DNA of 64,000 nucleotides from assembly GCA_046351235.1 (NCBI GenBank), contig JAXLYV010000014.1:2453-66452 (forward strand), in the 5' to 3' direction. Of this stretch, positions 1-64,000 are shown piece after piece. How positions within the stretch are numbered: position 1 is the first letter of the stretch; each line of letters begins with the position of its first letter. The notes beneath the pieces were generated by a model that was given only the letters and a program-made list of their open reading frames with translations, was not told where the DNA came from and searched no databases. Both the position numbers and the translations under genes were made by a program. This stretch comes from Sandaracinus sp. (GTDB lineage Bacteria; Myxococcota_A; Polyangia; Polyangiales; Sandaracinaceae).

Positions 1-188
1 CCTCTCCGCGATGGCGCGCCTGAGCGGAGAGCGCTGAACCGCCGACACGCCTTTCCTTCCGCTCGAGCTCCCGCGCGACTGCGCCGGACCGGCCTGGCTC
101 GTCCCTCGTTTCGGGCGGCGATGCGCCAAAGCGTCGCGATCCACGGTGTCCCGCAACCCCGACGCGCGATGAAGGCTACCCTTCCGCG

Positions 189-2012
189 ATGCGCGCCTCT
201 TGCGGTCTCTGCCTCGTGGCTCTCGTCCTCTCGTCGTGCAGCGGAAGTGGGGGTGGCGGCGTCGACGCCAGCATCGATGCGCGGGGCGCCGACGCGCCTG
301 CGCTCGATGCACCGCGCCCGGACGCGCCCCTACCGACCACGTGCGATGGCGTGACGTGCTCGGGTCACGGCACCTGCATGGAGGGCCCGGTGCGTTGCGT
401 CTGCGACGCGGGGTACGTCGCCTCGGGGCTGAGCTGTGTGATGGAGGTCGTCCCCAGCACGGGCGAGCTCTTCGTCGATCTCCCCGACACGGGCTTCGTC
501 ACCGTCACGCTGCAGCCCACCGACGCGGCCACGACGGGCATGCAGGTGGTCTCGTTCGGTGTGCCGTTCCCGCGCGGGACCGTCGCGGACGTCGCGCAGA
601 TCCAGGTGACGGATGCGAGCGACCGCGAGCTCACGGCCCACGTGGAGGAGCTCGCCCGCTGGCGCTCCCTGACCGGCGCAGCGGGATTCCCGTCCAGCGT
701 GCGCGCAGCGCTCGTCCAGCTGGCCATCGACGTCGCGGGCGCGCCGATCACGCTGCGCGTTCACTGGGGCGTCGCTCCCGCGTCGAGCGCCGCGCGGATG
801 GGAGACCCCTGGGCGGGCTGGCAGCCGATCGGCGCGAGCGCGTTCTTCCCCGACGAGTATCCGGCGGCCGAGGACGTGCGCGAGCCCTCGGTCTACGCGA
901 CGTTCCCGCCGGACTGGCTGGGTGCGTGCATCCTCCGCACGCGCACCGAGCCGTTCGGAACCGACGCGGGGTGGGCGTTCTTCGACGACGCGATGCCCGA
1001 GTTCGCGCGCACGGGGGTGAACGACGTCGATCCGCGCGTGACCGATGCGAATCGAATCGACTATGCGGGGGACTTCGAGCCGTGGCTCTTCCAGCGCGCG
1101 CTGACGTTGTTCTCCGTCTATCTCCGGAGCGGCGACGTGGTCTGGCTGCGACACGCCCACCGGGCGGCGCAGTTCTACGCCGCGCACGTGACCGCGGCGG
1201 GCTACTTCGATCGCTCCGACGGGGATCTGAAGTACGCGTACGGCTCGGCGATGTTCCTCGACCTCATGCTGACCGGCGACACGCGCCACCTTCCGCGCAT
1301 CGAGGCGGTGGCGTCTGCCGGCGCCGACTGGAACGAGACCTACAGCGCCGGCACCGGGTTCTGGACGGAGCGTCACCAGACGTATGCGCTGCTCGCTGCG
1401 TTGGTCGCGTGGGAGGCGACCGGCGAGGCGGCCTACGGCACGCGCGCGACGGCCGTGGCTCGTGAGACGTTCCGCATGGCCCGCGAGCCGGTGAGTGGTT
1501 GGGCGCCCGAAGGCTGCGTGCTGCACACGCAGGACAGCCACGAAGGCGACGGCGTCACCGAGCCGATCTGCAGCCCGTGGATGAGCGCGCTCCTCGGCGA
1601 GGCGCTGTTCCGGTACTACGTGCACTCCGAGGACACGATGGCGCTCGAGTTCTTCGTGGGCATCGCGGACTTCATCCGCACGACGGGGAGCGCTTCCGAT
1701 GGTGCGGGCCTCTCGCCCTACTACCTGGTCTCGAGCCACCTCATGGACGAGCCCGACATCGAGCACAGCTGCGACGTCGCGGGCCTGGTGGCGCGCGGCG
1801 TGTGGTCCGCGCGCGCGCTGGGTCGCGACACGAGCGCGCTCACCACGACGGTGAACGGGCTGCTCACGAACTGCCGCGCGAACCTCGAGGACTGGCACCG
1901 TCCGGGAGGACCGGCCGCCGGGCTCTCGGAGTGGCGCCTGTCGCCCCCGCGCAAGCTGAACTGGTGGTTCGGCACGACGACGGACCTGCCGTGGCTCGTG
2001 GACGCCCCGTAG
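189..2012 (+). CDS. Secreted protein or lipoprotein with one EGF-like Cys module; function unknown
   Basis: 607-aa ORF. The N-terminus MRASCGLCLVALVLSSC looks like a lipoprotein signal. An EGF-like module follows (CDGVTCSGHGTCMEGPVRCVCDAGYVASGLSC). The remaining ~500 aa carry no motif I can name. Third codon positions are G/C-saturated in this frame. Confidence 0.7.
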   Translation: MRASCGLCLVALVLSSCSGSGGGGVDASIDARGADAPALDAPRPDAPLPTTCDGVTCSGHGTCMEGPVRCVCDAGYVASGLSCVMEVVPSTGELFVDLPDTGFVTVTLQPTDAATTGMQVVSFGVPFPRGTVADVAQIQVTDASDRELTAHVEELARWRSLTGAAGFPSSVRAALVQLAIDVAGAPITLRVHWGVAPASSAARMGDPWAGWQPIGASAFFPDEYPAAEDVREPSVYATFPPDWLGACILRTRTEPFGTDAGWAFFDDAMPEFARTGVNDVDPRVTDANRIDYAGDFEPWLFQRALTLFSVYLRSGDVVWLRHAHRAAQFYAAHVTAAGYFDRSDGDLKYAYGSAMFLDLMLTGDTRHLPRIEAVASAGADWNETYSAGTGFWTERHQTYALLAALVAWEATGEAAYGTRATAVARETFRMAREPVSGWAPEGCVLHTQDSHEGDGVTEPICSPWMSALLGEALFRYYVHSEDTMALEFFVGIADFIRTTGSASDGAGLSPYYLVSSHLMDEPDIEHSCDVAGLVARGVWSARALGRDTSALTTTVNGLLTNCRANLEDWHRPGGPAAGLSEWRLSPPRKLNWWFGTTTDLPWLVDAP

Positions 2013-2137
2013 CGTGACGGGCCTCCGTGGCTCGTCGCGCGAGGGGCTCGACGCGACGGCGTCGCTCTCGCGCCGCTCGGTGATCGGGATGGAAGAGGAG
2101 TGATGCGGGCGACGGCTCCGGGGGGCCGACCGGGCGC

Positions 2138-2401
2138 TCAGGCGCCGGATCGACCGGCGAACAGCGCCGACAGGCCCACGCGCCCGGAGACACCGAGCTT
2201 GCGGTAGATCGCACCGAGCTGATTGACGATGGTGGGGATCGAGGTGCCGCGCGCCGCCGCGATGGCCGCGTTGTCGAGGCCGCGCGCGGCGAGCGTGGCC
2301 ACCTCGCGCTCGGCCGGCGTGAGCTCGAGGGCGGCGCGCGGGTCGTCGAGCGGCACGCCGATCACGAGGTACTCGGCGCCGTCCACGTGGACGCGGTGCA
2401 T
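2138..2401 (-). CDS. Small LuxR-type HTH protein (87 aa)
   Basis: Only the C-terminal 87 aa of track ORF 2138..3859 look real: MHRVHVDGAEYLVIGVPL...LTPAEREVATLAARGLDNAAIAAARGTSIPTIVNQLGAIYRKLGV. This is a LuxR/GerE helix-turn-helix. The ATG is at 2401-2399. Confidence 0.7.
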   Translation of the reverse strand: MHRVHVDGAEYLVIGVPLDDPRAALELTPAEREVATLAARGLDNAAIAAARGTSIPTIVNQLGAIYRKLGVSGRVGLSALFAGRSGA

Positions 2402-2415
2402 GGACTTGCGGCCGC

Positions 2416-3432
2416 TCACGGGGCCTCTCGATCGGGATGGGCGCCCAGCGCGGCGGCGAGCTGGGCGAGGGCGGCGCGCGAGGGCAGGCCGAGGCGGCGC
2501 ACGATCTGATCGAGCGCGCGGCTGATGGCGCTCTCGCTGACGCCGAGGTGATAGGCGATGGCCTTGTTGGAGTGGCCCATCGCGACGTAGGCGGCGATGG
2601 CGCGCTGCGAGGCAGACAGCACGTCGGGCCCGGGCGCGGCGGGCTCGTTCTTGCGCAGGACGAAGTAGCGCTTCCGGTCGGTGTCGAAGGTGTCGACCAG
2701 CGACCAGCGGCCGGCGACGAGGGCGCGCCACGCGGCGACGAGGCGCGCGGGATCGCTCGTGCCGTGCCGCGCGGCGAGCACCTCGGCGGCGTCGCGGATC
2801 GTCTCGAGGTGGCTCTCGGCCTCGCTGCTCGCGTGCACGGCGCGTCGCGTGCGCGGATCGAGCACGGCGTCGGCCGCGTCGAGCGACGCCTCGGCCGGCA
2901 ACGCGCGCAGCCGCTCGCGCAAGCGCAGCGCCGCCGCGAGGTGCGAGGCGACGCGGTCCCACTTGCGCTGATCGGTCGCCGAGAAGTGGCCGGGCGCGCT
3001 CAGCCCGCCGATCAGCACGGCGCCGATGCCACTCGTATCCATCGAGATCAGGCCGATGCAGTCGGCGAGCGGGAAGCGGACGGGAAAGCTCGCGACACGC
3101 GCGAGGGCCTCGCCCTGCAAGCCGTACGTCGCGGTGGCCGTCGCGAGCGCGCTCGCGCGGTGGAGCATCACCTCCTGCGCGCGAGGCATCGGCAGATGGT
3201 GATGTCGGACGTCGCGATCGAGGTCCGCTCCCTCGGGGAGCTGGATCGCTGCGCAGGACCGATAGGCGCCTCGCGGCACGTCGACGATCCACCCGTGCAC
3301 GAAGCTGCCGTGATCGAGCACCGGCCGCGCGGCCTCGAGCACGCCGCGCAACCACGTCTCGTCGTCGGCGGCGAGCGAATAGCCGGCATCGGCGACCGCG
3401 ATCATCGCGGCCTCCGGCGCTTGCAGCCGCAT
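2416..3432 (-). CDS. LuxR-family transcriptional regulator with an unknown N-terminal domain
   Basis: The C-terminus carries a LuxR HTH: LSASQRAIAAYVAMGHSNKAIAYHLGVSESAISRALDQIVRRLGL. I placed the start at MRLQAPE (3432). Alternative in-frame starts are at 3510 and 3405. Confidence 0.75.
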   Translation of the reverse strand: MRLQAPEAAMIAVADAGYSLAADDETWLRGVLEAARPVLDHGSFVHGWIVDVPRGAYRSCAAIQLPEGADLDRDVRHHHLPMPRAQEVMLHRASALATATATYGLQGEALARVASFPVRFPLADCIGLISMDTSGIGAVLIGGLSAPGHFSATDQRKWDRVASHLAAALRLRERLRALPAEASLDAADAVLDPRTRRAVHASSEAESHLETIRDAAEVLAARHGTSDPARLVAAWRALVAGRWSLVDTFDTDRKRYFVLRKNEPAAPGPDVLSASQRAIAAYVAMGHSNKAIAYHLGVSESAISRALDQIVRRLGLPSRAALAQLAAALGAHPDREAP

Positions 3433-3560
3433 CCCCCGACGACCCACGCGCGCAGCGTACCGAAGCCACGCCGCCGACGCGATGGGGGCCGCCTCCGCGC
3501 AACCGATCACTATGGAGATGGGCGGGCGCCCGCGGGAAACCTCTCCCGGGGAGGCTCTCC

Positions 3561-6164
3561 ATGGCTTTCGCTTCGCGCCGCGCCGCGGCCCTCTGTGTGT
3601 CGTCTTTCGCTACGCTCGCCGCGACGCTGCTCTCGGGATGCGGTGGCGACACTTCCACGTCGGTCGACGACGACGCCGCTCTCGACGCGGCCTTCGATGC
3701 GAGCGCCGACGCGGCACGGCTCGACGGCGCGTCGGAAGACTCGGCGCGCACCGGCGGTGACGGCGGCTGCCCCGACGCCGACGGAGACGGTGCTCGGGCT
3801 GCGAGCTGCGGCGGGACCGACTGTGACGACGCCGATCCGGAGGCGTACCCCGGGCACATGGAGGTCTGCGACGCCGCGCACCGCGACGAGGACTGCGACC
3901 CATCGACCGTGGGCTTCCGTGACCAGGACTCGGACGGCTACTTGGACGCGGCCTGTTGCAACGGCGCGCTCTGCGGTGACGACTGCAACGACACCCGTCC
4001 CACGGCGCATCCCGGTGGAACCGAGGCTTGCGACTCCTTCGACAACGACTGCGATGCCGCGATCGACGAGGGCGTGCTCGAGACCTTCTATCCGGACACC
4101 GACGGCGACGGTTTCGGCAACGCGGCCGGCACCACCATCACCGGGTGCACCATTCCTCCGGGCTATTCGTCGCTCGCCGACGCGACCGACTGCGACGACA
4201 CCGTTCGCGGGGTCAACCCGAGCGCCATGGAGATCTGCGACGCTGCGATGGTCGACGAGAACTGTGACGGCGTGCACAACCCCGTGGCGCTGTGCGCGTG
4301 CAATGCCGGCGATCCGCCGCGTGCGTGCACGTTGCCGGGCATCTGCGCCAGCGGTCGCGAGATGTGCAGCGACGGCGCGTGGGGCATGTGCACGGTCATG
4401 CCACGCGGCGAGAGCTGCAACGGCCTCGACGACGACTGCGACAACGCGGTCGACGAGACGCTGACGATCGTCTGCTACGCCGACACCGACAACGACACGT
4501 ATCCGGATGGGCTCGGTGCGGCCCAGTCCACGCCGTGCCCCGACGCTTCGAGGACGAGCGTGGGAGGCTGCCCGTCGGGCACGACGAACCGCGTCCCCGA
4601 CGCGAGCAACGTGGACTGCGGCCCGAGCGACTCGACCGTGCATCCCCTCGCCGTCGAGATCTGCAACGACGTGGACGACGACTGCCAGGGTGGCATCGAC
4701 GAAGGCGTCTCGTCGCAGTGCTACGCGGACGTCGACAACGACACCTACTCTCCCGCAGGCGCGACCCCTTCGCGGCGCTGTCAGGATCCGTCCCGCGGCG
4801 CGGTCGGCTTCTGCCCGACGGGCTTCACGAATCTGGCGCCGGGCGGCCAGCCCGACTGCGACGACGCAGCGTTCGGTACGCACCCCGGCGCGCTCGAGCT
4901 CTGCGACGGAGCGAGCGCCGACGAGGACTGTGACGGCATGCACAACGAGGGCTGCAACTGCACCGTCACGGGCTCGCCGGTGAGCTGCCAGACGGCGCTC
5001 GGCGCGCAAGGGCGCTGCGCGTCGGGCACGACGACGTGCGTGGCGGGCATGTGGAGCGCGTGCTCCGTGCAGGCCGTGACGGAGACCTGCAACGGGATGG
5101 ATGACGACTGCAACGGCGCCGTCGACAACGGCGTGCTCGTCGCGTGCTGCGTCGATGCGGACAACGACGGCTCGGTCGTGACGCTGACGCCCGCGATGAG
5201 CGCGTGCAGCTGTCCTTCGGGCTACCGAGTGTGCCCGGCCGCTGGCACGCCGGTGGACTGCAACGACTCCTCGGCCGCGATCCACCCGGGCGCGACCGAG
5301 CTCTGCAATCGCGTGGACGACGACTGCTCGACCGGCGGCGGCGTCGTGAGCGCCGAGGACGCCGACCTCGACAACTACGCGAGCCCGTCGGCGGCCTGCA
5401 GCGGGGGCTTTCCGCGGACGGACTGCAACGACGCGGCGGCCGCCGTGCACCCGGGCGCGGCCGAGGTCTGCAACGGCGTCGACGACAACTGCGCGGCCGG
5501 GATCGACGAAGGCGTCACGACTCGCTACTACCGTGATGCCGACGTCGACAACTACGGTGCGGCCGCCACGTTCGTGGATGGGTGCACGCCGCCCGGCGGC
5601 TACGTCACGAACGCCAGCGACTGTGACGACACGCGCAGTGACGTGCGGCCCGGCGCGCCCGAGCTCTGCGACGGCGTGTGGAACAACTGCACGAACGGCA
5701 GCGGAGCGCGCTCGGCCGAGGATGCCGACGGCGATCACCATGCACCGACGTCGGGCGGCGCCGGGCTCTGCAGTGGAGGCTATCCGCGCGACGATTGCGC
5801 CGATCTGACGGCGACCGCGTATCTGGGCGCGACCGCGTACCGCGACGCGCCCTATTGCACGAACGGGCGCACGCCGATCTCGTGCACGTCGGGGCTCGGG
5901 ACGAGCCTCCAGTGTGGCACGACGTGCCTGCCACCCGGCTCCGCCGTCTACGCCACGTTCGACTACAACTGCATGAACGGCGAGGAGCCGGAGCCCGTCG
6001 CGACGAGCTGCACGGGCGGCTGCTTGGTCATGGGCAGCACCTGCCGCGACGGTCCGACGACGAGCGGCGTGATCTGCGGCGCGATGACCACGTACACGGA
6101 CTGCTCGTGCAGTGTCACCTGCAGCCTGGTCGGCCATCCGACGCGACCCCAGGCCTGCCGCTGA
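3561..6164 (+). CDS. Large lipoprotein built from MopE-type 'putative metal-binding' Cys/Asp repeats
   Basis: Lipoprotein signal MAFASRRAAALCVSSFATLAATLLSGC. At least eight repeats of the pattern DCDD-x-D-x3-PG-x-E-x-C-(D/N)-x-DDDC-(D/N/Q)G, for example DCDDADPEAYPGHMEVCD, CNDVDDDCQGGIDEG, CNGVDDNCAAGIDEG. They alternate with D-x-D-x-D-G/Y calcium-type motifs (YPDTDGDGFG, YADTDNDTYP). Confidence 0.85.
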   Translation: MAFASRRAAALCVSSFATLAATLLSGCGGDTSTSVDDDAALDAAFDASADAARLDGASEDSARTGGDGGCPDADGDGARAASCGGTDCDDADPEAYPGHMEVCDAAHRDEDCDPSTVGFRDQDSDGYLDAACCNGALCGDDCNDTRPTAHPGGTEACDSFDNDCDAAIDEGVLETFYPDTDGDGFGNAAGTTITGCTIPPGYSSLADATDCDDTVRGVNPSAMEICDAAMVDENCDGVHNPVALCACNAGDPPRACTLPGICASGREMCSDGAWGMCTVMPRGESCNGLDDDCDNAVDETLTIVCYADTDNDTYPDGLGAAQSTPCPDASRTSVGGCPSGTTNRVPDASNVDCGPSDSTVHPLAVEICNDVDDDCQGGIDEGVSSQCYADVDNDTYSPAGATPSRRCQDPSRGAVGFCPTGFTNLAPGGQPDCDDAAFGTHPGALELCDGASADEDCDGMHNEGCNCTVTGSPVSCQTALGAQGRCASGTTTCVAGMWSACSVQAVTETCNGMDDDCNGAVDNGVLVACCVDADNDGSVVTLTPAMSACSCPSGYRVCPAAGTPVDCNDSSAAIHPGATELCNRVDDDCSTGGGVVSAEDADLDNYASPSAACSGGFPRTDCNDAAAAVHPGAAEVCNGVDDNCAAGIDEGVTTRYYRDADVDNYGAAATFVDGCTPPGGYVTNASDCDDTRSDVRPGAPELCDGVWNNCTNGSGARSAEDADGDHHAPTSGGAGLCSGGYPRDDCADLTATAYLGATAYRDAPYCTNGRTPISCTSGLGTSLQCGTTCLPPGSAVYATFDYNCMNGEEPEPVATSCTGGCLVMGSTCRDGPTTSGVICGAMTTYTDCSCSVTCSLVGHPTRPQACR

Positions 6165-6207
6165 TCCACTGGCACGGCTCGCCGCGAGGACTATCTTCGC
6201 GCCCGCC

Positions 6208-6402
6208 GTGAGCAGCAATCGCGAGGTGCCGGCGCCGCCGGTCCACAAGTCCCCGGAAGAGCAGCGCGAGGATCGCTTCCGCGTGATGCTCGCGTTCGGC
6301 AGCGCGCTGATCCTCGTCTCGGCGCTCTCGTGCTGCTGCGTGGGGAGCGCGCTCGTCTCGAGCACCGACGACGGGCACCAGACCTCGCGCCGCCATCGGT
6401 GA
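6208..6402 (+). CDS. Possible small membrane protein (64 aa)
   Basis: The GTG at 6208 lies in the frame of track ORF 6112..6402. The product has one hydrophobic span (MLAFGSALILVSALSCCCVGSALV). Third codon positions are almost all G/C. I recognise no homology. Confidence 0.35.
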   Translation: MSSNREVPAPPVHKSPEEQREDRFRVMLAFGSALILVSALSCCCVGSALVSSTDDGHQTSRRHR

Positions 6403-6439
6403 GGTGAGCCTTCCGCGGCGGGTGTAGGCTCGCTGCGGG

Positions 6440-7288
6440 ATGCCGAACCTCCGCCTGAAGCAGAAGACCAACCTCTCGTCGTTCCGACGCATCGCGATCG
6501 GCACGTGGCGCACCGCCTACGACCCGACGGTCTACGGCACGCTCGCGCTCCGCGCCGACAAGGTGCTCGCGTACGTCGACGCCATCCGCCAGCGCACCGG
6601 CAAGCGCGTGACGCTCTCGCACCTGATGGCGAAGGCCGTCGCGATCACGCTCTCGGAGATGCCCGACGCGAACGCGATCCTGCGTCGCAACCGCATCTAC
6701 CTGCGAGAGGACATCGGCGTGTTCTTCCAGGTCGCGCTCGAAGACGACGAGACGGGTGAGATCGACCTGAGCGGCGCCACGATCTTCGATGCGCAGAAGA
6801 AGTCCTTGGCCGACATCGTCACCGAGTTCGAGGGCAAGGTCGGCGCGGTCAAGAAGAAGCAGGACAAGCAGCTCGAGGGCACGCGGAGTCTCTTCAAGCG
6901 CATCCCGTATCGCTTGCTCAACTGGGTGCTCGACGTGATGGGCTATCTCAGCTTCGAGCTGAACCTCGATCTGCGTTGGGCGGGGATTCCGTCCGATCCT
7001 TTCGGCTCGGCGATGGTGACGAACATCGGCTCCCTCGGCCTCGAGGAGGCCTACGTGCCGCTCGTGCCGTACAGCCACGTGCCGCTCTTGATCGCGCTCG
7101 GCGCGGTGAAGGAAGAGCCGGTCGTGGAGGGCGGCGAGATCCGCGTCGGCAAGGTGCTGCGCGCCTTCGCGACCTTCGATCACCGCGTGCTCGACGGCAT
7201 GCACGCGGCGAAGATGAGCAAGACGCTCAAGCGGATCTTCGACGACCCGGAGAAGGAGCTCGGCGCGCTGCCGCCTCCCTCGGCGTGA
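6440..7288 (+). CDS. 2-oxoacid dehydrogenase acyltransferase (E2) catalytic-domain protein, stand-alone
   Basis: 282 aa. The C-terminal active-site motif FDHRVLDG is the DHRxxDG motif of the E2/CAT-like fold. There is no lipoyl or subunit-binding domain. Confidence 0.85.
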   Translation: MPNLRLKQKTNLSSFRRIAIGTWRTAYDPTVYGTLALRADKVLAYVDAIRQRTGKRVTLSHLMAKAVAITLSEMPDANAILRRNRIYLREDIGVFFQVALEDDETGEIDLSGATIFDAQKKSLADIVTEFEGKVGAVKKKQDKQLEGTRSLFKRIPYRLLNWVLDVMGYLSFELNLDLRWAGIPSDPFGSAMVTNIGSLGLEEAYVPLVPYSHVPLLIALGAVKEEPVVEGGEIRVGKVLRAFATFDHRVLDGMHAAKMSKTLKRIFDDPEKELGALPPPSA

Positions 7289-7337
7289 GCGTCGGTCCGT
7301 CGGCTCGCCGCCAGAATCGGGGCTCCCATGCGACGTC

Positions 7338-8552
7338 TTGCCAACGACGCGTCGCGTCGTGGTACAAGCGATCGCGCCGTTGCTGACGCTGATTCGTAAC
7401 GCGGACGTCTTCTCGCCCGAGCCGATCGGGAGGCGCGACGTCCTCGTGTCTGCGGAGCGCGTCGTGGCGATCGAGCCCTCGATCGAAGCGCCGCGTGGGA
7501 TCGCGTGCGAGGTCGTCGATCTCGACGGGCGCGCGCTCGTGCCGGGCCTCGTGGACGCGCACGTGCACCTCGGCGGCGGTGGCGGCGAGTCGGGGTTCGC
7601 CTCGCGCGTGCCGGCGCTCCTTCTCTCGCAGATCGCCGGTGCGGGCGTGACGAGCGTCGTCGGGCTGCTCGGCACCGACACCACCACGCGCACGATCGAA
7701 GACCTCGTCGCGCGCGCCTACGCGCTCCGTGAAGAAGGCCTCTCGGCGTGGTGCTGGACGGGAGGCTACGCCGTGCCGCCGCGCACGCTGACGGGATCGG
7801 CGCGCGGCGACATCGTCTTCGTCGACCCGATCGTGGGCGTGGGCGAGACCGCGATCAGCGACCACCGCAGCTCGCAGCCGACCTTCGAGGAGCTCGTGAA
7901 GCTCGCCGCCGACTGTCACGTCGCGGGGCTCACCACCGGCAAGGCCGGCGTGCTGCACCTCCATCTCGGCGACGGCGCGCGCGGGCTCGCGCTCGTCGAG
8001 CGTGCGCTCACCGAGACGGAGCTGCCGGCGCGCACGTTCCATCCGACGCACGTGAACCGAAAGCCGGCGCTCTGGGACGAGGCGCGCGAGCTCGCGCGCG
8101 CGACGGGCCTCGTGGTCGACGTCACGGCCTTCCCCATCGAAGGCGACGACCCGGCGATCCCCGCCGAAGACGCGATCGAGAAGTGGCTCGACGACGGGCT
8201 TCCCCGCGCGCGCCTCACCCTCAGCTCCGACGGCGGCGGGTGCCTCCCGGTGTTCGACGGCGACGGCCGCATGATCTCGATGGACGTCGGGCGCCCCTCG
8301 ATGCTGATCGACACGCTGCGCGCGCTCGTGGGGCGCGGGCGTACGCTCGGCGATGTGCTGCCCTTCTTCACGTCGAACGTGGCCGCGCAGCTGCGCTTGC
8401 CGCGCAAGGGCACGGTCGCGGTGGGCGCCGACGCGGATCTGCTCGTGCTCGATCACGGCGCGCGCCTCGACGCGGTGATGGCGCGGGGTCGATGGATGAT
8501 GCGAGAAGGGCGCGCGACGGCGCGCGGCACCTTCGAGCGCGTGGGTGGGTGA
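7338..8552 (+). CDS. iadA: Isoaspartyl (beta-aspartyl) dipeptidase
   Basis: The product aligns by eye with E. coli IadA along its whole length. Examples: LVPGLVDAHVHLGGGGGE, GVTSVVGLLGTDTTTR, EEGLSAWCWTGGY, AISDHRSSQP, FHPTHVNR, LTLSSDGGG, GADADLLVL. Confidence 0.85.
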   Translation: MPTTRRVVVQAIAPLLTLIRNADVFSPEPIGRRDVLVSAERVVAIEPSIEAPRGIACEVVDLDGRALVPGLVDAHVHLGGGGGESGFASRVPALLLSQIAGAGVTSVVGLLGTDTTTRTIEDLVARAYALREEGLSAWCWTGGYAVPPRTLTGSARGDIVFVDPIVGVGETAISDHRSSQPTFEELVKLAADCHVAGLTTGKAGVLHLHLGDGARGLALVERALTETELPARTFHPTHVNRKPALWDEARELARATGLVVDVTAFPIEGDDPAIPAEDAIEKWLDDGLPRARLTLSSDGGGCLPVFDGDGRMISMDVGRPSMLIDTLRALVGRGRTLGDVLPFFTSNVAAQLRLPRKGTVAVGADADLLVLDHGARLDAVMARGRWMMREGRATARGTFERVGG

Positions 8553-8566
8553 GAGACGAAGACGGC

Positions 8567-9400
8567 ATGCCTGCAAGACCCGAGAACGACAAGAACCGTG
8601 GCTGGATCGTCCCCGTGGGTGGGGCCGAGGACAAAGGCAATCGCGCGGAGATCCTCCGCCGGTTCGTCTCGCTCGCCGGTGGCAGCACGGCGCGCATCGC
8701 GATCATCCCGACGGCGAGCCAGCTCGAGGACACGGGGCGTCGCTACGAGACGATCTTCAAGGAGCTCGGCGCGCGCGACGCGCAGGCGCTCGCGTACAAG
8801 ACGCGCGAGGACGCCGAGCGGAAGGACTGGATGGAGATGCTGGAGACGGCGACCGGCGTCTTCCTCACCGGCGGCAACCAGCTCCGCATCTCGACGGTCC
8901 TCGGCGGCACGATGGTCGCCACGATGATCCGCCGCATGAACGCGCGTGGCGTCCCGGTCGGAGGCACGAGCGCCGGCGCGGCGATCCTCAGCGAGCACAT
9001 GATCGCGTTCGGTGCCGAGGGCGCGACGCCGCGCGCCGGCATGGCGACGCTCGCGCCGGGCATGGGCCTGACGAACCGCGTCGTCATCGACCAGCACTTC
9101 CGGCAGCGCGACCGCATCGGGCGCCTGCTCACGGCGCTCTCCTACAACCCGTTCGCGGTGGGCCTCGGCCTCGACGAGGACACGGCCGCGTTCATCGACG
9201 CCGACGACGTCGTGCACGTGCTCGGCGCGGGCGCGATCACCGTCGTGGACGCCGCGCAGCTCGAGCACTCGTCGGTCGCGTCCGCCGAGGTCGGCGACGT
9301 GATCTGCATGACGGGCGTCCGCATCCACCTCTTGCCCAGTGGTGGGCGCTTCGATCTCCAGTCCCGCAAGGCGTTCCCTCCCCCGAGCCAGGAGAGCTGA
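8567..9400 (+). CDS. cphB: Cyanophycinase (S51 peptidase)
   Basis: The ATG at 8567 lies in the frame of track ORF 7748..9400. Motifs: IAIIPTAS, VFLTGGNQ, GTSAGAAILSEHMI (catalytic Ser context), VIDQHFRQRDRIGRL. Confidence 0.9.
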   Translation: MPARPENDKNRGWIVPVGGAEDKGNRAEILRRFVSLAGGSTARIAIIPTASQLEDTGRRYETIFKELGARDAQALAYKTREDAERKDWMEMLETATGVFLTGGNQLRISTVLGGTMVATMIRRMNARGVPVGGTSAGAAILSEHMIAFGAEGATPRAGMATLAPGMGLTNRVVIDQHFRQRDRIGRLLTALSYNPFAVGLGLDEDTAAFIDADDVVHVLGAGAITVVDAAQLEHSSVASAEVGDVICMTGVRIHLLPSGGRFDLQSRKAFPPPSQES

Positions 9401-9405
9401 TCCGA

Positions 9406-12213
9406 ATGCAGATCACCGAGCGTCGCGTCTACGTCGGTCCGAACCTCTACGCGCACTTCCCCGTGGTGCGCCTCACCGTGGACCTCGAGGCGCTCGAGGA
9501 TCATCCGAGCGGCAAGATCGACGGCTTCGTCGACGGCCTCCTCAAGGCGCTGCCGGGGCTGGAGAAGCACGGCTGCTCCTACGGCGCGCACGGCGGCTTC
9601 GTGCGGCGCCTGCGCGAGGACGGCGGCACCTGGATGGGGCACGTGCTCGAGCACGTGGCGATCGAGCTGCAGGTGCTGACGGGCGCGAAGGTCAGCTTCG
9701 GCAAGACGCGGGGCACGGGCAAGACGGGCGAGTACCACGTCGTCTTCGAGTACGAAGAAGAGAACGTCGGGCTCGCCGCGGTCGATCTCGGCCAGCAGCT
9801 CATCGAGTCGCTCCTGCCGAGCAAGCTCCGCAAGGAAGGCGTGCTGCCCGAGGGGTTCGACGCGAAGGCGGAGATCCGCTCGCTCGTCGAGTACGCGCAG
9901 AAGAAGCAGCTCGGGCCCTCGACGGCGTCGCTCGTGCGCGCGGCCGAGGATCGCGGGATTCCGTGGTTCCGCCTGAACTCGCGCTCGCTCATCCAGCTCG
10001 GTCACGGCAAGTGGCAGAAGCGGATCCAGGCGACGATCACCAGCCAGACCTCGCACATCGGCGTCGAGCTCGCGTCCGACAAGGAAGAGACGAATCGGCT
10101 GCTCGGCGATCTCGGCCTGCCGGTGCCGAAGCAGCGCTGGGTGCGCAACGAGAACGAGGCCGTGCGCGCCGCCGAGCGCCTCGGCTATCCCGTCGTGGTC
10201 AAGCCGCTCGACGCCAACCACGGCCGTGGCGTCACCACGGACCTGCGCGATCCCGAGGCCGTGAAGGTCGCGTACGCGAAGGCGCGGGAACACTCGCGCA
10301 GCGTGCTCGTGGAGACGTTCCTCACCGGCTACGACCACCGCATGCTCGTGGTCGGCGGCGAGCTCGTCGCGGTCGCCAAGCGCGTCCCCGGGCACGTGGT
10401 CGGCGACGGCAAGAGCACCGTGAAGGACCTCGTCACGAAGGTGAACGAGGATCCGCGGCGCGGCATCGGCCACGAGAACGTGCTCACGCGCCTCGAGATC
10501 GATCACGAGGCCGAGCGCATGCTCGAGCGCGCCGGCAAGACGCTCGAGACGGTGCCGGCCGCGGGCGAGCTCGTGTTCCTGCGCGGCACGGGCAACCTGT
10601 CCACGGGCGGCACCGCGATCGACCTCACCGACGTCGTGCACCCGGACAACCGCGAGATGGCGGTGCGCGCCGCGCGCGCGATCGGCCTCGACGTGATCGG
10701 CGTCGACTTCATCACGCCCGACATCACGCAGAGCTACCGCGACGTGGGCGGCGGCATCTGCGAGGTGAACGCGGCGCCCGGCTTCCGCATGCACGTCGCG
10801 CCCACCGAAGGAAAGCCGCGCGACGTCGGCAAGGCCGTGATCGAGATGCTCTTCCCCTCGGGCACCGCGCCCTCGCCCGAGAAGAGCGGGCGCATCCCGA
10901 TCGCCGCGCTCACCGGCACCAACGGCAAGACCACGACGGCGCGCATGCTCGCGCACATCCACAAGATGAACGGCTCGACCGTGGGCCTCACGACGACCGA
11001 CGGCGTGTACGTCGACGGCAACCGCACCTTCGCCGGCGACATGACGGGCCCGACCGCGGCGCGCATGGTGCTGAGCGATCCGACGGTCGACCTCGCCGTG
11101 CTCGAGACGGCGCGCGGCGGCCTGCTCCGCGCCGGCATGGGCTATCGCCACTGCGACGTGGGCGCCGTGCTCAACGTGACGAGCGATCACCTGGGCCTGC
11201 ACGGCATCGACACGCTCGATCAGCTCGCGCAGCTCAAGCGCATCGTCGTCGAGGTCGCCAAGAACGTCGCGATCCTCAACGCCGACGATCCGCTCTGCCT
11301 CCAGATGGCCGATCACACCGAGGCCCAGCGCATCGGCTACGTGACGATGAACCCGCGCCACGAGCTCGTGCGCCAGCACATCCGCGAGGGCGGGCTCGCG
11401 ATCGTGTGCGAGGAGGGCATCAACGGGCACATGATCACGCTCTACGACAAGGGCGCGCACCAGCCCTTGCTCTGGACGCACCTCATCCCCGCGACGCTCG
11501 AGGGCAAGGCGACGCACAACGTGCAGAACGCGATGTTCGCCGCGATCATGGCGCACGCGATGGGCGTGAAGGCGGACACGATCCGCCAGGGCCTGCGCAC
11601 CTTCGACACGACGTACTTCCAGGCGCCGGGCCGCCTGAACGTCTACGACCAGCTGCCCTTCAAGGTCATCCTCGACTACGGGCACAACCCCGCCGCCATG
11701 CAGGTCATGGCGGATCTGGTGGGCAAGCTCGAGGTCACCGGCAAGCGCGTGCTCGTGCTCGCGGCACCGGGCGATCGCCGCAACGAGGACATCGAGGCGA
11801 TGTGCGGGATCGCGGCGCGCGCGTTCGATCGCGTGATCGTGAAGCAGGACGACGACACGCGCGGCCGCGCCTCGATGGAGGTGCCCGAGCTGATGAAGCA
11901 CGCGCTCGAGCGGGCCGGTATGCGCTCGAGCGTGATCGAGATCGTCCCCGAGGAAGAGAAGGCCATCGACCACGCGCTCCGCACGGCCGAGCGTGGCGAT
12001 CTGGTGCTCGTGCTCGCCGACAAGGTGAACCGGGCCTGGAAGCAGATCACGAAGTTCAAGCCCGACGGCGCGCCCGTCGCGACCAAGACCCAGAGCGAGC
12101 GCCCCCCCGAGCCCTCGCGCCCGGTCGACGCATCGATCACACTCGTGGGCCTTCAGGTCGTGAAGGACGAGCGCGGCGTGCGGATCGCACGCAACCAACA
12201 GAACGAAGACTGA
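9406..12213 (+). CDS. cphA: Cyanophycin synthetase (N, ATP-grasp and Mur-ligase-like domains)
   Basis: The ATG at 9406 (MQITERRVYVGPNLYAHFPVV) lies in the frame of track ORF 8545..12213. The ATP-grasp segment reads GYPVVVKPLDANHGRGV...ICEVNAAPGFRMH. The Mur-ligase P-loop is IAALTGTNGKTTTARM, followed later by ILDYGHNPAAM. Confidence 0.95.
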   Translation: MQITERRVYVGPNLYAHFPVVRLTVDLEALEDHPSGKIDGFVDGLLKALPGLEKHGCSYGAHGGFVRRLREDGGTWMGHVLEHVAIELQVLTGAKVSFGKTRGTGKTGEYHVVFEYEEENVGLAAVDLGQQLIESLLPSKLRKEGVLPEGFDAKAEIRSLVEYAQKKQLGPSTASLVRAAEDRGIPWFRLNSRSLIQLGHGKWQKRIQATITSQTSHIGVELASDKEETNRLLGDLGLPVPKQRWVRNENEAVRAAERLGYPVVVKPLDANHGRGVTTDLRDPEAVKVAYAKAREHSRSVLVETFLTGYDHRMLVVGGELVAVAKRVPGHVVGDGKSTVKDLVTKVNEDPRRGIGHENVLTRLEIDHEAERMLERAGKTLETVPAAGELVFLRGTGNLSTGGTAIDLTDVVHPDNREMAVRAARAIGLDVIGVDFITPDITQSYRDVGGGICEVNAAPGFRMHVAPTEGKPRDVGKAVIEMLFPSGTAPSPEKSGRIPIAALTGTNGKTTTARMLAHIHKMNGSTVGLTTTDGVYVDGNRTFAGDMTGPTAARMVLSDPTVDLAVLETARGGLLRAGMGYRHCDVGAVLNVTSDHLGLHGIDTLDQLAQLKRIVVEVAKNVAILNADDPLCLQMADHTEAQRIGYVTMNPRHELVRQHIREGGLAIVCEEGINGHMITLYDKGAHQPLLWTHLIPATLEGKATHNVQNAMFAAIMAHAMGVKADTIRQGLRTFDTTYFQAPGRLNVYDQLPFKVILDYGHNPAAMQVMADLVGKLEVTGKRVLVLAAPGDRRNEDIEAMCGIAARAFDRVIVKQDDDTRGRASMEVPELMKHALERAGMRSSVIEIVPEEEKAIDHALRTAERGDLVLVLADKVNRAWKQITKFKPDGAPVATKTQSERPPEPSRPVDASITLVGLQVVKDERGVRIARNQQNED

Positions 12214-12219
12214 ACCCTC

Positions 12220-13908
12220 TTGCGCCTGGTCGATGCACGCCGGCTCCGTGGCCCCACGCTCGGTGCGAGCGGCCCCGGCGCGATCGCCGAGATCGCGCTC
12301 GAGGAGGGCGAGCGCCCGGACGTCGTGATCCGCGCGTGGCGTGCCGCGCTCGCGGGCGTGCTCGCCTGGGCCGGGCGCGGCGAGGTGGGGCGCGGGCTCG
12401 AGGTGCGTCGATTCGACGGTGGGGTCGCGCTCTTCATCCCGAGCCCGGTCGACGGCGTGGATGCGACGCTCGACCTGCTCGAGTGGTCGGTGGGCTACGT
12501 CGCGGAGCGCACGAAGGGCAAGGGGTCGCCGGCGGCGCTCCGCGCGGCCTCGGAGCGGTTCCGCGAGGCGCTCGCCGCGGAGGCGAGCCCGGGCCTCGTG
12601 CGCCTGCGCGCCGAGGCGGCCGAGCGCGGGATCCCGAGCTTCGTCGACGACGAGCGCGTCACCTTCGGTCACGCCGCGCGCTCGCACACCTACGAGCGAC
12701 GCGCGCTCCCGACCGCGGTTCCGTGGCGCGAGCTCGGCGCGATTCCGGTCGCGCTCGTCACCGGCACGAACGGCAAGACGACGACGACCCGCATGGTCGC
12801 GCGCATCGCCAAGCACGCGGGGCTCGTGCCCGGGAACACGTCGTCCGACGGCATCGCGATCGGCGAGCGCATCGTGGAGCGCGGGGACAACACGGGCGGC
12901 GAGTCGGCGCGCGCGGTGCTGCGCGATCCGCGCGTCCAGATCGCGATCCTCGAGACGGCGCGCGGGGGCTTGTTGCGGCGAGGCCTCGCGGTCACCGACG
13001 TCGACGCGGCGCTCATCACGAACGTGAGCGAGGACCACCTCGGCGAGCACGGCGTGCTCGACCTCGACACGATGCGCGAGACGAAGGCCGTCGTGGGCCA
13101 CGCCGTGAAGAAGGGCGGCAAGGTCGTGCTCGGCGCCGACGACGCGGGGCTACGCGCGATGGCCAAGAGCTTTCGCGCCGAGCGCGTGCTCTTCGCGATC
13201 GACCCGCGCTCGGTGCGGGCGCACCTGCGCGCAGGCGGTCACGCGTTCACCGTCGAGCGCGGCGTCCTCGTCCACCGGGGCCCGAAGCGGCGCGAAGAGA
13301 TCGTGCGCGTGGTCGACGTCCCCGTCACCGATGGCGGTCGCGCCCTCCACAACGTGAAGAACGCGCTCGCCGCCGCGGCGCTCGCGTGGTCCCTCGGCCT
13401 CCCCACGCGGGCGATCGCCGAGGGCCTGCGGAGCTTCGGCGAGAAGCGGGGCGACAACGAAGGACGCGGGCAGCTCGCCCTCACCGACGACGGCGTGCGC
13501 GTGCTGCTCGACTTCGGCCACAACCCGGCCGCCGCGACCCATCTCTACGCGTGGGCGCGCTCGCTCGCCGGCGACGCGCGGGTGCTCGCCGTGCTCACGC
13601 AGCCCGGGGATCGGACCGACGCGGCGATCGAGGCGTTCGTCCGCAGCGTGGTCGACGCGGGGGCGCGCACGATCGTGGCGTGGGAGCGCGAGAGCTTGCG
13701 GCGTGGGCGCGAGGCAGGCGAGGTGGTGCGGGCGATCACGCGAGCGGCGCGCCAGGTGGCGCGCGGCGTGAGGGTGGTGCACGCGAGCGACGAGGCCGAC
13801 GCGATCGGCCGCGCCGTGGCGCTCGCGAAGCGAGGCGACGTGATCGTCGTCTCGCCCAGCCTCGATCGCCGGCTTCCGATCAGTGCGAGACGGACGCGTC
13901 GAGCGTGA
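12220..13908 (+). CDS. CphA-like protein with N and Mur-ligase-like (M) domains but no ATP-grasp domain
   Basis: The TTG start lies 7 nt after the cphA stop. The N-terminus MRLVDARRLRGPTLG parallels the CphA N-terminus. The segment RGIPSFVDDERVTFGH parallels CphA RGIPWFRLNSRSLIQLGH. The P-loop VALVTGTNGKTTTTRM then follows directly at about aa 180, with LLDFGHNPAAA later. Confidence 0.8.
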   Translation: MRLVDARRLRGPTLGASGPGAIAEIALEEGERPDVVIRAWRAALAGVLAWAGRGEVGRGLEVRRFDGGVALFIPSPVDGVDATLDLLEWSVGYVAERTKGKGSPAALRAASERFREALAAEASPGLVRLRAEAAERGIPSFVDDERVTFGHAARSHTYERRALPTAVPWRELGAIPVALVTGTNGKTTTTRMVARIAKHAGLVPGNTSSDGIAIGERIVERGDNTGGESARAVLRDPRVQIAILETARGGLLRRGLAVTDVDAALITNVSEDHLGEHGVLDLDTMRETKAVVGHAVKKGGKVVLGADDAGLRAMAKSFRAERVLFAIDPRSVRAHLRAGGHAFTVERGVLVHRGPKRREEIVRVVDVPVTDGGRALHNVKNALAAAALAWSLGLPTRAIAEGLRSFGEKRGDNEGRGQLALTDDGVRVLLDFGHNPAAATHLYAWARSLAGDARVLAVLTQPGDRTDAAIEAFVRSVVDAGARTIVAWERESLRRGREAGEVVRAITRAARQVARGVRVVHASDEADAIGRAVALAKRGDVIVVSPSLDRRLPISARRTRRA

Positions 13909-15562
13909 ACGGCCCCGAGAAGAAGCCGCCGAACGAGTCGACGACGAGGTAGTAGGTCCCGCCCGAGGCGACCGTCGTGTGCAGCGTGACGGCGCTGCCG
14001 ACCTCGGTTCCTTCGGCGCCCCCCACGCAGTGGGTCGCGGTCGCATCGCACGCGCTCGCGGCGTCGCCGGGGCCCAGCAGGTAGAGCGAGAGCAGCGTCT
14101 GGTCCGGCGTGAGCACGACGTCGAGCGTGTCGCCGGCGGCGAGCGTCACCGCGTAGACCACGTCGGGGCCGTCCAGGCGCGTCGTCGCGCACGTGCCGGT
14201 GTCGGGCTGCGCGGCGTAGTCGTCACGCGCCGCGAGCGTCGAGCCGCTGGTCCGTGCTGGCGCGCCCGCCGTGCCGAGCGCCAGGGCCGGCGCGCTCGCG
14301 CAGGTCTCGTTCGCGGGTGGGGTCGCGCACACGTCGGCGACGCAGACGTCCCCGGCGGCACAGCCACGGGGCGTGGTGCCGGCGAGCTCGCAGTCGGGAT
14401 CGTGCGCACCGCAGCCGCAATCGCAGTGCGCGCCGTCGCCGAAGCTCTCCGGAGCGCACGTCCACGCTGCCGGGAAGCGTGGCGCGCAGTGCCCGAGGCC
14501 GGTGTCGCTGAACAGGTGGAAGCAGCGCTCGAACGCCGCCGCGTCGCACTCGGCGTCGGTGGTGCAGAGTGGCCGACAGACTCCGTCGCCGCGGCCGGCC
14601 TGATCGCAGATGCCGTCCCAGAACGAGGTGCCCACAGGCGCGCAGTACACGCTGCCGGTGGCGCACTGCTGGCCGAAGCCGACGCTCGAGCGCAGCAGCG
14701 GCGTCGCGTCGCAGTAGCCGCGCTCCATCGCGTCGATGGCGCACACGCCACTGCTGCACGAGCGACCGGCGTCGCGGTCGCAGCTCGTCGCGCAGTAGGG
14801 CTCGAACGTCGGGCTGTCGCGACGGATCTCGCAGAGCTGGTTGCCGAGGCAGTCGACGGGATCGCGCGTGCCGTCGCAGTCGGGATCGATCACGCCGCAC
14901 GTGCACTGGCACGTGGCGCCGTCGCCGTACTGCGAGGCGGGGCAGGTCCAGCCGTCGGGCGTGAACGTCTGCATCACGTCGACGGTCGCCACCTCGAGGC
15001 AGGCGCCGCCGGGCACCGGCGTCGACATCAGCGTCGCGCCGCCGATCGTCACTTCGACGAGCCGGAGCCCCTCGAGGCGTGCGTCGAGCAGCAGGCCGAA
15101 GGGCTCGGCGCGCAGCGTGAGCGTGCCCGCGCTCGCGAAGAAGCCGTGGTCGCGCGTCAGGCCCGTGAAGGCCATCGTGCAGTGCGCGCACGTGGAGCGG
15201 TTGTCGTCGCGGCTGCCGGCGATGGAGAACGTGCCGACGTACTCGGCGTCGCCGTAGCGCTCGAACGTCAGATAGAGGGCGTAGGTCTGCCCGTCGATCG
15301 CGGGGCTGAGCGGCGCGACGTAGCTCGCCGAGACGTCGTCGATGAAGTCGACGTCGAAGGTGCCGACCGTCACCGGGATGCAGCCGCTCGAGGCATCCGG
15401 GCCCGCGTCGCCGATGCGCACGTCGGGCGTGGCGTCGGCGGCTCCCGCGTCACGCCCGCCGTCGACCGGATCGGCCGGAGACGGCCCCGGGCATGCGCTC
15501 GCGGAAGTGGCCCAGAGGACGAGCAGAAGAGAAGAAAGGACGCGCACGCGGTGGGGCGACAT
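13880..15562 (-). CDS. Secreted Cys-rich protein with a C-terminal beta-sandwich-like (PPC-type?) module
   Basis: Signal peptide MSPHRVRVLSSLLLVLWATSASAC. Two copies of the motif (Y/F)GDGA-x-C-x-C-x-CG-x2-DPDC: CPASQYGDGATCQCTCGVIDPDCDG and CAPESFGDGAHCDCGCGAHDPDCE. The C-terminal ~130 aa resemble the C-terminus of the 18616..20025 product. Confidence 0.75.
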   Translation of the reverse strand: MSPHRVRVLSSLLLVLWATSASACPGPSPADPVDGGRDAGAADATPDVRIGDAGPDASSGCIPVTVGTFDVDFIDDVSASYVAPLSPAIDGQTYALYLTFERYGDAEYVGTFSIAGSRDDNRSTCAHCTMAFTGLTRDHGFFASAGTLTLRAEPFGLLLDARLEGLRLVEVTIGGATLMSTPVPGGACLEVATVDVMQTFTPDGWTCPASQYGDGATCQCTCGVIDPDCDGTRDPVDCLGNQLCEIRRDSPTFEPYCATSCDRDAGRSCSSGVCAIDAMERGYCDATPLLRSSVGFGQQCATGSVYCAPVGTSFWDGICDQAGRGDGVCRPLCTTDAECDAAAFERCFHLFSDTGLGHCAPRFPAAWTCAPESFGDGAHCDCGCGAHDPDCELAGTTPRGCAAGDVCVADVCATPPANETCASAPALALGTAGAPARTSGSTLAARDDYAAQPDTGTCATTRLDGPDVVYAVTLAAGDTLDVVLTPDQTLLSLYLLGPGDAASACDATATHCVGGAEGTEVGSAVTLHTTVASGGTYYLVVDSFGGFFSGPFTLDASVSH

Positions 15563-15788
15563 GGCACCTCGGCAGGGGGAAGAGAACCCTCGAACCCGAC
15601 ACCGTGTCCGAGCCTGACTCGATCTCGCACGAAATCGACCATGCGCTCCACGAGTGCGACGTCGCTGGACGCGGCCTCCCCACCCGGGTGGGCCTCACCG
15701 CGGAGGTCGCACTGCTGGATCGCGTCGATCGGCTGCGGTTCCTCTTCTCGCGTGGGCTGCCCGCCGCCGCACCGCCGGATCGACGCCG

Positions 15789-17303
15789 TCAGCCCGAGAA
15801 GGTGATCCGCACGGGCCGCTTGAAGGTCTGCTCGAAGAGGGCGGCCTTGCGGGCCGTGGTCCACATCTCGAGCGAGAGATCCTCGCGGCCGACGGCGCTG
15901 AGCGCGACCTCGCGGTTCGACACGCTCACCTCGAGCGACTGCACCTTGCTGCGATGACCCCGATCGAGCGCGTCCGCGATGCGCAGGATGGCCGAGAGGC
16001 GCCGCACTTTGCGCTGCGCCTCCGCGTCGAGGCTCCCGAAGGTCTCGTGCTTGGGCGAGGGGTCGGCGCGCCGGTGGTAGCGCGCGATGCACCCGACGAT
16101 CGTCTTCAGCTCGGGCGAGAGGCCCATGATCTCCGAGTGCTCGACGATGTACTGCGTGTGCTTGTGATGCGCCGACGACTCCACGAACTCACCGATGTCG
16201 TGGGTGAGCGCAGCCACGCGCAAGAGAACGCGGTCCTCGGGGCCGAGGCCGTGCAGCTCCGCGAGCCGATCGAAGAGCTGCGTCGCGAGGCGATCGACCT
16301 GCGTCGCGTGCGTCTCGTCGAAGTGGTAGCGCCGGCCGAGCTGGATCGCCGCGCGTGAGGCGAGGTGCTCGTCGAGCTTCGGATCCCAGACGCGGAAGTG
16401 CTTCTCGACGAGCTCGGCGGCGACGCCTTCCTTCAGGCCGACGCCCGGCGCCACGATCGCGTCCGTGCGCGCGAGGTCGGCCACCGCCACCAGCGCGTAG
16501 AGCGCGGGCACGATCACGTCGGCGCGATCGGGGCGCAGGCCGAAGCGCTTGCGGCGCGCGGCGGCCGTCATCTTCTTCATGCGCACGAGCAGCTTGCGCG
16601 CGGCCCGCACGTCGATGGTCGGCATCGCGCGGCCCTTCATCGGCACGAGCGCGGCGATCGCGTCGAAGCTCCCGCCGGTGCCGGCGACCACGTCGTAGGT
16701 GCGGCTGCCGTAGCTCTGCACGACCGGCGCGAGCACGCGCTCGATGTACTCGACGAGGAGCTTCTCCTGGGCCTTGGCGACGGGCTTGCCGCCGTCGAGG
16801 AACGACTCGAGCAGGCGCACCGTGCCGATCTCGAGCGAGGTCGCGAAGCGCACTTCGTCGTGGTGCACCTCGCTCAGCTCGAGCGAGCCGCCGCCGAGGT
16901 CGCAGAGGAGCGCGCGCTTGTCGGTGAGCGGAATCCGCTTCTCGACCGCGACCTTCACGAGGCGCGCCTCTTCGGTGCCGTCGATCGCCTCGAGCTCGAT
17001 CCCCGCGTCGGACGCGCGCTCGAGCAAGAGGCTCGCGTTCTCGGCGTCGCGGGCCGAGGCCGTCACGACGGCGCGCATCTCGATCACGTCGAGGTCGGCG
17101 ATGCGCTTCTGGAACTCCTTGAGCACCCGCACGCACTCGTCGACCGAGCGCGGGTCGAGCTTGCCGGTGAGGAACACCGCGTGGCCCATGCGGACGGGCC
17201 GCCGCACCGACTCGAGCTCCACGATCCGGTCGGCGCTCTCGGCCTCCACGACGAGGAGACGAGAGGCGTTCGAGCCCACGTCGATCGATGCAAACCGCGG
17301 CAC
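15789..17303 (-). CDS. ppx: Exopolyphosphatase / guanosine pentaphosphate phosphohydrolase family (Ppx/GppA plus HD domain)
   Basis: N-terminus FASIDVGSNASRLLVVE is the actin-like ATPase fold. LCDLGGGSLEL is also present. The C-terminal HD region reads AALTHDIGEFV...HHKHTQYIV. Confidence 0.9.
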   Translation of the reverse strand: MPRFASIDVGSNASRLLVVEAESADRIVELESVRRPVRMGHAVFLTGKLDPRSVDECVRVLKEFQKRIADLDVIEMRAVVTASARDAENASLLLERASDAGIELEAIDGTEEARLVKVAVEKRIPLTDKRALLCDLGGGSLELSEVHHDEVRFATSLEIGTVRLLESFLDGGKPVAKAQEKLLVEYIERVLAPVVQSYGSRTYDVVAGTGGSFDAIAALVPMKGRAMPTIDVRAARKLLVRMKKMTAAARRKRFGLRPDRADVIVPALYALVAVADLARTDAIVAPGVGLKEGVAAELVEKHFRVWDPKLDEHLASRAAIQLGRRYHFDETHATQVDRLATQLFDRLAELHGLGPEDRVLLRVAALTHDIGEFVESSAHHKHTQYIVEHSEIMGLSPELKTIVGCIARYHRRADPSPKHETFGSLDAEAQRKVRRLSAILRIADALDRGHRSKVQSLEVSVSNREVALSAVGREDLSLEMWTTARKAALFEQTFKRPVRITFSG

Positions 17304-17342
17304 GGCTGGGGTTGTACACGGCGCCAGGAGCCCAAGGAAGGC

Positions 17343-18587
17343 TCAAGCGCGATCCGAAGGCCTCGTGCGGAGCAGAGCGTAGCCCAGCGTCACGGCGACC
17401 AAGGTCGCGAGCGCGCTCGCGGCGAGCACCGCGATGCGCGCGGCGTCGAGGAGCGCAGGATCGCCCGCGAACGCGAGGGCCGAGACGAACAGGGACATCG
17501 TGAACCCGACGCCGCCGATCATCCCGAGCACGATCAGGTGCCGGAGCGTGAGATCTCCGGGCAGCTCCGCGATGCGCAGGCGCACCGCGATCGCGCTCGC
17601 GCTCACGATCCCGAGCGGCTTGCCGATCACGAGGCCGGCCGTCACGCCGAGCGCCACGGCGGTCGCGCTCGCATCCATCGCGCTCGCACGCACGTCCACG
17701 CCCGCGTTGGCGAGCGCGAACAGCGGCATCACGCCGAAGGCGACCCAGGGATGGAGCTGCGTCACGAGCTCCTCCGAGGGGGAGGTCTCGTCGTCGTGCG
17801 CCCCGGTGGGCGGCGTGAGCAGGCCGAGCGCGACGCCCGCGAGCGTGGGGTGCAGGCCTGCGGCGAGGAAGGCGACCCACATCGCGACGCCCGGCACCAC
17901 GTACGCGGGCTTGGAGCGCACACCGCGCCGCTGCATCCAGAGCACCGCCACGATCGCCAGGCCCGCGCCCACGAGCGGCGCCCACGCGATGCCGCGGGAG
18001 TAGAAGACGGCGATCACGACGATGGCGCCGAGGTCGTCGATCACCGCGAGCGCCAAGAGCAGCACGCGGAGCGCCGGCGGCACCCGCGAGCCGAGCAGCG
18101 TGAGCGCGCCGAGCGCGAAGGCGATGTCGGTCGCCGTCGGGATGCCCCACCCGGCGCGGGTCTCGGCGGCGCCGGCCACGAGCAGGTACACGCCCGCGGG
18201 GACGACCATGCCGCCGAGGGCCGCGAACGCGGGGAGGGCGGCGCGCCTCCGATCGCGCAGCGCGCCCACGGAGAGCTCGCGGCGGATCTCCAGCCCGACG
18301 ACGAAGAAGAAGATCGTCATCAAGACGTCGTCGACGATCGCGTGCGGCGTCACCGCGTGACCGGCGATCGTGCCGAAGCTCCACTCCCACACGGTGTGAT
18401 GCGAGGCGCCCCAGGGCGAGCTCGCCCACACGAGCGCGATCGCGGTCGCGGCCGCGAGCAAGATCCCGCTCGAGGCCTCGATCTCGAGGAACCGGCGGAG
18501 CGAGCGAAGCCAGCGGCGCGGACGAGAGGGCACGGTGGGGAGTCGGGGCAGAACGGCTCGCGGCGCGCGGGCGGTTTCTGTTAGCAT
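17343..18587 (-). CDS. nhaA: Na+/H+ antiporter NhaA
   Basis: Motifs: FLEIEASSGILLAAATAIALVWA, FFFVVGLEIRRE, GWGIPTATDIAFALG, AVIDDLGAIVVIAVFY. Multiple TM spans. The start may be downstream of 18587. Confidence 0.9.
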   Translation of the reverse strand: MLTETARAPRAVLPRLPTVPSRPRRWLRSLRRFLEIEASSGILLAAATAIALVWASSPWGASHHTVWEWSFGTIAGHAVTPHAIVDDVLMTIFFFVVGLEIRRELSVGALRDRRRAALPAFAALGGMVVPAGVYLLVAGAAETRAGWGIPTATDIAFALGALTLLGSRVPPALRVLLLALAVIDDLGAIVVIAVFYSRGIAWAPLVGAGLAIVAVLWMQRRGVRSKPAYVVPGVAMWVAFLAAGLHPTLAGVALGLLTPPTGAHDDETSPSEELVTQLHPWVAFGVMPLFALANAGVDVRASAMDASATAVALGVTAGLVIGKPLGIVSASAIAVRLRIAELPGDLTLRHLIVLGMIGGVGFTMSLFVSALAFAGDPALLDAARIAVLAASALATLVAVTLGYALLRTRPSDRA

Positions 18588-18615
18588 GAACCTTCATCTC
18601 CACGGAGGCTCGGTC

Positions 18616-20025
18616 ATGCAGCTCCGCCCCTTCGCTTTCTTCTCGCTCGTGGTCGCGCTCGCGGTCACTCCCGCGTGCAGCGCGCTCGTGGCTCCGGACA
18701 CCTCTCGCCTCGGAGGCAGCGACGGGGCGGTCTCCGGTCACGACGGCGGCGGTGGCGGCGTCGATGCCGGCATGGGTCACGACGGCGGCGGTGGCGACGG
18801 TGGTGGCGGGGGATGCGCCACGGGCTGCGACGACGGAATCCCGTGCACGACGGATGCGTGCGACACGGCGCGCAGCACCTGCACGCACACCCCCGACGAC
18901 GCCGTGTGCGGCGCGGGCATGCGCTGCGCGGTGCAGGCCGGCTGCGTCGCGATGCAGTGCGCGAGCGACGCGGAGTGCAGCGACGGGAACGCGTGCAACG
19001 GGATGGAGCGCTGCCAGCCCGGCTCGGGCGGCTCCGATCCGCGGACGGGATGTCGCTCGTCGGACCCGCTCGACTGCGCCGACGGGTCGGACTGCACGCA
19101 GGACTCCTGTGATCCCGCGACGGGCTGTGTCCACGCGCCGATCCCGGACTTCTGTGACGACGGCTTCGCGTGCACGGCCGACTCGTGCGGAGCGGACGGC
19201 TGCGTGCACGAGACGAACGACGCCGCGTGCAGCGGCGGCTGCCTCGTCGGCGCGCGCTGTGACGTGAACGCCGGCTGCGTGGGCGGTGCGCCGATGAGCT
19301 GTCCGGCCGACGGCAATCCGTGCACCACGGACCCGACGACGTGCGATCCGGGCACGGGCACCTGCCTCCATCCGCCTCGCGACGACGACGGTGACGGCTT
19401 CGCCATCGAGACCGCGGTCAACCAGGCGGGCATGACGGTCACCTGCGAGGGCGGGACGGACTGCGACGACACCGATCCCGACGTGAGCCCGAACGGGATC
19501 GAGGTCTGCAATGCCATCGACGACGACTGCAACGGCCTCGTGGACGACGGCGACGTCTGCGGGATGACGGGCCCCGATGGCTGCTCGACCGCGACGGCGC
19601 TGACGCCCGGCGTGCCGACGGTCGCTTCGACGGCCGGCCTCCGCGACGACTTCGCGACCAGCTGCGGCGGTCGCGGCTCGCCGGATGCCGTGTACTACGT
19701 CGACATCCCCGGCGGCGTGCTGACGGGTGCCGTGGACGTGATCCTGACGACGGATGCGCCCGAGACGACCTACGACACCGTGCTCGGCACGTACCTCGCG
19801 ACGGGTGTGACGGGGCGCTGCCCGACCACGCAGTTCGGGTTCAACAACCGCTGCAACGACGACATCACACCCGCGAACACGAACAGCCGCGTCACGGTCT
19901 GCGTCAACGGCAGCATCGTCACGGCCGGGGCTCGCCTCTTCGTCCTCGTCGACGGCGCCGCGAACGAGTCGGGCGCCTACTCGGTGACGGCGCAGATCAT
20001 GCCGCGCAGCACGCCCTGCAACTGA
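18616..20025 (+). CDS. Secreted Cys-rich protein with one MopE-type motif and a C-terminal beta-sandwich-like module
   Basis: The ATG at 18616 is preceded by GGAGG at 18604. Signal MQLRPFAFFSLVVALAVTPAC. Repeated C-x-D-x-x-C units. MopE-type motif DCDDTDPDVSPNGIEVCNAIDDDCNG. The C-terminus is related to that of the 13880..15562 product. Confidence 0.75.
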   Translation: MQLRPFAFFSLVVALAVTPACSALVAPDTSRLGGSDGAVSGHDGGGGGVDAGMGHDGGGGDGGGGGCATGCDDGIPCTTDACDTARSTCTHTPDDAVCGAGMRCAVQAGCVAMQCASDAECSDGNACNGMERCQPGSGGSDPRTGCRSSDPLDCADGSDCTQDSCDPATGCVHAPIPDFCDDGFACTADSCGADGCVHETNDAACSGGCLVGARCDVNAGCVGGAPMSCPADGNPCTTDPTTCDPGTGTCLHPPRDDDGDGFAIETAVNQAGMTVTCEGGTDCDDTDPDVSPNGIEVCNAIDDDCNGLVDDGDVCGMTGPDGCSTATALTPGVPTVASTAGLRDDFATSCGGRGSPDAVYYVDIPGGVLTGAVDVILTTDAPETTYDTVLGTYLATGVTGRCPTTQFGFNNRCNDDITPANTNSRVTVCVNGSIVTAGARLFVLVDGAANESGAYSVTAQIMPRSTPCN

Positions 20026-20167
20026 CGCACGCGGCTCGGGTCGTGCGGGGGGGCGCGGGAGGGGGCGCGCGCGCCGCGCGATCCGGGCCCCTGATCGCAC
20101 GTTCCGCGCTCCTCCCTCTCGCAGCGGACTTGGCGAGCCGCCGCGATTTCTGTGAACATGGCCGGCA

Positions 20168-23100
20168 GTGGCCGAAGTGAACGACGCGATCCGCCCGACG
20201 CTCCTCATGGTGGGGCGGGGCGAGGCGATGGACGCCGCGCTCAAGGTCGCGCTCGACCGTCACGGGCTGCGCGTCGCCGAGTCGAGCGCCGAGGTGAAGA
20301 CGGCGGTCCGCACGATCGCGCCCGACGTCGTCCTGCTCGTGGGGGATGCGGCGGCGGACGGCGGGCGCGTGGTCCTCGACGCGCTCGCGACCGACGCCGT
20401 GACCAACGTCGTCCCGGTCATCGTCCTCGGGCCGGCCGAGAAGCTCGACGGTCGCCTCACCGCCTTCCGCGCCGGCGCCGTCGCGGTCGTGCCGCGCACG
20501 GCCAGCGCCGATCAGATCGCGACCCGCATCGCCGTCGTCGCACGGGAGATCGCCGAGCGCGGCGAGGCCCGCCCCGACGAGCTCGGAGAAGCGACCTTCG
20601 ACGAGCTCGTGACGATGGTCGCGAGCGAGCTGCGCTCGGGCATCCTCTCGGTGGGCCGCCAGCGCGGTGGCCAGAGCAACGAGGCGATGCGCATCGTGCT
20701 CGGCGCCGGGCGCCCGGTCGCCGATGCGGTCGAGGAGTTCGTGCGCAAGCTGCGCCCGCTCGTCTCCCGCGCCGAGCCGCTCACGTACGAGCTCCATGCG
20801 AGCGCGGGCGGCCCCGTGGGGCTGCTCGACGCCGAGCCGGCAGGCCGCGGCGATCTCTCGATCCTGCAAGGCCTGCGCGTGATCCTCGTCGACAGCGACG
20901 CGTCGCGCGCCGACACGCTCGCGCAGGAGCTCCGCTCGCGCGGCGCCGTCGTCGCGGTCGCCGATCCCAGCGCGCGCGGGATCGAGCGCGCGCGCGGGCT
21001 CGACCCCCAGGTCGTCATCGTGGACGCCGCCGGCATGGACGGCGAGGGCTTCGAGGTGGTGCGCGCGATCCGGCGCGACCTGCGCCTGCGCTGGGCGGCG
21101 ATGCTCGTCGCGCCCTGGGCCGAGATCTGGCCCGAGAACGCCGCGACGCCCGATCTCGCCGAGCTCGCCCTGCGGCTCATGCCGCTCGTGGTCCACGACC
21201 GCGAGCTGCGCGTGCGGGCGACCGCGGAGGCGAAGTTCGACGCGCGCCTCGAGGTCATCGGGCCGAGCCGCATGCTGCGCGTGCTCGCCTCGCTGCCGGG
21301 GCCCTTCCACGTCCACGTGCAGTCGCGGAAGGCTTCGGTCGAGATCGACGTCGCCGAAGGGCTCATCGTGGGCGCGAAGGCGACGCGCGCGGCGGGCGAC
21401 GGGCTCGAGGGAACGCGCGCGCTGGCGGCGCTGCTCGCGATGGCGAGCGCGCGCGTGAGCATCGAGCGGCGACCGAACCCGGCGACGGCGAACGTGATGG
21501 CGCCGGTCGAGGAGGCGCTCGCGCGCGCCAGCCAGGAGGTGGCACCGATTCCGGTGTCGCAGCCGCCGCCCCCGCCGAGCGCGACGTCGAAGCCGGGCAA
21601 GCGATCGCCGTTCCCGACGGCCTCCGAGGTGACGCGCGTCGTGCTCGACGACGATGGCGACAGCTCGGGCCCGCTCCGGCCTCCGATCGCGCCACGGACG
21701 CGCGCGAACCAACCCTCGAGCCACGCGAGCTCGCGCGATCTCCGCTGGGGCGAGTCCGAGCATGGCGCCGGGCCGCCGCCTGCGACGAGCGCGGGCGAGG
21801 CCGCGGCTTCGCCCTCGCAGGTGGGCGCCGTTCCGCAAGGCGTCTTCTCCGGCACGGGCGCGAGCGCGCCGAAGATGCCGGCCGTGCTCGGCAAGTCCCC
21901 GACGCGCACGGGCGCCGCGGCGAGCGCGTTCGGCGACGCGAAGCCGACCGACCGATACGATCTGCCCGTGCCCTCGGCGGCGCGCGGAGGCGAGGGCGAC
22001 AAGCTCGACAAGCCCTTCTTCCCTGCCGTGACACCCGCGGCGCCGCCGCGTCGCGACGATGCGACCGTGCGCGTGCACGGCGAAGACCTCGCGCGCGCGA
22101 GAGACGGCGCCCCCTCCGTCCCGCTGCCGAGCAAGCTCGAGCCGAAGAAGTCGTCGTCGCCCGGCTTCCCGGCGGCGCCTGCGGCGCGCGTCGAGCTTCC
22201 GCTCGGCACGAAGGGCTCTTCGCCGGGATTCGTCGGCGCGCCCTCCGCGAAGGCGCCGGTGCCAGCACGAACCGGTCTCCCGCTCGGCATGGTGAGCTCG
22301 TCGCCGGGCACGGCCTCGTCGCCCGCGCCCGCCGCCTCCGCGCAGAGCTCCTCCCCGGGTGGCGTGGAGCCGCCCGCGCTCGTGGCGGCCCCGCCCACGC
22401 TCGTGCCGACGCCCGAGCCCTCGCCCGCGGCATCGCCCGCGGGACCGCGCCCACCGGGCCGGAAGCAGACGTTGGTGATGGGCGCGCTCCAGGGCATCGC
22501 GCGCCCCGCGCCGGTGATGCCGACGCCGCCCGTGCCGGTGCCGAGCTCCGCGATCGTGCCGCGCTCGCCGACGGTCACGATGGGCTCGGTCGAGGGGGAA
22601 GCGCCGCACTCGGCGCCGCCGCCGCCCGAGCCTTCGGCAGCGCCGTCGCCGATCACGACCATGAGCGCCTCGCTCGAGGACGAGGCGAGCGACGATCCGC
22701 TCTTCGCGGACGGAAAGTCGAAGCTCGCGAGTGGAGAGCACGAGAGCGAGCCGCCTTCCGCGCCCGCGCCCGCGCCCGCGCTGACGACGGGCGAGCACAC
22801 GAGCCCGAGCACGCGCCCGTTCGTGCCGGACGGCGAGGCCATGAAGGAGCCGGTGGGCGCGCCACCCGTCCCCGACACCGCGCTGATCGCGCCGCCCACA
22901 CCGCGCGCGCGTCCGAAGGTGGAGGCCCCGCCACCGAGCGCCGAGCCCCCGCCCGCGATGGATGAACACGCGCCGGTGGGCTCGCTCGCGATGAGCCTGC
23001 CGCCTGCGGCGCCGACGCCGGTGCTCACGCCCTCGCGCTCCGACGCGACCCCGCTCGGCGTCATCAGCATGCCGGCGCCGCCGTCGGGGGTGCCGACGGG

Positions 23101-23836
23101 ATCGAACCGCCCTCCCGCCGCGCCGGCGGGGGGCACGGGTCGCGGGATCGCGTGGGTGCTCGTCGGTCTCGGCGTGCTCGCGCTCCTCGGGGCCGCGGCG
23201 TTCGTCGCGTACCAGCGCCAGGACGAGCTGCGCGCGCTCCTCGGCGGCGAGGGCAGCACGGTGGTGGCGGTCGCGCTCGACGCGGGTGCGGTGCCTTCGA
23301 TCGAGATCGATGCGGGCACAGCCACGGCGCTCGGCGCGGGCACCGGCAGCGCGCCCGAGGCGGCGGTCGACGCGGGCGTCGCGCCGAGCGACGCGTGGGT
23401 CGAGGCGCCCGATGCGTGGGCCGCGCCGGCCGAGGACGCCGCCGTCGTGGCGGAGCCCGACGCGTGGGCCGCCGAGGAAGTGGCCGAGGCGACCCCGAGC
23501 GAGGGCACGAGCGCGCTCGATCTCGTCGAGCAGGCGAGCCACGCGCCGCCGGAGCAGGCCGAGACGCTGCTGCGGCGCGCGCTGACGGTCGATCCGCGCG
23601 AGCACCACGCGGCGCTCGCGCTGGCGGAGCTCCTGATGCACCGGCACGCGCCGGCCGAGGCCGTTCCGCTCTACGAGCTCGTGGTGCGCCGACGCCCGGG
23701 CCGCGCCGAGTACCGCGTCGATCTCGGCGACGCGCGCCGCGATGCCGGCGACGCCGAGGGCGCGCGCGCCGCCTGGCGCGAGGCGCTCGAGATCGATCCC
23801 GACAACGCCGACGCGCACGAGCGGCTCGGGCAGTAG
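20168..23836 (+). CDS. Giant multidomain protein: receiver-like x2, DUF4388-like, ~600-aa Pro/Ala/Ser-rich linker, TM helix, C-terminal TPR
   Basis: Receiver-like segments are PDVVLLVGDAAADGG and LRVILVDSD...QVVIVDAAGMDGEGFEVVRAIR. A DUF4388-like block reads PFHVHVQSRKASVEIDVAEGLIVGAKA...GTRALAALLAM. There is long low complexity and a TM helix, IAWVLVGLGVLALLGAAAFVAY. TPR-like tail: AEYRVDLGDARRDAGDAEGARAAWREALEIDPDNADAHERLG. Confidence 0.75.
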   Translation: MAEVNDAIRPTLLMVGRGEAMDAALKVALDRHGLRVAESSAEVKTAVRTIAPDVVLLVGDAAADGGRVVLDALATDAVTNVVPVIVLGPAEKLDGRLTAFRAGAVAVVPRTASADQIATRIAVVAREIAERGEARPDELGEATFDELVTMVASELRSGILSVGRQRGGQSNEAMRIVLGAGRPVADAVEEFVRKLRPLVSRAEPLTYELHASAGGPVGLLDAEPAGRGDLSILQGLRVILVDSDASRADTLAQELRSRGAVVAVADPSARGIERARGLDPQVVIVDAAGMDGEGFEVVRAIRRDLRLRWAAMLVAPWAEIWPENAATPDLAELALRLMPLVVHDRELRVRATAEAKFDARLEVIGPSRMLRVLASLPGPFHVHVQSRKASVEIDVAEGLIVGAKATRAAGDGLEGTRALAALLAMASARVSIERRPNPATANVMAPVEEALARASQEVAPIPVSQPPPPPSATSKPGKRSPFPTASEVTRVVLDDDGDSSGPLRPPIAPRTRANQPSSHASSRDLRWGESEHGAGPPPATSAGEAAASPSQVGAVPQGVFSGTGASAPKMPAVLGKSPTRTGAAASAFGDAKPTDRYDLPVPSAARGGEGDKLDKPFFPAVTPAAPPRRDDATVRVHGEDLARARDGAPSVPLPSKLEPKKSSSPGFPAAPAARVELPLGTKGSSPGFVGAPSAKAPVPARTGLPLGMVSSSPGTASSPAPAASAQSSSPGGVEPPALVAAPPTLVPTPEPSPAASPAGPRPPGRKQTLVMGALQGIARPAPVMPTPPVPVPSSAIVPRSPTVTMGSVEGEAPHSAPPPPEPSAAPSPITTMSASLEDEASDDPLFADGKSKLASGEHESEPPSAPAPAPALTTGEHTSPSTRPFVPDGEAMKEPVGAPPVPDTALIAPPTPRARPKVEAPPPSAEPPPAMDEHAPVGSLAMSLPPAAPTPVLTPSRSDATPLGVISMPAPPSGVPTGSNRPPAAPAGGTGRGIAWVLVGLGVLALLGAAAFVAYQRQDELRALLGGEGSTVVAVALDAGAVPSIEIDAGTATALGAGTGSAPEAAVDAGVAPSDAWVEAPDAWAAPAEDAAVVAEPDAWAAEEVAEATPSEGTSALDLVEQASHAPPEQAETLLRRALTVDPREHHAALALAELLMHRHAPAEAVPLYELVVRRRPGRAEYRVDLGDARRDAGDAEGARAAWREALEIDPDNADAHERLGQ

Positions 23837-23851
23837 CCTCGTCGCGGCCCT

Positions 23852-24487
23852 TCAGCGCTTGGGCGCGCGCGCGAGCAGCTGCAGCATCGCGGCGCCCGCG
23901 CGCGGCAGATCGATCGGCGCGTCGAGCTCCATCATCGTCTGTCCCCCGATGATCGCCGCGAGGAGGATCGTCGCGACGTCGTTCGCGCCCACGTCGCGGC
24001 GCAGCGTGCCTTCTTCCTGGCTCGCCTCCACGACCTGCGCGACGCGTGTGATCGAGTCGGCGACGAGCGCCACGTAGCGGGCGCGGATCTTCTTGCTGCG
24101 CGCGCACGCGTCGAGCAGCTGGTGAGGCTTGGGGCCGCTCTTGCGCGTGAGCGGGTAGGCGCCCGAGGCGACCGCGCCGAGGAAGCGGCCCACGACCGCC
24201 TCGAAGGTCGGCGGCTCTTCGCCAGGGCGCGCCGGCCCGAGCACCGCGTCGAGAAAGGGAAGGCCCTCGCGCTCCATGACCGCGACCATGAAGTCGTCGC
24301 GGTCCTCGAAGTGCACGTAGAACGCGCCACGCGTGAAGCCGGCGCGCTCGCAGATCGCGTCGAGGCTCGGCCCGTCGAGCCCGTGCGCGGCGAAGAGCTC
24401 GGCGCCTGCGTCGAGCAGCTTCTCGCGGGTCTCGGCCATCGCCTCGGTGCGCGGTCGCGGCGTCTTGGGGCTCGCTTTCGGCTTCAT
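23852..24487 (-). CDS. TetR-family transcriptional repressor
   Basis: HTH: REKLLDAGAELFAAHGLDGPSLDAICERAGFTRGAFYVHFEDRDDF. I placed the start at MKPKAS (24487) so that the palindromic operators fall in the intergenic region. The track start at 24523 would lie between them. Confidence 0.85.
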   Translation of the reverse strand: MKPKASPKTPRPRTEAMAETREKLLDAGAELFAAHGLDGPSLDAICERAGFTRGAFYVHFEDRDDFMVAVMEREGLPFLDAVLGPARPGEEPPTFEAVVGRFLGAVASGAYPLTRKSGPKPHQLLDACARSKKIRARYVALVADSITRVAQVVEASQEEGTLRRDVGANDVATILLAAIIGGQTMMELDAPIDLPRAGAAMLQLLARAPKR

Positions 24488-24494
24488 CGCGTTG

Positions 24495-24546
24495 ACATAC
24501 GGCGTCGTATGTGAGAAGTCCATTTCACATACGGGCTCGTATGTGA
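24495..24546. promoter_or_regulatory. Two copies of the palindrome ACATACG-N4-CGTATGT (candidate TetR operators)
   Basis: Copy 1 at 24495-24512 is ACATACGgcgtCGTATGT. Copy 2 at 24525-24546 is TCACATACGggctCGTATGTGA, with perfect 9-bp arms. Both lie between the divergent TetR gene and the 24565 gene. Confidence 0.55.
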
Positions 24547-24564
24547 GCCCGCCTGCGCTGGAGG

Positions 24565-25116
24565 ATGCCCATGGACGCCGCCCTCGTGCTCGAGCCCGCC
24601 ACCCCGCACGCGCCGCCGCGCATCACGCGCCGGCTCGCCCGCCTCGACGATCTCGTCTTCCTCGAGCACGACGAGCTGCGTCTGCTCTACGAGGGCGCGC
24701 CCGCGCCAGCGCTCACGGATCTCGAGGGTCCGCTGCGCGGGCGCATGCTCGCGGTTCCCGCGCTGCCCGACGTCGTCACGGCGCTGCCGCGCGCGTGGGC
24801 GCGGACGGGCACCTTCCCGTGGCGAGGCAAGACCTTCCTCCCGCGCACCGCGAAGGACGGCGAGGGCATCAACCGCGTCGGCTCCGATCGCGTCTCGCTC
24901 TTCCGCTTCACCACGCGCCTCGCGCCCTCCCGTCACGACCGCGCGCCCGTGCTCGAGCTCGACTACGACCACCGCGGCAACCCGGGCTTCATCCGCCGCA
25001 TCGAGGACGAGGTGCGCACGATCGCGCCCGGGCTCTGGCTCGGGCAGGCTTGGCTGCGCGCCGGCGGCAAGAAGCACTTCGTGCTCTGGTTCGCGCTGAC
25101 GAGCGCGCCGCGGTGA
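24565..25116 (+). CDS. Hypothetical protein (183 aa), first gene of the TetR-controlled unit
   Basis: GC3-rich ORF divergent from tetR. Its stop overlaps the start of the next gene (TGATG at 25114-25118). I cannot confirm any motif. Confidence 0.65.
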   Translation: MPMDAALVLEPATPHAPPRITRRLARLDDLVFLEHDELRLLYEGAPAPALTDLEGPLRGRMLAVPALPDVVTALPRAWARTGTFPWRGKTFLPRTAKDGEGINRVGSDRVSLFRFTTRLAPSRHDRAPVLELDYDHRGNPGFIRRIEDEVRTIAPGLWLGQAWLRAGGKKHFVLWFALTSAPR

Positions 25117-26183
25117 TGCGCGCGCTCGTCACCGGCGCGGGCGGCTTCGTCGGCGGGCACGTCGTCCGCACGCTGCTCGCGGCGGGTCATCGCGTGCGCG
25201 CGCTCGTGCTGCCGCGCGAGCCGCGCACGAACCTCGCAGGGCTCGACGTGGAGATCGCGGTCGGGGACGTGACCGACCGCGGATCGCTCGCCGCCGCGAT
25301 GCGTGGCGTCGACGCGGTGTTCCACGTCGCCGCCGTGTACGCGCTCTGGCTGCGGGACCCCGAGCGGATGTGGCAGGTGAACGTCCAGGGCACGCGCAAC
25401 GTGCTCGAGCTCGCGCACGAGCGGCGCCTGCGCGTGGTGCACACGAGCTCGATCGCGCGCTTCGGCGGGCAGGGCCGCGGCCATCGCGCCACCGAAGCGA
25501 GCCCCTTCTGCCTCGGCGCGACCGGCGATCGCTACTCGATCAGCAAGAACGCCGCGCACGAGGTCGCGGTGCGCGCGGCGCGCGAGGGCCGAGACGTGGT
25601 GATCGCCGCGCCGTGCGGCCCGATCGGTCCGGGCGACGTCGCGCCGACGCCGACCGGCAAGCTCCTGCTCGCCTGCCTCTCCCTGCCGATCGTCACGGTG
25701 ACGCGCACGGTCACGAACTTCGTCGACGTGCGAGAGGTCGCGCTCGCGCATCTGCGCGCGTTCGAGCGCGGCCGCCCGGGCGACGTGTTCCTCGTCGGTC
25801 ATCGTGATCTCTCGCTCGCCGAGCTCGCGCGCCTCGCGCTGCGGGCGCTCGGACGGGAAGGGCGCCCGGTGGTCGAGGTGCCGACGGCCCTCGCGCTCGC
25901 CGCCGGCCATGCCGCCGAGCGGATCGCCGGCCTGACGGGGCGCTCCCCCGTCCTCACGGCGAGCGCGGCGAAGATCGCGGCGCTCGGCCTCGCCGCCGAC
26001 ACCTCGGTCGCGGCGCGCGCTCTCTCGCTCCCGGGCACGCCGATCGAGACGTCGATCGCCGACGCGCTCTCGTGGTTCGAGCGCCACGGCTACCTCGCGC
26101 GCGTCACCCCGTTCGTCGCGATCTCGCCGCTCGCTCAGCCCTCGGCGGGCCGGAACTCGAGCGCGACGCCGTTCATGCAGTAG
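25116..26183 (+). CDS. NAD(P)-dependent epimerase/dehydratase (extended SDR) family protein
   Basis: MRALVTGAGGFVGGHVVRTLL is the Rossmann GxxGxxG motif. YSISK is the catalytic YxxxK. The ATG at 25116 lies in the frame of track ORF 24333..26183. Confidence 0.85.
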   Translation: MRALVTGAGGFVGGHVVRTLLAAGHRVRALVLPREPRTNLAGLDVEIAVGDVTDRGSLAAAMRGVDAVFHVAAVYALWLRDPERMWQVNVQGTRNVLELAHERRLRVVHTSSIARFGGQGRGHRATEASPFCLGATGDRYSISKNAAHEVAVRAAREGRDVVIAAPCGPIGPGDVAPTPTGKLLLACLSLPIVTVTRTVTNFVDVREVALAHLRAFERGRPGDVFLVGHRDLSLAELARLALRALGREGRPVVEVPTALALAAGHAAERIAGLTGRSPVLTASAAKIAALGLAADTSVAARALSLPGTPIETSIADALSWFERHGYLARVTPFVAISPLAQPSAGRNSSATPFMQ

Positions 26184-26692
26184 CGCAGGCCCGTGGGCGG
26201 CGGCCCGTCCGGGAACACGTGGCCGAGGTGGCCATCGCAGCGCGCGCACGAGACGGCGGTGCGGATCATCCCGAGCGAGACGTCGGCCGACTCGCGCACG
26301 CGCCCCTCGAGCGGGCGGTTGAACGAGGGCCAGCCGGTGCCGGACTCGAACTTCTCCTCCGCCTCGAAGAGCGGCGCGCCACATCCCGCGCAGAAGAACG
26401 TGCCGGCGCGGTGCTCGCGCAAGAGCGCGCACGTGCCGGCGCGCTCGGTGCCTTCCTGACGCAGCACGCGGTACTGCTCCTGGGTGAGGCGGCGACGCCA
26501 CTCCTCGTCCGAGAGCTCGAGGCGCGAGCCCACGGGCGGCGGAGGATCGGTGACGTACGAGACCGGCGCCGTGGGCCCGGGCCAGCTGCCCGATTGGCCT
26601 TCGCCGACCGAGGGCTCGCCACACGCCACGCCGAGGACGGAGGTGCCGAGGGCCGAGGTGCCGAGGAGCCGGAGGAGGTCGCGACGGTTCAT
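26135..26692 (-). CDS. msrB: Peptide-methionine (R)-S-oxide reductase MsrB with an N-terminal Tat-type export signal
   Basis: MsrB core: GTFFCAGCGAPLF...KFESGTGWPSF...CARCDGHLGHVF, including two CxxC zinc motifs. It is preceded by MNRRDLLRLLGTSALGTSVLGVAC. Confidence 0.9.
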   Translation of the reverse strand: MNRRDLLRLLGTSALGTSVLGVACGEPSVGEGQSGSWPGPTAPVSYVTDPPPPVGSRLELSDEEWRRRLTQEQYRVLRQEGTERAGTCALLREHRAGTFFCAGCGAPLFEAEEKFESGTGWPSFNRPLEGRVRESADVSLGMIRTAVSCARCDGHLGHVFPDGPPPTGLRYCMNGVALEFRPAEG

Positions 26693-26740
26693 GCCTCTTC
26701 GTTCGCGCCGGCCGCGGCCGGCGTTACGCGGCCGCGCGCG

Positions 26741-27358
26741 TCAGATCCTGCCCGTCCGGAGGAGGGCCTCGGCGAGCGGGGCCATGCGCACGCGCCGGTG
26801 GCGCTCTGCGAGCGCGATCCCGAGCAGCGCGCGCTTGGACTTCTCGAGCTCGTCGTTGACGATCACGTAGTCGAAGAAGCCGTAGTGCTCGATCTCCACC
26901 TGTGCGTGCTTGAAGCGCCGCTCGATCACCTCGGGCGAGTCGGTGGCGCGGCCCTCGAGACGCTTGCGCAGGATCTCGAGCGAGGGCGGCAGCACGAACA
27001 CGCCGATCGCCTCGGGTCGCGTGGCCTTGATCTGGCGGGCGCCCTGGTAGTCGATGTCGAAGACGATGCCGCGCTTGCCTTGCGCGCGCGCGCGCTCGAG
27101 CTCGGCGAGGCTCGTGCCGTAGAGGTTGCCGTGCACCTCGGCCCACTCGGCGAAGCCGCCCGAGGCGCGCACGAGCTCGAACGTCGCGCGGTCGACGAAG
27201 TGGTAGTGCTCTCCGTTCGTCTCGCCCGCGCGTGGCTTGCGCGTCGTGTGCGAGACCGAGAACGTGTAGTCCGGCAGCTGCTCGAGCAGGTACTTCGTGA
27301 GCGTCGTCTTTCCGGCGCCCGAGGGAGAGCTGAGGATCAGCAGGATGAGGTCGTCCAT
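26741..27358 (-). CDS. gmk: Guanylate kinase
   Basis: P-loop LSSPSGAGKTTL, plus SVSHTTRKPRAGE.NGEHYHFV and IVFDIDYQGARQIK. Confidence 0.95.
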   Translation of the reverse strand: MDDLILLILSSPSGAGKTTLTKYLLEQLPDYTFSVSHTTRKPRAGETNGEHYHFVDRATFELVRASGGFAEWAEVHGNLYGTSLAELERARAQGKRGIVFDIDYQGARQIKATRPEAIGVFVLPPSLEILRKRLEGRATDSPEVIERRFKHAQVEIEHYGFFDYVIVNDELEKSKRALLGIALAERHRRVRMAPLAEALLRTGRI

Positions 27359-27384
27359 CGCAGAGCGCCCACTGTAGCGCGAGC

Positions 27385-28362
27385 GTGCCGGTGGATCGCG
27401 CGCGCGCGTGCTACGTCCTTCTCGTGAGGGCGAGTGATCTCACGACGTTCGCGCGCTGGCGCTTCGCGCTGAAGCCCGCGAGCTGGCCGAAGCTGCTGGT
27501 GCCGTTCGCGCTCGGACAGGCCATCGGGATCGACGCGACCGGCCGCCTCTCGTGGCTCGGGCTCGGGCTGGCGCTCGCGTTCACCGCGGCCGACGCGGTG
27601 TTCGTGGTCACGCTGAACGACTTCGGGGATCGCGAGGTCGACGCGATCAAGCGGCGCATGTTCCCCAAGACGAGCCCCAAGACTCTCCCGGACGGCGTGC
27701 TCTCGCCGCTCGCGCTCCTGCTGGCGGGAGTGGCGGCGGGCCTCGTCGCGCTGGCGATCGGCGGCCTCTCCGCGCTCGTGCTCGATCGCCCGCTCGCGCC
27801 CGTCGCGGCGCTCGTCGCGCTCGCTCTGTTCGTGGCGTACACGCTGCCGCCCCTGCGCCTCAACTATCGCGGCGGCGGCGAGCTGCTCGAGGCGATCGGC
27901 GTCGGGCTCGTGCTGCCCTGGCTCTCGGCGTACCTGCAGTCGGGGCGCGCGTGGATGCCGGCGCTCGACGTGCTCCCGGGCTTCGCGTGCCTCGCGCTGG
28001 CGAGCGCGGTGGCGAGCGGGCTCTCCGACGAGCGCAGCGATCGTGAGGGCGGCAAGCGCACCTTCGCCACGATGATGGGTAACGGCGCGGCGCGGCGGCT
28101 CGTCACGATCGCGCTCGTGCTCGCCGCGCTCGCGTGGATCGGCGCGGCGACGATCCCACGAGGCACGCCCACGATGCCGCTCCTCGTCGGCGCGGGCGTG
28201 GTCCTCTTGGCGCTGCCGGCGCTCTCGCGCGCGGGCGCGCTCGCGGTGACCGACGCGTTCGAGGCCCAAGGTAGCTTCAAGCGCGCCCTCCACCGCACGT
28301 CGTGGGAGGCCGCGCTCACGCTCGCGCTCTTCCTCGCGCTCGGGCCGTGGATCGGGCTCTGA
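27385..28362 (+). CDS. UbiA-family integral-membrane prenyltransferase (paralogue 1)
   Basis: First Asp-rich motif LNDFGDREVDAIK. Second motif SDERSDREGGKRTF. Multiple TM spans. The start is uncertain; a GTG at 27424 is an alternative. The gap to the divergent gmk is only 26 nt. Confidence 0.8.
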   Translation: MPVDRARACYVLLVRASDLTTFARWRFALKPASWPKLLVPFALGQAIGIDATGRLSWLGLGLALAFTAADAVFVVTLNDFGDREVDAIKRRMFPKTSPKTLPDGVLSPLALLLAGVAAGLVALAIGGLSALVLDRPLAPVAALVALALFVAYTLPPLRLNYRGGGELLEAIGVGLVLPWLSAYLQSGRAWMPALDVLPGFACLALASAVASGLSDERSDREGGKRTFATMMGNGAARRLVTIALVLAALAWIGAATIPRGTPTMPLLVGAGVVLLALPALSRAGALAVTDAFEAQGSFKRALHRTSWEAALTLALFLALGPWIGL

Positions 28363-28363
28363 C

Positions 28364-29017
28364 GTGAGGGCGACGGGCACGGGCACCCTCGATCCGGCGC
28401 GCACCGTGCGCACGCCCGTGGCCGAGCTCGCTCCCGACGCGGCGCTGAGCCGCGCGCTCGCGCTCGTCGATGCGTCCATCGCGATGCACTTTCCCGAGAA
28501 CCTCTTCGGCGATCTCGATCGGCTCGCGCACGATCTCGCGCTCGTCCGCGATCGCGAAGGTGAGGCCGCGATGTCCTCGCGCGCCGCGCGCATCGCCCAC
28601 GTGCACGCGCTCTTCGGGCGCGAGACGGTGCTCCACTTCCGCTACACGCACGATTTCCTCTACGGCTACGACTGGGCACGCTGGGTCGCGCGCGACCCGG
28701 GCGAGCGCGGCGGCGTCGGCCCCTACGACGACGCGTTCCTCGCCTACTCCGAGCAGCGGGCCGGGGAGCTCGTCGCCCTCGTCGCGGCGGGCGACGGCAA
28801 GTACGGGCAGCTCGCTCCGGGCGTGCATCGCAACCCGTTCCCGTTCCGTCGCGACCTCGAGGCCGAGCGCGTGCTGCACCGCGCGCTCGCCGCCGACGAT
28901 CTCGTTCCGGTGCAGGCCTGGCGCCGCGACGGCACGGCTCGCTGGGATCTGCCGTTCTCGGCGCTGCGCGAGGAGCGCGCGAAGGGGCTCGGCCTCTCGC
29001 TCGCGTCGCCCGTCTGA
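28364..29017 (+). CDS. Hypothetical soluble protein (217 aa)
   Basis: GC3-rich ORF that starts 2 nt after the UbiA stop. No TM span and no motif I recognise (contains FRYTHDFLYGYDWARW). Confidence 0.65.
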   Translation: MRATGTGTLDPARTVRTPVAELAPDAALSRALALVDASIAMHFPENLFGDLDRLAHDLALVRDREGEAAMSSRAARIAHVHALFGRETVLHFRYTHDFLYGYDWARWVARDPGERGGVGPYDDAFLAYSEQRAGELVALVAAGDGKYGQLAPGVHRNPFPFRRDLEAERVLHRALAADDLVPVQAWRRDGTARWDLPFSALREERAKGLGLSLASPV

Positions 29018-29078
29018 TCGACGGGCGCGAGCCGGATCGACGACCCCGCCCCAGTGCGGCTATCCTCGCGCCGCCCCG

Positions 29079-30650
29079 ATGGTTCGCCTCGCGACCGAGC
29101 GTGACGTCTACGCCAACCTGCTGCGCGAAACGCGCGGCCTGCGCCGTGATCAGAGCTCGGCGCGCGACGGATGGTTCGCCTCGCTCCCGTGGGACAAGAA
29201 AGAGGACACGCTCTTCGAGCTCGAGATGCTCCTCAAGGGCATCGCCTGCTACGGCAACCAGCGGAACCACCCCGGCACGCCGCAGGGCAAGACGGCCGTC
29301 GCCCAGGACTTCCACGAGCACATGCGCGTCCTGCGCGACGCGAGCCACCGCGTCGTCGCGCTGACCAAGACGCTGCTCGGCGATCGCGAGCGCGCCTACA
29401 CGTTCGCGCGCTATCTCGAGACCGTCGTCCCGGAAGACGCCGCGCGCGGCAAGCTCATCCAGGAGCAGCTCTCGCAGGACACGCCCGAAGAGGCGCTCTT
29501 CGTCCTCCGGAACTCGTTCGGCAGCTTCGTGGACCTCGCCGAGGGCCTCTTGCGCCTCGGCCGCATCGGCAACCGCCTCTACTACGCCCACCACGGCGTC
29601 ATCGTCCGCGAGATCGGGCGCAACACGTACTTCAACCCGCTCATGGCGCTCGAGTTCCGGCCCGAGCTCGATCGGATTCGCAGCGCCGAGGTGCTCGAGG
29701 TGCTCGCCTCCGTGCGCACCGAGAGCGCGCACCGCGTGCTGGCGCTCGCGTTCCTCACCCTCTTCCGCTGCCTCCGCTACACCGAGCTCATCGACACGTA
29801 CGCGTCCGACGCGCTGGGCGCGCGGCGCGCGTACGTGATCCTGGCGGTGTTGCGGAGCGACGTGCGTGCGCTCGTGAAGTACCTCGCCCAGCGCGCGGCC
29901 GACTCGGTGGCCGACGGCTTCGAGCGCGACCTGATGAGCATCCCCGCGCGCGAGATCGCCGTGCGCCACCGCGAGCTCGCGACCGAGGCCCGCACGCTCG
30001 CCTCGCTCCGGAGCGCCATGGAGGCGATCGCGGGCTCCCTGCGCCTCGAGGTGCGGCGCGTCTACGAGCACGATCTGCCGGCGCCCGACGCAGGACAGAA
30101 CGAGAACGACCTCGGCCCGCAGCTCGTGATGGCGATGGCGCAGCTGCGGGCCTCGATCCACGCGGCGATCCACGCCCTCTGTCTCGAGGTGCGCCCGGGC
30201 GCGCCGCTCCCGGAGCTCTCGGCGGATCTGGCGGCGCGCCGCGCGACCAGCATGCGGCTGCGGCGCGAGATCTGGATGTTCCAGCAGATCGTGCGCGCGT
30301 TCCTGGCGATGAGCGCCGTCACGAGCGGCTCGCCCGACGTCTGGCTCGGGCACACCGGCTTCCAGTACGTGCGCGACTTCCTCATGCACTTCCGCGCGAT
30401 CGGCTACCAGCTCGTGCGCGCGCACGACTACGAGCGCATCGATCCCTTCCTGCGCGCGCTCGAGGATCTGCGCGACGTGGACCTGCTCGATCCGACGCGC
30501 ATGGATCTCGCGGTCGCCGAGTGCCGCGCGTTCTCGAAGTTCCTCGGAGGCCTCTTCGATCAGGTGTCGTCGCGCACCGAGCTGCGCGACGCGCCTTTCG
30601 ACAAGACCGAGGCGACCGAGATGCTGAAGGTCTATCTCGGCAAGGCGTGA
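29079..30650 (+). CDS. Hypothetical, predicted all-helical protein (523 aa)
   Basis: The ATG at 29079 (MVRLATERDVYANLL) lies in the frame of track ORF 28470..30650. The GC3-rich frame is uninterrupted. No motif recognised. Confidence 0.7.
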   Translation: MVRLATERDVYANLLRETRGLRRDQSSARDGWFASLPWDKKEDTLFELEMLLKGIACYGNQRNHPGTPQGKTAVAQDFHEHMRVLRDASHRVVALTKTLLGDRERAYTFARYLETVVPEDAARGKLIQEQLSQDTPEEALFVLRNSFGSFVDLAEGLLRLGRIGNRLYYAHHGVIVREIGRNTYFNPLMALEFRPELDRIRSAEVLEVLASVRTESAHRVLALAFLTLFRCLRYTELIDTYASDALGARRAYVILAVLRSDVRALVKYLAQRAADSVADGFERDLMSIPAREIAVRHRELATEARTLASLRSAMEAIAGSLRLEVRRVYEHDLPAPDAGQNENDLGPQLVMAMAQLRASIHAAIHALCLEVRPGAPLPELSADLAARRATSMRLRREIWMFQQIVRAFLAMSAVTSGSPDVWLGHTGFQYVRDFLMHFRAIGYQLVRAHDYERIDPFLRALEDLRDVDLLDPTRMDLAVAECRAFSKFLGGLFDQVSSRTELRDAPFDKTEATEMLKVYLGKA

Positions 30651-31156
30651 GCACGCTCGGCCGAGAGGAGCTCGAGGCTCTCGCCGAGAAGTACCGCGAG
30701 ATGATCGCGCTGCGGGCCGAGCGCGGGCCCCGCGACGCGCTGCGCTTGCGCCGCCTCGCAGCGCGCTTTCCGGGCGCCTTGCGCGAGCTCGACACGCGCA
30801 CCGACGCCTCGCTCGCCGATCGCCTCGCGTCGATCGAGCGCGCGCTCGGCGGAGCGGAGGCGCCCGCGTGGGCCGCGGTGCAGCTCGCCTTCCACGGCTG
30901 GATGCGGCTCGCGCTCGCGCTGCGGGCCGCCGGTGCGCGCGACCTCGTCGCGGCGCGCGCGTACGTGGCGAGCTACGCGCGAGCGCTCCCCGGAGATCCT
31001 TCGCGCGACGTGCTCGACGACCCCACGCTCGAGACACTCGTGCGGCCGCCGGCGGGGCGCCTCTCTCGCGCGGCGCGCTCCCTCGTCGACGCGGGCGCGC
31101 GGGATCTCGACGCGCTGCTCTTCGGGGCCTCAGCGCGCGAGCGCGAGCGCGGCTGA
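30647..31156 (+). CDS. Hypothetical protein (169 aa), translationally coupled to the previous gene
   Basis: The GTG at 30647 overlaps the preceding stop (GTGA). It lies in the frame of track ORF 29171..31156 (VSTLGREELEALAEKYREMIALR...). Confidence 0.55.
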   Translation: MSTLGREELEALAEKYREMIALRAERGPRDALRLRRLAARFPGALRELDTRTDASLADRLASIERALGGAEAPAWAAVQLAFHGWMRLALALRAAGARDLVAARAYVASYARALPGDPSRDVLDDPTLETLVRPPAGRLSRAARSLVDAGARDLDALLFGASARERERG

Positions 31157-32032
31157 CGCGCCGAGGATGGCGAAGCTCTCGGTCGCGCCGCCGAGCACCA
31201 CGAACGCGAGCGTCGCCCGGCGCGAGCGCGGATCGCGCGCGAAGAGCGAGGCGACCTGCGGAGCGAGCGCGAGCGCCGCGAGGCCGAGGCGAGGCGCGGG
31301 CGCTGCGGGCAGAGCCAATGCCATCGCGACGACGGCGCTCGCGTGCAGGGCGATCGAGGCCCCGCGCGCGGCGACGCCTCCCCAGCGCGCCGCGGGTGAG
31401 CCTTTCTGCGCGGCGCGATCCGCCGCTTCGTCGGGCAGCGACGTCAGGACGTTGCCGGCGACGCCCAGCACGAACGTGGGCGCGAGCAGCCGGAGAACCT
31501 CCGGCGTGAGCGCTCCGCCCTGCGCGAAGAGCCCGACGAGCGGCAGCACGACCCCCACGCCGAGCCCCTGGAGCAGCTCGCCGCCGCCGCGATACGAGAG
31601 GCGCAGCGGCGGGTAGCTGTACGCGCCGATCAGCGCGATCGCGACGATCGCGAGCAGCGGCATCGCCGGGTGGAGGAGCGCCGCCGCGAGCCCCAGCACC
31701 ACGAGCGCGCAGGCCGCCCCGATCGCGAGAGAGCGCACCGTGGCGGGCGCGAGGTCTCCGTCGACGAGCACGCGCGAGCCGCCCGAGAAGGGCGTCGGCG
31801 CGTCGTGGAGGCGATCGGCCTCGCGATCGGCGTAGTCGTTCGCGAAGACGATCAGGAGGTGATCGACGACGCCGAAGAGCTGCGCGACGGCGAGCGCGCT
31901 CCACGAGAAGCGGCCGGTGGTCGCGAAGGCGATCGCCTGGCCGTACAGGAGCGGCGGCGCGAGGTTCGCGTGCGCGAGCGGCCGCGCCGCGCGGAGGAGC
32001 GCGGAGAACGTCGTCCGAGGCTGCGCGCTCAT
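31130..32032 (-). CDS. UbiA-family integral-membrane prenyltransferase (paralogue 2)
   Basis: Start at MSAQPRTTF (32032). Motifs ANDYADREADRLH and SLPDEAADRAAQKG. PPLRLSYRGGGELLQGLGVGVVLPLV closely matches PPLRLNYRGGGELLEAIGVGLVLPWL in paralogue 1. Confidence 0.75.
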   Translation of the reverse strand: MSAQPRTTFSALLRAARPLAHANLAPPLLYGQAIAFATTGRFSWSALAVAQLFGVVDHLLIVFANDYADREADRLHDAPTPFSGGSRVLVDGDLAPATVRSLAIGAACALVVLGLAAALLHPAMPLLAIVAIALIGAYSYPPLRLSYRGGGELLQGLGVGVVLPLVGLFAQGGALTPEVLRLLAPTFVLGVAGNVLTSLPDEAADRAAQKGSPAARWGGVAARGASIALHASAVVAMALALPAAPAPRLGLAALALAPQVASLFARDPRSRRATLAFVVLGGATESFAILGASAALALAR

Positions 32033-32075
32033 CCTGTGCGGTATGCGAGCCCCCGCCGCGACGCGCCACCGCCGC

Positions 32076-33620
32076 TCACGTGCCGCCGAGGCGTTTCGCA
32101 CGCGCGAGCCGGTCCCGCAGCGTGGAGCGCGGCAGGCCGAGCTCCTTGGCCGCCTGCGTCTGGTTGTACGCATGCTTCTTGAGCACGAGCGCGATCCCGG
32201 CCGGCGAGTCGGGAGGCGCCGAGGGCCGACGCCCGGCGCCGAGGACGGCCTCCACGTCCGCGAGATCGATCGTGCCCCCGGTGCGCGCAGCGGCCGCCTC
32301 CACCGTGTTGCGCAGCTCGCGCACGTTCCCAGGCCAGGGATGTGCGCGCAGCTTGCTCAGGGCCGCCTCCGTGATCGCGCGCGCGCCGAGGATCTCGCGG
32401 GCGCTCTCGAGGAAGTGGTACGCGAGCGGCGCGATGTCTTCGGGCCGATCGCGCAGCGGCGGCACTTCCACCGGGAGGCGCGCGATGCGGTAGTAGAGGT
32501 CCTCGCGGAAGCGCCCGGCCTGCACCATCGCCGCCAGGTCGCGGTGCGTCGCGCACACGAGGCGCACGTCCACGCGCGAGACGAGCTCGCTCCCGACGCG
32601 ACGGATCTCGCCGGTCTCGAGCACGCGGAGCAGGCGCGCCTGCATGCCGAGCGCGAGCTCGCCGATCTCGTCGAGGAAGAGCGTGCCGTGATCGGCCTGC
32701 TCGAACACCCCGCGGTGCTGCGTGTGCGCGCCGGTGAACGCGCCCTTCTCGTGTCCGAAGAGCTCGCTCTCCACGAGCGACTCGCTCAGCTCCGCGGCGT
32801 TGAGCGTCACGAACGGGCGCTCGCGACGGGCGCTGCGCTGGTGCACCGCGCGCGCGAGGCCCTCCTTGCCGGCGCCGGTCTCGCCCGCGACGAGCACGGG
32901 CCAGGGCAGCTTCGCGTAGCGCTCGATCGTCTCGAGCACGTCGATCATCGCGGGCGAGGCGGCGACCATTCCGCCGTCGCGCGCGTCGCCCCGCTCGCCC
33001 GTCGCGACGACGAAGAGGTCCGTGCGCCCGAGGCGGATGCGCGTCCCCGGCCCGATCCGCGCGAGCAGCGTGGCGACGCCATCGACGTAGGTCCCGTTCC
33101 GGCTTCCGAGGTCGCGGATCAGCCAGCCGCCCTCGCTCGGCTCGATGCGCGCGTGCCGTCCGCTGACTGCGCGATCGTAGAGCGTGAGATCGAGCCCGCG
33201 GTGCGCGCCGATCGTGACGGGGCGCGCGTGCAGCGGCAGGCGGCGCGCGTCGGCGCCTCGGCCGACGATCACGCTCACGCGCTCGGCCTCCGCGCTCGCG
33301 ACGAGCACGGGCTCGGTGCGGCCGAGCGCGTCGCGGGCGCCGGTGATCGCGTCGAGCACCAGCGTGATCGCGTGCGTCTCGCCGACCTCGAGCGAGCGGT
33401 CGGGGCTCAGGCGGACGGGGACGGGCGGGCCCTCGTCGTCGTCGAGCCGATGCGCGACGACGTCCACCCCGCGTCGGCGGACGAGCAGATAGCGCTCGGG
33501 CACGCGCACGTCGTGGACGACGATGTCGCAGCCCGCGGCGCTCCCGACCTCGAGCGGGCGGTCCTCGAGCGCGAACACGCGGACGGGCTCGCCGCGGAAC
33601 GAGAGAACGATGGCCTCCAT
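32076..33620 (-). CDS. Sigma-54-dependent transcriptional activator with N-terminal FHA domain(s)
   Basis: FHA: VTIGAHRGLDLTLYDRAVSGRHARIE...IRDLGSRNGTYVDG. AAA+ module: VLVAGETGAGKEGLARAVH. GAFTGA loop: EKGAFTGA. C-terminal Fis-type HTH: NQTQAAKELGLPRSTLRDRL. Confidence 0.9.
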   Translation of the reverse strand: MEAIVLSFRGEPVRVFALEDRPLEVGSAAGCDIVVHDVRVPERYLLVRRRGVDVVAHRLDDDEGPPVPVRLSPDRSLEVGETHAITLVLDAITGARDALGRTEPVLVASAEAERVSVIVGRGADARRLPLHARPVTIGAHRGLDLTLYDRAVSGRHARIEPSEGGWLIRDLGSRNGTYVDGVATLLARIGPGTRIRLGRTDLFVVATGERGDARDGGMVAASPAMIDVLETIERYAKLPWPVLVAGETGAGKEGLARAVHQRSARRERPFVTLNAAELSESLVESELFGHEKGAFTGAHTQHRGVFEQADHGTLFLDEIGELALGMQARLLRVLETGEIRRVGSELVSRVDVRLVCATHRDLAAMVQAGRFREDLYYRIARLPVEVPPLRDRPEDIAPLAYHFLESAREILGARAITEAALSKLRAHPWPGNVRELRNTVEAAAARTGGTIDLADVEAVLGAGRRPSAPPDSPAGIALVLKKHAYNQTQAAKELGLPRSTLRDRLARAKRLGGT

Positions 33621-33699
33621 GCCGCGTTATCGCGGAACGCGCGCGCACGTTGCGGGGCGGGCAGGTGCAGCCCGGGTCGCGTCTCGGTACCATCGCGGC

Positions 33700-34467
33700 A
33701 TGAGTCGCTCGCTTGCTCGTCTCGCGTCCCTCTCCCTGGCGCTCGTCAGCGGAGTCTTCGTCGCCGGTTGCCCGAGCAGCACGACCGGTACCTCCGATGC
33801 GGGCGGGGCGGTCGATGGCGCGCTCGCCGACGGCGGCAGCTCGACGGACGGCGGCAGCCCGACGGACGGCGGCAGCCCGACGGACGGCGGCAGCCCGACG
33901 GACGGCGGCAGCCCGACGGACGGCGGAAGCCCGACGGACGGCGGAAGCCCGGACGACGCGGCGAGCCCCGGGGACGCCGGCCGTCGCACGCCGGCCGAGC
34001 ACCGTGTGAGCGATGCGCAGTGCCAGACCGCCGCGCCCCCCGGCCACTGCGGCTTCGGCGGCGGCGGCGGTCCTTCGTGCACGATGGACAGTGAGTGCAC
34101 CGACGGGACGAACGGGCGCTGCAACATGAGCCTCGGCGGCGCGGCGATCTGCCTGTGCACGTACGACACCTGCACGCACGACAGCGACTGCGGCGGCGGC
34201 CAGACCTGCGCCTGCCACGGCGACCCCCAGGTGGATGGCAGCAACCACTGCGTGAACGGCAACTGCCGCGTCGATGCCGACTGCGGCCCGGAGGGCTTCT
34301 GCTCGCCCACGCGCGGAACGTGCGGGGGCGTCGGCGGCTACTACTGCCACACGGCGGCCGACACGTGCGTGGACGACGCCGACTGCACCGGAAGCGGCCT
34401 CCAGGGCTGCGAGTGGGTGGATGCCAGCCGCCGCTGGGAGTGCGTCGAGCTGCTCTTCTGCCCGTGA
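33700..34467 (+). CDS. Cys-rich lipoprotein with a (DGGSPT)n tandem repeat
   Basis: The ATG at 33700 lies in the frame of track ORF 33523..34467. Lipobox LVSGVFVAGC. Seven DGGS(S/P)T units are followed by a 20-Cys C-terminal domain. Confidence 0.75.
   Translation: MSRSLARLASLSLALVSGVFVAGCPSSTTGTSDAGGAVDGALADGGSSTDGGSPTDGGSPTDGGSPTDGGSPTDGGSPTDGGSPDDAASPGDAGRRTPAEHRVSDAQCQTAAPPGHCGFGGGGGPSCTMDSECTDGTNGRCNMSLGGAAICLCTYDTCTHDSDCGGGQTCACHGDPQVDGSNHCVNGNCRVDADCGPEGFCSPTRGTCGGVGGYYCHTAADTCVDDADCTGSGLQGCEWVDASRRWECVELLFCP
33829..33954 (+). repeat. Seven head-to-tail copies of an 18-bp unit (GACGGCGGCAGCCCGACG)
   Basis: Read directly. Units start at 33829, 33847, 33865, 33883, 33901, 33919 and 33937. 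Copies 2-5 are identical; copies 1, 6 and 7 differ by 1-3 nt. The repeat is in frame inside the lipoprotein gene. Confidence 0.9.
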
Positions 34468-34549
34468 GCGGCGCGCGCTCTGCGCGGGCGCACGCTGCCC
34501 GACGACGCGCGTTGCACCGCGCACGCTCGATCGCGTACCGTCCCGCGCC

Positions 34550-35692
34550 GTGACCGAAGCCCTTCGACGTACGCCGCTCTACGACGAGCACAAGGCCCTC
34601 GGGGGCCGCATCGTTCCTTTCGCCGGCTGGGAGCTGCCCGTGCAGTACGCCGGCCTGGTGAAAGAGCACGCAGCCGTCCGCACGGCGGCCGGGCTCTTCG
34701 ACGTCTCGCACATGGGCGAGATGATCATCGAGGGCCCGAAAGCCGAGGAGGCGATCGACGCCCTCGTCACGGCCGACCTCACGAAGCTCCCCGACGGAAA
34801 GGCCGTCTACAACGTCGCCTGCAACGCGCAGGGCACGATCCTCGACGATCTCATCGTCTACCGGCGCGCGCGCGATCGCTTCCTGATCGTGATGAACGCG
34901 TCGAACCGCGACAAGATCGCGACGCATTTCGGCAAGCACCTCGGCAGCACGCCCGGCGTCACGTTCGAGGACGCGAGCGATCGTTTCGCGCTCCTCGCGC
35001 TCCAGGGCCCGAAGGCCGTGGACGTGGTGAAGGCGGCGGGCGCGAGCGACGCGATCCCCGCGCTCGCCTCGTTCTCGCTCACCGACGGAAAGGTCGCGGG
35101 TGTCGACGTGATCGCCGCGCGCACCGGCTACACGGCCGAGGACGGCTTCGAGCTGTTCTGCAGCAACGCCGACGCGCCGAAGCTCTGGCGCGCCCTGATC
35201 GAGGCCGGCAAGCCCCTCGGTCTCGAGCCGGCGGGGCTCGGCGCGCGCGACACGCTCCGCCTCGAAGGGCGGCTCTCGCTCTACGGCAACGAGATCGACG
35301 AGACCACGAACCCGCTCGAGGCCGGCCTCGGCTGGGTGACCAAGCTCGACAAGCCGCGCGACTTCCTCGGCAAGGAAGCGCTGAAGAAGATCCAGGCGGC
35401 GGGCCTCTCGCGGAAGATGGTCGGCTTCGAGATGGTCGGGCGCGGCATCGCGCGGCACGGCTACCCGATCGTCGAATGGAACGGCACCGAGGCCGGCGGC
35501 GCCACGATCGGCCTCGTCACCAGCGGCTCGCCTGCGCCGACCCTCGACAAGAACATCGGGCTCGGATACGTCCCGACCGCGCTCTCGGCGATCGGATCGA
35601 AGATCGGCGTCCAGATTCGCGGAAAAGCGATCGAGGCCGTCGTCGTCAAGACTCCTTTCTACAAGCGCGCGGCTCCCACCGGGAGCAAGTGA
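34550..35692 (+). CDS. gcvT: Glycine cleavage system T protein (aminomethyltransferase)
   Basis: GTG at 34550 (VTEALRRTPLYDEHKALGGRIVPFAGWELPVQY). Also GLFDVSHMGE, ARTGYTAEDGFE and ARDTLRLE. Confidence 0.9.
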   Translation: MTEALRRTPLYDEHKALGGRIVPFAGWELPVQYAGLVKEHAAVRTAAGLFDVSHMGEMIIEGPKAEEAIDALVTADLTKLPDGKAVYNVACNAQGTILDDLIVYRRARDRFLIVMNASNRDKIATHFGKHLGSTPGVTFEDASDRFALLALQGPKAVDVVKAAGASDAIPALASFSLTDGKVAGVDVIAARTGYTAEDGFELFCSNADAPKLWRALIEAGKPLGLEPAGLGARDTLRLEGRLSLYGNEIDETTNPLEAGLGWVTKLDKPRDFLGKEALKKIQAAGLSRKMVGFEMVGRGIARHGYPIVEWNGTEAGGATIGLVTSGSPAPTLDKNIGLGYVPTALSAIGSKIGVQIRGKAIEAVVVKTPFYKRAAPTGSK

Positions 35693-35742
35693 TCTCGCCC
35701 TGATCGCGATCGGACCCGAGGACCGGAGAGGAAGAACGAGCG

Positions 35743-36129
35743 ATGTCGAAGTACCCGTCGGATCGGAAGTACACGAAGGACCACGAGTGGGCGCGCGCCG
35801 AGGGCAACCTCGTCCGCGTCGGCATCACCGGCTTCGCCGTCGAGCAGCTCGGCGACGTCACGCTCGTCGACCTGCCCAAGGTGGGCGACAAGCTCGACGC
35901 GCACGGGCACTTCGGCGACATCGAGTCGGTCAAGACGGTGAGCGAGCTCTTCGCGCCCGTGGCCGGCGTGGTCGCCGAAGTGAACGGCGCGCTCGAGGGA
36001 TCGCCCGAGCTCGTGAACGAAGGGCCCTACGACAAGGGCTGGATGATCGTCCTCAGCGGCGCCGGCAGCCTCGACGGCCTCATGGACGCGGCCGCGTACG
36101 AGGAATACCTCGGCACGCTCGATCATTGA
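35743..36129 (+). CDS. gcvH: Glycine cleavage system H protein
   Basis: KYTKDHEWAR, GITGFAVEQLGDV and the lipoyl-lysine context GDIESVKTVSEL. 128 aa. Confidence 0.95.
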   Translation: MSKYPSDRKYTKDHEWARAEGNLVRVGITGFAVEQLGDVTLVDLPKVGDKLDAHGHFGDIESVKTVSELFAPVAGVVAEVNGALEGSPELVNEGPYDKGWMIVLSGAGSLDGLMDAAAYEEYLGTLDH

Positions 36130-36163
36130 TGGGATCGCGCGCGGCTCGCGCGCGAAAGGGGGG

Positions 36164-37876
36164 ATGATGCGCTGGGGACTCCGCCTCGCGGTGCTCGCGC
36201 TCGGGCTCTGGCTGGGCGCGCCGCCTCTCGTGGCGCGCGCCCAGCTCGACGCGGGCGTCCAGCCCGCCCCGCCCGAGCACTCCGACCTGCAGTATCACCT
36301 CACGCAGCGCGTGCTCGAGGGCTCGGGCGCGTACGTCGGGTGGGGGGACACGCTCGTCTCGATCGGCGTCTACACGCTCGACGGCGCGACGGTGCACGCT
36401 CGCTACGACTGGGAGTACGGATCTCCCGAGCGCACCGACTCCAACGTCGTCAGGCGCGAGGTCGTCTTCGACGTCACCAGCCGCAACTACGTCGACGATC
36501 GCACCGACCTCGACGACTACGACGGCGAGCCGGGGCCGCTCGCCACCTGGCTCTGGATTCCACCCGATGTCCGGATCGGCGACCCGGTCCGCGTGCTCGA
36601 CGAGACCCTCCAGGTGCGCGCGCGCGAGCCCATCGTGGTGGCGGGCGCGACCCGCGAGTCGATTCACCTCCACGGGACGTCGACCGGTCACCGCGACGAC
36701 GCGTACGGCCAGTTCACCACGAGCGCGGTGGACGACTACTGGTTCGATGCCGCGACGGGCATGTTCTTGCGCGAGCACCGCGTCGAGCGAGACACCGGTC
36801 GCTTCTCGGGGGACGACGCGGGGTTCACGATGGACCTCCAGGTGGAGGTCGTCGACGCGAGCTACGCGCCCGCGGTGGGCGCGGTGCCTCCTGCGCCCAC
36901 GGTGCCGGAGTACGCGCCGCTCGCCGAGGAGAGCTCGGAGGGGCATCCGGGGGTCGTCTCGCTGCTCTGTCTCGGCGTGGTGCTGCTGATCGGCTACGGT
37001 CTCTGGCGACTCGTCCAGAATCCGTATCGGCGATCGGCGTACGCCGTGAGCCGGCTCGGCGCGAGCGAGCCGATCCCGCCCGTCGGTGAGCGCTTCTCGC
37101 CGGTGCTGGCGCCCTTTCTCCCTCACATGGCCGAGGTGGCGCGGCGCTCCGGGAGCGCGGTGCTCGTGGCGCGCCGGGGCAGCGAGGTCGTGGGCCTCGC
37201 GATCGACGACGCGGATGCGGGGATCCTCGCGGTGCACACCGAGCTCTCCGATGCAGCCGAAGATCTGCGACGCGAGTCGGGGCGCCTCGAGATCGTGAGC
37301 GAGTACCGATACCGCACGCTCGAGAGCGTGGCGCAGGCCTCACGCGCGACCGGCACGAAGGTCCCGGAACAGGCGTACAACCTCTACGAGACCTACGACC
37401 TGCTCTCGCTCACGCTCGCGCCCGACGACCAGCCGCAGGGCTACGACCCCGAGCTCGTTCGGCGCATGCGCCCCGAGGACGTCGAGGCGGCCTCGCGCGT
37501 GGCCGAGCGAGCGTACGGCGCGCGCTGCGATGCGTTCCTGAAGGCGAGCCTCGAGCTCGGAGACCTCGCGTTCGTCGCCGAAGAAGACGGTGAGATCTAC
37601 GGTCTCGCGATGGCGACGGTCGTCGGCACGCGCGCGCGCCTGCACTCGCTCATCGTCGATCCCGATGCGCGCCAGCGTGGCATCGGCAAGGAGCTCTATC
37701 GCGCGCGCCTGCGTGCCTGCGCCGATCTCGGCGTCGAGACGGTCGTCACCGAGGTCGCGCAGCAGAACCCCGCGGCGATGGACCTCGCCCTCCGCTTCGG
37801 CATGAAGAAGATCGACGAGATGTACGTGCAGTCGGCCCGGCAGGCGCGCGTCGAGATCGCGCCGGTTCATCGGTGA
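36164..37876 (+). CDS. Bitopic membrane protein: signal peptide, ~250-aa extracytoplasmic domain, one TM helix, cytoplasmic GNAT acetyltransferase domain
   Basis: Signal MMRWGLRLAVLALGLWLGAPPLVARA. TM helix VVSLLCLGVVLLIGYGLWRLV. GNAT acetyl-CoA motif LHSLIVDPDARQRGIGKELYRARL...GVETVVTEV. Confidence 0.75.
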   Translation: MMRWGLRLAVLALGLWLGAPPLVARAQLDAGVQPAPPEHSDLQYHLTQRVLEGSGAYVGWGDTLVSIGVYTLDGATVHARYDWEYGSPERTDSNVVRREVVFDVTSRNYVDDRTDLDDYDGEPGPLATWLWIPPDVRIGDPVRVLDETLQVRAREPIVVAGATRESIHLHGTSTGHRDDAYGQFTTSAVDDYWFDAATGMFLREHRVERDTGRFSGDDAGFTMDLQVEVVDASYAPAVGAVPPAPTVPEYAPLAEESSEGHPGVVSLLCLGVVLLIGYGLWRLVQNPYRRSAYAVSRLGASEPIPPVGERFSPVLAPFLPHMAEVARRSGSAVLVARRGSEVVGLAIDDADAGILAVHTELSDAAEDLRRESGRLEIVSEYRYRTLESVAQASRATGTKVPEQAYNLYETYDLLSLTLAPDDQPQGYDPELVRRMRPEDVEAASRVAERAYGARCDAFLKASLELGDLAFVAEEDGEIYGLAMATVVGTRARLHSLIVDPDARQRGIGKELYRARLRACADLGVETVVTEVAQQNPAAMDLALRFGMKKIDEMYVQSARQARVEIAPVHR

Positions 37877-38982
37877 GCGCCGTGCCGGCGTGGCTCGGCG
37901 AGCCCGAAGAGCTCGCGTGGTGCGCGGCCGAGCGCTCGCTCGGGGCGCTCGCCGAGCACGCGACGGCCGCGCGGGGTCGCGTGCTCGTCCCCGCTCGTCC
38001 CCACGACGAGGCGCGGCAGAGCGTGCGCTACGAGGGCAATCGCAGCGTCGTCGTTCCCGCGATCGGGGCGGACGTGGGCGGCCGGCGCTCGTTTCTCTCG
38101 GTGAAGGGCTGCGGCGCGGCGGCGCCGATGTACGGCACGGCGCCCTTCCGCACGGGTGCGCGCGGCTCGCGGGCGATCACGCGCGAGCGCTGGATGGGTG
38201 AGGCGCCCTTCGGCGGCCAGGGCGAGGAAGGCGCGCTCGCGGCGCTGGCGCTCTCGCGGCAGGCGCCGCGCGGTGTGCTCGAGGGTTTCCACTTCGCGCC
38301 CACGATCGAGGCGCTCGTGGTGCCGGAGGCGCGCGTCGAGGAGGCGCTCGCGTTCGCATCGCATCGCGGTCCCGTGGTGCAGGAGCACCGCCTCGTCCCG
38401 AGCGACGTGCGGCTCACCTCGCCGACCGGCCGCTCGCTCTTCGACACGCCCGACGCCGCGCTCGACGCCCTCGGCGTGCGCAGCGTCGACGATCTCGAGG
38501 CGTTCCTCGAGCGCTTCGTCGGGACCGCGCTCGCGGCCCTCACGCTCTTCGCGCGCACGATGCGTCGAGACGACGCGGGCGCCTGGGTGGGCCTCGACTA
38601 CGACGACGTCTGGCTGGACAAGGACGCCGTGCTCGCGCCCGACGGCGCGCTCGTGTTCGTGGATCTCGAGGCGCTCGAGTGGATGCCGGTGCATCCGAGC
38701 GTCGAAGCACGCGTGCGGCGCCAGGTCGGTCGGAACGCCTACGAGGTGCTCTTCGCGTGCGACGTGCTGCTCGAGGCGAGGGCGCGCCTGCGCGGCGCGA
38801 GCACGCACGCCGCGAGCAAGCGCGCGGTGCTCGCGGCGCTGGCCGAGATGGCGGTCGGCGGTGATCCGTGGGTCCGTATCGAGCGCGGCGAATCGGTCGC
38901 GCTCGTCGTGCGGACGCCGGTCGGTGAGCAGCGCGTGCGCTGGCTCGACGGGCTCTCGGGCCCGAGGGGAGAAGGCAGATGA
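37873..38982 (+). CDS. Hypothetical protein (369 aa), translationally coupled
   Basis: The GTG start overlaps the GNAT stop (GTGA at 37873-37876). GC3-rich frame. I can name no motif with confidence. Confidence 0.65.
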   Translation: MSAVPAWLGEPEELAWCAAERSLGALAEHATAARGRVLVPARPHDEARQSVRYEGNRSVVVPAIGADVGGRRSFLSVKGCGAAAPMYGTAPFRTGARGSRAITRERWMGEAPFGGQGEEGALAALALSRQAPRGVLEGFHFAPTIEALVVPEARVEEALAFASHRGPVVQEHRLVPSDVRLTSPTGRSLFDTPDAALDALGVRSVDDLEAFLERFVGTALAALTLFARTMRRDDAGAWVGLDYDDVWLDKDAVLAPDGALVFVDLEALEWMPVHPSVEARVRRQVGRNAYEVLFACDVLLEARARLRGASTHAASKRAVLAALAEMAVGGDPWVRIERGESVALVVRTPVGEQRVRWLDGLSGPRGEGR

Positions 38983-40466
38983 AGGTCAGCGAGGTCGAGC
39001 CGTTGCTCGCCGCGATCCATCGCGGTGACGAAGACGTCGAGGCGAGCTTCCCGATGATCGAAGCGCTCCTCGAGGGCGGCTTGCTCCGCGAGGCGCCCGA
39101 TCGGAGCGAAGAGGCCACCAAGCTCGCCGAGCTGCAGGCACGCCTGCGCGCGGCGACGAGCGAGGAGGCGCGCCGGGCCCTGCGCTCGGAGGTGCTCGCC
39201 CTGAGCGAGGCGCTGGCGAGCCACGGCTCGGGCGCGCTCGTCGCGATCCCTTCGTCGGACGCGGCGCCTTATCGAGGGTCGAGCGGCGGCAGCGGCAAGC
39301 GCCTCGTGCTCACGGCGCGCGGGCGCGCGATGCTGGCCGACCTCGCGCAGCGCCTGGAGCGAGGCGGCGCGATGGAGGTCGACGCGTTCGAGCACCACAT
39401 GGAGCTCTTGCGCACGACCCTCGAGGCGCGGGGCCGGAAGGCCCGCGCGATCGAGACGCTGCTCGCGCCGCAGGCGAACGATCCCTCGCCGGCCACCTGG
39501 CGCAGCGCGGCCATCGGCCTCTCGGTGCGCTCCGAGAGCCCGGAGCAGATCGCGCGCGTGATGCGCGAGATGGTGACGGCTGGCGGCGCGCGATGTGCGC
39601 CCTGGACTCCCTCGCAGCTCGTGGTCGCCGCCGAGGGCCTCTGCCTCGGCGCGCGCGACCTCGCGGCGCTCGACCCGGGGCTCGCGATCCGCATGCTCAT
39701 CGATCGACGCGACACGCTCGGCCGCACCGGCCTGCCGCCCGACGAGACGTTGCGCTCGTCGCTCGTGCTCGCGGCGATGGACCCCGCGTCCTCGCGCGAG
39801 GCCCTCGAGCGAGCGAAGCACGTCGCCGCCTCGGACCTCTCGATTCCTCTCGGCGCGGCGCTCGTCTGCGTCGCGACGGAATCTCTCTCCTCCGGCTCGC
39901 TGGCGATGCGAGTCTCCGCAGGCCGCGGCTGGCTCGACAACCTCACCTCCGACACGAAGGCCCTCACCGAGGCCCTCGTGCTCGGCCTCGCGACCGGCGC
40001 CGATCCTGCCGACGTGGCGCGCCGCATCCGCGGCCACCACCAGGAGCTGACGCGTTTCTCGCCCACGGCGACCTTGCCGAGCGCGGCGCTCTTGTCGTGG
40101 ATCGATGCACCGCTCGACGAGACGCTCGACGACCTGCGCCTCGCGGCGTCGATCGTGCGCGCGAACCGCCTCGGCTTCGAGACGGGCGAGACGACGGGGC
40201 ACGCGATCAAGCTCTTGCTGCTGTCGGCGATCCTCGCCGAGGGCGACGAGGGTGATCCCGAAGAGAAGCTCGCGCTGGGGCTGCGTCTGTCGCGCGGCGT
40301 CGCGACGCTCGAGACGGGCAGCATCGCGGCGATCGTCCCGATCCTCGCCGGCGCCGCCTCGGCGTACACCAAGCTGATGCTCGACGCGGCCACGCTGTGG
40401 GACGACTACGTGCGCACGCAGCGCGGCACGTACGCGTCGGGCGGCCACTATCACCACTACGGCTGA
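38979..40466 (+). CDS. Hypothetical, predicted helical protein (495 aa), translationally coupled
   Basis: The ATG overlaps the preceding stop (ATGA at 38979-38982). GC3-rich frame. The unusual C-terminus reads GGHYHHYG. Confidence 0.65.
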   Translation: MKVSEVEPLLAAIHRGDEDVEASFPMIEALLEGGLLREAPDRSEEATKLAELQARLRAATSEEARRALRSEVLALSEALASHGSGALVAIPSSDAAPYRGSSGGSGKRLVLTARGRAMLADLAQRLERGGAMEVDAFEHHMELLRTTLEARGRKARAIETLLAPQANDPSPATWRSAAIGLSVRSESPEQIARVMREMVTAGGARCAPWTPSQLVVAAEGLCLGARDLAALDPGLAIRMLIDRRDTLGRTGLPPDETLRSSLVLAAMDPASSREALERAKHVAASDLSIPLGAALVCVATESLSSGSLAMRVSAGRGWLDNLTSDTKALTEALVLGLATGADPADVARRIRGHHQELTRFSPTATLPSAALLSWIDAPLDETLDDLRLAASIVRANRLGFETGETTGHAIKLLLLSAILAEGDEGDPEEKLALGLRLSRGVATLETGSIAAIVPILAGAASAYTKLMLDAATLWDDYVRTQRGTYASGGHYHHYG

Positions 40467-40475
40467 CGCAGCTCG

Positions 40476-40508
40476 TCGGGCCGGCGACGCGCTGCGTCGC
40501 GAGCCCGA
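40476..40508 (+). terminator. GC-rich compound hairpin after the 495-aa gene
   Basis: TCGGGC-cgg-CGACGC-gct-GCGTCG-cga-GCCCGA has 6+6 bp of perfect pairing with a small internal loop. It starts 10 nt after the stop. There is no U-tract. Confidence 0.35.
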
Positions 40509-40578
40509 TGGAACAGGCAGGAAACTCGCGGCGGTCGCCACGCGTATCTTTACAGCGAAGGGTCGGTTGTTATAGTCG

Positions 40579-40595
40579 TGGCACGTAGGCTGCTT
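40579..40595 (+). promoter_or_regulatory. Sigma-54 (-24/-12) type promoter
   Basis: TGGCACGtaggCTGCTT compared with the consensus TGGCACG-N4-TTGCW. The GG and GC dinucleotides are at the exact canonical spacing. The site lies in a locally AT-richer intergenic stretch, 47 nt upstream of the ATG at 40642. Confidence 0.55.
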
Positions 40596-40641
40596 CTCGA
40601 ACGAGCAGCAAGTCGGCCTGGGCCCGAAAGGAGACATCGAC

Positions 40642-40803
40642 ATGCTGCCTCCCTTCATCATCGAGAAGATCCGCCGCCGCGAGGAAGACGAGGCTCGCCG
40701 CGAGCAGCGGCCCATGGTCGAGATCCCCATGCCGCCGCCTCGGCCGCGCGAGGCCGAGAGCGAAGAAGCGCATCGCGGCGTGGTCGTGATCGACCTCGGC
40801 TGA
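40642..40803 (+). CDS. Small ORF (53 aa) not in the supplied track
   Basis: SD AAAGGAG at 40627-40633, 8 nt before the ATG. My translation is MLPPFIIEKIRRREEDEARREQRPMVEIPMPPPRPREAESEEAHRGVVVIDLG*. Third positions are mostly G/C. Confidence 0.55.
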   Translation: MLPPFIIEKIRRREEDEARREQRPMVEIPMPPPRPREAESEEAHRGVVVIDLG

Positions 40804-40909
40804 GCCGCGTTGCTGGCGCTCGGCGCCAGAAATCGGACGCTGCTCCGCCCGGCCACCGGCGACGATCGCCGCGCTGCGACCTCTCCCCACACGACATGCG
40901 CGCCCGGGC

Positions 40910-42244
40910 GTGACGTCAAGGCGCGCATTTCTCGTTCGGGGCTATCATCCCTGCGTGCCGGCTCGCCGCGCTCTCGGACTGCTCGCCTACGTCCTCGCGG
41001 TCGCTGGTCTGCTCGACGCGTCCGCCGCCCGCGCGCAGGACGGCGACTTCGATCCCGACAACCGCGAATGGAATGGCCTCTCGGAGCTGCTCGGCGTCGC
41101 CGAGTCGAGCCTCTCGGCCCATCCCGTCGTCGCGCGCCAGCTCGATGCCTCGTCGCTCGGGCCGCACGACGCCGTGATCCTGCTGGCTCCGCTCGAGCGG
41201 CCGCTGGCCGAGCCGCTCGTGGCGTTGATGCGCGAGGGCGGGCGCGTCGTCGTCGCCGACGACTACGGGGCGAGCGGCGCGATCCTCGACACGTTCCACA
41301 TCGAGCGGCGCGCGCCGCTGCCGGACGCGGACGCCCTGCGCCTGCGCGGCAACCCGCAGCTGCTCGTCGCGCATCCGGCGATGCAACATCCGCTCGCCGT
41401 CGGTGTCGACGCGCTCGTGACCAACCACCCGCAGGTCGTCGTGCACCACCCGACCGGCGACGGAGCGCCGCTGCCGCCGATCTTCGAGATCTCGCCGGGA
41501 GAGGCGGTCGTGCTCGCGGGCGCGGTGGGCGATGGCCCGGCCGAGCAGGGGCGGCTGGTCGTGCTCTCGGATCCGAGCGTTCTCATCAACAACATGCTCG
41601 AGATGCGCGGCAACCGGCGCTTCGCCGAGAACCTCGTCGCGTTCGTGGCGCGCCCGGACGGCCATCTGTTCATCGTGCCGCCCGATGGCGTCGTGGTCGG
41701 GCACTACGGCGGCTCCGCGCTCGAGGACCCGCTCACCGAGCTGCGATCGGCGCTCGCGGCGATCGACCGCGCGTCGCTCCCGCCCGAGGCATTGCGCGTC
41801 GCCGCTGCCTCGCTCGCCGCGATCCTGCTTCTCTTCGCCGTCGGCGTGCTCCCCAAGGGCTCCCCCTACGGCAGCGCCTCGTTCGCGACCCGCCCGGTCG
41901 CCGAGGGTGGCTTCGTCGGGCGGGTGGGGTGGTACTCGGCGCGACCGGGGGACCTCACCGAGCCCTTCCTCGTGTACAAGTTCGAGCTGGAGACGGAGCT
42001 CCATGCCCGTCTCGGGCTCTCGGGTCGGTCTTCGGTGATGGACGTGGTGGACGCGATGCAGAAGCGAGGGCTCTCGGGAGCCGAGATCGAGCGCGCGCGT
42101 GCGCTCTTGCTCGACCTCTCGCGCACGGCCGATCGGGCCGAGCGACAGGTGGGTGATCACCAGGTGCCGGAGGCGCGGCTCGCGGATCTGGTCGCGCGCG
42201 GCGACGCCCTGCTCGCGCGGGTCGGCGCTCGGGGGGCGGCGTGA
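40910..42244 (+). CDS. DUF4350-type exported protein (partner of the MoxR/DUF58 systems)
   Basis: N-terminal signal/TM LGLLAYVLAVAGLLDASAARA. LVVLSDPSVLINNMLEMRGNRRFAENLV is typical of DUF4350/GldG-like domains. C-terminal TM AAASLAAILLLFAVGVL. An alternative GTG start is at 40955. Confidence 0.75.
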   Translation: MTSRRAFLVRGYHPCVPARRALGLLAYVLAVAGLLDASAARAQDGDFDPDNREWNGLSELLGVAESSLSAHPVVARQLDASSLGPHDAVILLAPLERPLAEPLVALMREGGRVVVADDYGASGAILDTFHIERRAPLPDADALRLRGNPQLLVAHPAMQHPLAVGVDALVTNHPQVVVHHPTGDGAPLPPIFEISPGEAVVLAGAVGDGPAEQGRLVVLSDPSVLINNMLEMRGNRRFAENLVAFVARPDGHLFIVPPDGVVVGHYGGSALEDPLTELRSALAAIDRASLPPEALRVAAASLAAILLLFAVGVLPKGSPYGSASFATRPVAEGGFVGRVGWYSARPGDLTEPFLVYKFELETELHARLGLSGRSSVMDVVDAMQKRGLSGAEIERARALLLDLSRTADRAERQVGDHQVPEARLADLVARGDALLARVGARGAA

Positions 42245-43227
42245 GCGACGGGACGCTCCGCGAGGGCACGGGCCCCATCGAGCCGCACGAGCTGGCCGAG
42301 GTGTCGGCGCGCGCGAACGCCGTGATCGACGAGGTGCAGCGCGTCTACGTCGGCACGCGCCAGGTGCCCGAGCTCCTGCTCGTGACCTTGCTCGCCCGCG
42401 GCCATGCGCTGCTCGAGGGCGTGCCCGGCGTCGCGAAGACCACGCTCTGCAAGGCGTTCGCGGCCACGCTCGGATCGTCCTTCCGGCGCATCCAGTTCAC
42501 GCCGGACCTGCTGCCCGCCGACATCACGGGCACCTACGTGTTCTCGCCGAAGGAAGGCACGTTCACGCTCCGCGAGGGGCCGATCTTCACGAACGTCCTG
42601 CTCGGCGACGAGATCAACCGTGCGCCGGCCAAGACGCAGAGCGCGCTGCTCGAGGCGATGCAAGAGCACCAGGCCACGATCGAGGGCGACACGCGGCCGC
42701 TGCCGGCGCCCTTCATCGTGCTGGCGACGCAGAACCCCGTGGAGCAGGCGGGCACGTACCCGCTTCCCGAGGCGCAGATCGATCGCTTCCTCGTGCGCAT
42801 CATGATCGGCTACCCGGCGGCGCGCGACGAGAAGACCGTGCTGCGCCGCTTCCTCGAGGGCAGCCCGGAGGCGCGCCGCGTGCTCGACGCCGCGCAGGTG
42901 CGGCATCTGCAGGCGCTGGTGGGGCGCGTGCACGTCGAGGAGGAGATCCTCGACTACGTCGTGCGCCTCGCGACGTACACGCGGCAGCAAGCGCGCGTGC
43001 TCCTCGGCGTCTCGCCGCGCGCCTCGCTGGCGCTCGTGTCCGCGGCGCGCGCGCGAGCGTTGATCGCGGGCCGCCCCTTCGTGTTGCCCGACGACGTGAA
43101 GGCGCTCGCCGCGCCCGTGCTCGCGCATCGTCTCGTGCTCACGCCGGAGGCCGAGATGGAGGGCACGAGCCGCCAGGATCTGGTGCAGAAGGCGCTCGCC
43201 GAGGTCCCGCACCGGCGCGAGGCCTGA
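42241..43227 (+). CDS. MoxR-family AAA+ ATPase
   Basis: Walker A: LLEGVPGVAKTTL. Also FRRIQFTPDLLPADITG, VLLGDEINRAPAKTQSALLEAMQE, FIVLATQNP.E..GTYPLPEAQIDRF. The GTG start overlaps the upstream stop. Confidence 0.9.
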   Translation: MSDGTLREGTGPIEPHELAEVSARANAVIDEVQRVYVGTRQVPELLLVTLLARGHALLEGVPGVAKTTLCKAFAATLGSSFRRIQFTPDLLPADITGTYVFSPKEGTFTLREGPIFTNVLLGDEINRAPAKTQSALLEAMQEHQATIEGDTRPLPAPFIVLATQNPVEQAGTYPLPEAQIDRFLVRIMIGYPAARDEKTVLRRFLEGSPEARRVLDAAQVRHLQALVGRVHVEEEILDYVVRLATYTRQQARVLLGVSPRASLALVSAARARALIAGRPFVLPDDVKALAAPVLAHRLVLTPEAEMEGTSRQDLVQKALAEVPHRREA

Positions 43228-43233
43228 CGCGTC

Positions 43234-44862
43234 GTGCTGCCGATCCCCACGCGCACCGCGCTCGCTCTCGCGCTCGCCTCGGCGATCGCGATGGTCGTGG
43301 GCGCGCTCCTCGCGTCGGCGGTCGCGGTGCTGGTGGGGAGCTCGATCGCGCTGGTGCTGGCCGTCGCGCTCATGCTCACGATGCCGCTCGGGCGCCGCGT
43401 GCGGCGCGAGCGTCTCGAGTTCGCGTGGTGGCTCGCGCACGGCGATCCGGGCGCGGGCGGCGGCGCGGTCGTCCCGCGGACACCCTTCGAGGTGCGCTGC
43501 TTCGTGCGTCATCGCGGCGACGATCGGCTCCTCCTGACGAACGTCGAGCCGATCATCCCGGGCGGCGCCACGATGGCCGACGACGAGCCGCTCGCGATGG
43601 AGGTCTCGCCGGGCGCGCGCGCCGAGCTCTCGTTCCGGCTGGTGGCGCACGCGGCGGGGCGCGTCGTGCTGCACGGGCTCGCGGTGACGCTCTCGGGGCC
43701 GCTCGGTCTCTTCGAGGTGCCGCTCTACTTCCCGAACCCGCTCGTGATCAAGGTGCTCCCGCAGGCGGCGGCGCGCGTCCCGCGGGCGGCGCGCGCGCAG
43801 ACCGGCGTCACCGTGGAGCGCAGCGGCGCGAGCCTGGTCGCGAGCGGCGGCGGCACCGAGCTCAAGGAGATCCGCGACATGGTGCCGGGCGACGCGTTCA
43901 AGCAGATCGCCTGGAAGGCGAGCGCGCGCCGCGGGCGGCTGCTCGTGCGCGAGGTGGAGCAGGAGGTCGAAGAGACGCGCTACGTGGTGCTCGACGTGAG
44001 CGGCACGATGCGCGGCGGCGCGCTCGGCGCGCGCAAGCTCGACCACGCGATCGAGGCGATCGCGGCGCACGCGCGGCGCGGCCTGGCCGCCGGCGATCAA
44101 GTCGGCCTCGTCACCGTGGACGGCCGCGTGCTCGCGCACGTGCCGGCCCACGACGGGGCGGCGCAGCTCCTGCGCATCTTCGAGGCGCTGCTCGCCGCGA
44201 CCGAGGTCGTGGACGAGGACCTGACCGACGCCGACGAGCTCGACGTGATCGGCGTCGTCGGCCGCTACCTGCGCCAGCAGGACGGCATCGACTTCGTCCT
44301 GAACCGCACCGAGTGGAACGTGCCGCTCATGCTCCGGCACGTGCAGAAGGCGCTCGCGCAGACGGAAGCGGCCGATCCCGCGAAGGTGACGCCCGTCGTG
44401 GCCTCCACGCCGGCGAGCGCGCTCTTGCGGCGCTTCTGCAAGACGCGCGGCATCCCGCTCCCGTACCGCGCCGATCCGCGCGATGGCGCGAAGGCGCCGG
44501 GCCTCGCGGCAGCGCTGCGCGAGATCGGCGCGCGCACGAAGGGCCCGAGCACGATCGGCATCGTCACCGACCTCGATGGCGTGGGCGACCCGACGCCGCT
44601 CGTGAGCGCCATCCGCCTGCTGCGCACGCACGGCCACACCGTCACGATGCTCGTGCCCGACGCGCCGAGCTTCGCACCGCCGCCGAGCTCGACCGCCGAG
44701 CGCCTCGTCTTCGACGTCTACGCGCGGGGCGAGCGGCGGCGCGTCGCCGACATGCGCACGTTGCTCGGCGCGCTCGGTGCGCGCGTCCTCCCGATCCGCG
44801 CGAGCGATCCGGCCGCCACGGCCCTCGCGCCGCTCGAGCGCGGAGCCCGGCGCGCGGCATGA
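43234..44862 (+). CDS. DUF58 / vWA-like protein with N-terminal TM segments
   Basis: DUF58 signature: ELKEIRDMVPGDAFKQIAWKASARRGRLLVREVEQE. vWA-like MIDAS start: VVLDVSGTM. Confidence 0.85.
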   Translation: MLPIPTRTALALALASAIAMVVGALLASAVAVLVGSSIALVLAVALMLTMPLGRRVRRERLEFAWWLAHGDPGAGGGAVVPRTPFEVRCFVRHRGDDRLLLTNVEPIIPGGATMADDEPLAMEVSPGARAELSFRLVAHAAGRVVLHGLAVTLSGPLGLFEVPLYFPNPLVIKVLPQAAARVPRAARAQTGVTVERSGASLVASGGGTELKEIRDMVPGDAFKQIAWKASARRGRLLVREVEQEVEETRYVVLDVSGTMRGGALGARKLDHAIEAIAAHARRGLAAGDQVGLVTVDGRVLAHVPAHDGAAQLLRIFEALLAATEVVDEDLTDADELDVIGVVGRYLRQQDGIDFVLNRTEWNVPLMLRHVQKALAQTEAADPAKVTPVVASTPASALLRRFCKTRGIPLPYRADPRDGAKAPGLAAALREIGARTKGPSTIGIVTDLDGVGDPTPLVSAIRLLRTHGHTVTMLVPDAPSFAPPPSSTAERLVFDVYARGERRRVADMRTLLGALGARVLPIRASDPAATALAPLERGARRAA

Positions 44863-45695
44863 GCGAGCCGATGCTCGAAGGCTGGGAAGACCCGCGCAAG
44901 GCGCTCGCGCGGCATGGCCTGCGCCCGAAGAAGGCGTTCTCGCAGAACTTCCTCGTGGCCCGCAGCGTCGTCGAGGCGATCGCCGACGCGGCGGTACCGG
45001 CGGCGGGCGCGCGCGTCGTCGAGCTCGGGCCGGGCGTCGGCACGCTCACGCGGGCGCTGCTCGCGCGCGGCGCGCGGGTGACGGCGGTCGAGCGCGACCG
45101 CGACATGATCGCGGTGCTGGCCGCCGATTTCGCCGCGCAGCCGCTCCAGGTGATCGAGGCCGATGCCGCGCAGATCGATCTCTCGGCGCTCGCCGAGGAA
45201 GGCGGGCCCTACGCGCTCGCCGGGAACCTGCCGTACGCCGCGACCGGCGCGATCCTGACGAACCTCGGCAAGCACCGGCGCGCGCTCACCCACGCCGTGC
45301 TGATGATCCAGAAGGAAGTGCGCGATCGCCTGCTCGCCTCTCCCGGGACGAAGGAGTGGGGCATGCCGAGCGTCTTCGTGCAGGCGGCCTTCGAGGTGCG
45401 GCCCGTGCTGCGCGTCCCGGCGGGCGCGTTCCATCCGGCGCCCAAGGTCGACAGCGCGGTCGTGCGCCTCGTGCCTCGGGCGGTGCCGCGCGCCGAGGAG
45501 ACGCCCGCCTTCGTGCGCGTCGTGCACGCCGGGTTCGGCATGCGCCGCAAGACGCTGCGCAACGCGCTCACGCGCGAGATCGACGCGGCGCGCGTCGACG
45601 CGGCGCTCGCCGCGACCGGGATCGACGGGATGCGCCGCGCCGAGACGCTCGCGATCGAGGAGCTCGCCGCGCTCGCCGCGGCGATCGGCGACTGA
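44859..45695 (+). CDS. rsmA: 16S rRNA (adenine1518/1519-N6)-dimethyltransferase
   Basis: PKKAFSQNFLV, VVELGPGVGTLT, GNLPYAATGAI, FHPAPKVDSAVVRL. The ATG overlaps the DUF58 stop (ATGA at 44859-44862). Confidence 0.9.
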   Translation: MSEPMLEGWEDPRKALARHGLRPKKAFSQNFLVARSVVEAIADAAVPAAGARVVELGPGVGTLTRALLARGARVTAVERDRDMIAVLAADFAAQPLQVIEADAAQIDLSALAEEGGPYALAGNLPYAATGAILTNLGKHRRALTHAVLMIQKEVRDRLLASPGTKEWGMPSVFVQAAFEVRPVLRVPAGAFHPAPKVDSAVVRLVPRAVPRAEETPAFVRVVHAGFGMRRKTLRNALTREIDAARVDAALAATGIDGMRRAETLAIEELAALAAAIGD

Positions 45696-45775
45696 GAGGG
45701 TGACAGGAAACCTGTCGCCCTCTCTCGCGGAGCGATACGAGGAGGAGGCTCCATCGGGATTCACTCCCGATGGAG
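45694..45775. terminator. Two strong hairpins in the convergent intergenic region
   Basis: The first, at 45694-45724, is GAGAGGGTGACAGG-aaa-CCTGTCGCCCTCTC (14-bp stem with one G.U pair). The second, at 45749-45775, is CTCCATCGGGA-ttcac-TCCCGATGGAG (perfect 11-bp stem). Confidence 0.45.
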
Positions 45776-45840
45776 GGGGCCGCGTATCGGCCCCCGAGGA
45801 CTGAGCGCCTCGCTCGCGCCCGTTCGGGAGCGTCCCTCGA

Positions 45841-46338
45841 TCAGCCGCCGCGCGCGGCCACGAGCTCGCGGATCGACTGCGCGAGATCCCCCCACCAGAG
45901 GCCCATCCGGCGCACGAACGCGCTCGGCGCTTCGCCGTGGCGCACCGGATGGTCGGCCCGGATCTTCGACCAGCCGCGGTGCTCGACCGTCACGAGCGTC
46001 GCCTCGCCCGAGGGCCCGATCGCGCGCTCGAAGGTGACCTCGACCTCGGTCGAAGGATCCTCGGCCTCGAAGTTCGCGGCGCGCCACGACACGACGAGGC
46101 GCCGCGGCGGCTCCCACGCGGCGACGACGCCGATCTCGCGCGCGTCCTGCCCGGCCTCCGAGCGCCACGTCTCGCGAAGGCGCCCGCCGACGCCGGGCTC
46201 GAGCGTCATCGTGCTCGGCTCGCGCATCCGGAACTTGCGACCGTGTCGCCACCAGAGATCGATCTCGCGCGTGAACACGTCCCACGCGATCTCGCGCGGC
46301 GCGCCGACGCGCACCGTGACGCTCGCCCGATCGCTCAC
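45841..46338 (-). CDS. SRPBCC / Aha1-like domain protein
   Basis: 165 aa with the pattern typical of AHSA1/SRPBCC proteins encoded next to ArsR regulators (VRVGAPREIAWDVFT...WWG). The GTG start overlaps the ArsR stop. Confidence 0.8.
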   Translation of the reverse strand: MSDRASVTVRVGAPREIAWDVFTREIDLWWRHGRKFRMREPSTMTLEPGVGGRLRETWRSEAGQDAREIGVVAAWEPPRRLVVSWRAANFEAEDPSTEVEVTFERAIGPSGEATLVTVEHRGWSKIRADHPVRHGEAPSAFVRRMGLWWGDLAQSIRELVAARGG

Positions 46339-46715
46339 GACGCCTTCCTCTTCCGCGCCGGCGCTCGATGGGCCGAAGCGCGTGCTTCGGCGACCTTCTG
46401 GAACGATGCCAGCTGGCTCTCCCAGAAGCCCTGGAGCTCGTCCACGAAGTCACGCACCTCGTCGAAGGGCCCGTGCGCGAGCACGATCTGCGTCGCGCGC
46501 CCGTCGTGCGCGTCGTCCTCGTCCTCGAGGATGCCCGCTTCGCGCAGGATGCGGAGGTGTCGGCTCATCGAGGGCCGGCTCGCGCCGATCGAGTCCGCGA
46601 GCTCGCTCGCGCGCCGCGGCGCCTGGGCCACGTGCTCGACGATCGCCAGGCGGGTGGGATCGGCCAGGGCGAAGAGCACGTCGCTCAGCCGCGCGCGCCG
46701 CGCTGCCGTGCTCAC
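46335..46715 (-). CDS. ArsR/SmtB-family transcriptional regulator
   Basis: VLFALADPTRLAIVEHVAQAPRRASELADSIGASRPSMSRHLRILREAGIL is a winged HTH. The GTG at 46715 overlaps the upstream VOC stop (GTGA). Confidence 0.85.
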   Translation of the reverse strand: MSTAARRARLSDVLFALADPTRLAIVEHVAQAPRRASELADSIGASRPSMSRHLRILREAGILEDEDDAHDGRATQIVLAHGPFDEVRDFVDELQGFWESQLASFQKVAEARASAHRAPARKRKAS

Positions 46716-47173
46716 TTCGAGGCCCCGCCCCGCAGGCGCGTCATGAACCACCAGAGGTGGCCCTCGGGATCGAGCGCGCCGTAGGTGCGATCGGTCCAGT
46801 AGTCGTCGCCGTAGTCGTTCGTCACCGGCTCGCGGAGGATCTTCGCCCCGGCCGCGCGCGCCGTCGCGCAGTGCGCGTCGACGTCGTCCACGAAGAGGCA
46901 CACCGCCTGCGTGCGCGCGCCGCCGAGGTCGAGCGGCGAGCGCTGCTGCGCCTGCCAGGCCTCTTTGTCGGCCTCGGTCGTGCCGGCGGTGTTCACCAGG
47001 AAGAGCGCGTCGCCGTAGCTCATCTCGGAGTGGACGATCGTGCCGCGATCGTCCTCGACCTTCATGCGCAGCTCGAAGCCGAACGCGCGCGCGAGCCAGT
47101 CGAGCGCGGCCTTCGGATCTCGGTAGTAGATGGACTGGGACGCGCGGGGCCAACCAGGGGGCGTGGGCTTCAT
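46712..47173 (-). CDS. VOC (glyoxalase/bleomycin-resistance) family protein
   Basis: Start MKPTPPGW at 47173, with GGAGG 8 nt upstream. VOC-like sequence: ALDWLARAFGFE...IVHSEMSYGDALFLV...DYWTDRTYGALDPEGHLWWF. Confidence 0.85.
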   Translation of the reverse strand: MKPTPPGWPRASQSIYYRDPKAALDWLARAFGFELRMKVEDDRGTIVHSEMSYGDALFLVNTAGTTEADKEAWQAQQRSPLDLGGARTQAVCLFVDDVDAHCATARAAGAKILREPVTNDYGDDYWTDRTYGALDPEGHLWWFMTRLRGGASK

Positions 47174-47185
47174 CGGGAACCTCCT

Positions 47186-47217
47186 TCGAAATTGGTTAAC
47201 CGATCTAGAAACCATTG
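47186..47217. promoter_or_regulatory. AT-rich island with imperfect dyad symmetry (candidate ArsR operator/promoter)
   Basis: TTCGAAATTGGTTAACCGATCTAGAAACCATTG is the most AT-rich stretch in this neighbourhood. It contains TGGTT-N12-AACCA and a GGTTAACC palindrome. It lies directly upstream of the VOC-ArsR-SRPBCC operon. Confidence 0.3.
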
Positions 47218-47272
47218 TCCAGTGTGCACATCGCGCCGTGCGAGCGCGCGCGGGCTCGCGTAGAGTCGGCCC

Positions 47273-47767
47273 GTGCGCGCGCGCCTCCTGTTCGCCTCCC
47301 TGCTCGCGCTCGTCGCGGCGAGCGCCGCCGCGCAGACCGCGCGCGTCGATCCGCTCCTCGCCGTGCACGAGACCGATCCGCTCGAGCTCGCGCACGCGGT
47401 GGATCGCCTCGGGGACGCGGCGATCGTCGAGCGCCTCGGCGAGGGCACGCCGATCGCGGTGCGCGCGCTCGCGGTGGCCGCGACGCCCCGCCTGCACCAG
47501 CCGGAGCAGGCGCTGGCGCCGCTCGCGGCGATCGCGCAGGGGCGCGACCCCGACCTCGCCCCGCGTGCGGCCCAGGCGGCGCTGACGATCGCCACCTCGC
47601 TCGACGAGCGCACGCTCGACGCGCACGAGGTGGACCGCGCCGAGCTGACGCCGGCGCGAACGGCGCTCGCGGCGATCGCCGCCGACGCGACGGCGCGCGC
47701 GGATCTGCGGCGGGCAGCCGGCCGTGCCGACGCGGCCCTGGCCGACCTCGGAATCCCGGAGCCGTGA
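47273..47767 (+). CDS. Secreted Ala-rich hypothetical protein (164 aa)
   Basis: GTG start. Signal peptide MRARLLFASLLALVAASAAAQ. GC3-rich frame. No motif recognised. Confidence 0.55.
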   Translation: MRARLLFASLLALVAASAAAQTARVDPLLAVHETDPLELAHAVDRLGDAAIVERLGEGTPIAVRALAVAATPRLHQPEQALAPLAAIAQGRDPDLAPRAAQAALTIATSLDERTLDAHEVDRAELTPARTALAAIAADATARADLRRAAGRADAALADLGIPEP

Positions 47768-47862
47768 GGCCTTCGAGCACCGCGCTTCACAGGGGTGCCA
47801 CGAGATGGCCCCGCCTGGCACAACTCACGGGCGTGGGGAGCCATTTTTCACGCGTTTCCGCG

Positions 47863-47878
47863 TGGCACAGGCGTCGCA
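47863..47878 (+). promoter_or_regulatory. Sigma-54-like -24/-12 element (weaker)
   Basis: TGGCACAggcgTCGCA has GG and GC at canonical spacing. The -12 box is CGC instead of TGC. It lies 50 nt upstream of the ATG at 47928. Confidence 0.4.
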
Positions 47879-47927
47879 AGTGCCCCTCCCGTGCGGCGAC
47901 ATCGGGTCGCCCGTCCGGGAGGGTGCC

Positions 47928-48221
47928 ATGAGCTCGATTCGCTGCGCCGGGTGTGGTCGTCGTTGTCTCGCCGAGGATGCGGTCTGCCTGTTTTGTGGGA
48001 ACGATCCGCGCCTCACCCCGCCGGGCGCCGGGGTCGCGCGCAAGGCGATGACGGCGGCGGGCGCGGTCCTCGCGGCCTCGGCGATCGTGGCGGCGCCGAT
48101 GCTCCTCGCCGCCTGCGGCTGTGGCGGCTGCGGCGCCCCCGGGCCCGGCCCCTCGCAGTATACGGACGCGGGCACGAACGGCGGCGGCGACGCGGGCCCT
48201 CCGCAGCAGCCCGGGCAGTGA
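47928..48221 (+). CDS. Small zinc-ribbon membrane protein (97 aa)
   Basis: The ATG at 47928 is preceded by GGGAGGG. MSSIRCAGCGRRCLAEDAVCLFCG contains a CxxC-N10-CxxC pattern. TM helix AAGAVLAASAIVAAPMLLAAC. Gly/Pro-rich tail. Confidence 0.55.
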   Translation: MSSIRCAGCGRRCLAEDAVCLFCGNDPRLTPPGAGVARKAMTAAGAVLAASAIVAAPMLLAACGCGGCGAPGPGPSQYTDAGTNGGGDAGPPQQPGQ

Positions 48222-48335
48222 CGTGAGGGCGCCAGGCGGGCTGTGAGGTTCGCCTCGCTCGGAGGACCGCGTCTCGCGATCCGTGGCATCCGCGCTCGCG
48301 CGCGGGCGGTTTTCGGTTAGATCTCCGCCCGCCGT

Positions 48336-49688
48336 ATGCGCTACCTGCCCCACACCGAGGCCGAGATCCAAAGCATGCTCCGCACGATCGGAGCTCCCTC
48401 CCTCGACGCGCTCTTCGAGGACGTGCCGCCGGCCTACCGGCTGAACCGCCCGCTCGCGATCGAGCCGGCGCTCGACGAGGCGAGCCTGATGGCGCACCTC
48501 GAGGTGCTCGCGAGCAAGAACGACTCGGCGCGCACGCTCTCGTTCATCGGCGCGGGCCTCTATCACCACCACATCCCGCCGGCCGTCGATCAGCTGCTGC
48601 TCCGCAGCGAGTACTACACGGCGTACACGCCCTACCAGCCCGAGGTCGCGCAGGGGACGCTGCAGGCGATCTACGAGTTCCAGACGATGGTCGCGGAGCT
48701 CTTCGGGATGGAGGTCGCCAACGCGTCGATGTACGACGGCGCGAGCGCAGCGGCCGAGGCCGTGACGATGGCGCGGCGCGTGACGGGCAAGACGCGCGTG
48801 GTGCTGAGCGCGGGCCTGCACCCCGAGTACCGCGAGACGATCGCGACGTACCTGAAGAACATCGACGCCGGCAAGCCCGAGCTCGACATCGTGCGCCTGC
48901 AGGCCGATGGCCGCACGGACCTGGCGGACCTCGAGAACGCGATCACCGACGCGACGGCGGCGGTGCTCGTGGGCTACCCGAACTTCCTCGGCTGCGTGGA
49001 GGACCTCGCGGCGATCCGCGCGCTCGCGACGAAGAAGGGCGCGCTGCTCGTCACGGCGACGGCCGAGCCGTACGCGATGTCCTTGCTCGCGCCGCCCGGC
49101 AAGTACGGCACCGACATCGCGGTCGGCGAGGGCCAGGCGCTCGCGCTGCCGCCCCAGCTCGGCGGCCCGGGCGTGGGCCTCTTCGCGACGAAGAAGGAGC
49201 ACCTGCAGAAGATGCCGGGCCGCCTCGTCGGCGAGACGGTCGATCAGGCGGGCGTGCGCGGCTACGTGCTGACGCTCTCGACGCGCGAGCAGCACATCCG
49301 TCGCGAGAAGGCGACGAGCAACATCTGCACGAACCACGGCCTCGTGGCGCTCGCGTTCACGATCCGCACCTCGATGCTGGGCCGAAAGGGCTTCGACGAG
49401 GTCGGCCGCGCGTGCCTGTCGAAGGCCGAGTACCTCAAGCAGCGCATCGTGGCGACGGGCAAGTACTCGCTGCCCGCGAGCGCGCCGACGTTCAACGAGT
49501 TCGTCGTGCGCCGGAACGAGGGCAAGGCCGCGCCGCTCCTCGCGGCGCTCGGCGCCAAGGGCATCCTCGGCGGCGTGCCGCTCGGGAAGTTCTACGCCGA
49601 TCGCGATCGCGATTTCCTCGTCGCCGTGACCGAGCGCCACGCGAAGGCGGATCTCGATCGCTTCGTCGAGGCGCTCGCGGCGGTCTGA
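48336..49688 (+). CDS. gcvPA: Glycine dehydrogenase (decarboxylating) subunit 1
   Basis: MRYLPHTEAEIQSMLRTIG, FIGAGLYHHHIPPAV, YTAYTPYQPEVAQGTLQAIYEFQT, LSTREQHIRREKATSNICTN. Confidence 0.9.
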   Translation: MRYLPHTEAEIQSMLRTIGAPSLDALFEDVPPAYRLNRPLAIEPALDEASLMAHLEVLASKNDSARTLSFIGAGLYHHHIPPAVDQLLLRSEYYTAYTPYQPEVAQGTLQAIYEFQTMVAELFGMEVANASMYDGASAAAEAVTMARRVTGKTRVVLSAGLHPEYRETIATYLKNIDAGKPELDIVRLQADGRTDLADLENAITDATAAVLVGYPNFLGCVEDLAAIRALATKKGALLVTATAEPYAMSLLAPPGKYGTDIAVGEGQALALPPQLGGPGVGLFATKKEHLQKMPGRLVGETVDQAGVRGYVLTLSTREQHIRREKATSNICTNHGLVALAFTIRTSMLGRKGFDEVGRACLSKAEYLKQRIVATGKYSLPASAPTFNEFVVRRNEGKAAPLLAALGAKGILGGVPLGKFYADRDRDFLVAVTERHAKADLDRFVEALAAV

Positions 49689-49704
49689 TCGCGGAGCGCG
49701 CGCG

Positions 49705-50127
49705 TCACCACTCGCCCACGTTCGGCGCCGACTTCCACGGCTCGGCCGGCGGGAGCGCGCCGCCCTTCTGGAGCAGCTCGACCGACTGTCCGTCGGGGGA
49801 CTTCACGAACGCCATGTGGCCGTCGCGCGGCGGGCGGTGGATCACGTGGCCGCGCTCGGCCAGGCGCGCGCACGTCGCGTAGACGTCGTCCACCTCGAAG
49901 GCGAGGTGACCGAAGAAGCGGCCCGTGGGGTAGGGCTCCTTCTGATCCCAGTTGTAGGTGAGCTCGAGCTCGGCCGGGTCGTCCTCACGATGCGTCGCGA
50001 GGAACACGAGCGTGAAGCGTCCCTGCGCGTTCTCGCGGCGGCGCGTCTCGCGCAGGCCCAGGTCGGTCCAGAACTTCAGCGCGGCGTCGAGGTCGCGCAC
50101 GCGGAGCATCGTGTGCAGGTAGCGCAT
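49705..50127 (-). CDS. gloA: Lactoylglutathione lyase (glyoxalase I)
   Basis: [56 protein letters not shown]. Confidence 0.9.
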
Positions 50128-50152
50128 GGCGGGAGCGTACTACGATGCACGC

Positions 50153-50767
50153 ATGGATCTTCCGCCCCCGCCTGGCTCCGCGCTGCGCAACCGCGGCCCG
50201 ATCGCCGACGTCCTCGCGCGCGTGCTCCCCGCCGAGGGCACGGTGCTCGAGATCGCGAGCGGCAGCGGCGCGCACGTGACGCACTTCGCCGAGCGGATGC
50301 CCGCGCTCGCGTTCCAGCCCACCGAGGCCGAGGCGAAGTCGCTCGTGGAGATCGACGAGCGCGCGCGCGCGCGATCGGCCGGCACCGTGCTGCCCGCGAT
50401 CGTCCTCGACGTGCGCGCCTGGCCGTGGCCGATCGCGCGCGCCGACGCGATCGTGTGCATCAACATGATCCACGCCTCGCCCCCCGAGACGCTGCCGGCG
50501 CTGATGCGGGGCGCGGGCGCGCTGCTCGCGCCCGGTGCGCCGCTCGTCACGTACGGCCCCTACAAGATCGACGGCACCCACACGTCGGACAGCAACGTGG
50601 AGTTCGACGCGTGGCTGAAGCGCGAACGGCATCCCTCGTGGGGCGTGCGCGATCTGGAAGCGGTCGTCGCCGAGGCCGACGCGAACGGGCTCTCGCTGGA
50701 GGAGCGCGTCGCGATGCCCGCGAACAACTTCTGCCTCGTGTTCCGGCGCCGCAGCGCGAAGGCATGA
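50153..50767 (+). CDS. DUF938-family SAM-dependent methyltransferase
   Basis: RNRGPIADVL, VLEIASGSGAHVTHFA, INMIHASP, TYGPYKIDGTHTSDSNVEFDAWLK, WGVRDLEAV, MPANNFCLVF. The track start at 50126 shares CATG with the gloA start, so I prefer the ATG at 50153. Confidence 0.8.
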   Translation: MDLPPPPGSALRNRGPIADVLARVLPAEGTVLEIASGSGAHVTHFAERMPALAFQPTEAEAKSLVEIDERARARSAGTVLPAIVLDVRAWPWPIARADAIVCINMIHASPPETLPALMRGAGALLAPGAPLVTYGPYKIDGTHTSDSNVEFDAWLKRERHPSWGVRDLEAVVAEADANGLSLEERVAMPANNFCLVFRRRSAKA

Positions 50768-50778
50768 TACGAAGAGCC

Positions 50779-52020
50779 ATGCGCTCGACGCCCGCTTCCT
50801 TCGCGCTCGCCTTCGTCTCGCTCGCCGCCTGCAGCACGCCGGCTCCGGAGACCCCCGATGCGGCGGCCCCGGACGACGCGGCGATCGATGCGGCGTCGGA
50901 CGATGCGGGCCGGCCCGACACCGGGCCGCGGCAGCCCGATGCCTACGTGCGCGACGCCAGCTTCGCCGACGCGGGGATGACGCGCGCCGACTACGGCAAC
51001 GCGGGCCCCTACGTGGTCGGCAACGTGCACACGACGATGGTCGACCGCACCGGCGACCGCATGCTGCCGGTCGAGATCTGGTACCCGGCCGACGAGAGCG
51101 CGCGAGCAGCGGCGACCACCGGCCAGCCGCTGCTCGCGTTCGAGCAAGGAGGCGCGCACGAGGCCGCGCTCACGGCGCTGCTCGCGTCGGCGCCGGCCTG
51201 CGTGCGCACGACCGTTCACTCGGCGCTCGCCGCGCCCGCCTCGAGCGCCGAGGCCACGTGGCCGGCCGTCGTCTTCTCGCACTGCCACGGCTGCATGCGC
51301 TACGACGTGGCCGAGGTCGCCGAGCGCCTCGCCTCGCACGGCATCGTGGTCGCCGCGCCCGATCACGTCGACGACACGATCTGGGAAGCCGGGAGCCTCC
51401 CCGCGATCGGCCCCGAGTTCCTCGCGGTGCGCGCGAGCGACGTCTCGAGCGTGCTCGATCGTCTGCTCGATCCGACCGCGGCCGAGCTCCCGGCGGATCT
51501 GCGCGGGCACATCGACGGCACGCGCGTGGCGGTGATGGGCCACAGCTACGGCGCGCTCACGACCGGCGCCGCCGTGTCGACCGACGATCGCTTCGCGGCC
51601 GCTCTCGCGATCGCGGCGCCGATCAGCATCTTCGGCCTGCGGCCGGCGGACGTGCACGTGCCCTATCTCTATCTGCTCGCGTCCGAGGACAACAGCATCG
51701 GCGCCGCGGGCAACCGCGTGATCCGGAACGACTACGCAGCGGCGGGCGCGCCCGCGTGGCTCGTCGAGGTCGCCGACGCCGGGCACTGGTCGTTCTCGGA
51801 CATCGCCGGGCTCACCGACGCGTTCGACGCCGGCTGCGGCATGGGCATGCGCCAGGACGCGCCCCACGCCGCGTTCACCTACCTCGACAACGCCGAGGCG
51901 CGCGAGCTCGCCTCCGACGTCGCCGCGGCGTTCTTCGCCATCACGCTGCTCGAGGATCCGGCGGCCGCGAACGAGCTCAGCGCGCTGACGGCGCCGGCCA
52001 CGGTCTCGCTCCACGACTGA
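50779..52020 (+). CDS. Lipoprotein alpha/beta-hydrolase (PAF-acetylhydrolase/lipase-like)
   Basis: Signal and lipobox MRSTPASFALAFVSLAAC. Nucleophile elbow VMGHSYGA. HCHGC is also present. An alternative ATG at 50764 would overlap the upstream stop (ATGA), but it is followed by the rare codons ATA CGA AGA. Confidence 0.8.
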   Translation: MRSTPASFALAFVSLAACSTPAPETPDAAAPDDAAIDAASDDAGRPDTGPRQPDAYVRDASFADAGMTRADYGNAGPYVVGNVHTTMVDRTGDRMLPVEIWYPADESARAAATTGQPLLAFEQGGAHEAALTALLASAPACVRTTVHSALAAPASSAEATWPAVVFSHCHGCMRYDVAEVAERLASHGIVVAAPDHVDDTIWEAGSLPAIGPEFLAVRASDVSSVLDRLLDPTAAELPADLRGHIDGTRVAVMGHSYGALTTGAAVSTDDRFAAALAIAAPISIFGLRPADVHVPYLYLLASEDNSIGAAGNRVIRNDYAAAGAPAWLVEVADAGHWSFSDIAGLTDAFDAGCGMGMRQDAPHAAFTYLDNAEARELASDVAAAFFAITLLEDPAAANELSALTAPATVSLHD

Positions 52021-52238
52021 CGCCACCGCGGAGCACGGCGCGGTCCCCTCACCCACGAGAGTGGGAGAGGGCTAGGGTGAGGGACTGCGCGGCACGCGCC
52101 GCGTCGGTCTCTGCTGCGATCGCGCGGCGCTCTTCGCCCTTCACGTCCTCGGCGCGCCCTCACCTGACCTGGTACGAAAATGAAGGTCGATGTGTCGAGA
52201 TCGCTCGATACCGATCTTGGCTATCGATCAGTGCCCAA

Positions 52239-52907
52239 TCAAGCGAGCGGGCCGGGCATGCGATCGGGGTCGAGCCGCCCTCCGCGGCGCCAGCCGACGC
52301 GCAGCAACCAGGTTCGTGGAGGGGGCAGCGCGCGCTCGCCGGCCGCGCCACCGAGCCACCCATCGAACGACGGTGCCGACGAGAGCGGGTCGAGCCAGCC
52401 CGACACGGGCGGAGCGACGCGGTGCTTACGCGCATTGCAGAGCACGTAGGCGAGCGCGTTGCGCACCTGCCGCGGCGTCCCGAGCGCGCGGTGATGGAAC
52501 CGATCGGCGAAGACCTTGCCGCGGCGGTCGAGCGAGCGGTTGAGCGCACGCGCGAGGCGCACCGCGAGCCCCTGCATCGCGCGGGCGAGCGCGCGTTCAT
52601 CGCGCGTCTCGACGATGAGATGGATGTGGTCGCTCTGCACCGAGTACTCGACGATGCGGCTGCCGAGGCGCGCGCTCGCGCGGTGCAAGCTCGCGAGCAC
52701 CGCGCGGAAGCGCCGACGGCTACGCAGGTTCGCGAGGCCGGCGAGCACCTTCATCGTGACGAGCACCGGCGCTGCGCCGCCGAGCTTGCCGCGCCGTGCG
52801 TGCTTCACGCCGGCGCGTGCGCCACGGGGCTTGCGGCCTGCGCCCGGTCGCGCACCACCGTGGGGCCGGAAGTCGAGAGTCGTTTGGGTCGATCGTCTCG
52901 GTCTCAT
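52239..52907 (-). CDS. REP-associated tyrosine transposase / IS200-like transposase (222 aa)
   Basis: Start MRPRRSTQTTLDF at 52907. HUH motif SDHIHLIV. Catalytic Tyr context NALAYVLCNARKH. Confidence 0.8.
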   Translation of the reverse strand: MRPRRSTQTTLDFRPHGGARPGAGRKPRGARAGVKHARRGKLGGAAPVLVTMKVLAGLANLRSRRRFRAVLASLHRASARLGSRIVEYSVQSDHIHLIVETRDERALARAMQGLAVRLARALNRSLDRRGKVFADRFHHRALGTPRQVRNALAYVLCNARKHRVAPPVSGWLDPLSSAPSFDGWLGGAAGERALPPPRTWLLRVGWRRGGRLDPDRMPGPLA

Positions 52908-52942
52908 TGTCGAGGAGACGCACGGCACCGACGGCGACTGAC

Positions 52943-53165
52943 GCGCTGCGAAGATGATTCGGCACAGATTCCTCCTCGCGCTTGGTAGGCGCCTCCCTCG
53001 CATCTTCGCAGCGCACGGCGTGCGCTGCGAAGATGATTCGGCACAGATGCCCCTCGCGCGCCCGCCAGAGTGGAGGCCGCGCCGCGCACGCGAGTCGGCA
53101 CGGATCCCCCGCGCGCGCCGGCCGAAGTGCCGCCGTGGTCTGCGAGCGTGATTCGGCACCGATGC
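52943..53165 (+). repeat. REP-like repeats
   Basis: A 27-nt exact direct repeat, GCGCTGCGAAGATGATTCGGCACAGAT, occurs at 52943-52969 and 53022-53048. A degenerate third copy, CTGCGAGCGTGATTCGGCACCGATGC, is at 53140-53165. A perfect 15-bp-stem hairpin, CATCTTCGCAGCGCA-cggcg-TGCGCTGCGAAGATG, is at 53001-53035. Confidence 0.85.
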
Positions 53166-53313
53166 GTGCGCGAGCGCGCGCATGCGCATCTCGCGGCCCA
53201 CGCGCGGAAGCGACGAATGGTCCGCTCCCACGGAGTCGGAGAGGGACCGAGCTAGGGGATCGTCGGGGAGCGATCGACGCGACTGCGGAGGGATCGCGGA
53301 TGCGCGAGGCCCG

Positions 53314-55533
53314 TCAGGGCGCGCCGTGGATCGTCACGGTGAGCGCGCCCGGGTCGCCCGCGTGCTCGCCGACGTGGAGGGCGTAGTCGATGGGCTCGAG
53401 CACCCACGCGCTCGTGCCGACGTCCCAGATGCGGAGGTCGTCGGCGCGCACCTCGAGCGTGACGTCGCCGCTCGCGTGGGGATCGAGCTCGATCTGGGCG
53501 AAGGCGCGCAGGTCCTCCGGGGCGCGCTCGACGCTCGAGCCGACGGCCGACGCAAAGAGCTCGACCGTCTCGATCGCGCGCACGTCGCCCTCGTTCGTCA
53601 CCGTGACGGTCACGTCGACGGTCTCCCCGGCGTGCACCTCGGTCGCGCTCACCCGCGGCGCCGAGAGCGCGAACGTCGTGTACGAGAGGCCGAAGCCGAA
53701 GGGATAGGCGGGCGTGGTGCCCTCGTGCGCGAGGTGGCGGTAGCCGTGGAAGTAGCCGTAGTCGACGGTGTCCGAGACGTCGTCGAACGTCGGCAGGTCG
53801 CTCTCGAGGACGGGCATCGAGAACGGAAGGCGGCCCGAGGGCGCCGCGTCGCCGAAGAGCACGTCGGCGACGGCGTTTCCGCCCTCGGAGCCCGGATAGC
53901 CGGCGAACAGGAGCGCCTCGATCTCGGCATCCCAGGGCCGCGTGATCAGTGCGGCGCCGGCCTCGAGCACGACGACGACGCGGTCGTTCGCGGCCGCGAC
54001 GGCGTGGATCAACGCGACCTCCTCGGCGGGCAGATCGAGGCTCGCGCGATCGCCCGCCGAGATCTCGGCCTCGCCCTCGTCGGTGCGCTGCAGGCCCGTC
54101 ACGACGACGACCACGTCGGCCGCGCTCACGGTGGCGAGCGCGCTCGTGTCGAGCACGGCGCCGGGCAAGTGCGTCACCGTCGCGGTGGCGCCCGCGCGCG
54201 CGCGGATCCCCTCGAGCGCGGTCACGACGCTCGTCGGCAGCACGTCGCTCGAGCCGTCGTCGCCGATGTTCTCTTCGTCGGCGTTCCGCCCGACGACCAC
54301 GATCGAGTGGACGCCGGCATCGAAGGGCAGCGCAGACGCCTCGTTGCGCAAGAGCACGATGCCGCGGCGCGCGACCTCGCGGGCGAGCGCGAGGTGCTCG
54401 GGCGTCTCGCGCTGCGAGGGATCGTCGATCACGACGCCGGGCGTGCGCGGGACGGTGTCCAGATCGAAGCAGAGCTGTGTGCGCAGCACCTCGCGCACGC
54501 GGGTGTCGAGCAGCTCGCGCGTCAGCACGCCGTCGCGGTACTCGCCGGCGAGCGGACGGAAGTGCGACTCGGTGGGCATCTCGATGCTCAGCCCGGCCGC
54601 GAGCGCCTCGGTCGCGCCGTGCGTGCCGAACACCCAGTCGGACTCGACCACCCCGGAGAAGCCCCACTCGCCGCGCAGGATGTCGCCGAGCAGGTGCGCG
54701 TTCACGTCGCAGAAGTGGCCGTTGAGCGAGTTGTACGCGCTCATCACGGTGCCCGCGTGCCCGTCGACGATCACGCGCCGGAAGTGCGGCAGGTAGACCT
54801 CGCGCAGCGTGCGCTCGTCCATGCGCACGTCGACGCGGTGACGGTTGTTCTCGATCGAGTTGCCGGCGAAGTGCTTCACGCTCGCGAGCACGTGCTCGCT
54901 CTGCACGCCCTCGACGAAGGCGAGGCCCATCTCGCCGAGGTGGTGCGTGTCCTCGCCGTAGGTCTCCTGCGCACGCCCCCAGCGCGGATGGCGCAGCACG
55001 TTGATCGTGGGCGCCAGGATCACGTCGGCGCCCGCCGAGCGATGCTCGACGCCCATCGCCGCGCCCACGCGGCGCTCGAGCGCGGGATCCCAGCTCGCAC
55101 CGCGCAGCATGCCGACGGGGAACGCCGTGCCGTGACGCCGCGTGAAGCTCGAGAGCCCGCGCGGCCCATCGAGCATGTGCAGGCCTGGCAGGCCGAGGCG
55201 CTCGTTGCCCGGCACGAGCCAGGTGCCGTCGACGAGGAGCACGCTCGCGCCGTGGAGCAGATCGAGCTTCTCCTCGAGCGACATCTGCGAGAGCAGATCC
55301 GTGATCCGCGCCTCGATGACGGCGTCGTCGTGGCCGGCGCAGTAGGCGATCGTGGCGGGCGTCGGCGTGAACGGCGTCGCGGCCCAGAGCTCGGCCGCGT
55401 CGGCGCGCGGCGGCGCATCGCGACCGACGTCGCTCGCGGACGCGTCGTCGGGGCCGGCATCGGGCTCGTCGACCGGCGTCGTCGTGCACGCGGCCGATGC
55501 GAGAAGGAGGAAGAGAATCGCGAGGAAGCGCAC
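53314..55533 (-). CDS. Glycoside hydrolase family 3 (beta-glucosidase-like) lipoprotein
   Basis: Lipobox LLLASAAC. GH3 motifs: INVLRHPRWGRAQETYGEDT, KHFAGNS, GFSGVVESDW (nucleophile Asp context). A C-terminal fibronectin-like domain is present. Confidence 0.9.
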   Translation of the reverse strand: MRFLAILFLLLASAACTTTPVDEPDAGPDDASASDVGRDAPPRADAAELWAATPFTPTPATIAYCAGHDDAVIEARITDLLSQMSLEEKLDLLHGASVLLVDGTWLVPGNERLGLPGLHMLDGPRGLSSFTRRHGTAFPVGMLRGASWDPALERRVGAAMGVEHRSAGADVILAPTINVLRHPRWGRAQETYGEDTHHLGEMGLAFVEGVQSEHVLASVKHFAGNSIENNRHRVDVRMDERTLREVYLPHFRRVIVDGHAGTVMSAYNSLNGHFCDVNAHLLGDILRGEWGFSGVVESDWVFGTHGATEALAAGLSIEMPTESHFRPLAGEYRDGVLTRELLDTRVREVLRTQLCFDLDTVPRTPGVVIDDPSQRETPEHLALAREVARRGIVLLRNEASALPFDAGVHSIVVVGRNADEENIGDDGSSDVLPTSVVTALEGIRARAGATATVTHLPGAVLDTSALATVSAADVVVVVTGLQRTDEGEAEISAGDRASLDLPAEEVALIHAVAAANDRVVVVLEAGAALITRPWDAEIEALLFAGYPGSEGGNAVADVLFGDAAPSGRLPFSMPVLESDLPTFDDVSDTVDYGYFHGYRHLAHEGTTPAYPFGFGLSYTTFALSAPRVSATEVHAGETVDVTVTVTNEGDVRAIETVELFASAVGSSVERAPEDLRAFAQIELDPHASGDVTLEVRADDLRIWDVGTSAWVLEPIDYALHVGEHAGDPGALTVTIHGAP

Positions 55534-55598
55534 GAACAGACCGTATCACCGCGCTCGCGGAGAGCGCGAACGGCGATCCGCGGCTATGAAGGCGCCCC

Positions 55599-56825
55599 AT
55601 GACGAACGGGCGGGTCGTGATCGTGGGGGCGAGCCTGGCGGGAGGGCGCGCGGCCGAGCAGCTGCGCCGCGGGGGCTGGACGGGCGCGATCACGCTCGTG
55701 GGCGCGGAGAAGGAGCGGCCCTACGATCGGCCGCCGCTCTCGAAGAAGGTCATCAAGGGCGGCTTCGACGAGAGCAAGCTCTACTTCCGCGCGCCCGGTT
55801 GGTACGAGGAGCAGCGCATCGAGCTCGTCACGGGCACGCGCGCGCGCGGCCTCGACACGACGGCGCGCGAGGTGGAGCTCGAGGGTGGGCGGCGCCTGCC
55901 CTTCGATCACCTGCTGATCGCGACCGGCGCCGCAGCGCGCCCGCTCGACTGCGAGGGCGCGGGCCTCGAGGGCGTGCACGTGCTCCGCACGCTCGAGGAC
56001 GCGCGCGCGATCGAGGCTCTCGTCCGGACCAAGAAGCGCGTCGTCGTCGTGGGCGCCGGCGTCATCGGTGCCGAGGTCGCCGCGTGCTGCCGCGAGGCCG
56101 GCCTCGACGTCGTGATGCTCGAGCTCGCCGACAAGCCGCTCCTGCGCGCGTTCGGCGCGTTCGTCGGCGACTTCTACGCGGGCGAGCACCGCCAGAAGGG
56201 CGTCGAGCTGCGCTGCGGCGTGGGCGTCGCGGCGATCCGTGGCGCGGGTCGCGTCGAAGAGGTCGTCACGACGAGCGGCGAGCGCATCCCGTGCGACTTC
56301 GTCGTCGTCGGCATCGGCGTGCTGCCCGAGACCGCGTGGCTCGAGGGCTCCGGCGTGCGCTGCGATCGCGGCGTGCTCGTCGATGCGCACTGCGAGACGA
56401 GCGTGCCGGGGATCTATGCGGCGGGTGACGTCGCGCGCGGGCCGGCGCGCGCGCTCGGCGGCCAGCACGTGATCGTCGAGTCGGTCGACAACGCGCAGAC
56501 GCAGGGCGCGTGCGTGGTCGCGAACCTGCTCGGCAAGCGCGAGGAGCACGACACCGTGCCCTTCTTCTGGTCGGATCAGTTCGATCTCAAGATGCAGAGC
56601 GTCGGCCACGTGCAGGCCTTCGATCGCGTCGTGCTCCGCGGCTCGCGCGAGGCGCGCGCCTTCGTCGCGTTCCACCTGCGTGAGGGCAAGCTCGCGTTCG
56701 CGATCGGCGTCAACCGCCTCAAGGAGATCGCGGGCGCCAAGAAGCTGATCGCGGCCGGGGTGCCGGTGACCGAAGCAGCGCTCGCCGACGAGAGCGTCGC
56801 GCTCTCGTCGTTGCTGCCGCGATAG
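55599..56825 (+). CDS. FAD-dependent pyridine-nucleotide-disulfide oxidoreductase (ferredoxin-reductase type)
   Basis: VVIVGASLAGGRAA is the FAD GxGxxG motif. VVVVGAGVIGAEVA is the NAD(P) GxGxxG motif. IYAAGDVA is also present. Confidence 0.85.
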   Translation: MTNGRVVIVGASLAGGRAAEQLRRGGWTGAITLVGAEKERPYDRPPLSKKVIKGGFDESKLYFRAPGWYEEQRIELVTGTRARGLDTTAREVELEGGRRLPFDHLLIATGAAARPLDCEGAGLEGVHVLRTLEDARAIEALVRTKKRVVVVGAGVIGAEVAACCREAGLDVVMLELADKPLLRAFGAFVGDFYAGEHRQKGVELRCGVGVAAIRGAGRVEEVVTTSGERIPCDFVVVGIGVLPETAWLEGSGVRCDRGVLVDAHCETSVPGIYAAGDVARGPARALGGQHVIVESVDNAQTQGACVVANLLGKREEHDTVPFFWSDQFDLKMQSVGHVQAFDRVVLRGSREARAFVAFHLREGKLAFAIGVNRLKEIAGAKKLIAAGVPVTEAALADESVALSSLLPR

Positions 56826-57142
56826 AACGTCGGCAGCCGTCGGAGCGTCGCGCGCGTGTTGCTCGCACGCGATCTAGCGGACGCGAGCTTCGTCCATGCG
56901 TCGGCGTGCGAGGAACCTCGGGCACGTCTTGGCGGAGACCACACCCGTCCGAGGAACGTCGGACGCGGTTTTCGTCGCGCGTAGGCGTCCAACGCGCCGT
57001 AGGTGCCGGCCTTCGCTCGAGGGGTCCGCACGAGGAATTCGCGGAGCGACTTTTACGGACGTGTTCGTGTCCGAGGTCCGCGCAACGCACCTCTGGTGGT
57101 TCGGCCCCGCGTTCTGTACCGTGCCCGCCGGGAGGAAACACG

Positions 57143-57898
57143 ATGGCCAAGGAGATCACGAAGCTCGTCAGCAATCGCACGGGATCGGCGCGCGCCGTAG
57201 GCGCAGCGCTGGAGGTGCACGTCGCCAAACGCGCTGCCCAGATCGAGCAAGCGCTCGGGGTCAAGGCGGGGCGGAAGCTCTCCGTCTCGGAGCTCGTCGA
57301 CGCGTTGCGGACCGCGCTGCTCTCTCGCGCGAGCGAGCTGGAGGGCGCCGAGCAAGCGTACGCCGAGGAGCTCGGCGACGATCCGCCCGCGCGCGACGCG
57401 CGCGACGCTGCGGTCGTCGCACTGCGAACGTCGATCGACGAGATCGCAGGGACCATTTCGGGCGCGTTCGGCGCGGAGAGCCTCTCTCGCTACAAGCTCG
57501 ATCAATCGGTCCCGGTGGCGCCGGACATGCTCGTCACCTACGCGAAGAACGCGGCCAAGTCGGTGAAGCGTGGCGCGCCGAAGACGACGCCACGCAAGGG
57601 ACGCAAGCTGGACTTCGCCGTTCTCGCGAGTGAGCTGGAGGCAGGCGCGGCGTCGCTCAAGAAGACGCTCGACGTGGTGAAGCGCGAGGAGCGCGAGGCC
57701 GAGGGGGCTCTGGCCGCGCGCGACGCGAAGATTGCGGCGTTCGAGCCGGCGTACGGGGGCATCGCGAGCATCGCCGCCGGTCTGCTCGAGCTGGCCGGAG
57801 AGCCCGACCTCGGCGAGCGCGTGAAGCCGACCGCGCGGCGCAAGGCCGGGCTCGAAGCGGCGCCAGAAGTTCCTCCGGTCGAGCCGCCGAGGAATTGA
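57143..57898 (+). CDS. Hypothetical helical, charged protein (251 aa); cassette gene A
   Basis: SD GGGAGGA at 57130-57136, 6 nt before the ATG. MAKEITKLVSNRTG... Predicted coiled-coil-like, with a Lys/Arg-rich middle and a Pro-rich tail. GC3 is lower than in flanking genes. Confidence 0.6.
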   Translation: MAKEITKLVSNRTGSARAVGAALEVHVAKRAAQIEQALGVKAGRKLSVSELVDALRTALLSRASELEGAEQAYAEELGDDPPARDARDAAVVALRTSIDEIAGTISGAFGAESLSRYKLDQSVPVAPDMLVTYAKNAAKSVKRGAPKTTPRKGRKLDFAVLASELEAGAASLKKTLDVVKREEREAEGALAARDAKIAAFEPAYGGIASIAAGLLELAGEPDLGERVKPTARRKAGLEAAPEVPPVEPPRN

Positions 57899-58072
57899 GC
57901 GATAGCGACGTCACCGGGCTACCCGCTCGACCGTGCGGTGGAGGTGACGATGACGCGACACGATGCGGAGCGTATTGACTCGTGGGGGGGGGCCACGAGT
58001 ACATTCGTCGCACGGTGTTGGGGTGGGCACCATCTACCTGGCTCGCCCGCCGTCATCGAGGAGGCGCGACCA

Positions 58073-58483
58073 ATGTCAGGAACCGAGATCATCGTGCAGC
58101 GTATGATGGACCACGACATGAGCGGCGTGGCCGTCTCGAGCGCCATCGGGCCCATCGTCCTGGCTGAACTGGACGTCTCCCAGTGGCGCGAAGGAACGCT
58201 CGAGGTTCTGGTGCGCAACGCGACCGTGCCCACGGGTGCCGCGATCACGGTCGACGTCTACGCGATGGCGCGCACGGACGACGATCCGGCCAAGATGTAC
58301 ACCAAGTCGCAGAGCATCGCGACGGTCACCATCAACGCGACCTCGACGAGCGCCGCCTACGTCCTTGCGCCGTTCAGCGCGAACTTCGGTGGGATGGTAG
58401 CGGTCGCGTACACGGCGACACGCGCGACCACCGCCGGCACATTCAGCAGTACGTTCGAGACCCGAATCTCGCTGAAGGACTGA
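58073..58483 (+). CDS. Hypothetical Thr/Ala/Val-rich, probably all-beta protein (136 aa); cassette gene B
   Basis: SD GAGGAGG at 58058-58064, 8 nt before the ATG at 58073 (MSGTEIIVQRMMDHDM...). It lies in the frame of track ORF 57938..58483. Confidence 0.55.
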   Translation: MSGTEIIVQRMMDHDMSGVAVSSAIGPIVLAELDVSQWREGTLEVLVRNATVPTGAAITVDVYAMARTDDDPAKMYTKSQSIATVTINATSTSAAYVLAPFSANFGGMVAVAYTATRATTAGTFSSTFETRISLKD

Positions 58484-58511
58484 CGACGATGTCGGCCACG
58501 AAGAGGCTGGC

Positions 58512-59684
58512 ATGCTGAAGCGCGACGCGACCCAACGGATCGCCGCTGTCGCCGTGACGACGCGACCTGCCCCCCGGGCGACGCCCGTCCCGCCAGCGCA
58601 CCGTTCGCCGGCCATCACGGTTGGCGAATACCAGCGACGGGGCGCGCGGAACGGTCAGATCGGATCCGCGCGAGAGACGCCAAACCACTCGTGCGGTTGC
58701 TCGAAGGCAGGCTCCGCTGGAAAGGCGTGTGCCTGCGGGGCGGGCGCAAGGAAGTGTGGGGCCGGATGTGCCTGCGGATCGGGCCAGCAACCGAACGGGG
58801 CGCAGGCGAGCGCCGCAGCAGACGTCGCAGCGAGCGTGCGTAGGCTGGCCGCGAGGACCACACGCTTGATGGCTGGCACCCAGTCGAGCTATCGCGCAGG
58901 CACCGCAGGCACGGGAGGCCTCGGCAACCTCGGACCCATCAAGGCTGCGGTGCAACGAGTTTGCATGGTGACGCTGACTGCGGAGCAGCACTCGTGGTTG
59001 GAGGCCGCACGAGCGGCAGCGAACCAGACTCGGCACAAGTGGGATTTCGACCGCCGGGTCCATCCGCCGACCTGCGCCGACCTCACCCGCGGGCAGGAAG
59101 CTACCGCCGGATGGCAGACCGGAGAGGAGTACCTCTGGTACAACTCGTTCCTGGGAGCATTCCACGACGGGACGCCGGAGCACGCCCTCGCCCCGTCCAT
59201 TCCGCCGGAGGCTTGGAACTGGATCATCGATCTGTCGATCGCTCCGGGTGGACCTTTGATGTCCCTTGTGGACAGCACGTTGGGCGAGCGTACGATCTCG
59301 ACCTACACCGACACAGGGGCGCAATGTAGCTGGACGGGCAAAATAGCTGGAGAGCTTCCCTTCCCCGATTCGTATCCAGTGCCCTGCCCGGAGCTTGCGG
59401 ATCCTAGACTCGCGCAGCTTCTTGGGGATCCCCGTTTCTCGCCCCGCACCCCTCAGGGGATGAAGATGCTGGATGCGATTCGCGGACAGGTTGGGACAGA
59501 GAGGCCTTGCCGATGCCGTGCGTGCTCGGGGTTTCGCGGGGGCTGCCGGACGAACTGCAGGTACACGTGCGGGTTTGGCACTGCATACGTGTGCAGTTGC
59601 GCAGGCGCGTGTCCTCCCAGCGTCGACAGCATCGAGGAGCTTCTCGGAATGCCGGGCGTCTTTTGCCAGATGCCGTGGCCCTAG
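58512..59684 (+). CDS. Hypothetical protein with two metallothionein-like Cys clusters flanking a Trp-rich core (390 aa); cassette gene C
   Basis: The frame is open for 390 codons in locally lower-GC DNA. N-terminal cluster: CGCSKAGSAGKACACGAGARKCGAGCAC. C-terminal cluster: CRCRACSGFRGGCRTNCRYTCGFGTAYVCSCAGAC. AAGAGG lies upstream of the ATG. No signal peptide. Confidence 0.55.
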   Translation: MLKRDATQRIAAVAVTTRPAPRATPVPPAHRSPAITVGEYQRRGARNGQIGSARETPNHSCGCSKAGSAGKACACGAGARKCGAGCACGSGQQPNGAQASAAADVAASVRRLAARTTRLMAGTQSSYRAGTAGTGGLGNLGPIKAAVQRVCMVTLTAEQHSWLEAARAAANQTRHKWDFDRRVHPPTCADLTRGQEATAGWQTGEEYLWYNSFLGAFHDGTPEHALAPSIPPEAWNWIIDLSIAPGGPLMSLVDSTLGERTISTYTDTGAQCSWTGKIAGELPFPDSYPVPCPELADPRLAQLLGDPRFSPRTPQGMKMLDAIRGQVGTERPCRCRACSGFRGGCRTNCRYTCGFGTAYVCSCAGACPPSVDSIEELLGMPGVFCQMPWP

Positions 59685-59761
59685 GCCCTACACAGGCCGG
59701 CCGCTCGTGGATCTTCCGCGATTGGATCGCGGGTTGCTTGGAGGCGTCTGGCCTCGGACGA

Positions 59762-60520
59762 GTGTCGCTGGAGTCCACTGCCCAGTTGGGTCGACTGGAC
59801 TGGCGGTTGGACGGTAGTGATCTCTGGCCTCGTCGCGTCATTCGCACGCGCGGTGCGGGTCGACCGGAGTTGACGAAGCTCGTCGACGCAGTCGTGATGT
59901 GGCGGCTCGCACGTCGCAGTTGGGGCCTCATCACCGCGAAGTGGATGCAGTCCGCGTGCATCGCTGTCGGAGGTGGCAGGATGGCGTCCGTCGCCGGAAG
60001 CACACGCGCGCTGGCCTGCATTCCCGGAATACCGTACACGGACCCGAGCGAGCGCCTGCGTGAGGGGGTTGTCCATGGCCTCGCAGTTCACGCCATCTTG
60101 AATCAGAGCTCGCGGCGGCGCCGCGTCTACGATGTCGCTGCGATCGCGCGGTTCGTTCGGATGACCTGTCTGGCGCAGGCCGTCGTACCCGATTTCGCCC
60201 CGAAGCTCGCCCGCGCGCTACGTAGGGAGCTGGCGAAAGCCGAGGCCGCTCGCTGCAATGACACTCCACCCTTGGCGAAGCGAACGCCAACCTTTCCCGC
60301 GCCTACCCTCATCGCCGGGGACGGGACTGCGGTGCGGCTTCGGCTGAGCGCTTTTCGCCGCAGCGGAGCTCGGGTGGAACTGCACGGCCCGACGGGTGTC
60401 GTGCTTTCGATGGATGCAGGTAGCGATCAAGAAGCGGAGGCCTTGCGGTGGCTCCTGGTAGGCGCCCAATCGATCGTCGTTGGATCGCCTCACCAGCGCC
60501 GAACGTCACGCAAGAAGTGA
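59762..60520 (+). CDS. Hypothetical Arg-rich protein; cassette gene D (start uncertain)
   Basis: Track ORF 59507..60520 overlaps gene C by 178 nt. I trimmed it to the first GTG after the gene C stop (59762). No motif recognised. Confidence 0.4.
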   Translation: MSLESTAQLGRLDWRLDGSDLWPRRVIRTRGAGRPELTKLVDAVVMWRLARRSWGLITAKWMQSACIAVGGGRMASVAGSTRALACIPGIPYTDPSERLREGVVHGLAVHAILNQSSRRRRVYDVAAIARFVRMTCLAQAVVPDFAPKLARALRRELAKAEAARCNDTPPLAKRTPTFPAPTLIAGDGTAVRLRLSAFRRSGARVELHGPTGVVLSMDAGSDQEAEALRWLLVGAQSIVVGSPHQRRTSRKK

Positions 60521-60548
60521 TGCGGCCGTGGGGCCGCGAGGGTGTGAA

Positions 60549-60571
60549 GAGCGCCCTCGAACTGGGCGCTC
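60549..60571. terminator. Hairpin in the convergent gap between the cassette and the kinase gene
   Basis: GAGCGCCC-tcgaact-GGGCGCTC has a perfect 8-bp stem. Confidence 0.35.
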
Positions 60572-60613
60572 GGACGGCGAGATAGTCTTGCCACCCGACT
60601 TCGGGACCGGGCG

Positions 60614-62278
60614 TCAGTACGGGCTGTCGCGGTAGCCCTCGACGTGGGTGTCACCCGTCGTCGTGGTCTCGCCGCCGGTCTCTTCGTGCGCCGTCGTCGC
60701 GCGCGGGATGCGCACGAGGCGCGCGTTGAGCTCGAGCGTCCCGCCGCTCACGGTCGCGTCCATCGGCAGGTCGCGGAAGCCCGCGCGCGAGAACACGAAG
60801 TGCAGCGAGGCGCCCTCGGCCGCCTGGTCGCCGGTGAGCTCGACCTCGGTCGGCGTCGGGCCGAAGGTGCGATCGCCCAACGTCACCATCGCGCCCGTGG
60901 GCTGCGAGCGGAGCGAGACGAGCACCGTGCGGATCTCCGTCGCGGGCGCCGTCACCGTCGTCGTCGTGGGCACGGCCACGACGCTCGTGGGCGGCGTCTC
61001 GCCGTGGGTCGGCGGCGGCAGCGTGCCCTGCGTCGTCGGCGGCGCGCTCGTGGTCGTCGCCGGCACGGGCCCGCTGGCGCCGCCCATCAGCACCCAGCCG
61101 CCGCCGAGCGCGAGCACGAGCGCGAACACGCCCGCGAGCGCCATCCACGCGCCGTTGCCGCGCGCCGGCGGCGCGATCGAGGTCGGCAGCGGCGGCGCCG
61201 CCGGAATCGACGAGTTCGCGGCGGCCGAGAGCGCGCCCGACGAGCTCGTGGCGAGCATGTTCGGCCCGCTCGCGCTCGACGTCGTGAGCGGGGGCGCGAG
61301 CGAGAGCACGCCCGAGCGCTGCGCATCCCACTCGCCCGTCATCGCCGCGATCTGGCCCGACGACGACGAGATCGCGCCGCCCAGCGCTTCCTTCAGCGCG
61401 AGCAGCAGCTGGTCCATGTCCGCCCAGCGCTCGTCGCGCACCTTCGCGAGGCAGCGCATCGTCACGTGCACCACGCCGAGCGGCAGCGGCGTCTTGCCCT
61501 CGGGCGCCGCGACCGTCTTCGGGATCTCGCGGATGTGGTCCATGAGGACCTGCATCGGCTGATCGCGCACGAAGGGCGGCCGGCCGCTCAGCATCTCGTA
61601 GAGAATCACGCCGACCGAGTAGAGGTCGCTGCGCGCGTCGAGCTTCTCGCCCTGGATCTGCTCGGGCGACATGTACTTGGGCGAGCCCGTGAACACGCCC
61701 GTCTGCGTGATGTCCTCGACCTCGCCGTTCTCACCGCCGGTGTCCTTCGCGAGCCCGAAGTCGAGGACCTTCACGGTCTCTTCGCCGCCGCGCTCGACGA
61801 GCATCACGTTGCCCGGCTTCATGTCGCGGTGGACGATGCCGAGCCGGTGTGCCTCGCGCAGCGAGCGCGCGATCTGCTTGGCGATCTCCACGGCGCGCTC
61901 CGGATCGAGCGCCCCTTCCTTCGCGATCACTTCCTTGAGCGTCTGCCCCTCGAGCAGCTCCATCGCGATGAAGTAGAGGCCGTCGTCCGTCTGGCCGTAA
62001 TCGAACACACGAACGGTGTTCGGGTGCGTGAGCTTCGCGGCCGTGGAGGCCTCGAGGAGGAAGCGCTTGCGGAACTCGGGGTCCTGGTCTTCGTCGTGGC
62101 GGAGCGAGAGGATCTTGATGGCGACCGCACGGCCCAGCGGGAGCTGCTCGGCGCGGTACACGGCGCCCATGCCGCCACGCGCCAGCGCGGAGAGGATGCG
62201 GAAGCGCCCGTCGAGCGTGCGGCCGACGAGGCTCTCCGGCGCGTCCACCCCCGTGGACTTCGAAGCGGGCTGGTTCAT
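60614..62278 (-). CDS. Ser/Thr protein kinase with TM helix and C-terminal PEGA-like domain
   Basis: GGMGAVYRA..AIK, HRDMKPGNVML, VLDFGLAK, GSPKYMSPEQ. TM helix WMALAGVFALVLALGGGWVLM. PEGA-like segment VSLRSQPTGAMVTLGDRTFGPTP. Confidence 0.9.
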   Translation of the reverse strand: MNQPASKSTGVDAPESLVGRTLDGRFRILSALARGGMGAVYRAEQLPLGRAVAIKILSLRHDEDQDPEFRKRFLLEASTAAKLTHPNTVRVFDYGQTDDGLYFIAMELLEGQTLKEVIAKEGALDPERAVEIAKQIARSLREAHRLGIVHRDMKPGNVMLVERGGEETVKVLDFGLAKDTGGENGEVEDITQTGVFTGSPKYMSPEQIQGEKLDARSDLYSVGVILYEMLSGRPPFVRDQPMQVLMDHIREIPKTVAAPEGKTPLPLGVVHVTMRCLAKVRDERWADMDQLLLALKEALGGAISSSSGQIAAMTGEWDAQRSGVLSLAPPLTTSSASGPNMLATSSSGALSAAANSSIPAAPPLPTSIAPPARGNGAWMALAGVFALVLALGGGWVLMGGASGPVPATTTSAPPTTQGTLPPPTHGETPPTSVVAVPTTTTVTAPATEIRTVLVSLRSQPTGAMVTLGDRTFGPTPTEVELTGDQAAEGASLHFVFSRAGFRDLPMDATVSGGTLELNARLVRIPRATTAHEETGGETTTTGDTHVEGYRDSPY

Positions 62279-62333
62279 CCGGGTTTCGGATCAGAATACC
62301 AGAGTCGCTGCAGAAGATCCCCCCGGGCGGTGA

Positions 62334-63477
62334 TCAACGCGGGCCGGGTGCGTCGAAAACCGACAGCGCGATGTCGAGCGCGCCGTTTCGGAGCGGGTAC
62401 GCTGCCACGGGGACGAGCGGGAGCTTCGCCGGGTGCTCGCCGAGGACGGCGAGGCGGCCCGGCCGGATGCGCTTCATCAGCCCGACCAGCTCCTCGAGCG
62501 CCTCCTCGGCGCCCCCGATCCGGACGCCGTAGGGCGGGTTCGTCACGACGACCGTCCCCGGCGGCGGGGCCGCGTCGATGGCCCGTCCGACCGCGAATTG
62601 CACCTTCGCACCCGCATCGCGCGCGTTCTTGCGGGCGGCGTCGATGGCCGCCGGGTCCACGTCGCTGGCGAAGATCGGTGGTCCTTCCGCGCGTCCCCGC
62701 GCGGCGACCCGCTCGCGCACGGCGGCGAACGAGGTGGCGCGCGCGCCGTCGTGATCGGCCCACCGCTCGATGCCGAAGCGTGCGTGGCGCAGGCCCGGCG
62801 CGATCTCACGCGCCCACAGGTCCGCCTCGATCGCGATGGTGCCCGAACCGCACATCGGATCGAGCAGCGGTGTGTGACGGTCCCAGCCGCTCAAGCGGAG
62901 CACGGCGGCGGCGAGCGTCTCCTTCAGTGGGGCATCGCCGATGCGGCGGCGGTAGCCGCGCTCGTGGAGCGAGCGGCCGGACACGTCGGCATAGAACGCG
63001 CGTGACCGCGCGAGACGTGCACGAAGACGCCCACGTCGGGGTCCTCGCGGTCCACGTCGGGACGGCGGCCCGCGGGATCTTTCGCGCGGAGGTGATCGAC
63101 GATCGCGTCCTTCACCTTCATCGCCACGAAGCCCGTGTGCCGCAGCGCTTCGTCCTTGCTGACCGCCGAGACGGCGAGCGTGCGGCGCGCGTCGAGCACG
63201 CGCTCCCACGCGACCGCGCGCCGAGGCGTAGAGCTCTTCCTGGTCGCGCGCCGGGCCCCTCGCCGAGCGCGAGCAGGACGCGCACGGCGATGCGGCTCTC
63301 GAGGCAGCGGGCCGCGTCCTCCGGCGAGCCGAGGAAGCGCACGCCGCCGCGATCGGCGCGCACCTTGCGCATGCGCAGCTCGCGCAGCTCGTCCTTCAGC
63401 GCGAGCTCGGTGCCGCGCGCCGCCGTGACGAAGAACGCGGGGAGATCCTCGCGCTCGCGCTCGCGCTCGCCGCTCAC
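62334..63477 (-). pseudogene. THUMP-domain class I SAM-dependent RNA (N6-adenine/N2-guanine type) methyltransferase interrupted by two -1 frameshifts
   Basis: Three consecutive reading frames carry one protein. The first frame (63477 to ~63250) gives FFVTAARGTELALKDEL...RIAVRVLLALGEGP. The second (~63250 to ~62998) gives RDQEELYASARAVAWERVLDARRTLAVSAVSKDEALRHTGFVAMKVKDAIVDHL...VFVHVSRGHA. The third (~62996 to 62334) gives FYADVSGRSLHERGYR...LLDPMCGSGTIAIEA...VVVTNPPYGVRIG. The total of 1144 nt equals 382 codons minus 2 nt. Confidence 0.6.
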
Positions 63478-64000
63478 ATGCGCTCGACGACGTCGACGCC
63501 GATGGCGCGCAGGCCCCGGCGGAGCTGGCGCCCGGCGAGCGCGACGAGGGCGAGGCGACTCTCGCGCGTCGCGCCCTCGCTCTTCAGCACGGGGCATGCC
63601 TCGTAGAACGAGCTGAGCTCGGTCGCGACGGCGTACAGGTGATCGGTGAGCAGGTGCGGCTGGTAGGTCTCGGCCGCCGCGTGCACGGCGTCCGGGAACT
63701 GGAGCAGCGTGCGCGCGAGCGAGATCTCCTGCGGCGCCTCGAGCAGGATCTCGCTCGGCGCGAGCGTGCGCTCGTCGATCTCTCCCTTGCGGAAGATGGC
63801 GCCGGCGCGTGCCGCCGCGAACTGAATGTACGGGCCACAGTTGCCATCGAGCGCGACCAGCTTGTTCCAGTCGAACTGGTAGTCGCTTGTTCGGTTCTGA
63901 CGAAGGTCGGCGTACTTCACCGCACCGGCGCCGATCGAGCGCGCGACCACGGGAAGCTCGTGTGCGGGGAGGTCGACCTCCTTCTGCTTCATGAGCTCGA
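63474..64000 (-). CDS. argS: Arginyl-tRNA synthetase, C-terminal part (gene continues beyond the window)
   Basis: DALR anticodon-binding domain: GAGAVKYADL, NCGPYIQFAAARAGAIFRK, PHLLTDHLYAVATELSSFYEACPVLK. It ends with the typical ...VVERM. Confidence 0.9.
   Translation of the reverse strand, partial: ELMKQKEVDLPAHELPVVARSIGAGAVKYADLRQNRTSDYQFDWNKLVALDGNCGPYIQFAAARAGAIFRKGEIDERTLAPSEILLEAPQEISLARTLLQFPDAVHAAAETYQPHLLTDHLYAVATELSSFYEACPVLKSEGATRESRLALVALAGRQLRRGLRAIGVDVVERM

Follow-up and report, generated by a model that had tools for sequence, protein, structure and literature searches.

A conserved cyanophycin synthetase paralogue without the ATP-grasp domain, encoded next to cphA in Sandaracinus sp.

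In this work, we describe a gene of Sandaracinus sp. whose 562-aa product keeps the N-terminal (N) and Mur-ligase (M) domains of cyanophycin synthetase and lacks the ATP-grasp (G) domain. It represents a conserved and apparently previously undescribed relative of CphA. We consider it fairly probable that this protein is a stand-alone side-chain-ligating half of cyanophycin synthetase, which would decorate the polymer without lengthening it. Its most likely role would be that of an ATP-dependent ligase which attaches an amino acid to the free side chains of Asp residues at the ends of cyanophycin chains. In current teaching, cyanophycin is made by a single enzyme, CphA1, and CphA2 is to our knowledge the sole reduced CphA1 variant known so far. 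The accessible portions of the literature on cyanophycin describe no G-less paralogue, and earlier structure or survey papers may mention one; the name "CphA3" found in the literature refers to an unrelated beta-lactamase. Neither Pfam nor NCBIfam has a model dedicated to the G-less family.

The gene is the last of an operon in the window, that is, the whole stretch of 64,000 nucleotides that was analysed. Four genes follow one another on the forward strand: an isoaspartyl (beta-aspartyl) dipeptidase gene, which opens the cluster (7338..8552; TIGR01975, 408 bits, cutoff 331), a cyanophycinase gene (8567..9400; TIGR02069, 263.7 bits, cutoff 126.6), cphA (9406..12213) and the G-less paralogue (12220..13908), with intergenic gaps of 14, 5 and 6 nt. 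The cphA gene encodes a complete CphA1 of 935 aa with N, G and M domains (TIGR02068, 1154 bits, cutoff 850), in which the Cx21HVLEH and M motifs are intact and Pfam detects PF18921, seven ATP-grasp families and both Mur-ligase domains. According to the list of open reading frames, the paralogue has a TTG start and a TGA stop (13906-13908). Its start lies 7 nt past the last base of cphA, whose own TGA occupies 12211-12213, so that coordinates and junction agree with the 562-aa gene located by the sequence-only reading. Homologues aligned with the paralogue open with M-R-[LIV]-x-D-[AS]-R-R-L-R-G-P, which backs the TTG start, and an orthologue of 79% identity has an identical TGA-6 nt-TTG junction. 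A tRNA scan of the window found none.

Residues 173-550 form a cyanophycin-synthetase-type Mur-ligase domain, matching positions 475-847 of TIGR02068 with 349 bits and, in the BLASTP alignment of residues 173-544, showing 37% identity to residues 496-870 of the neighbouring CphA (E 2e-59). Moreover, the family profile matched 7lg5 with an E value of 1e-107, the M domain being homologous throughout. Against the cutoffs of the complete CphA1 family (850 and 877 bits for TIGR02068 and NF010623), the paralogue scores 349 and 302 bits, through positions 475-849 only. The domain comprises the Mcore (aa 173-408; 12736..13443, forward strand) and the Mlid (aa 409-550; 13444..13869, forward strand), where Pfam places the Mur-ligase central domain (Mur_ligase_M, 180-389; PF08245, 79.9 bits, cutoff 24) and C-terminal domain (Mur_ligase_C, 415-547; PF02875, 56.4 bits, cutoff 28.4). 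With both scores above the gathering values and a P-loop TGTNGKTT in the Mcore (12760-12783, forward strand), the protein belongs to the Mur ligase superfamily. The two motifs read from the letters at the outset, the P-loop VALVTGTNGKTTTTRM and LLDFGHNPAA, are both there.

The residues for ATP binding, Mg binding and catalysis known from the CphA1 M domain are intact. Ten positions (N184, K186, T187, S/T209, E245, D272, H273, H/Y377, R416 and H434, the last two in the Mlid) are invariant in 44 of 44 family members and map to residues shown or mutated in TeCphA1 and SuCphA1 (PMC9427784; PMC9262961). They include the catalytic pair D272-H273 (13033-13038, forward strand), and the catalytic residues are also kept in an actinobacterial subfamily. 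The Mlid has been remodelled: among the residues conserved in CphA1, GDRR has become GDRx in the G-less clade, D796 and F808 are lost and D816 is changed to L, M or K. In addition, a one-residue insertion precedes the invariant RGR and gives [YM]LRGR, a feature common to both G-less subfamilies; the resulting loop reads WERESLRRGR in the paralogue of the window (aa 488-497). We take this loop to align with the DNPR specificity motif in a fragment of MurE.

The N-like domain (aa 1 to about 122; 12220..12585, forward strand) is a diverged CphA N domain in which the metallopeptidase motif is lost. The N-terminal 170 aa gave nothing significant by BLASTP against the neighbouring CphA or by Pfam, a hmmsearch of the 44-sequence family profile against the PDB left the N domain undetected, and in its central part no sequence similarity to CphA1 could be detected. 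Alone, these sequence-level searches would wrongly have implied a novel N terminus. Profile-profile comparison with hhalign matched the G-less family to 59 CphA1 N domains with a probability of 87% (E 4e-6); local runs on the domain ranged from 82 to 87% (E 4e-6 to 1e-5), and the global mode (-glob) gave 50% with an unreliable middle section. When the N-only model was searched against the PDB with Foldseek, the significant matches were only to CphA1 and CphA2 N domains, which accounted for all of the top 13 (E 9e-6 to 2e-3, TMq 0.47-0.61). The likeness to the CphA N domain, first seen by eye, was thus confirmed, the PF18921 fold being recognizable at the fold and profile level only.

The Cx19HxxEH primer-generating site is typical of CphA1 enzymes, being found in about 80% of them, but it is not obligatory. 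It was present in 59 of 59 sampled CphA1 and in 0 of 44 G-less members. In the G-less family, HxxEH is replaced by [DE]85-x-N87-E88-W89, an equivalence whose mapping is of low confidence, yet consistent with invariant GG and E88 columns.

The ATP-grasp domain has left only a short core remnant (aa ~123-160; 12586..12699, forward strand), which includes RGIPSFVDDERVTFGH. In the hhalign comparison with CphA1 N plus early G sequences, residues 120-158 of the paralogue were paired with residues ~166-208 of CphA with high posterior confidence, and the G domain of TeCphA1 begins at residue 162 (PMC9427784). The resemblance of RGIPSFVDDERVTFGH to RGIPWFRLNSRSLIQLGH, which the sequence-only reading had placed in the N domain, is accordingly genuine but falls in the first ~45 residues of G. 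The same reading was correct about the absence of the ATP-grasp segment, although the missing part amounts to about 290 aa (CphA ~209-495, covering the lid, omega and most of the G core) instead of ~330 aa, and a short stub is kept. No ATP-grasp family was detected by Pfam at E <= 0.01, and no cryptic ATP-grasp fold is present, since only the remnant of ~40 aa aligns. The G-less paralogue thereby lacks the Gcore, through which CphA1 mainly oligomerises.

The AlphaFold2 (AF2) model of the paralogue (pLDDT 94.2, pTM 0.93) runs from N directly into M. Its top Foldseek matches were CphA1 structures, with E values of about 1e-38 and alignments across the whole 870-aa chains. TMq reached 0.78-0.83 for CphA1 structures (0.70 for 7txv) against 0.48-0.54 for M-only matches, indicating that N and M are placed as in CphA1, with G as a gap. 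Therefore, the Pfam and NCBIfam scans, the superposed model, the N-only fold search and the profile alignment all confirm an architecture of N plus M without an ATP-grasp domain, as had been proposed from the sequence.

The family is large and closely tied to CphA1. More than 100 full-length homologues share 40-80% identity with the paralogue, orthologues being present in Plesiocystis pacifica SIR-1, Luteimonas lutimaris and Kribbella, among others, and a profile of its N-terminal region found that region in 772 clusters, of which the best 150 are all at most 645 aa long. G-less members were found in Myxococcota, Acidobacteriota, Planctomycetota and Proteobacteria, beside a complete CphA1 in every locus examined, and a related, shorter G-less form occurs in Actinobacteria and Chloroflexi. 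The four-gene order of the window is repeated in loci L001, L084, L086, L087 and L088; L002 and L085 have other arrangements, still adjoining cphA and cyanophycinase. Furthermore, CphA1 was within ~2 kb in all 10 genome loci having flanking sequence (L005-L014). Orthologues of ~560 aa, spread over many phyla, are separate genes that lie in other positions and, at several loci, in another frame or strand than cphA, which rules out a spurious high-GC frame, a frameshifted piece of cphA or a frameshifted fusion to another gene. Both the M motifs and HxxEH are intact in the partner CphA1s, in 12 of 12 cases in the main family and in 7 of 7 for the short form of Actinobacteria and Chloroflexi; compensation for a defective CphA1 was rejected on these grounds.

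In a neighbour-joining, midpoint-rooted tree of M domains (the loci contained only one non-CphA Mur ligase), the G-less proteins formed one clade and their partner CphA1s another, with broadly matching branching. Loss of G as the direction of change is suggested by the Gcore remnant. The paralogue probably originated from a full CphA1 by an internal loss of about 290 ATP-grasp residues, and it retains a diverged N domain, a G-core stub of ~40 residues and a complete M domain.

The G-less family is under purifying selection. Compared with the 79%-identical orthologue, dN/dS was 0.16 for the N-terminal region and 0.26 for M, while dN was 0.08-0.17 against 0.014 for cphA, meaning that the paralogue evolves ~6-12 times faster at non-synonymous sites.

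If the M domain works as in CphA1, its active site would first activate, at the expense of ATP, the free beta-carboxyl of an Asp that is still undecorated and would then ligate an amino acid to the activated carboxyl. The protein would be unable to extend the poly-Asp backbone, having no G domain, and its N domain would be unable to cut primers, having no HxxEH site. For these two reasons it would serve as an additional or alternative decorating enzyme that acts in trans on the chains synthesised by CphA1, its co-transcribed and fully functional partner. There is a precedent for such exchange between proteins, as the isolated N domain acts in trans on another CphA1 (PMC9262961). The suggestion that the protein could decorate but not extend the chain, made from the sequence alone, was a reasonable one and is strengthened by the invariant M catalytic residues and by the strict synteny with CphA1. 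The simplest assumption is that the added amino acid is Arg. Nevertheless, a second Arg-adding site looks redundant, because the adjacent CphA1 keeps its M domain and N peptidase motif intact, and the changes in Mlid residues and loop suggest an incoming substrate, and perhaps also an acceptor, that may not be those used by CphA1; the amino acid added could then be different from Arg.

Such a difference leads to a possible, if rather unlikely, alternative, in which the same fold and chemistry serve a different product, a modified or capped cyanophycin made by adding a non-Arg amino acid or by using another carboxylate, for instance the free alpha-carboxyl of the Arg branch or the chain terminus. 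It is favored by the group-specific remodelling of the Mlid shared by both G-less subfamilies, by the alignment of the loop with the specificity motif in the MurE fragment and by the predicted presence of an Arg-adding M domain in the neighbouring CphA1. In addition, some CphA1 enzymes incorporate Lys (PMC10206079). A specificity role for the changed residues is, however, suggested by analogy to MurE, and the same residues could contact the polymer or reflect lost contacts with the G domain.

It seems improbable that the paralogue is instead a ligase of small molecules, joining free Asp or short oligomers to Arg to give beta-Asp-Arg or short primers, or re-using degradation products. The M domain is intact, the operon is shared with both degradative enzymes and the first ligation steps of CphA1 are very slow, making primer supply limiting (PMC9262961). 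However, the partner CphA1s all keep the Cx(n)HxxEH primer site, leaving no obvious primer deficit, and the N domain, kept beside the Mcore as in CphA1, favors a polymer or oligomer as acceptor.

We find it very improbable that the protein has no catalytic role and either serves as a polymer-binding or regulatory subunit associated with CphA1 or with granules, or is a slowly decaying duplicate. Its evolution much faster than that of cphA and its loss of both the N-domain peptidase site and the oligomerisation core would fit such a role, and CphA2 shows that vestigial inactive domains can persist in this family (PMC10273328). Nevertheless, the ATP, Mg and catalytic residues of M are invariant across several phyla, the actinobacterial subfamily keeps them too, dN/dS stays well under 1 and full-length clusters number in the hundreds, which is the pattern expected of an active enzyme.

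An unrelated Mur- or FolC-type ligase for cell wall, folate or capsule, lying beside cphA by chance, is effectively refuted: relatives do carry labels such as "Mur ligase family protein" or "UDP-N-acetylmuramyl tripeptide synthase" and NCBIfam returns weak matches to MurE/C/D/F, but the 349 bits for cyanophycin synthetase contrast with at most 89 for any Mur enzyme (best MurE, 88.6 bits, cutoff 257; all far below their cutoffs), Pfam adds no further domain upstream of residue ~180, the fold of the N region is that of CphA and linkage to cphA holds in all loci examined across phyla.

With the side-chain-ligating reading preferred, the paralogue can be set against known systems. It resembles CphA1 (SuCphA1, 7LG5/7LGQ; TeCphA1, 7WAC/7WAE) in its M domain with all catalytic residues, in the N fold and the placement of N against the Mcore, in the first ~45 Gcore residues, and in operon and pathway. 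It differs from CphA1 by the absence of ~290 G residues, and hence of a backbone-extending site and a Gcore oligomer interface, by the absence of the N-domain Cx19HxxEH and by the remodelled specificity loop of the Mlid. Peptidoglycan Mur ligases (MurC/D/E/F), including MurE, share with it the ATP-dependent amide-ligase fold in the central and C-terminal domains, the P-loop, the Mg-binding Glu, a DH-type motif and, in the loop equivalent to DNPR, a conserved Arg. Unlike these enzymes, the paralogue lacks the Pfam Mur-ligase N-terminal domain, having the CphA N fold in its place, and its context is cyanophycin metabolism, not a dcw cluster.

CphA2 (8FXH/8FXI) is likewise a reduced derivative of CphA1 with one catalytic domain and a silent N domain that co-exists with CphA1, and the N domains of the two proteins match in structure. 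In CphA2, the N domain is accompanied by an active G and by an M that is truncated and inactive, and the enzyme polymerises beta-Asp-Arg dipeptides (PMC10273328). The paralogue has apparently undergone the opposite reduction, keeping an active-looking M and losing G, so that the earlier distinction from the CphA2-type truncation, which retains G, agrees with the published account of that enzyme (PMC10273328). CphA2 occurs in cyanobacteria, whereas the G-less family occurs in Myxococcota, Acidobacteriota, Planctomycetota and Proteobacteria.

The G-less N plus M paralogue is, therefore, a reduced variant complementary to CphA2. Its family is of considerable size, evolves under purifying selection and is tied, across six phyla or more, to one particular clade of CphA1. 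Should the protein prove to be an active ligase working in trans, the decoration of side chains would be separable in vivo from the extension of the backbone, and the pair would offer a natural system for the hand-over of a polymer between active sites. Such a ligase could also become a tool for producing cyanophycin variants of interest as biomaterials, for instance soluble polymers that are rich in Lys or modified in another way. The Gcore stub, if left by an internal deletion, would be a dated intermediate in the evolution of a multi-domain enzyme. More speculatively, and with little expectation of being right, we may regard the G-less ligases, including the short form of Actinobacteria and Chloroflexi, as a widespread and ancient class of cyanophycin-tailoring enzymes that install something besides the canonical Arg, be it another amino acid or a second residue attached to the branch or to the end of the chain. 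Were this so, many non-cyanobacterial phyla would make a chemically distinct and so far unnoticed cyanophycin-like polymer.

Side-by-side cyanophycin synthetase paralogues were also found as tandem pairs in Betaproteobacteria (L038, L043, L046, L047, L057, L068, L074 and L082), which are presumably the cphA/cphA' pairs described in earlier literature. Unlike the G-less paralogue, both proteins of these pairs have N, G and M domains, and the M-domain tree places them elsewhere. The M match of their upstream copy is weak or partial and scores 59-85 bits, where the downstream copy reaches ~260-280.

In the window, whose G+C content is ~72%, genes for isoaspartyl dipeptidase (7338-8552; TIGR01975, 408 bits), cyanophycinase (8567-9400; TIGR02069, 264 bits), and CphA (cphA, 9406-12213; TIGR02068, 1154 bits), each exceeding its model cutoff, are followed by an open reading frame of 562 aa with a TTG start (12220-13908), the G-less gene. 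All four lie head to tail on the plus strand, with intergenic gaps of 14, 5, and 6 nt. The TTG start is supported by the homologues, which begin at the same residue (N terminus M-R-[LIV]-x-D-[AS]-R-R-L-R-G-P in the family alignment), and the cphA/G-less junction of the closest orthologue is identical to that of the window. At 12211-12222 the two genes are in one frame, with TGA and two codons between them (TGA ACC CTC TTG), and if this single stop were read through, the product would be an N-G-M-N'-M fusion of ~1500 aa (N, N-terminal; G, ATP-grasp; M, Mur-ligase; N', the diverged N region of the G-less protein). The same layout occurs in three other loci (L086, L087, and L088, the last carrying the 79%-identical orthologue). 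Since it is missing from loci L001 and L084, the shared frame is probably due to chance.

The sequence-only reading had proposed a protein with N and M domains and no ATP-grasp domain, an architecture supported by domain scans, hhalign, and structure models. The presence of M and the absence of ATP-grasp were confirmed directly. Pfam recognized only Mur_ligase_M (180-389) and Mur_ligase_C (415-547), with no ATP-grasp family, whereas the neighbouring CphA showed PF18921, seven ATP-grasp families, and both Mur-ligase domains. The top NCBIfam match was cyanophycin synthetase at 349 bits (cutoff 850 bits), over model positions 475-847 only, and BLASTP aligned residues 173-544 with 496-870 of the neighbouring CphA (37% identity, E 2e-59).

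The N domain was borne out by hhalign and structure models, BLASTP and hmmsearch being too insensitive: the first 170 residues, conserved among >100 full-length (~560 aa) homologues of 40-80% identity, had no significant BLASTP match in the neighbouring CphA, and a 44-homologue profile run against the PDB (hmmsearch) did not match the CphA1 N domain. With hhalign, 59 CphA1 N domains from the compared loci were matched over the first 54 columns (87% probability, E 4e-6); when the CphA1 alignment was lengthened into G, residues 1-158 aligned with CphA 1-208 (82%, E 1e-5), with two confident stretches, an N-terminal beta-hairpin plus helix and residues ~120-158. For the full-length AlphaFold model (pLDDT 94.2, pTM 0.93), the top PDB matches were CphA1 structures (E ~1e-38), in alignments covering their full 870-residue chains. 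Query-normalised TM-scores to these were 0.78-0.83 (0.70 for 7txv), against 0.48-0.54 for M-only matches such as MurE, indicating that the N part also superposes and is placed relative to M as in CphA1. Modelled on their own, residues 1-172 (pLDDT 93.9) had CphA1/CphA2 chains as their best 13 PDB matches (E 9e-6 to 2e-3), and beyond these the sole other high-probability match was another CphA1 chain. The profile alignments and predicted structures thus identify residues 1 to ~120 as a diverged CphA N domain.

The counterpart of the second confident stretch (P-x-L-x-A-L..A-A..R-G-[IV]-P-F-L-x-D-D..V-T-L-G) is CphA ~166-208. Since the TeCphA1 limits are 1-161 for N and 162-487 for G (PMC9427784), the stretch corresponds to the start of the G core; the similarity to CphA proposed earlier for a second motif pair therefore stands, but its placement in the N domain does not, these limits making it a G-domain remnant. 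Retention of this remnant argues that a complete CphA1 gave rise to the protein by losing ~290 internal residues, and against a primitive pre-fusion form.

Residues described for TeCphA1 (N497, K499, T500, T522, E558, F692, R731, and H748; PMC9427784) correspond to N184, K186, T187, S209, E245, H377, R416, and H434 of the G-less protein, and the M-inactivating pair of SuCphA1 (D585/H586; PMC9262961) to D272/H273. Judging from these positions, which in 44/44 family members either do not vary or vary conservatively (S/T and H/Y), the M site looks catalytically competent. Most CphA1 enzymes make primers with the N-domain metallopeptidase motif Cx19HxxEH (PMC9262961). It is present in 59/59 CphA1 enzymes sampled, partners encoded beside G-less genes included, and in 0/44 G-less family members, which have [DE]-x-N-E-W in its place. 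The partner CphA1s also retain all M motifs, which rules out the G-less gene as a replacement for a dead CphA1 domain.

The G-less protein keeps exactly the N-plus-M module, the rest being lost; the core of G (Gcore) is the main oligomer interface of CphA1 (PMC9427784). In the best-supported reading, it would be a stand-alone ATP-dependent ligase working in trans with CphA1, decorating the free beta-carboxyls of Asp at the ends of cyanophycin chains and unable to extend the backbone or cut primers. Action in trans has a precedent in an isolated N domain that rescues a primer-dependent CphA1 (PMC9262961). This reading does not explain the benefit of a second decorating site beside an intact CphA1, nor which amino acid is added.

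Positions that are conserved across 75 CphA1 M domains but altered in G-less proteins cluster in Mlid, the C-terminal part of M. There GDRR is changed to GDRx, D796 and F808 have disappeared, L/M/K takes the place of the conserved Asp in the [KQ][ED]DD stretch, and one inserted residue gives [YM]LRGR. The DNPR specificity motif of an E. coli MurE C-terminal fragment (used as a lead only) aligns with this altered loop, which hints that the incoming substrate may differ from that of CphA1; the finding would gain value if the enzyme installed a non-canonical residue. Of the rival readings, an enzyme that tailors the polymer to another product is rather unlikely, and a small-molecule or primer ligase is improbable. 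With the M-site residues so conserved, a non-catalytic partner is very improbable, and an unrelated Mur ligase is hardly credible for a protein whose MurE score is 89 bits (NCBIfam).

In a rough M-domain tree (neighbour-joining, midpoint-rooted, without outgroup or support values), the G-less proteins all group in a single clade apart from all CphA1 enzymes, and the partner CphA1s form another whose branching broadly matches, which suggests that the two may be an old, co-inherited pair. The G-less gene is under purifying selection, with dN/dS of 0.16 (N') and 0.26 (M) against its 79%-identical orthologue (12220-13908 vs L088 7001-8716). Non-synonymous change was 6-12 times more than in cphA (dN/dS 0.06; 9406-12213 vs L088 4187-6994). 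In the same genome pair dS was 0.50-0.67 vs 0.22 in cphA, and dN was also markedly higher; a stronger codon bias of cphA, or separate histories of the two genes, could account for this excess.

Among 50% identity representatives of 1.84 billion proteins, the N-region profile matched 772 clusters at E <= 1e-3 and 523 at <= 1e-10. The best 150 of the 772 are all <=645 aa, so no fusion of the N' type to G was seen among them. Scanning species-representative genomes, we found full-length members in Nannocystis, Plesiocystis pacifica SIR-1, Planctomycetaceae, Acidobacteriota, Thermoanaerobaculia, Lysobacterales, Steroidobacteraceae, other Gammaproteobacteria, and Rubrivivax. The Luteimonas lutimaris member (L010) lies directly downstream of cphA. 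A complete CphA1 stands <= ~2 kb away in every locus with flanking sequence, and 7 further contigs show the window's four-gene order or another arrangement adjoining cphA and cyanophycinase. In a Thermoanaerobaculia MAG (L007, ~11719-13753, minus strand), the cphA beside the G-less gene seems interrupted (678-aa ORF, partial G domain); a frameshift, misassembly, or a pseudogene may explain this.

Actinobacteria (Kribbella, Terrabacter, Nocardioides) and Chloroflexi have a related short-form G-less protein near their own CphA1, with a shorter, visibly CphA-N-like N region starting ELRVLDGPNLYFPRPAIKLTLD. Proteins of this form (~550-600 aa) lie within 10 kb of CphA1 in L019, L070 (Kribbella), L077, L083 (Terrabacter), L059, L036, L028, L080, L078, and L081; their N-like region starts ELRVLDGPNLYF..., HxxEH is replaced by H-V-V-R-R, the RGIP remnant is absent, and YLRGR is strictly conserved in Mlid.

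The G-less protein is a new domain-architecture variant inside a known enzyme family, widespread and unannotated. It is a homologue of the CphA1 M half and would work like it, but lacks G and scores under the CphA1 cutoff. CphA2 is its mirror image, keeping G with a truncated, inactive M (PMC10273328), as the earlier contrast between the two had held. Pfam and NCBIfam hold no model specific for it, and relatives are named 'Mur ligase family protein', 'cyanophycin synthetase', or 'UDP-N-acetylmuramyl tripeptide synthase'. No description was found in the literature searched, and papers beyond it may mention the protein; two divergent 'MurE/MurF'-annotated sequences that group with CphA in a phylogenomic study (PMC11915815) may be members.

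Unlike the G-less protein, both copies of betaproteobacterial tandem cphA pairs are N+G+M. We observed such pairs in L038, L043, L046, L047, L057, L068, L074, and L082, the M-domain match of the upstream copy being weak and partial (59-85 bits vs ~260-280 downstream). Tandem full-length copies also occur outside Betaproteobacteria, in a metagenome chromosome (L029, 5620-11218) and a Polyangiaceae MAG (L041, 448-6108).

Convergent with the G-less gene and overlapping its 3' end by 29 nt, a minus-strand gene (13880-15562) encodes a 560-aa, Cys-rich, predicted secreted protein with repeated GDG-x-C-x-C-x-CG-x-x-DPDC motifs and no NCBIfam match; it is kept in L088, where the copy has a weak PPC domain. 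Directly upstream of the operon, a plus-strand gene (6440-7288) encodes a 282-aa protein comprising only a 2-oxoacid dehydrogenase acyltransferase catalytic domain, with no lipoyl domain detected, and its position is conserved in L088.

Follow-up and report, generated by a model that had tools for sequence, protein, structure and literature searches.

A composite four-gene locus in a Sandaracinus genome, with a jelly-roll gene and a Cys-rich partner gene as its conserved unit

Four consecutive genes, here called g1 to g4, lie on one strand of a 64-kb window (the whole stretch of DNA analysed) from a Sandaracinus (myxobacterial) genome, the source assembly being a MAG. An earlier note had described their products as unrecognisable and had proposed a single horizontally acquired cassette. 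Is this locus one imported block, and which of its genes belong together? The products do lack a described family, as Pfam, NCBIfam, PHROGs and PADLOC give no assignment for any of the four. The locus, however, is a composite and not one imported four-gene block.

Layout and composition of the locus

The outline given in the note was confirmed from the end of the FNR-type gene, through the leader, to the end of the kinase gene, and its three Shine-Dalgarno sequences (SDs) were found in the sequence. A fourth gene is also present, but its size, put at about 250 aa, did not hold: GTG 59675, where the homologue alignments begin, is the most likely start and gives 281 aa. The features are as follows; L005 denotes a paralogous locus.

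ending at 56825: FNR-type gene, upstream neighbour, with Pyr_redox_2 and Reductase_C domains
56826–57142, + strand: intergenic leader upstream of g1, 317 nt
56946–56965: terminator-like hairpin inside the leader, from a terminator scan
57131–57137: SD of g1, spaced GGGAGGA-N6-ATG
57143–57898, + strand: g1, 251 aa, helical-bundle protein
57899–58072: g1–g2 spacer, non-coding, frame not conserved relative to L005
58058–58064: SD of g2, spaced GAGGAGG-N8-ATG
58073–58483, + strand: g2, 136 aa, predicted jelly-roll
58484: homology breakpoint relative to L005, directly after the g2 stop codon
58512–59684, + strand: g3, 390 aa, Cys-rich protein, SD spaced AAGAGG-N5-ATG
58512–58790, + strand: conserved N-terminal module of g3, residues 1 to ~93, homologous to L005
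58791–59684, + strand: variable remainder of g3, residues ~94–390, without detectable relative
59675–60520, + strand: g4, 281 aa, GTG start
ending at 60614: convergent Ser/Thr kinase gene, downstream neighbour, with Pkinase and PEGA domains

The hairpin within the leader probably serves the FNR gene. The leader has no Rfam match at E≤1. The gaps upstream of g1 homologues elsewhere are also long (211–715 nt), and their leaders have in common only the SD plus, in some, a TTGACA-like box. An upstream extension of the g2 ORF to a GTG at 57938 is not conserved in frame, comparison with L005 showing a 1-nt indel at 57983 that is compensated by another at 58072.

Atypical composition had been claimed for all four genes. 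GC windows and the GC3 of each gene show that the anomaly is real; it is not uniform, its strong part being confined to g3 and g4. GC3 is 0.946–0.960 in three flanking genes, 0.861 in g1, 0.869 in g2, 0.744 in g3 and 0.716 in g4, and codons ending in A or T make up 5.3% of the reference genes (5909 codons) and 13.5%, 12.5%, 25.6% and 27.4% of g1 to g4. The values of g1 and g2 thus lie near the lower limit of the native range (0.85–0.96, taken from evidently real genes in a rough GC3-based gene call), and the rare codons listed in the note (AGA, ATA and others) hardly occur outside g3 and g4. Of all 1-kb GC windows in the 64 kb, the four lowest (0.650–0.665, against a mean of 0.724 and sd of 0.025) are contained in 58751–60500, and the overall GC of g3 (0.667) is near that of the non-coding leader (0.681). 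Furthermore, every other locus of the family has the GC3 dip in its g3-like gene and the gene that follows, which makes the dip a property of the gene family and not a clear sign that a single import took place here recently. The region is not bounded by an integrase or transposase gene, a tRNA or flanking repeats. Taken together, these results do not bear out the import of all four genes as a single cassette.

The g2/g3 pair and the genes around it

We show that g1, a conserved myxobacterial gene for a helical bundle, stands independently of the others; its family is restricted to Myxococcota. It has about 20 homologues at ~50% identity; more specifically, the search returned 21 proteins including the self-match, about 14 of them full-length at 45–51% identity. 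Homologues of g1 occupy at least five different, unrelated neighbourhoods and never adjoin a g2 gene, and g2 homologues at other loci are without g1; neither a co-occurring set of four genes nor a single cassette can be upheld on this evidence. The AF2 model of g1 consists of helices only (pLDDT 90.6), in line with the helical protein guessed in the note, and forms an elongated bundle; a Pro-rich tail is disordered. It has no PDB fold match with E<0.06. Relative to a paralogue at least 97% identical in the same MAG (P0036), the dN/dS of g1 is 0.24.

The g2 protein is acidic and lacks Cys. Its AF2 model, of moderate confidence (pLDDT 65, pTM 0.60), is an eight-stranded jelly-roll beta-sandwich, a class the note had already thought probable, and the N-terminal 15 residues (MSG...QR..DHD) are strongly conserved and poorly modelled. 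Very few members of the family are found, six database proteins in all; among them are the annotated copy of the source MAG and a near-identical paralogue (dN/dS 0.16), which leaves four diverged homologues at 50–69% identity. The best Foldseek match is Ena2A (9i0y; E 9.5e-5, 24% identity in the structural alignment), and further matches are Ena1B, Ena3A, birnavirus VP2, nodavirus and circovirus capsids and TNF-like lectins, with TM-scores of 0.5–0.6 from a model of pLDDT 65. In BFVD the matches are C1q-like heads of collagen-like proteins and tail-fibre tips. No match to an Ena Pfam family or to a PDB sequence was found for g2 even at E≤10.

The real conserved unit is shown to be g2 plus g3, that is a small jelly-roll gene followed by a gene for a Cys-rich protein. 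In the window, L005, L001 and L002/L017 alike, g2 is followed by a g3-like gene, across a short spacer with an SD, or is fused to a g3-like protein. In L001 the g2 gene has a tandem paralogue; the fusion occurs in L002, with a g2-like domain at the N-terminus of the g3-like protein. Our comparisons also show that the N-terminal ~90–170 residues of the Cys-rich partner are conserved between related loci and that the rest has no detectable relation. This contrast of conserved head and unrelated tail was seen twice independently, between the window g3 and L005 (Smith-Waterman z=18.7 for the N-terminus, z=1.0 for the remainder) and between L001_397 and L002_621 (z=23.4 and z=-0.3); a weak link across the pairs joins the g3 N-terminus to L001_397 (z=5.9). 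L001_397 and L002_621 share a 'PCCxDC' motif, and the Cys clusters of g3-like proteins vary in number and spacing.

The two dense Cys clusters reported for g3 were located at residues 61–88 and 333–367, with 21 Cys in all. The N-terminal module comprises an Arg/Pro-rich segment and the first CxC cluster, which contains a 39-nt internal repeat (D9); the second cluster (59508–59612) falls in the variable remainder. The same MAG apparently holds, at L005, a second g1–g2 copy whose g3 and downstream gene differ from those of the window; over the g1 fragments present in L005 and L006, P0036 shows full identity. The switch between the two copies falls exactly at the g2 stop codon: nucleotide identity per 60 nt is 93–100% to 58482 and 65–70% from 58483, homology is lost beyond ~58780, and dS rises 10- to 25-fold across the breakpoint, from 0.03 in g1 and 0.08 in g2 to 0.81 in the g3 N-terminus. 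Residues 9–89 of g3 are 54% identical to the L005 ORF (993–2816), all indels up to 58728 are in frame (3, 3 and 6 nt), and dN/dS is 0.44, above that of g1 and g2. The match is confined to the first ~90–170 residues, and the C-terminal part scores no better against the L005 paralogue than unrelated controls (z 1.0–2.3). In the L005 variant the same register stays open for 607 codons, and an HExxH motif (HEAIH) lies near the C-terminus.

For the remainder of g3, a search of 5.8 billion clusters returned the self-hit only and no PDB or Pfam match was found; no g3 homologue was found outside g2-linked loci. Codon periodicity of g3 is weak and GC3 periodicity of its C-terminal part modest, and 4.9% of composition-matched random sequences hold an open frame of at least 390 codons, making ORF length alone weak support for coding status, especially in that part. 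For g3 and g4 alike, NCBI-sourced protein records are missing; both genes were apparently passed over in the NCBI annotation.

The g4 gene overlaps g3 by 10 nt, has no SD and encodes a protein of pI 11.4 with 13% Arg. A phmmer search of 1.84 billion representatives returned the self-hit, P0030 (44% identity, E 1.5e-40) and P0031 (32%, E 8.8e-14), and the alignment (A4) of this small, separate family has 57 invariant positions. The P0030 gene also shares 14 nt with the gene upstream of it, and a stop/start overlap joins the g3-like gene to the next gene at every locus. At three other loci the position of g4 is held by an RCC1-like lipoprotein gene. As to wider surroundings, in L001 the module is followed, after ~1 kb, by a gene for a MopE-like Cu-binding protein, and toxin-antitoxin genes (ParE, SocA_Panacea) lie near the L001 and L002 loci.

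Possible roles of the pair

We hypothesize, at a probability of roughly 35%, that the locus has a polymorphic modular organisation like that of sitBAI, though it fails the defining features of that family; the g2/g3 pair may be akin to a toxin or adhesin cassette that can be swapped. More specifically, g2 would oligomerise like jelly-roll, TNF-like and Ena-like proteins and serve as a constant carrier or scaffold binding the conserved N-terminal module of g3, whose C-terminal domain would be an exchangeable 'business end', toxin or adhesin. Translationally coupled to g3, g4 would be its cognate partner, for instance a factor for immunity or neutralisation. The g3 tail would be swapped by recombination at the g2/g3 junction, and tail swapping with fast evolution would keep GC3 low.

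For such a cassette we count the pairing at four loci, the conserved-head and unrelated-tail proteins, the breakpoint at the g2 stop, the paralogue in the same MAG, the stop/start overlaps, the family-wide GC3 depression, HEAIH, the self-assembling type of g2 fold and the sitBAI precedent. Against it, the same kind of RCC1-like lipoprotein lies downstream at three loci despite differing g3 tails, which is not the behaviour expected of a cognate immunity gene, and basicity as extreme as that of g4 would be unusual in an immunity protein. The break of classic polymorphic toxins falls within the gene, and the g3 N-terminus is itself just ~54% identical between the two copies. The weak coding support for the g3 C-terminus, the missing NCBI records and the pLDDT of g2 also count against it, as does the lack of toxin and export features: no component has a recognisable toxin, immunity, secretion or trafficking domain, inspection and hydropathy show no signal peptide, lipobox or transmembrane segment in g2 or g3, and with no secretion-system genes near the locus an export route is not evident. 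Among the functions offered by the note, a toxin/immunity pair remains the most attractive on organisational grounds only.

It is also possible that nothing is coordinated here and that lineage-specific hypothetical genes are chance neighbours. In that case the C-terminal two thirds of g3, if not all of it, and possibly g4 would be weakly constrained, poorly expressed or decaying, and low GC3 would reflect relaxed selection and not foreign origin or cassette exchange. The restriction of g3 homologues to itself and the paralogue N-terminus agrees with this, together with its leader-like GC, weak periodicity, a 390-codon ORF expected by chance at p~0.05 in g3 composition, the elevated dN/dS of its N-terminus and the missing g3 and g4 records. 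Yet a g3-like gene with a short spacer and SD follows g2 in four of four loci, the shared part of g3 has in-frame indels and dN/dS <1, L005 keeps its long frame in register, g4 has significant homologues with many invariant positions, and the stop/start overlap is conserved. We consider rather unlikely a structural or adhesive assembly without a toxin, in which g2 would be a self-assembling oligomer or fibre subunit (Ena-like or TNF/C1q-like), g3-type proteins variable tips, anchors or cross-linkers docking by their N-terminal segment, and RCC1-like lipoproteins a surface anchor, with the Cys clusters binding metal or forming disulfides after release. The ranking of folds, with Ena proteins ahead of capsid jelly-rolls and TNF-like lectins and with C1q-like heads in BFVD, points in this direction; the conserved, poorly modelled N-terminus of g2 is as expected of a connector or donor segment, L001 has tandem subunits, and the fusion in L002 recalls tip proteins. 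Ena fibres and tip fibrillae have Cys-rich CC motifs and assemble without signal peptides (PMC12357932), and 'PCCxDC' is present in L001_397 and L002_621. The absence of cysteine from g2, the empty Ena Pfam and PDB sequence searches, the modest TM-scores of a pLDDT 65 model and the missing export signal argue otherwise, and such an assembly does not by itself explain the alternation of g4 and RCC1-like genes. To our knowledge, Ena-like assembly has no Gram-negative precedent.

Metal handling, with g3 as a metallothionein-like or metal-cluster protein in an operon that buffers or delivers Cu, Zn or Cd, appears improbable. The 21 Cys in dense CxC/CxxxC clusters of a protein without export signal, and the MopE-like gene near L001, would fit; however, no metal-related family was matched, the operon includes neither a regulator nor a transporter for metals, the clusters differ in Cys number and spacing between g3-like proteins, and the jelly-roll partner is left unexplained. 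Mobile-element cargo, whether a prophage or virus remnant with g2 as capsid or an anti-phage defence island, is largely excluded. The capsid matches of g2, the low GC and the toxin-antitoxin genes near L001 and L002 are outweighed by searches without a PHROG match better than E 0.037, without a PADLOC match for any family member or neighbour, and without a relative in 2.9 million viral contigs, 50,697 phage records and 72,556 plasmids, and no replication or packaging gene was found in addition to the missing integrase, tRNA and repeats. The defence system and virus remnant suggested by the note thus have no positive evidence.

Comparison with known systems

For g1, the nearest described family is NF052641 ('PQLLE family protein'), to which 16 of 19 g1-family members show weak matches, co-linear with the C-terminal half of the model; the best score of about 20 bits is far under the cut-off of 80. 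NF052641 is itself uncharacterised, and no paper on the PQLLE family was found in the literature.

TNF/C1q-like jelly-rolls (trimeric lectins such as the BC2L-C N-terminal domain and Photorhabdus PLTL, and C1q-like heads of collagen-like or tail-fibre proteins) are similar to g2 in size and fold class and occur standalone or within larger proteins, as in the L002 fusion. Their E-values are weaker (5e-3 to 1e-2) and identities low (7–15%), and the L002 domain is N-terminal whereas most C1q heads are C-terminal. The best structural matches are the Bacillus endospore appendage subunits Ena1B, Ena2A and Ena3A (PDB 7a02, 9i0y, 8pdz), which share with g2 an eight-stranded jelly-roll of about 115–135 residues, a flexible N-terminal extension, tandem paralogous genes, the absence of a signal peptide and partner proteins with Cys-rich N-terminal motifs. 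S- and L-ENA are defined by a disulfide-linked N-terminal connector, which g2, lacking cysteines, is unable to form. The relation is not visible at sequence level, the match is moderate (TM 0.52–0.59, g2 model pLDDT 65), and the host is a Gram-negative myxobacterium and not an endospore-forming Firmicute.

In the sitBAI operons of Myxococcus, genes for an accessory beta-protein (SitB), a lipoprotein toxin (SitA) and an immunity protein (SitI) follow in order, and SitA paralogues have a conserved N-terminus and unrelated C-terminal domains (PMC5562445). SitA is made with a type II signal that includes a lipobox, SitB with one of type I (PMC5562445), unlike g2 and g3, whose N-termini are not signal-like, the first Cys of g3 being at residue 61. 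The g2/g3 locus further differs in that no nuclease or other toxin domain was found, in an RCC1-like lipoprotein and not a SUKH-type immunity gene downstream at three loci, and in not being located on an Mx-alpha-like element. Both systems nevertheless place a small accessory beta-protein gene, a larger protein and an overlapping downstream gene in the same order, occur in several copies in one genome and are restricted to myxobacteria.

Setting, gene models and composition

The locus is composite: an independent gene, g1, stands beside a g2/g3 core with a replaceable tail. It belongs to a Sandaracinus sp. metagenome-assembled genome (MAG; Myxococcota, Polyangia), in which g1 and g2 lie on a 67-kb contig. 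The GC of the window is 72.3%, and the genes around the locus are chromosomal and of housekeeping type. The layout reported in the earlier note was confirmed, with its leader of 317 nt and its three Shine-Dalgarno (SD) motifs.

Genes of the locus and its surroundings
53314-55533, minus: GH3 glycosidase
55599-56825, plus: FNR-type reductase
57143-57898, plus: g1
58073-58483, plus: g2
58512-59684, plus: g3
59675-60520, plus: g4
60614-62278, minus: Ser/Thr kinase with PEGA domain
Further neighbours: RlmKL-like methyltransferase, ArgRS, glycine-cleavage P protein

A terminator-like hairpin (56946-56965, plus; 7-bp stem followed by TTTT), lies 120 nt past the stop of the FNR gene, so that the leader consists of the upstream gene's 3' tail and, for g1, a promoter and 5'-UTR region of about 175 nt. 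An Rfam scan of 56.5-60.7 kb gave no match at E<=1, and no conserved RNA-like element was seen in the aligned regions upstream of g1 homologues. Elsewhere in the window, at 3774-5027 and 18832-19548, MopE-like copper-binding, Cys-rich repeat domains are encoded (tblastn, using as query a neighbour gene from L001, another contig with a g2/g3-type locus).

In NCBI, g1 is MFO0686888.1 (U0234_32795) and g2 is MFO0686889.1 (U0234_32800). The g2 gene starts at ATG 58073 rather than at an upstream GTG, since the extended frame, compared with the paralogous locus, is interrupted by two compensating 1-nt indels. A 136-aa model is preferred because all homologues keep residues 1-15 (MSG..QR..DHD) invariant or conserved and this ATG has a GAGGAGG SD on its 5' side; the NCBI call (121 aa, from Met16, leaving out 58073-58117) is probably too short. 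For g4, GTG 59675 is most likely the start, because homologue alignments begin there, giving 281 aa and a 10-nt overlap with the g3 stop (GTGGCCCTAG). Protein records of g3 and g4 (58512-60520) come solely from Logan assemblies and none is NCBI-sourced, so that these two genes of atypical composition were apparently missed by the MAG annotation.

The earlier note had described all four genes as compositionally foreign. This stands for g3 and g4 (GC3 0.72-0.74 versus 0.95, and the lowest GC of the window); g1 and g2 are only marginally shifted, and the anomaly is therefore a graded one. Four 1-kb windows within 58751-60500 have the lowest GC of the 64 kb (0.650-0.665 versus a mean of 0.724, sd 0.025), and in the frame plot third-position periodicity is strong in g1 and g2 and only modest in g3 and g4. 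The length of the g3 frame was rejected as strong evidence of coding: an open frame of at least 390 codons arose in 4.9% of composition-matched simulations (p~0.05).

Third-position composition of the four genes (GC3; A/T-ending codons)
Flanks/reference: 0.946-0.960; 5.3% (reference)
g1: 0.861; 13.5%
g2: 0.869; 12.5%
g3: 0.744; 25.6%
g4: 0.716; 27.4%

Low GC3 is a family trait of g3-like genes and the genes that follow them. Across loci, these genes have a GC3 of 0.65-0.80 and g2 genes one of 0.80-0.90, while flanking genes at every family locus lie at 0.84-0.97, the exception being a Laminin_G_3 gene upstream in L001 (0.79). On contig L016, a g4 homologue likewise has a GC3 of 0.75 versus 0.88 for its neighbour. 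Because the dip occurs at every locus of the family, it alone gives no date for an import into this genome.

No mobility signature accompanies the horizontal acquisition proposed in the earlier note. The window holds no tRNA, and the locus is flanked by no meaningful direct or inverted repeats, only by short GC-rich chance matches. The nearest transposase-like ORF, a Y1_Tnp ORF (IS200-like or REP-associated tyrosine transposase; 52239-53231, minus; E 6.5e-7), lies about 4 kb upstream, beyond two housekeeping-type genes (GH3 and FNR). Two further suggestions, a defence system and a virus remnant, fared no better. PADLOC-DB 2.0 gave no match for g1-g4 (E<=1) or for nine relatives and neighbours (E<=0.1), PHROGs matches appeared only at E>=0.037, and no phage hallmark genes lie nearby. 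With g2 as the only query, IMG/VR viral contigs and INPHARED phage records gave no match; plasmid records gave no tblastn match for g2, g1 or g4, and JGI metagenomes held no relative of g2 or g4. The products are indeed unrecognisable, as had been noted: Pfam, NCBIfam and PADLOC (g1-g4 and relatives) and PHROGs (g1-g4) stayed at noise, apart from a weak PQLLE signal for g1.

g1 and its homologues

About 20 homologues of g1 were found in Myxococcota MAGs such as Byssovorax, most at 45-51% identity. Their neighbourhoods vary (RHS toxin gene, group II intron, LytTR two-component system, VanW gene, GST gene), and a g2 relative occurs in none of those examined, which speaks against the single four-gene cassette originally envisaged. 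The AF2 model of g1 is confident (pLDDT 90.6), with long helices and a disordered Pro-rich tail; in Foldseek it matched only generic elongated helical bundles (E>=0.06). The NCBIfam PQLLE family NF052641, itself uncharacterised, matched 16 of 19 g1-family members weakly (g1 13.5 bits, family best about 20), far below its curated cut-off of 80 bits. On this evidence, g1 is an independent conserved gene. A helical protein encoded upstream of g2 on L002, a further contig with a g2/g3-type locus, was considered as a g1 relative and rejected (hhalign probability 0.1%).

On L008 (8001-10658; also on L009 and L010), a g1 homologue is directly convergent with the gene of a 585-aa Ser/Thr kinase across a 123-nt gap. 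The domain of this kinase is 40% identical to that of the window's kinase, a level that does not prove orthology. The adjacency could be ancestral, with g2-g4 inserted between, or could be due to chance, myxobacteria carrying many kinases. In one lineage (L007-L010, 271-6555) a 2094-aa RHS/YD-shell toxin gene lies near the g1 homologues, and in another (L011, 4733-6193) a group II intron reverse transcriptase gene does; such surroundings are variable, accessory-type regions.

The g2/g3 pair across loci

The g2 family is very small. A search of 5.8 billion clusters returned six proteins, namely g2 itself, a near-identical paralogue and four diverged members (50-69% identity), and 185,579 species-representative genomes yielded one locus. 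At four loci (the window and contigs L005, L001 and L002, the last counted once with L017, which is the same contig), either a g3-like gene or a second g2-like unit comes 18-62 nt after a g2 gene. On L001, two g2 paralogues stand in tandem ahead of the gene for a 397-aa protein (L001_397); on L002, the g2 gene precedes one for a 621-aa protein (L002_621) whose residues 1-143 form a g2-like domain and whose remainder is g3-like. This fusion connects the two families in the manner of a Rosetta stone. Four short 'NVAAL..G..P' repeats lie between the g2-like domain and a PCCEDC motif in the fused gene (L002, 10492-12357).

The g3-like proteins have in common an Arg/Pro-rich start and a Cys motif. 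Their conservation, by alignment score, is statistically solid within two pairs and for the N-terminal part only: the window's g3 and L005 align with z=18.7 at the N-terminus and z=1.0 over the remainder, and L001_397 and L002_621 with z=23.4 and z=-0.3, respectively. The only significant link across pairs is a weak one (window g3 versus L001_397, z=5.9, N-terminal). Full-length homology of all four proteins found no support: the two pairs did not match each other in hhalign, and the scores of the C-terminal parts were at the level of unrelated controls. Within the first Cys cluster of g3 (58728-58784), an 18-nt motif (TGTGCCTGCGG.GCGGGC) recurs at a distance of 39 nt and encodes a reiterated C-A-C-G motif.

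The gene after the g3-like gene encodes an RCC1-like lipoprotein in L001, L002 and L005, despite their different g3 tails, and is g4 in the window. In a polymorphic toxin system, a cognate immunity gene would be expected to co-vary with the C-terminal domain.

RCC1-like protein genes downstream of g3-like genes (lipoprotein-type signals by inspection)
L001, 9262-10743: overlaps the g3-like end by 19 nt; signal LILGC
L002, 12351-13529: overlaps the g3-like end by 7 nt; signal LSASC
L005, 2614-4113: longer, 499-aa ORF; signal LAGC

An overlap on L005 requires the 499-aa ORF to be the real gene; the one that was called begins at 2881, 64 nt past the stop of the g3-like frame (g3x). Two homologues of g4 were found (E 1.5e-40 and 8.8e-14), one of which is also overlapped by its upstream gene. 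The idea that g4 is a degenerate RCC1 gene was rejected: the three RCC1-like proteins had no tblastn match in the window at E<=1e-3, and all-against-all BLASTP gave no match to g4.

The same MAG apparently has a second copy of g1 and g2. The g1 paralogue P0036 (U0234_03095, MFO0681006.1, on a 2.09-Mb contig) differs at 7 of 251 residues and agrees fully with the g1 fragments on the Logan contigs L005 and L006; L005 is for this reason most likely the paralogous locus, although MAG binning could in principle mix strains. The duplicated g1-g2 pair (window 57143-58483; L005 1-960; L006) is about 97% identical in DNA between copies. Identity between window and L005 is 93-100% across g1, the spacer and g2, drops to 65-70% right past the g2 stop codon (58483), with in-frame indels only, and homology is gone after about 58780. 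Downstream of its g2, L005 has a 607-codon frame ending in a HEAIH motif; next come the RCC1-like lipoprotein gene and a convergent gene other than the window's. The pattern suggests a recent duplication or gene conversion of g1-g2 that ended at the g2 stop codon.

Divergence between window and L005 (dS; dN/dS)
g1: 0.03; 0.24
g2: 0.08; 0.16
g3 N-terminus: 0.81; 0.44

The AF2 model of g2, of moderate confidence and built from six sequences (pLDDT 65, pTM 0.60; N-terminal 11 residues unmodelled), is an eight-stranded beta-sandwich. Its best PDB match in Foldseek is Ena2A (9i0y; E 9.5e-5, TMt 0.59, 24% identity), followed by Ena1B (7a02), Ena3A (8pdz), and then birnavirus VP2, other capsid jelly-rolls and TNF-like lectins; in BFVD, it matches C1q-like heads and tail-fibre tips. 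Among PDB sequences, neither g3 nor the profiles of g2 and g4 had a significant match, a Sarol-1 match at E 1.2 being disregarded.

Readings of the locus and comparison with known systems

In myxobacteria, polymorphic surface and toxin systems (TraA, SitA, Rhs, T6SS effectors) serve kin recognition and predation, and knowledge of them comes mostly from Myxococcus. We infer that the locus is organised like a polymorphic modular cassette, and we tentatively favour a polymorphic carrier with an exchangeable effector or partner, at a probability of roughly one in three. This rating and those of the two main competing readings follow from a sitBAI-like layout and an Ena-like fold, with the defining features of both systems absent. 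Uncoordinated, weakly constrained hypothetical genes are a somewhat unlikely explanation. If the genes are merely fast-evolving, two practical lessons would follow: low GC3 in high-GC genomes marks fast-evolving families as well as recent imports, and automatic annotation apparently passed over g3 and g4. Metal handling and a mobile-element or defence reading are minor candidates.

A purely structural or adhesive assembly is, in our estimate, unlikely. The predicted eight-stranded jelly-roll of g2 is that of S-/L-ENA subunits, and this likeness suggests self-assembly. Ena subunits have an N-terminal connector whose CC motif makes inter-subunit disulfides (PMC12357932). In contrast, g2 has no Cys and so no Cys connector, and the six-member g2 alignment has no majority-Cys column. 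A sequence relation is likewise missing: Ena Pfam families are not among the matches of any of the six g2 members, nor Ena chains among those of the g2 profile in PDB sequences (both E<=10). The host phylum of Ena also differs from that of g2, which is not an Ena subunit by these features.

A more specific form of the carrier reading, which we regard as a long shot, is an undescribed polymorphic system restricted to Polyangia. A signal-less Ena/TNF-like jelly-roll, g2, would self-assemble and display or deliver the Cys-rich g3 protein with exchangeable C-terminal 'warheads', and recombination at the g2/g3 junction would shuffle tail and partner gene (g4 or the RCC1-like lipoprotein gene) between paralogous loci. 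If true, social bacteria would have a new means of kin discrimination or antagonism, or an Ena-like fibre with variable tips would be known for the first time from outside Firmicutes. More generally, should g2/g3 be a modular effector or adhesin system whose carrier is a jelly-roll, the poorly studied Polyangia would contribute a cassette system with a different mechanism, and the Ena/TNF-like self-assembling jelly-roll would gain a new context.

In organisation, the favoured carrier reading comes closest to sitBAI of Myxococcus, a system of OME-delivered polymorphic lipoprotein toxins. There, an accessory beta-protein accompanies a toxin whose N-terminus is conserved and whose C-terminal domains are unrelated between paralogous copies, and an immunity gene lies downstream; the toxin has a type II signal with lipobox, and the accessory protein a type I signal (PMC5562445). 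The present locus differs in several respects. By inspection, g3 lacks a lipobox or signal (it starts MLKRDATQRIAAVAVTTRPAPR, its first Cys is residue 61 and its maximum 19-residue hydropathy is 0.98), and g2, starting MSGTEIIVQRMMDHD, lacks a signal sequence. Pfam and NCBIfam recognised no domain in g3, g4 or relatives, neither a C-terminal toxin (nuclease) domain nor, at the N-terminus, any of the domains known to direct polymorphic toxins to trafficking or secretion (Rhs, PAAR, LXG, TPS, MuF etc.). Ten ORFs taken from 43-55.5 kb and 62.3-64 kb for a Pfam scan include no secretion-system genes. The locus is not in an Mx-alpha context, and the downstream gene overlaps, its role as an immunity gene being putative. 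What the locus shares with sitBAI is the architecture of its paralogous copies, in which homologous N-terminal regions are joined to unrelated C-terminal parts.
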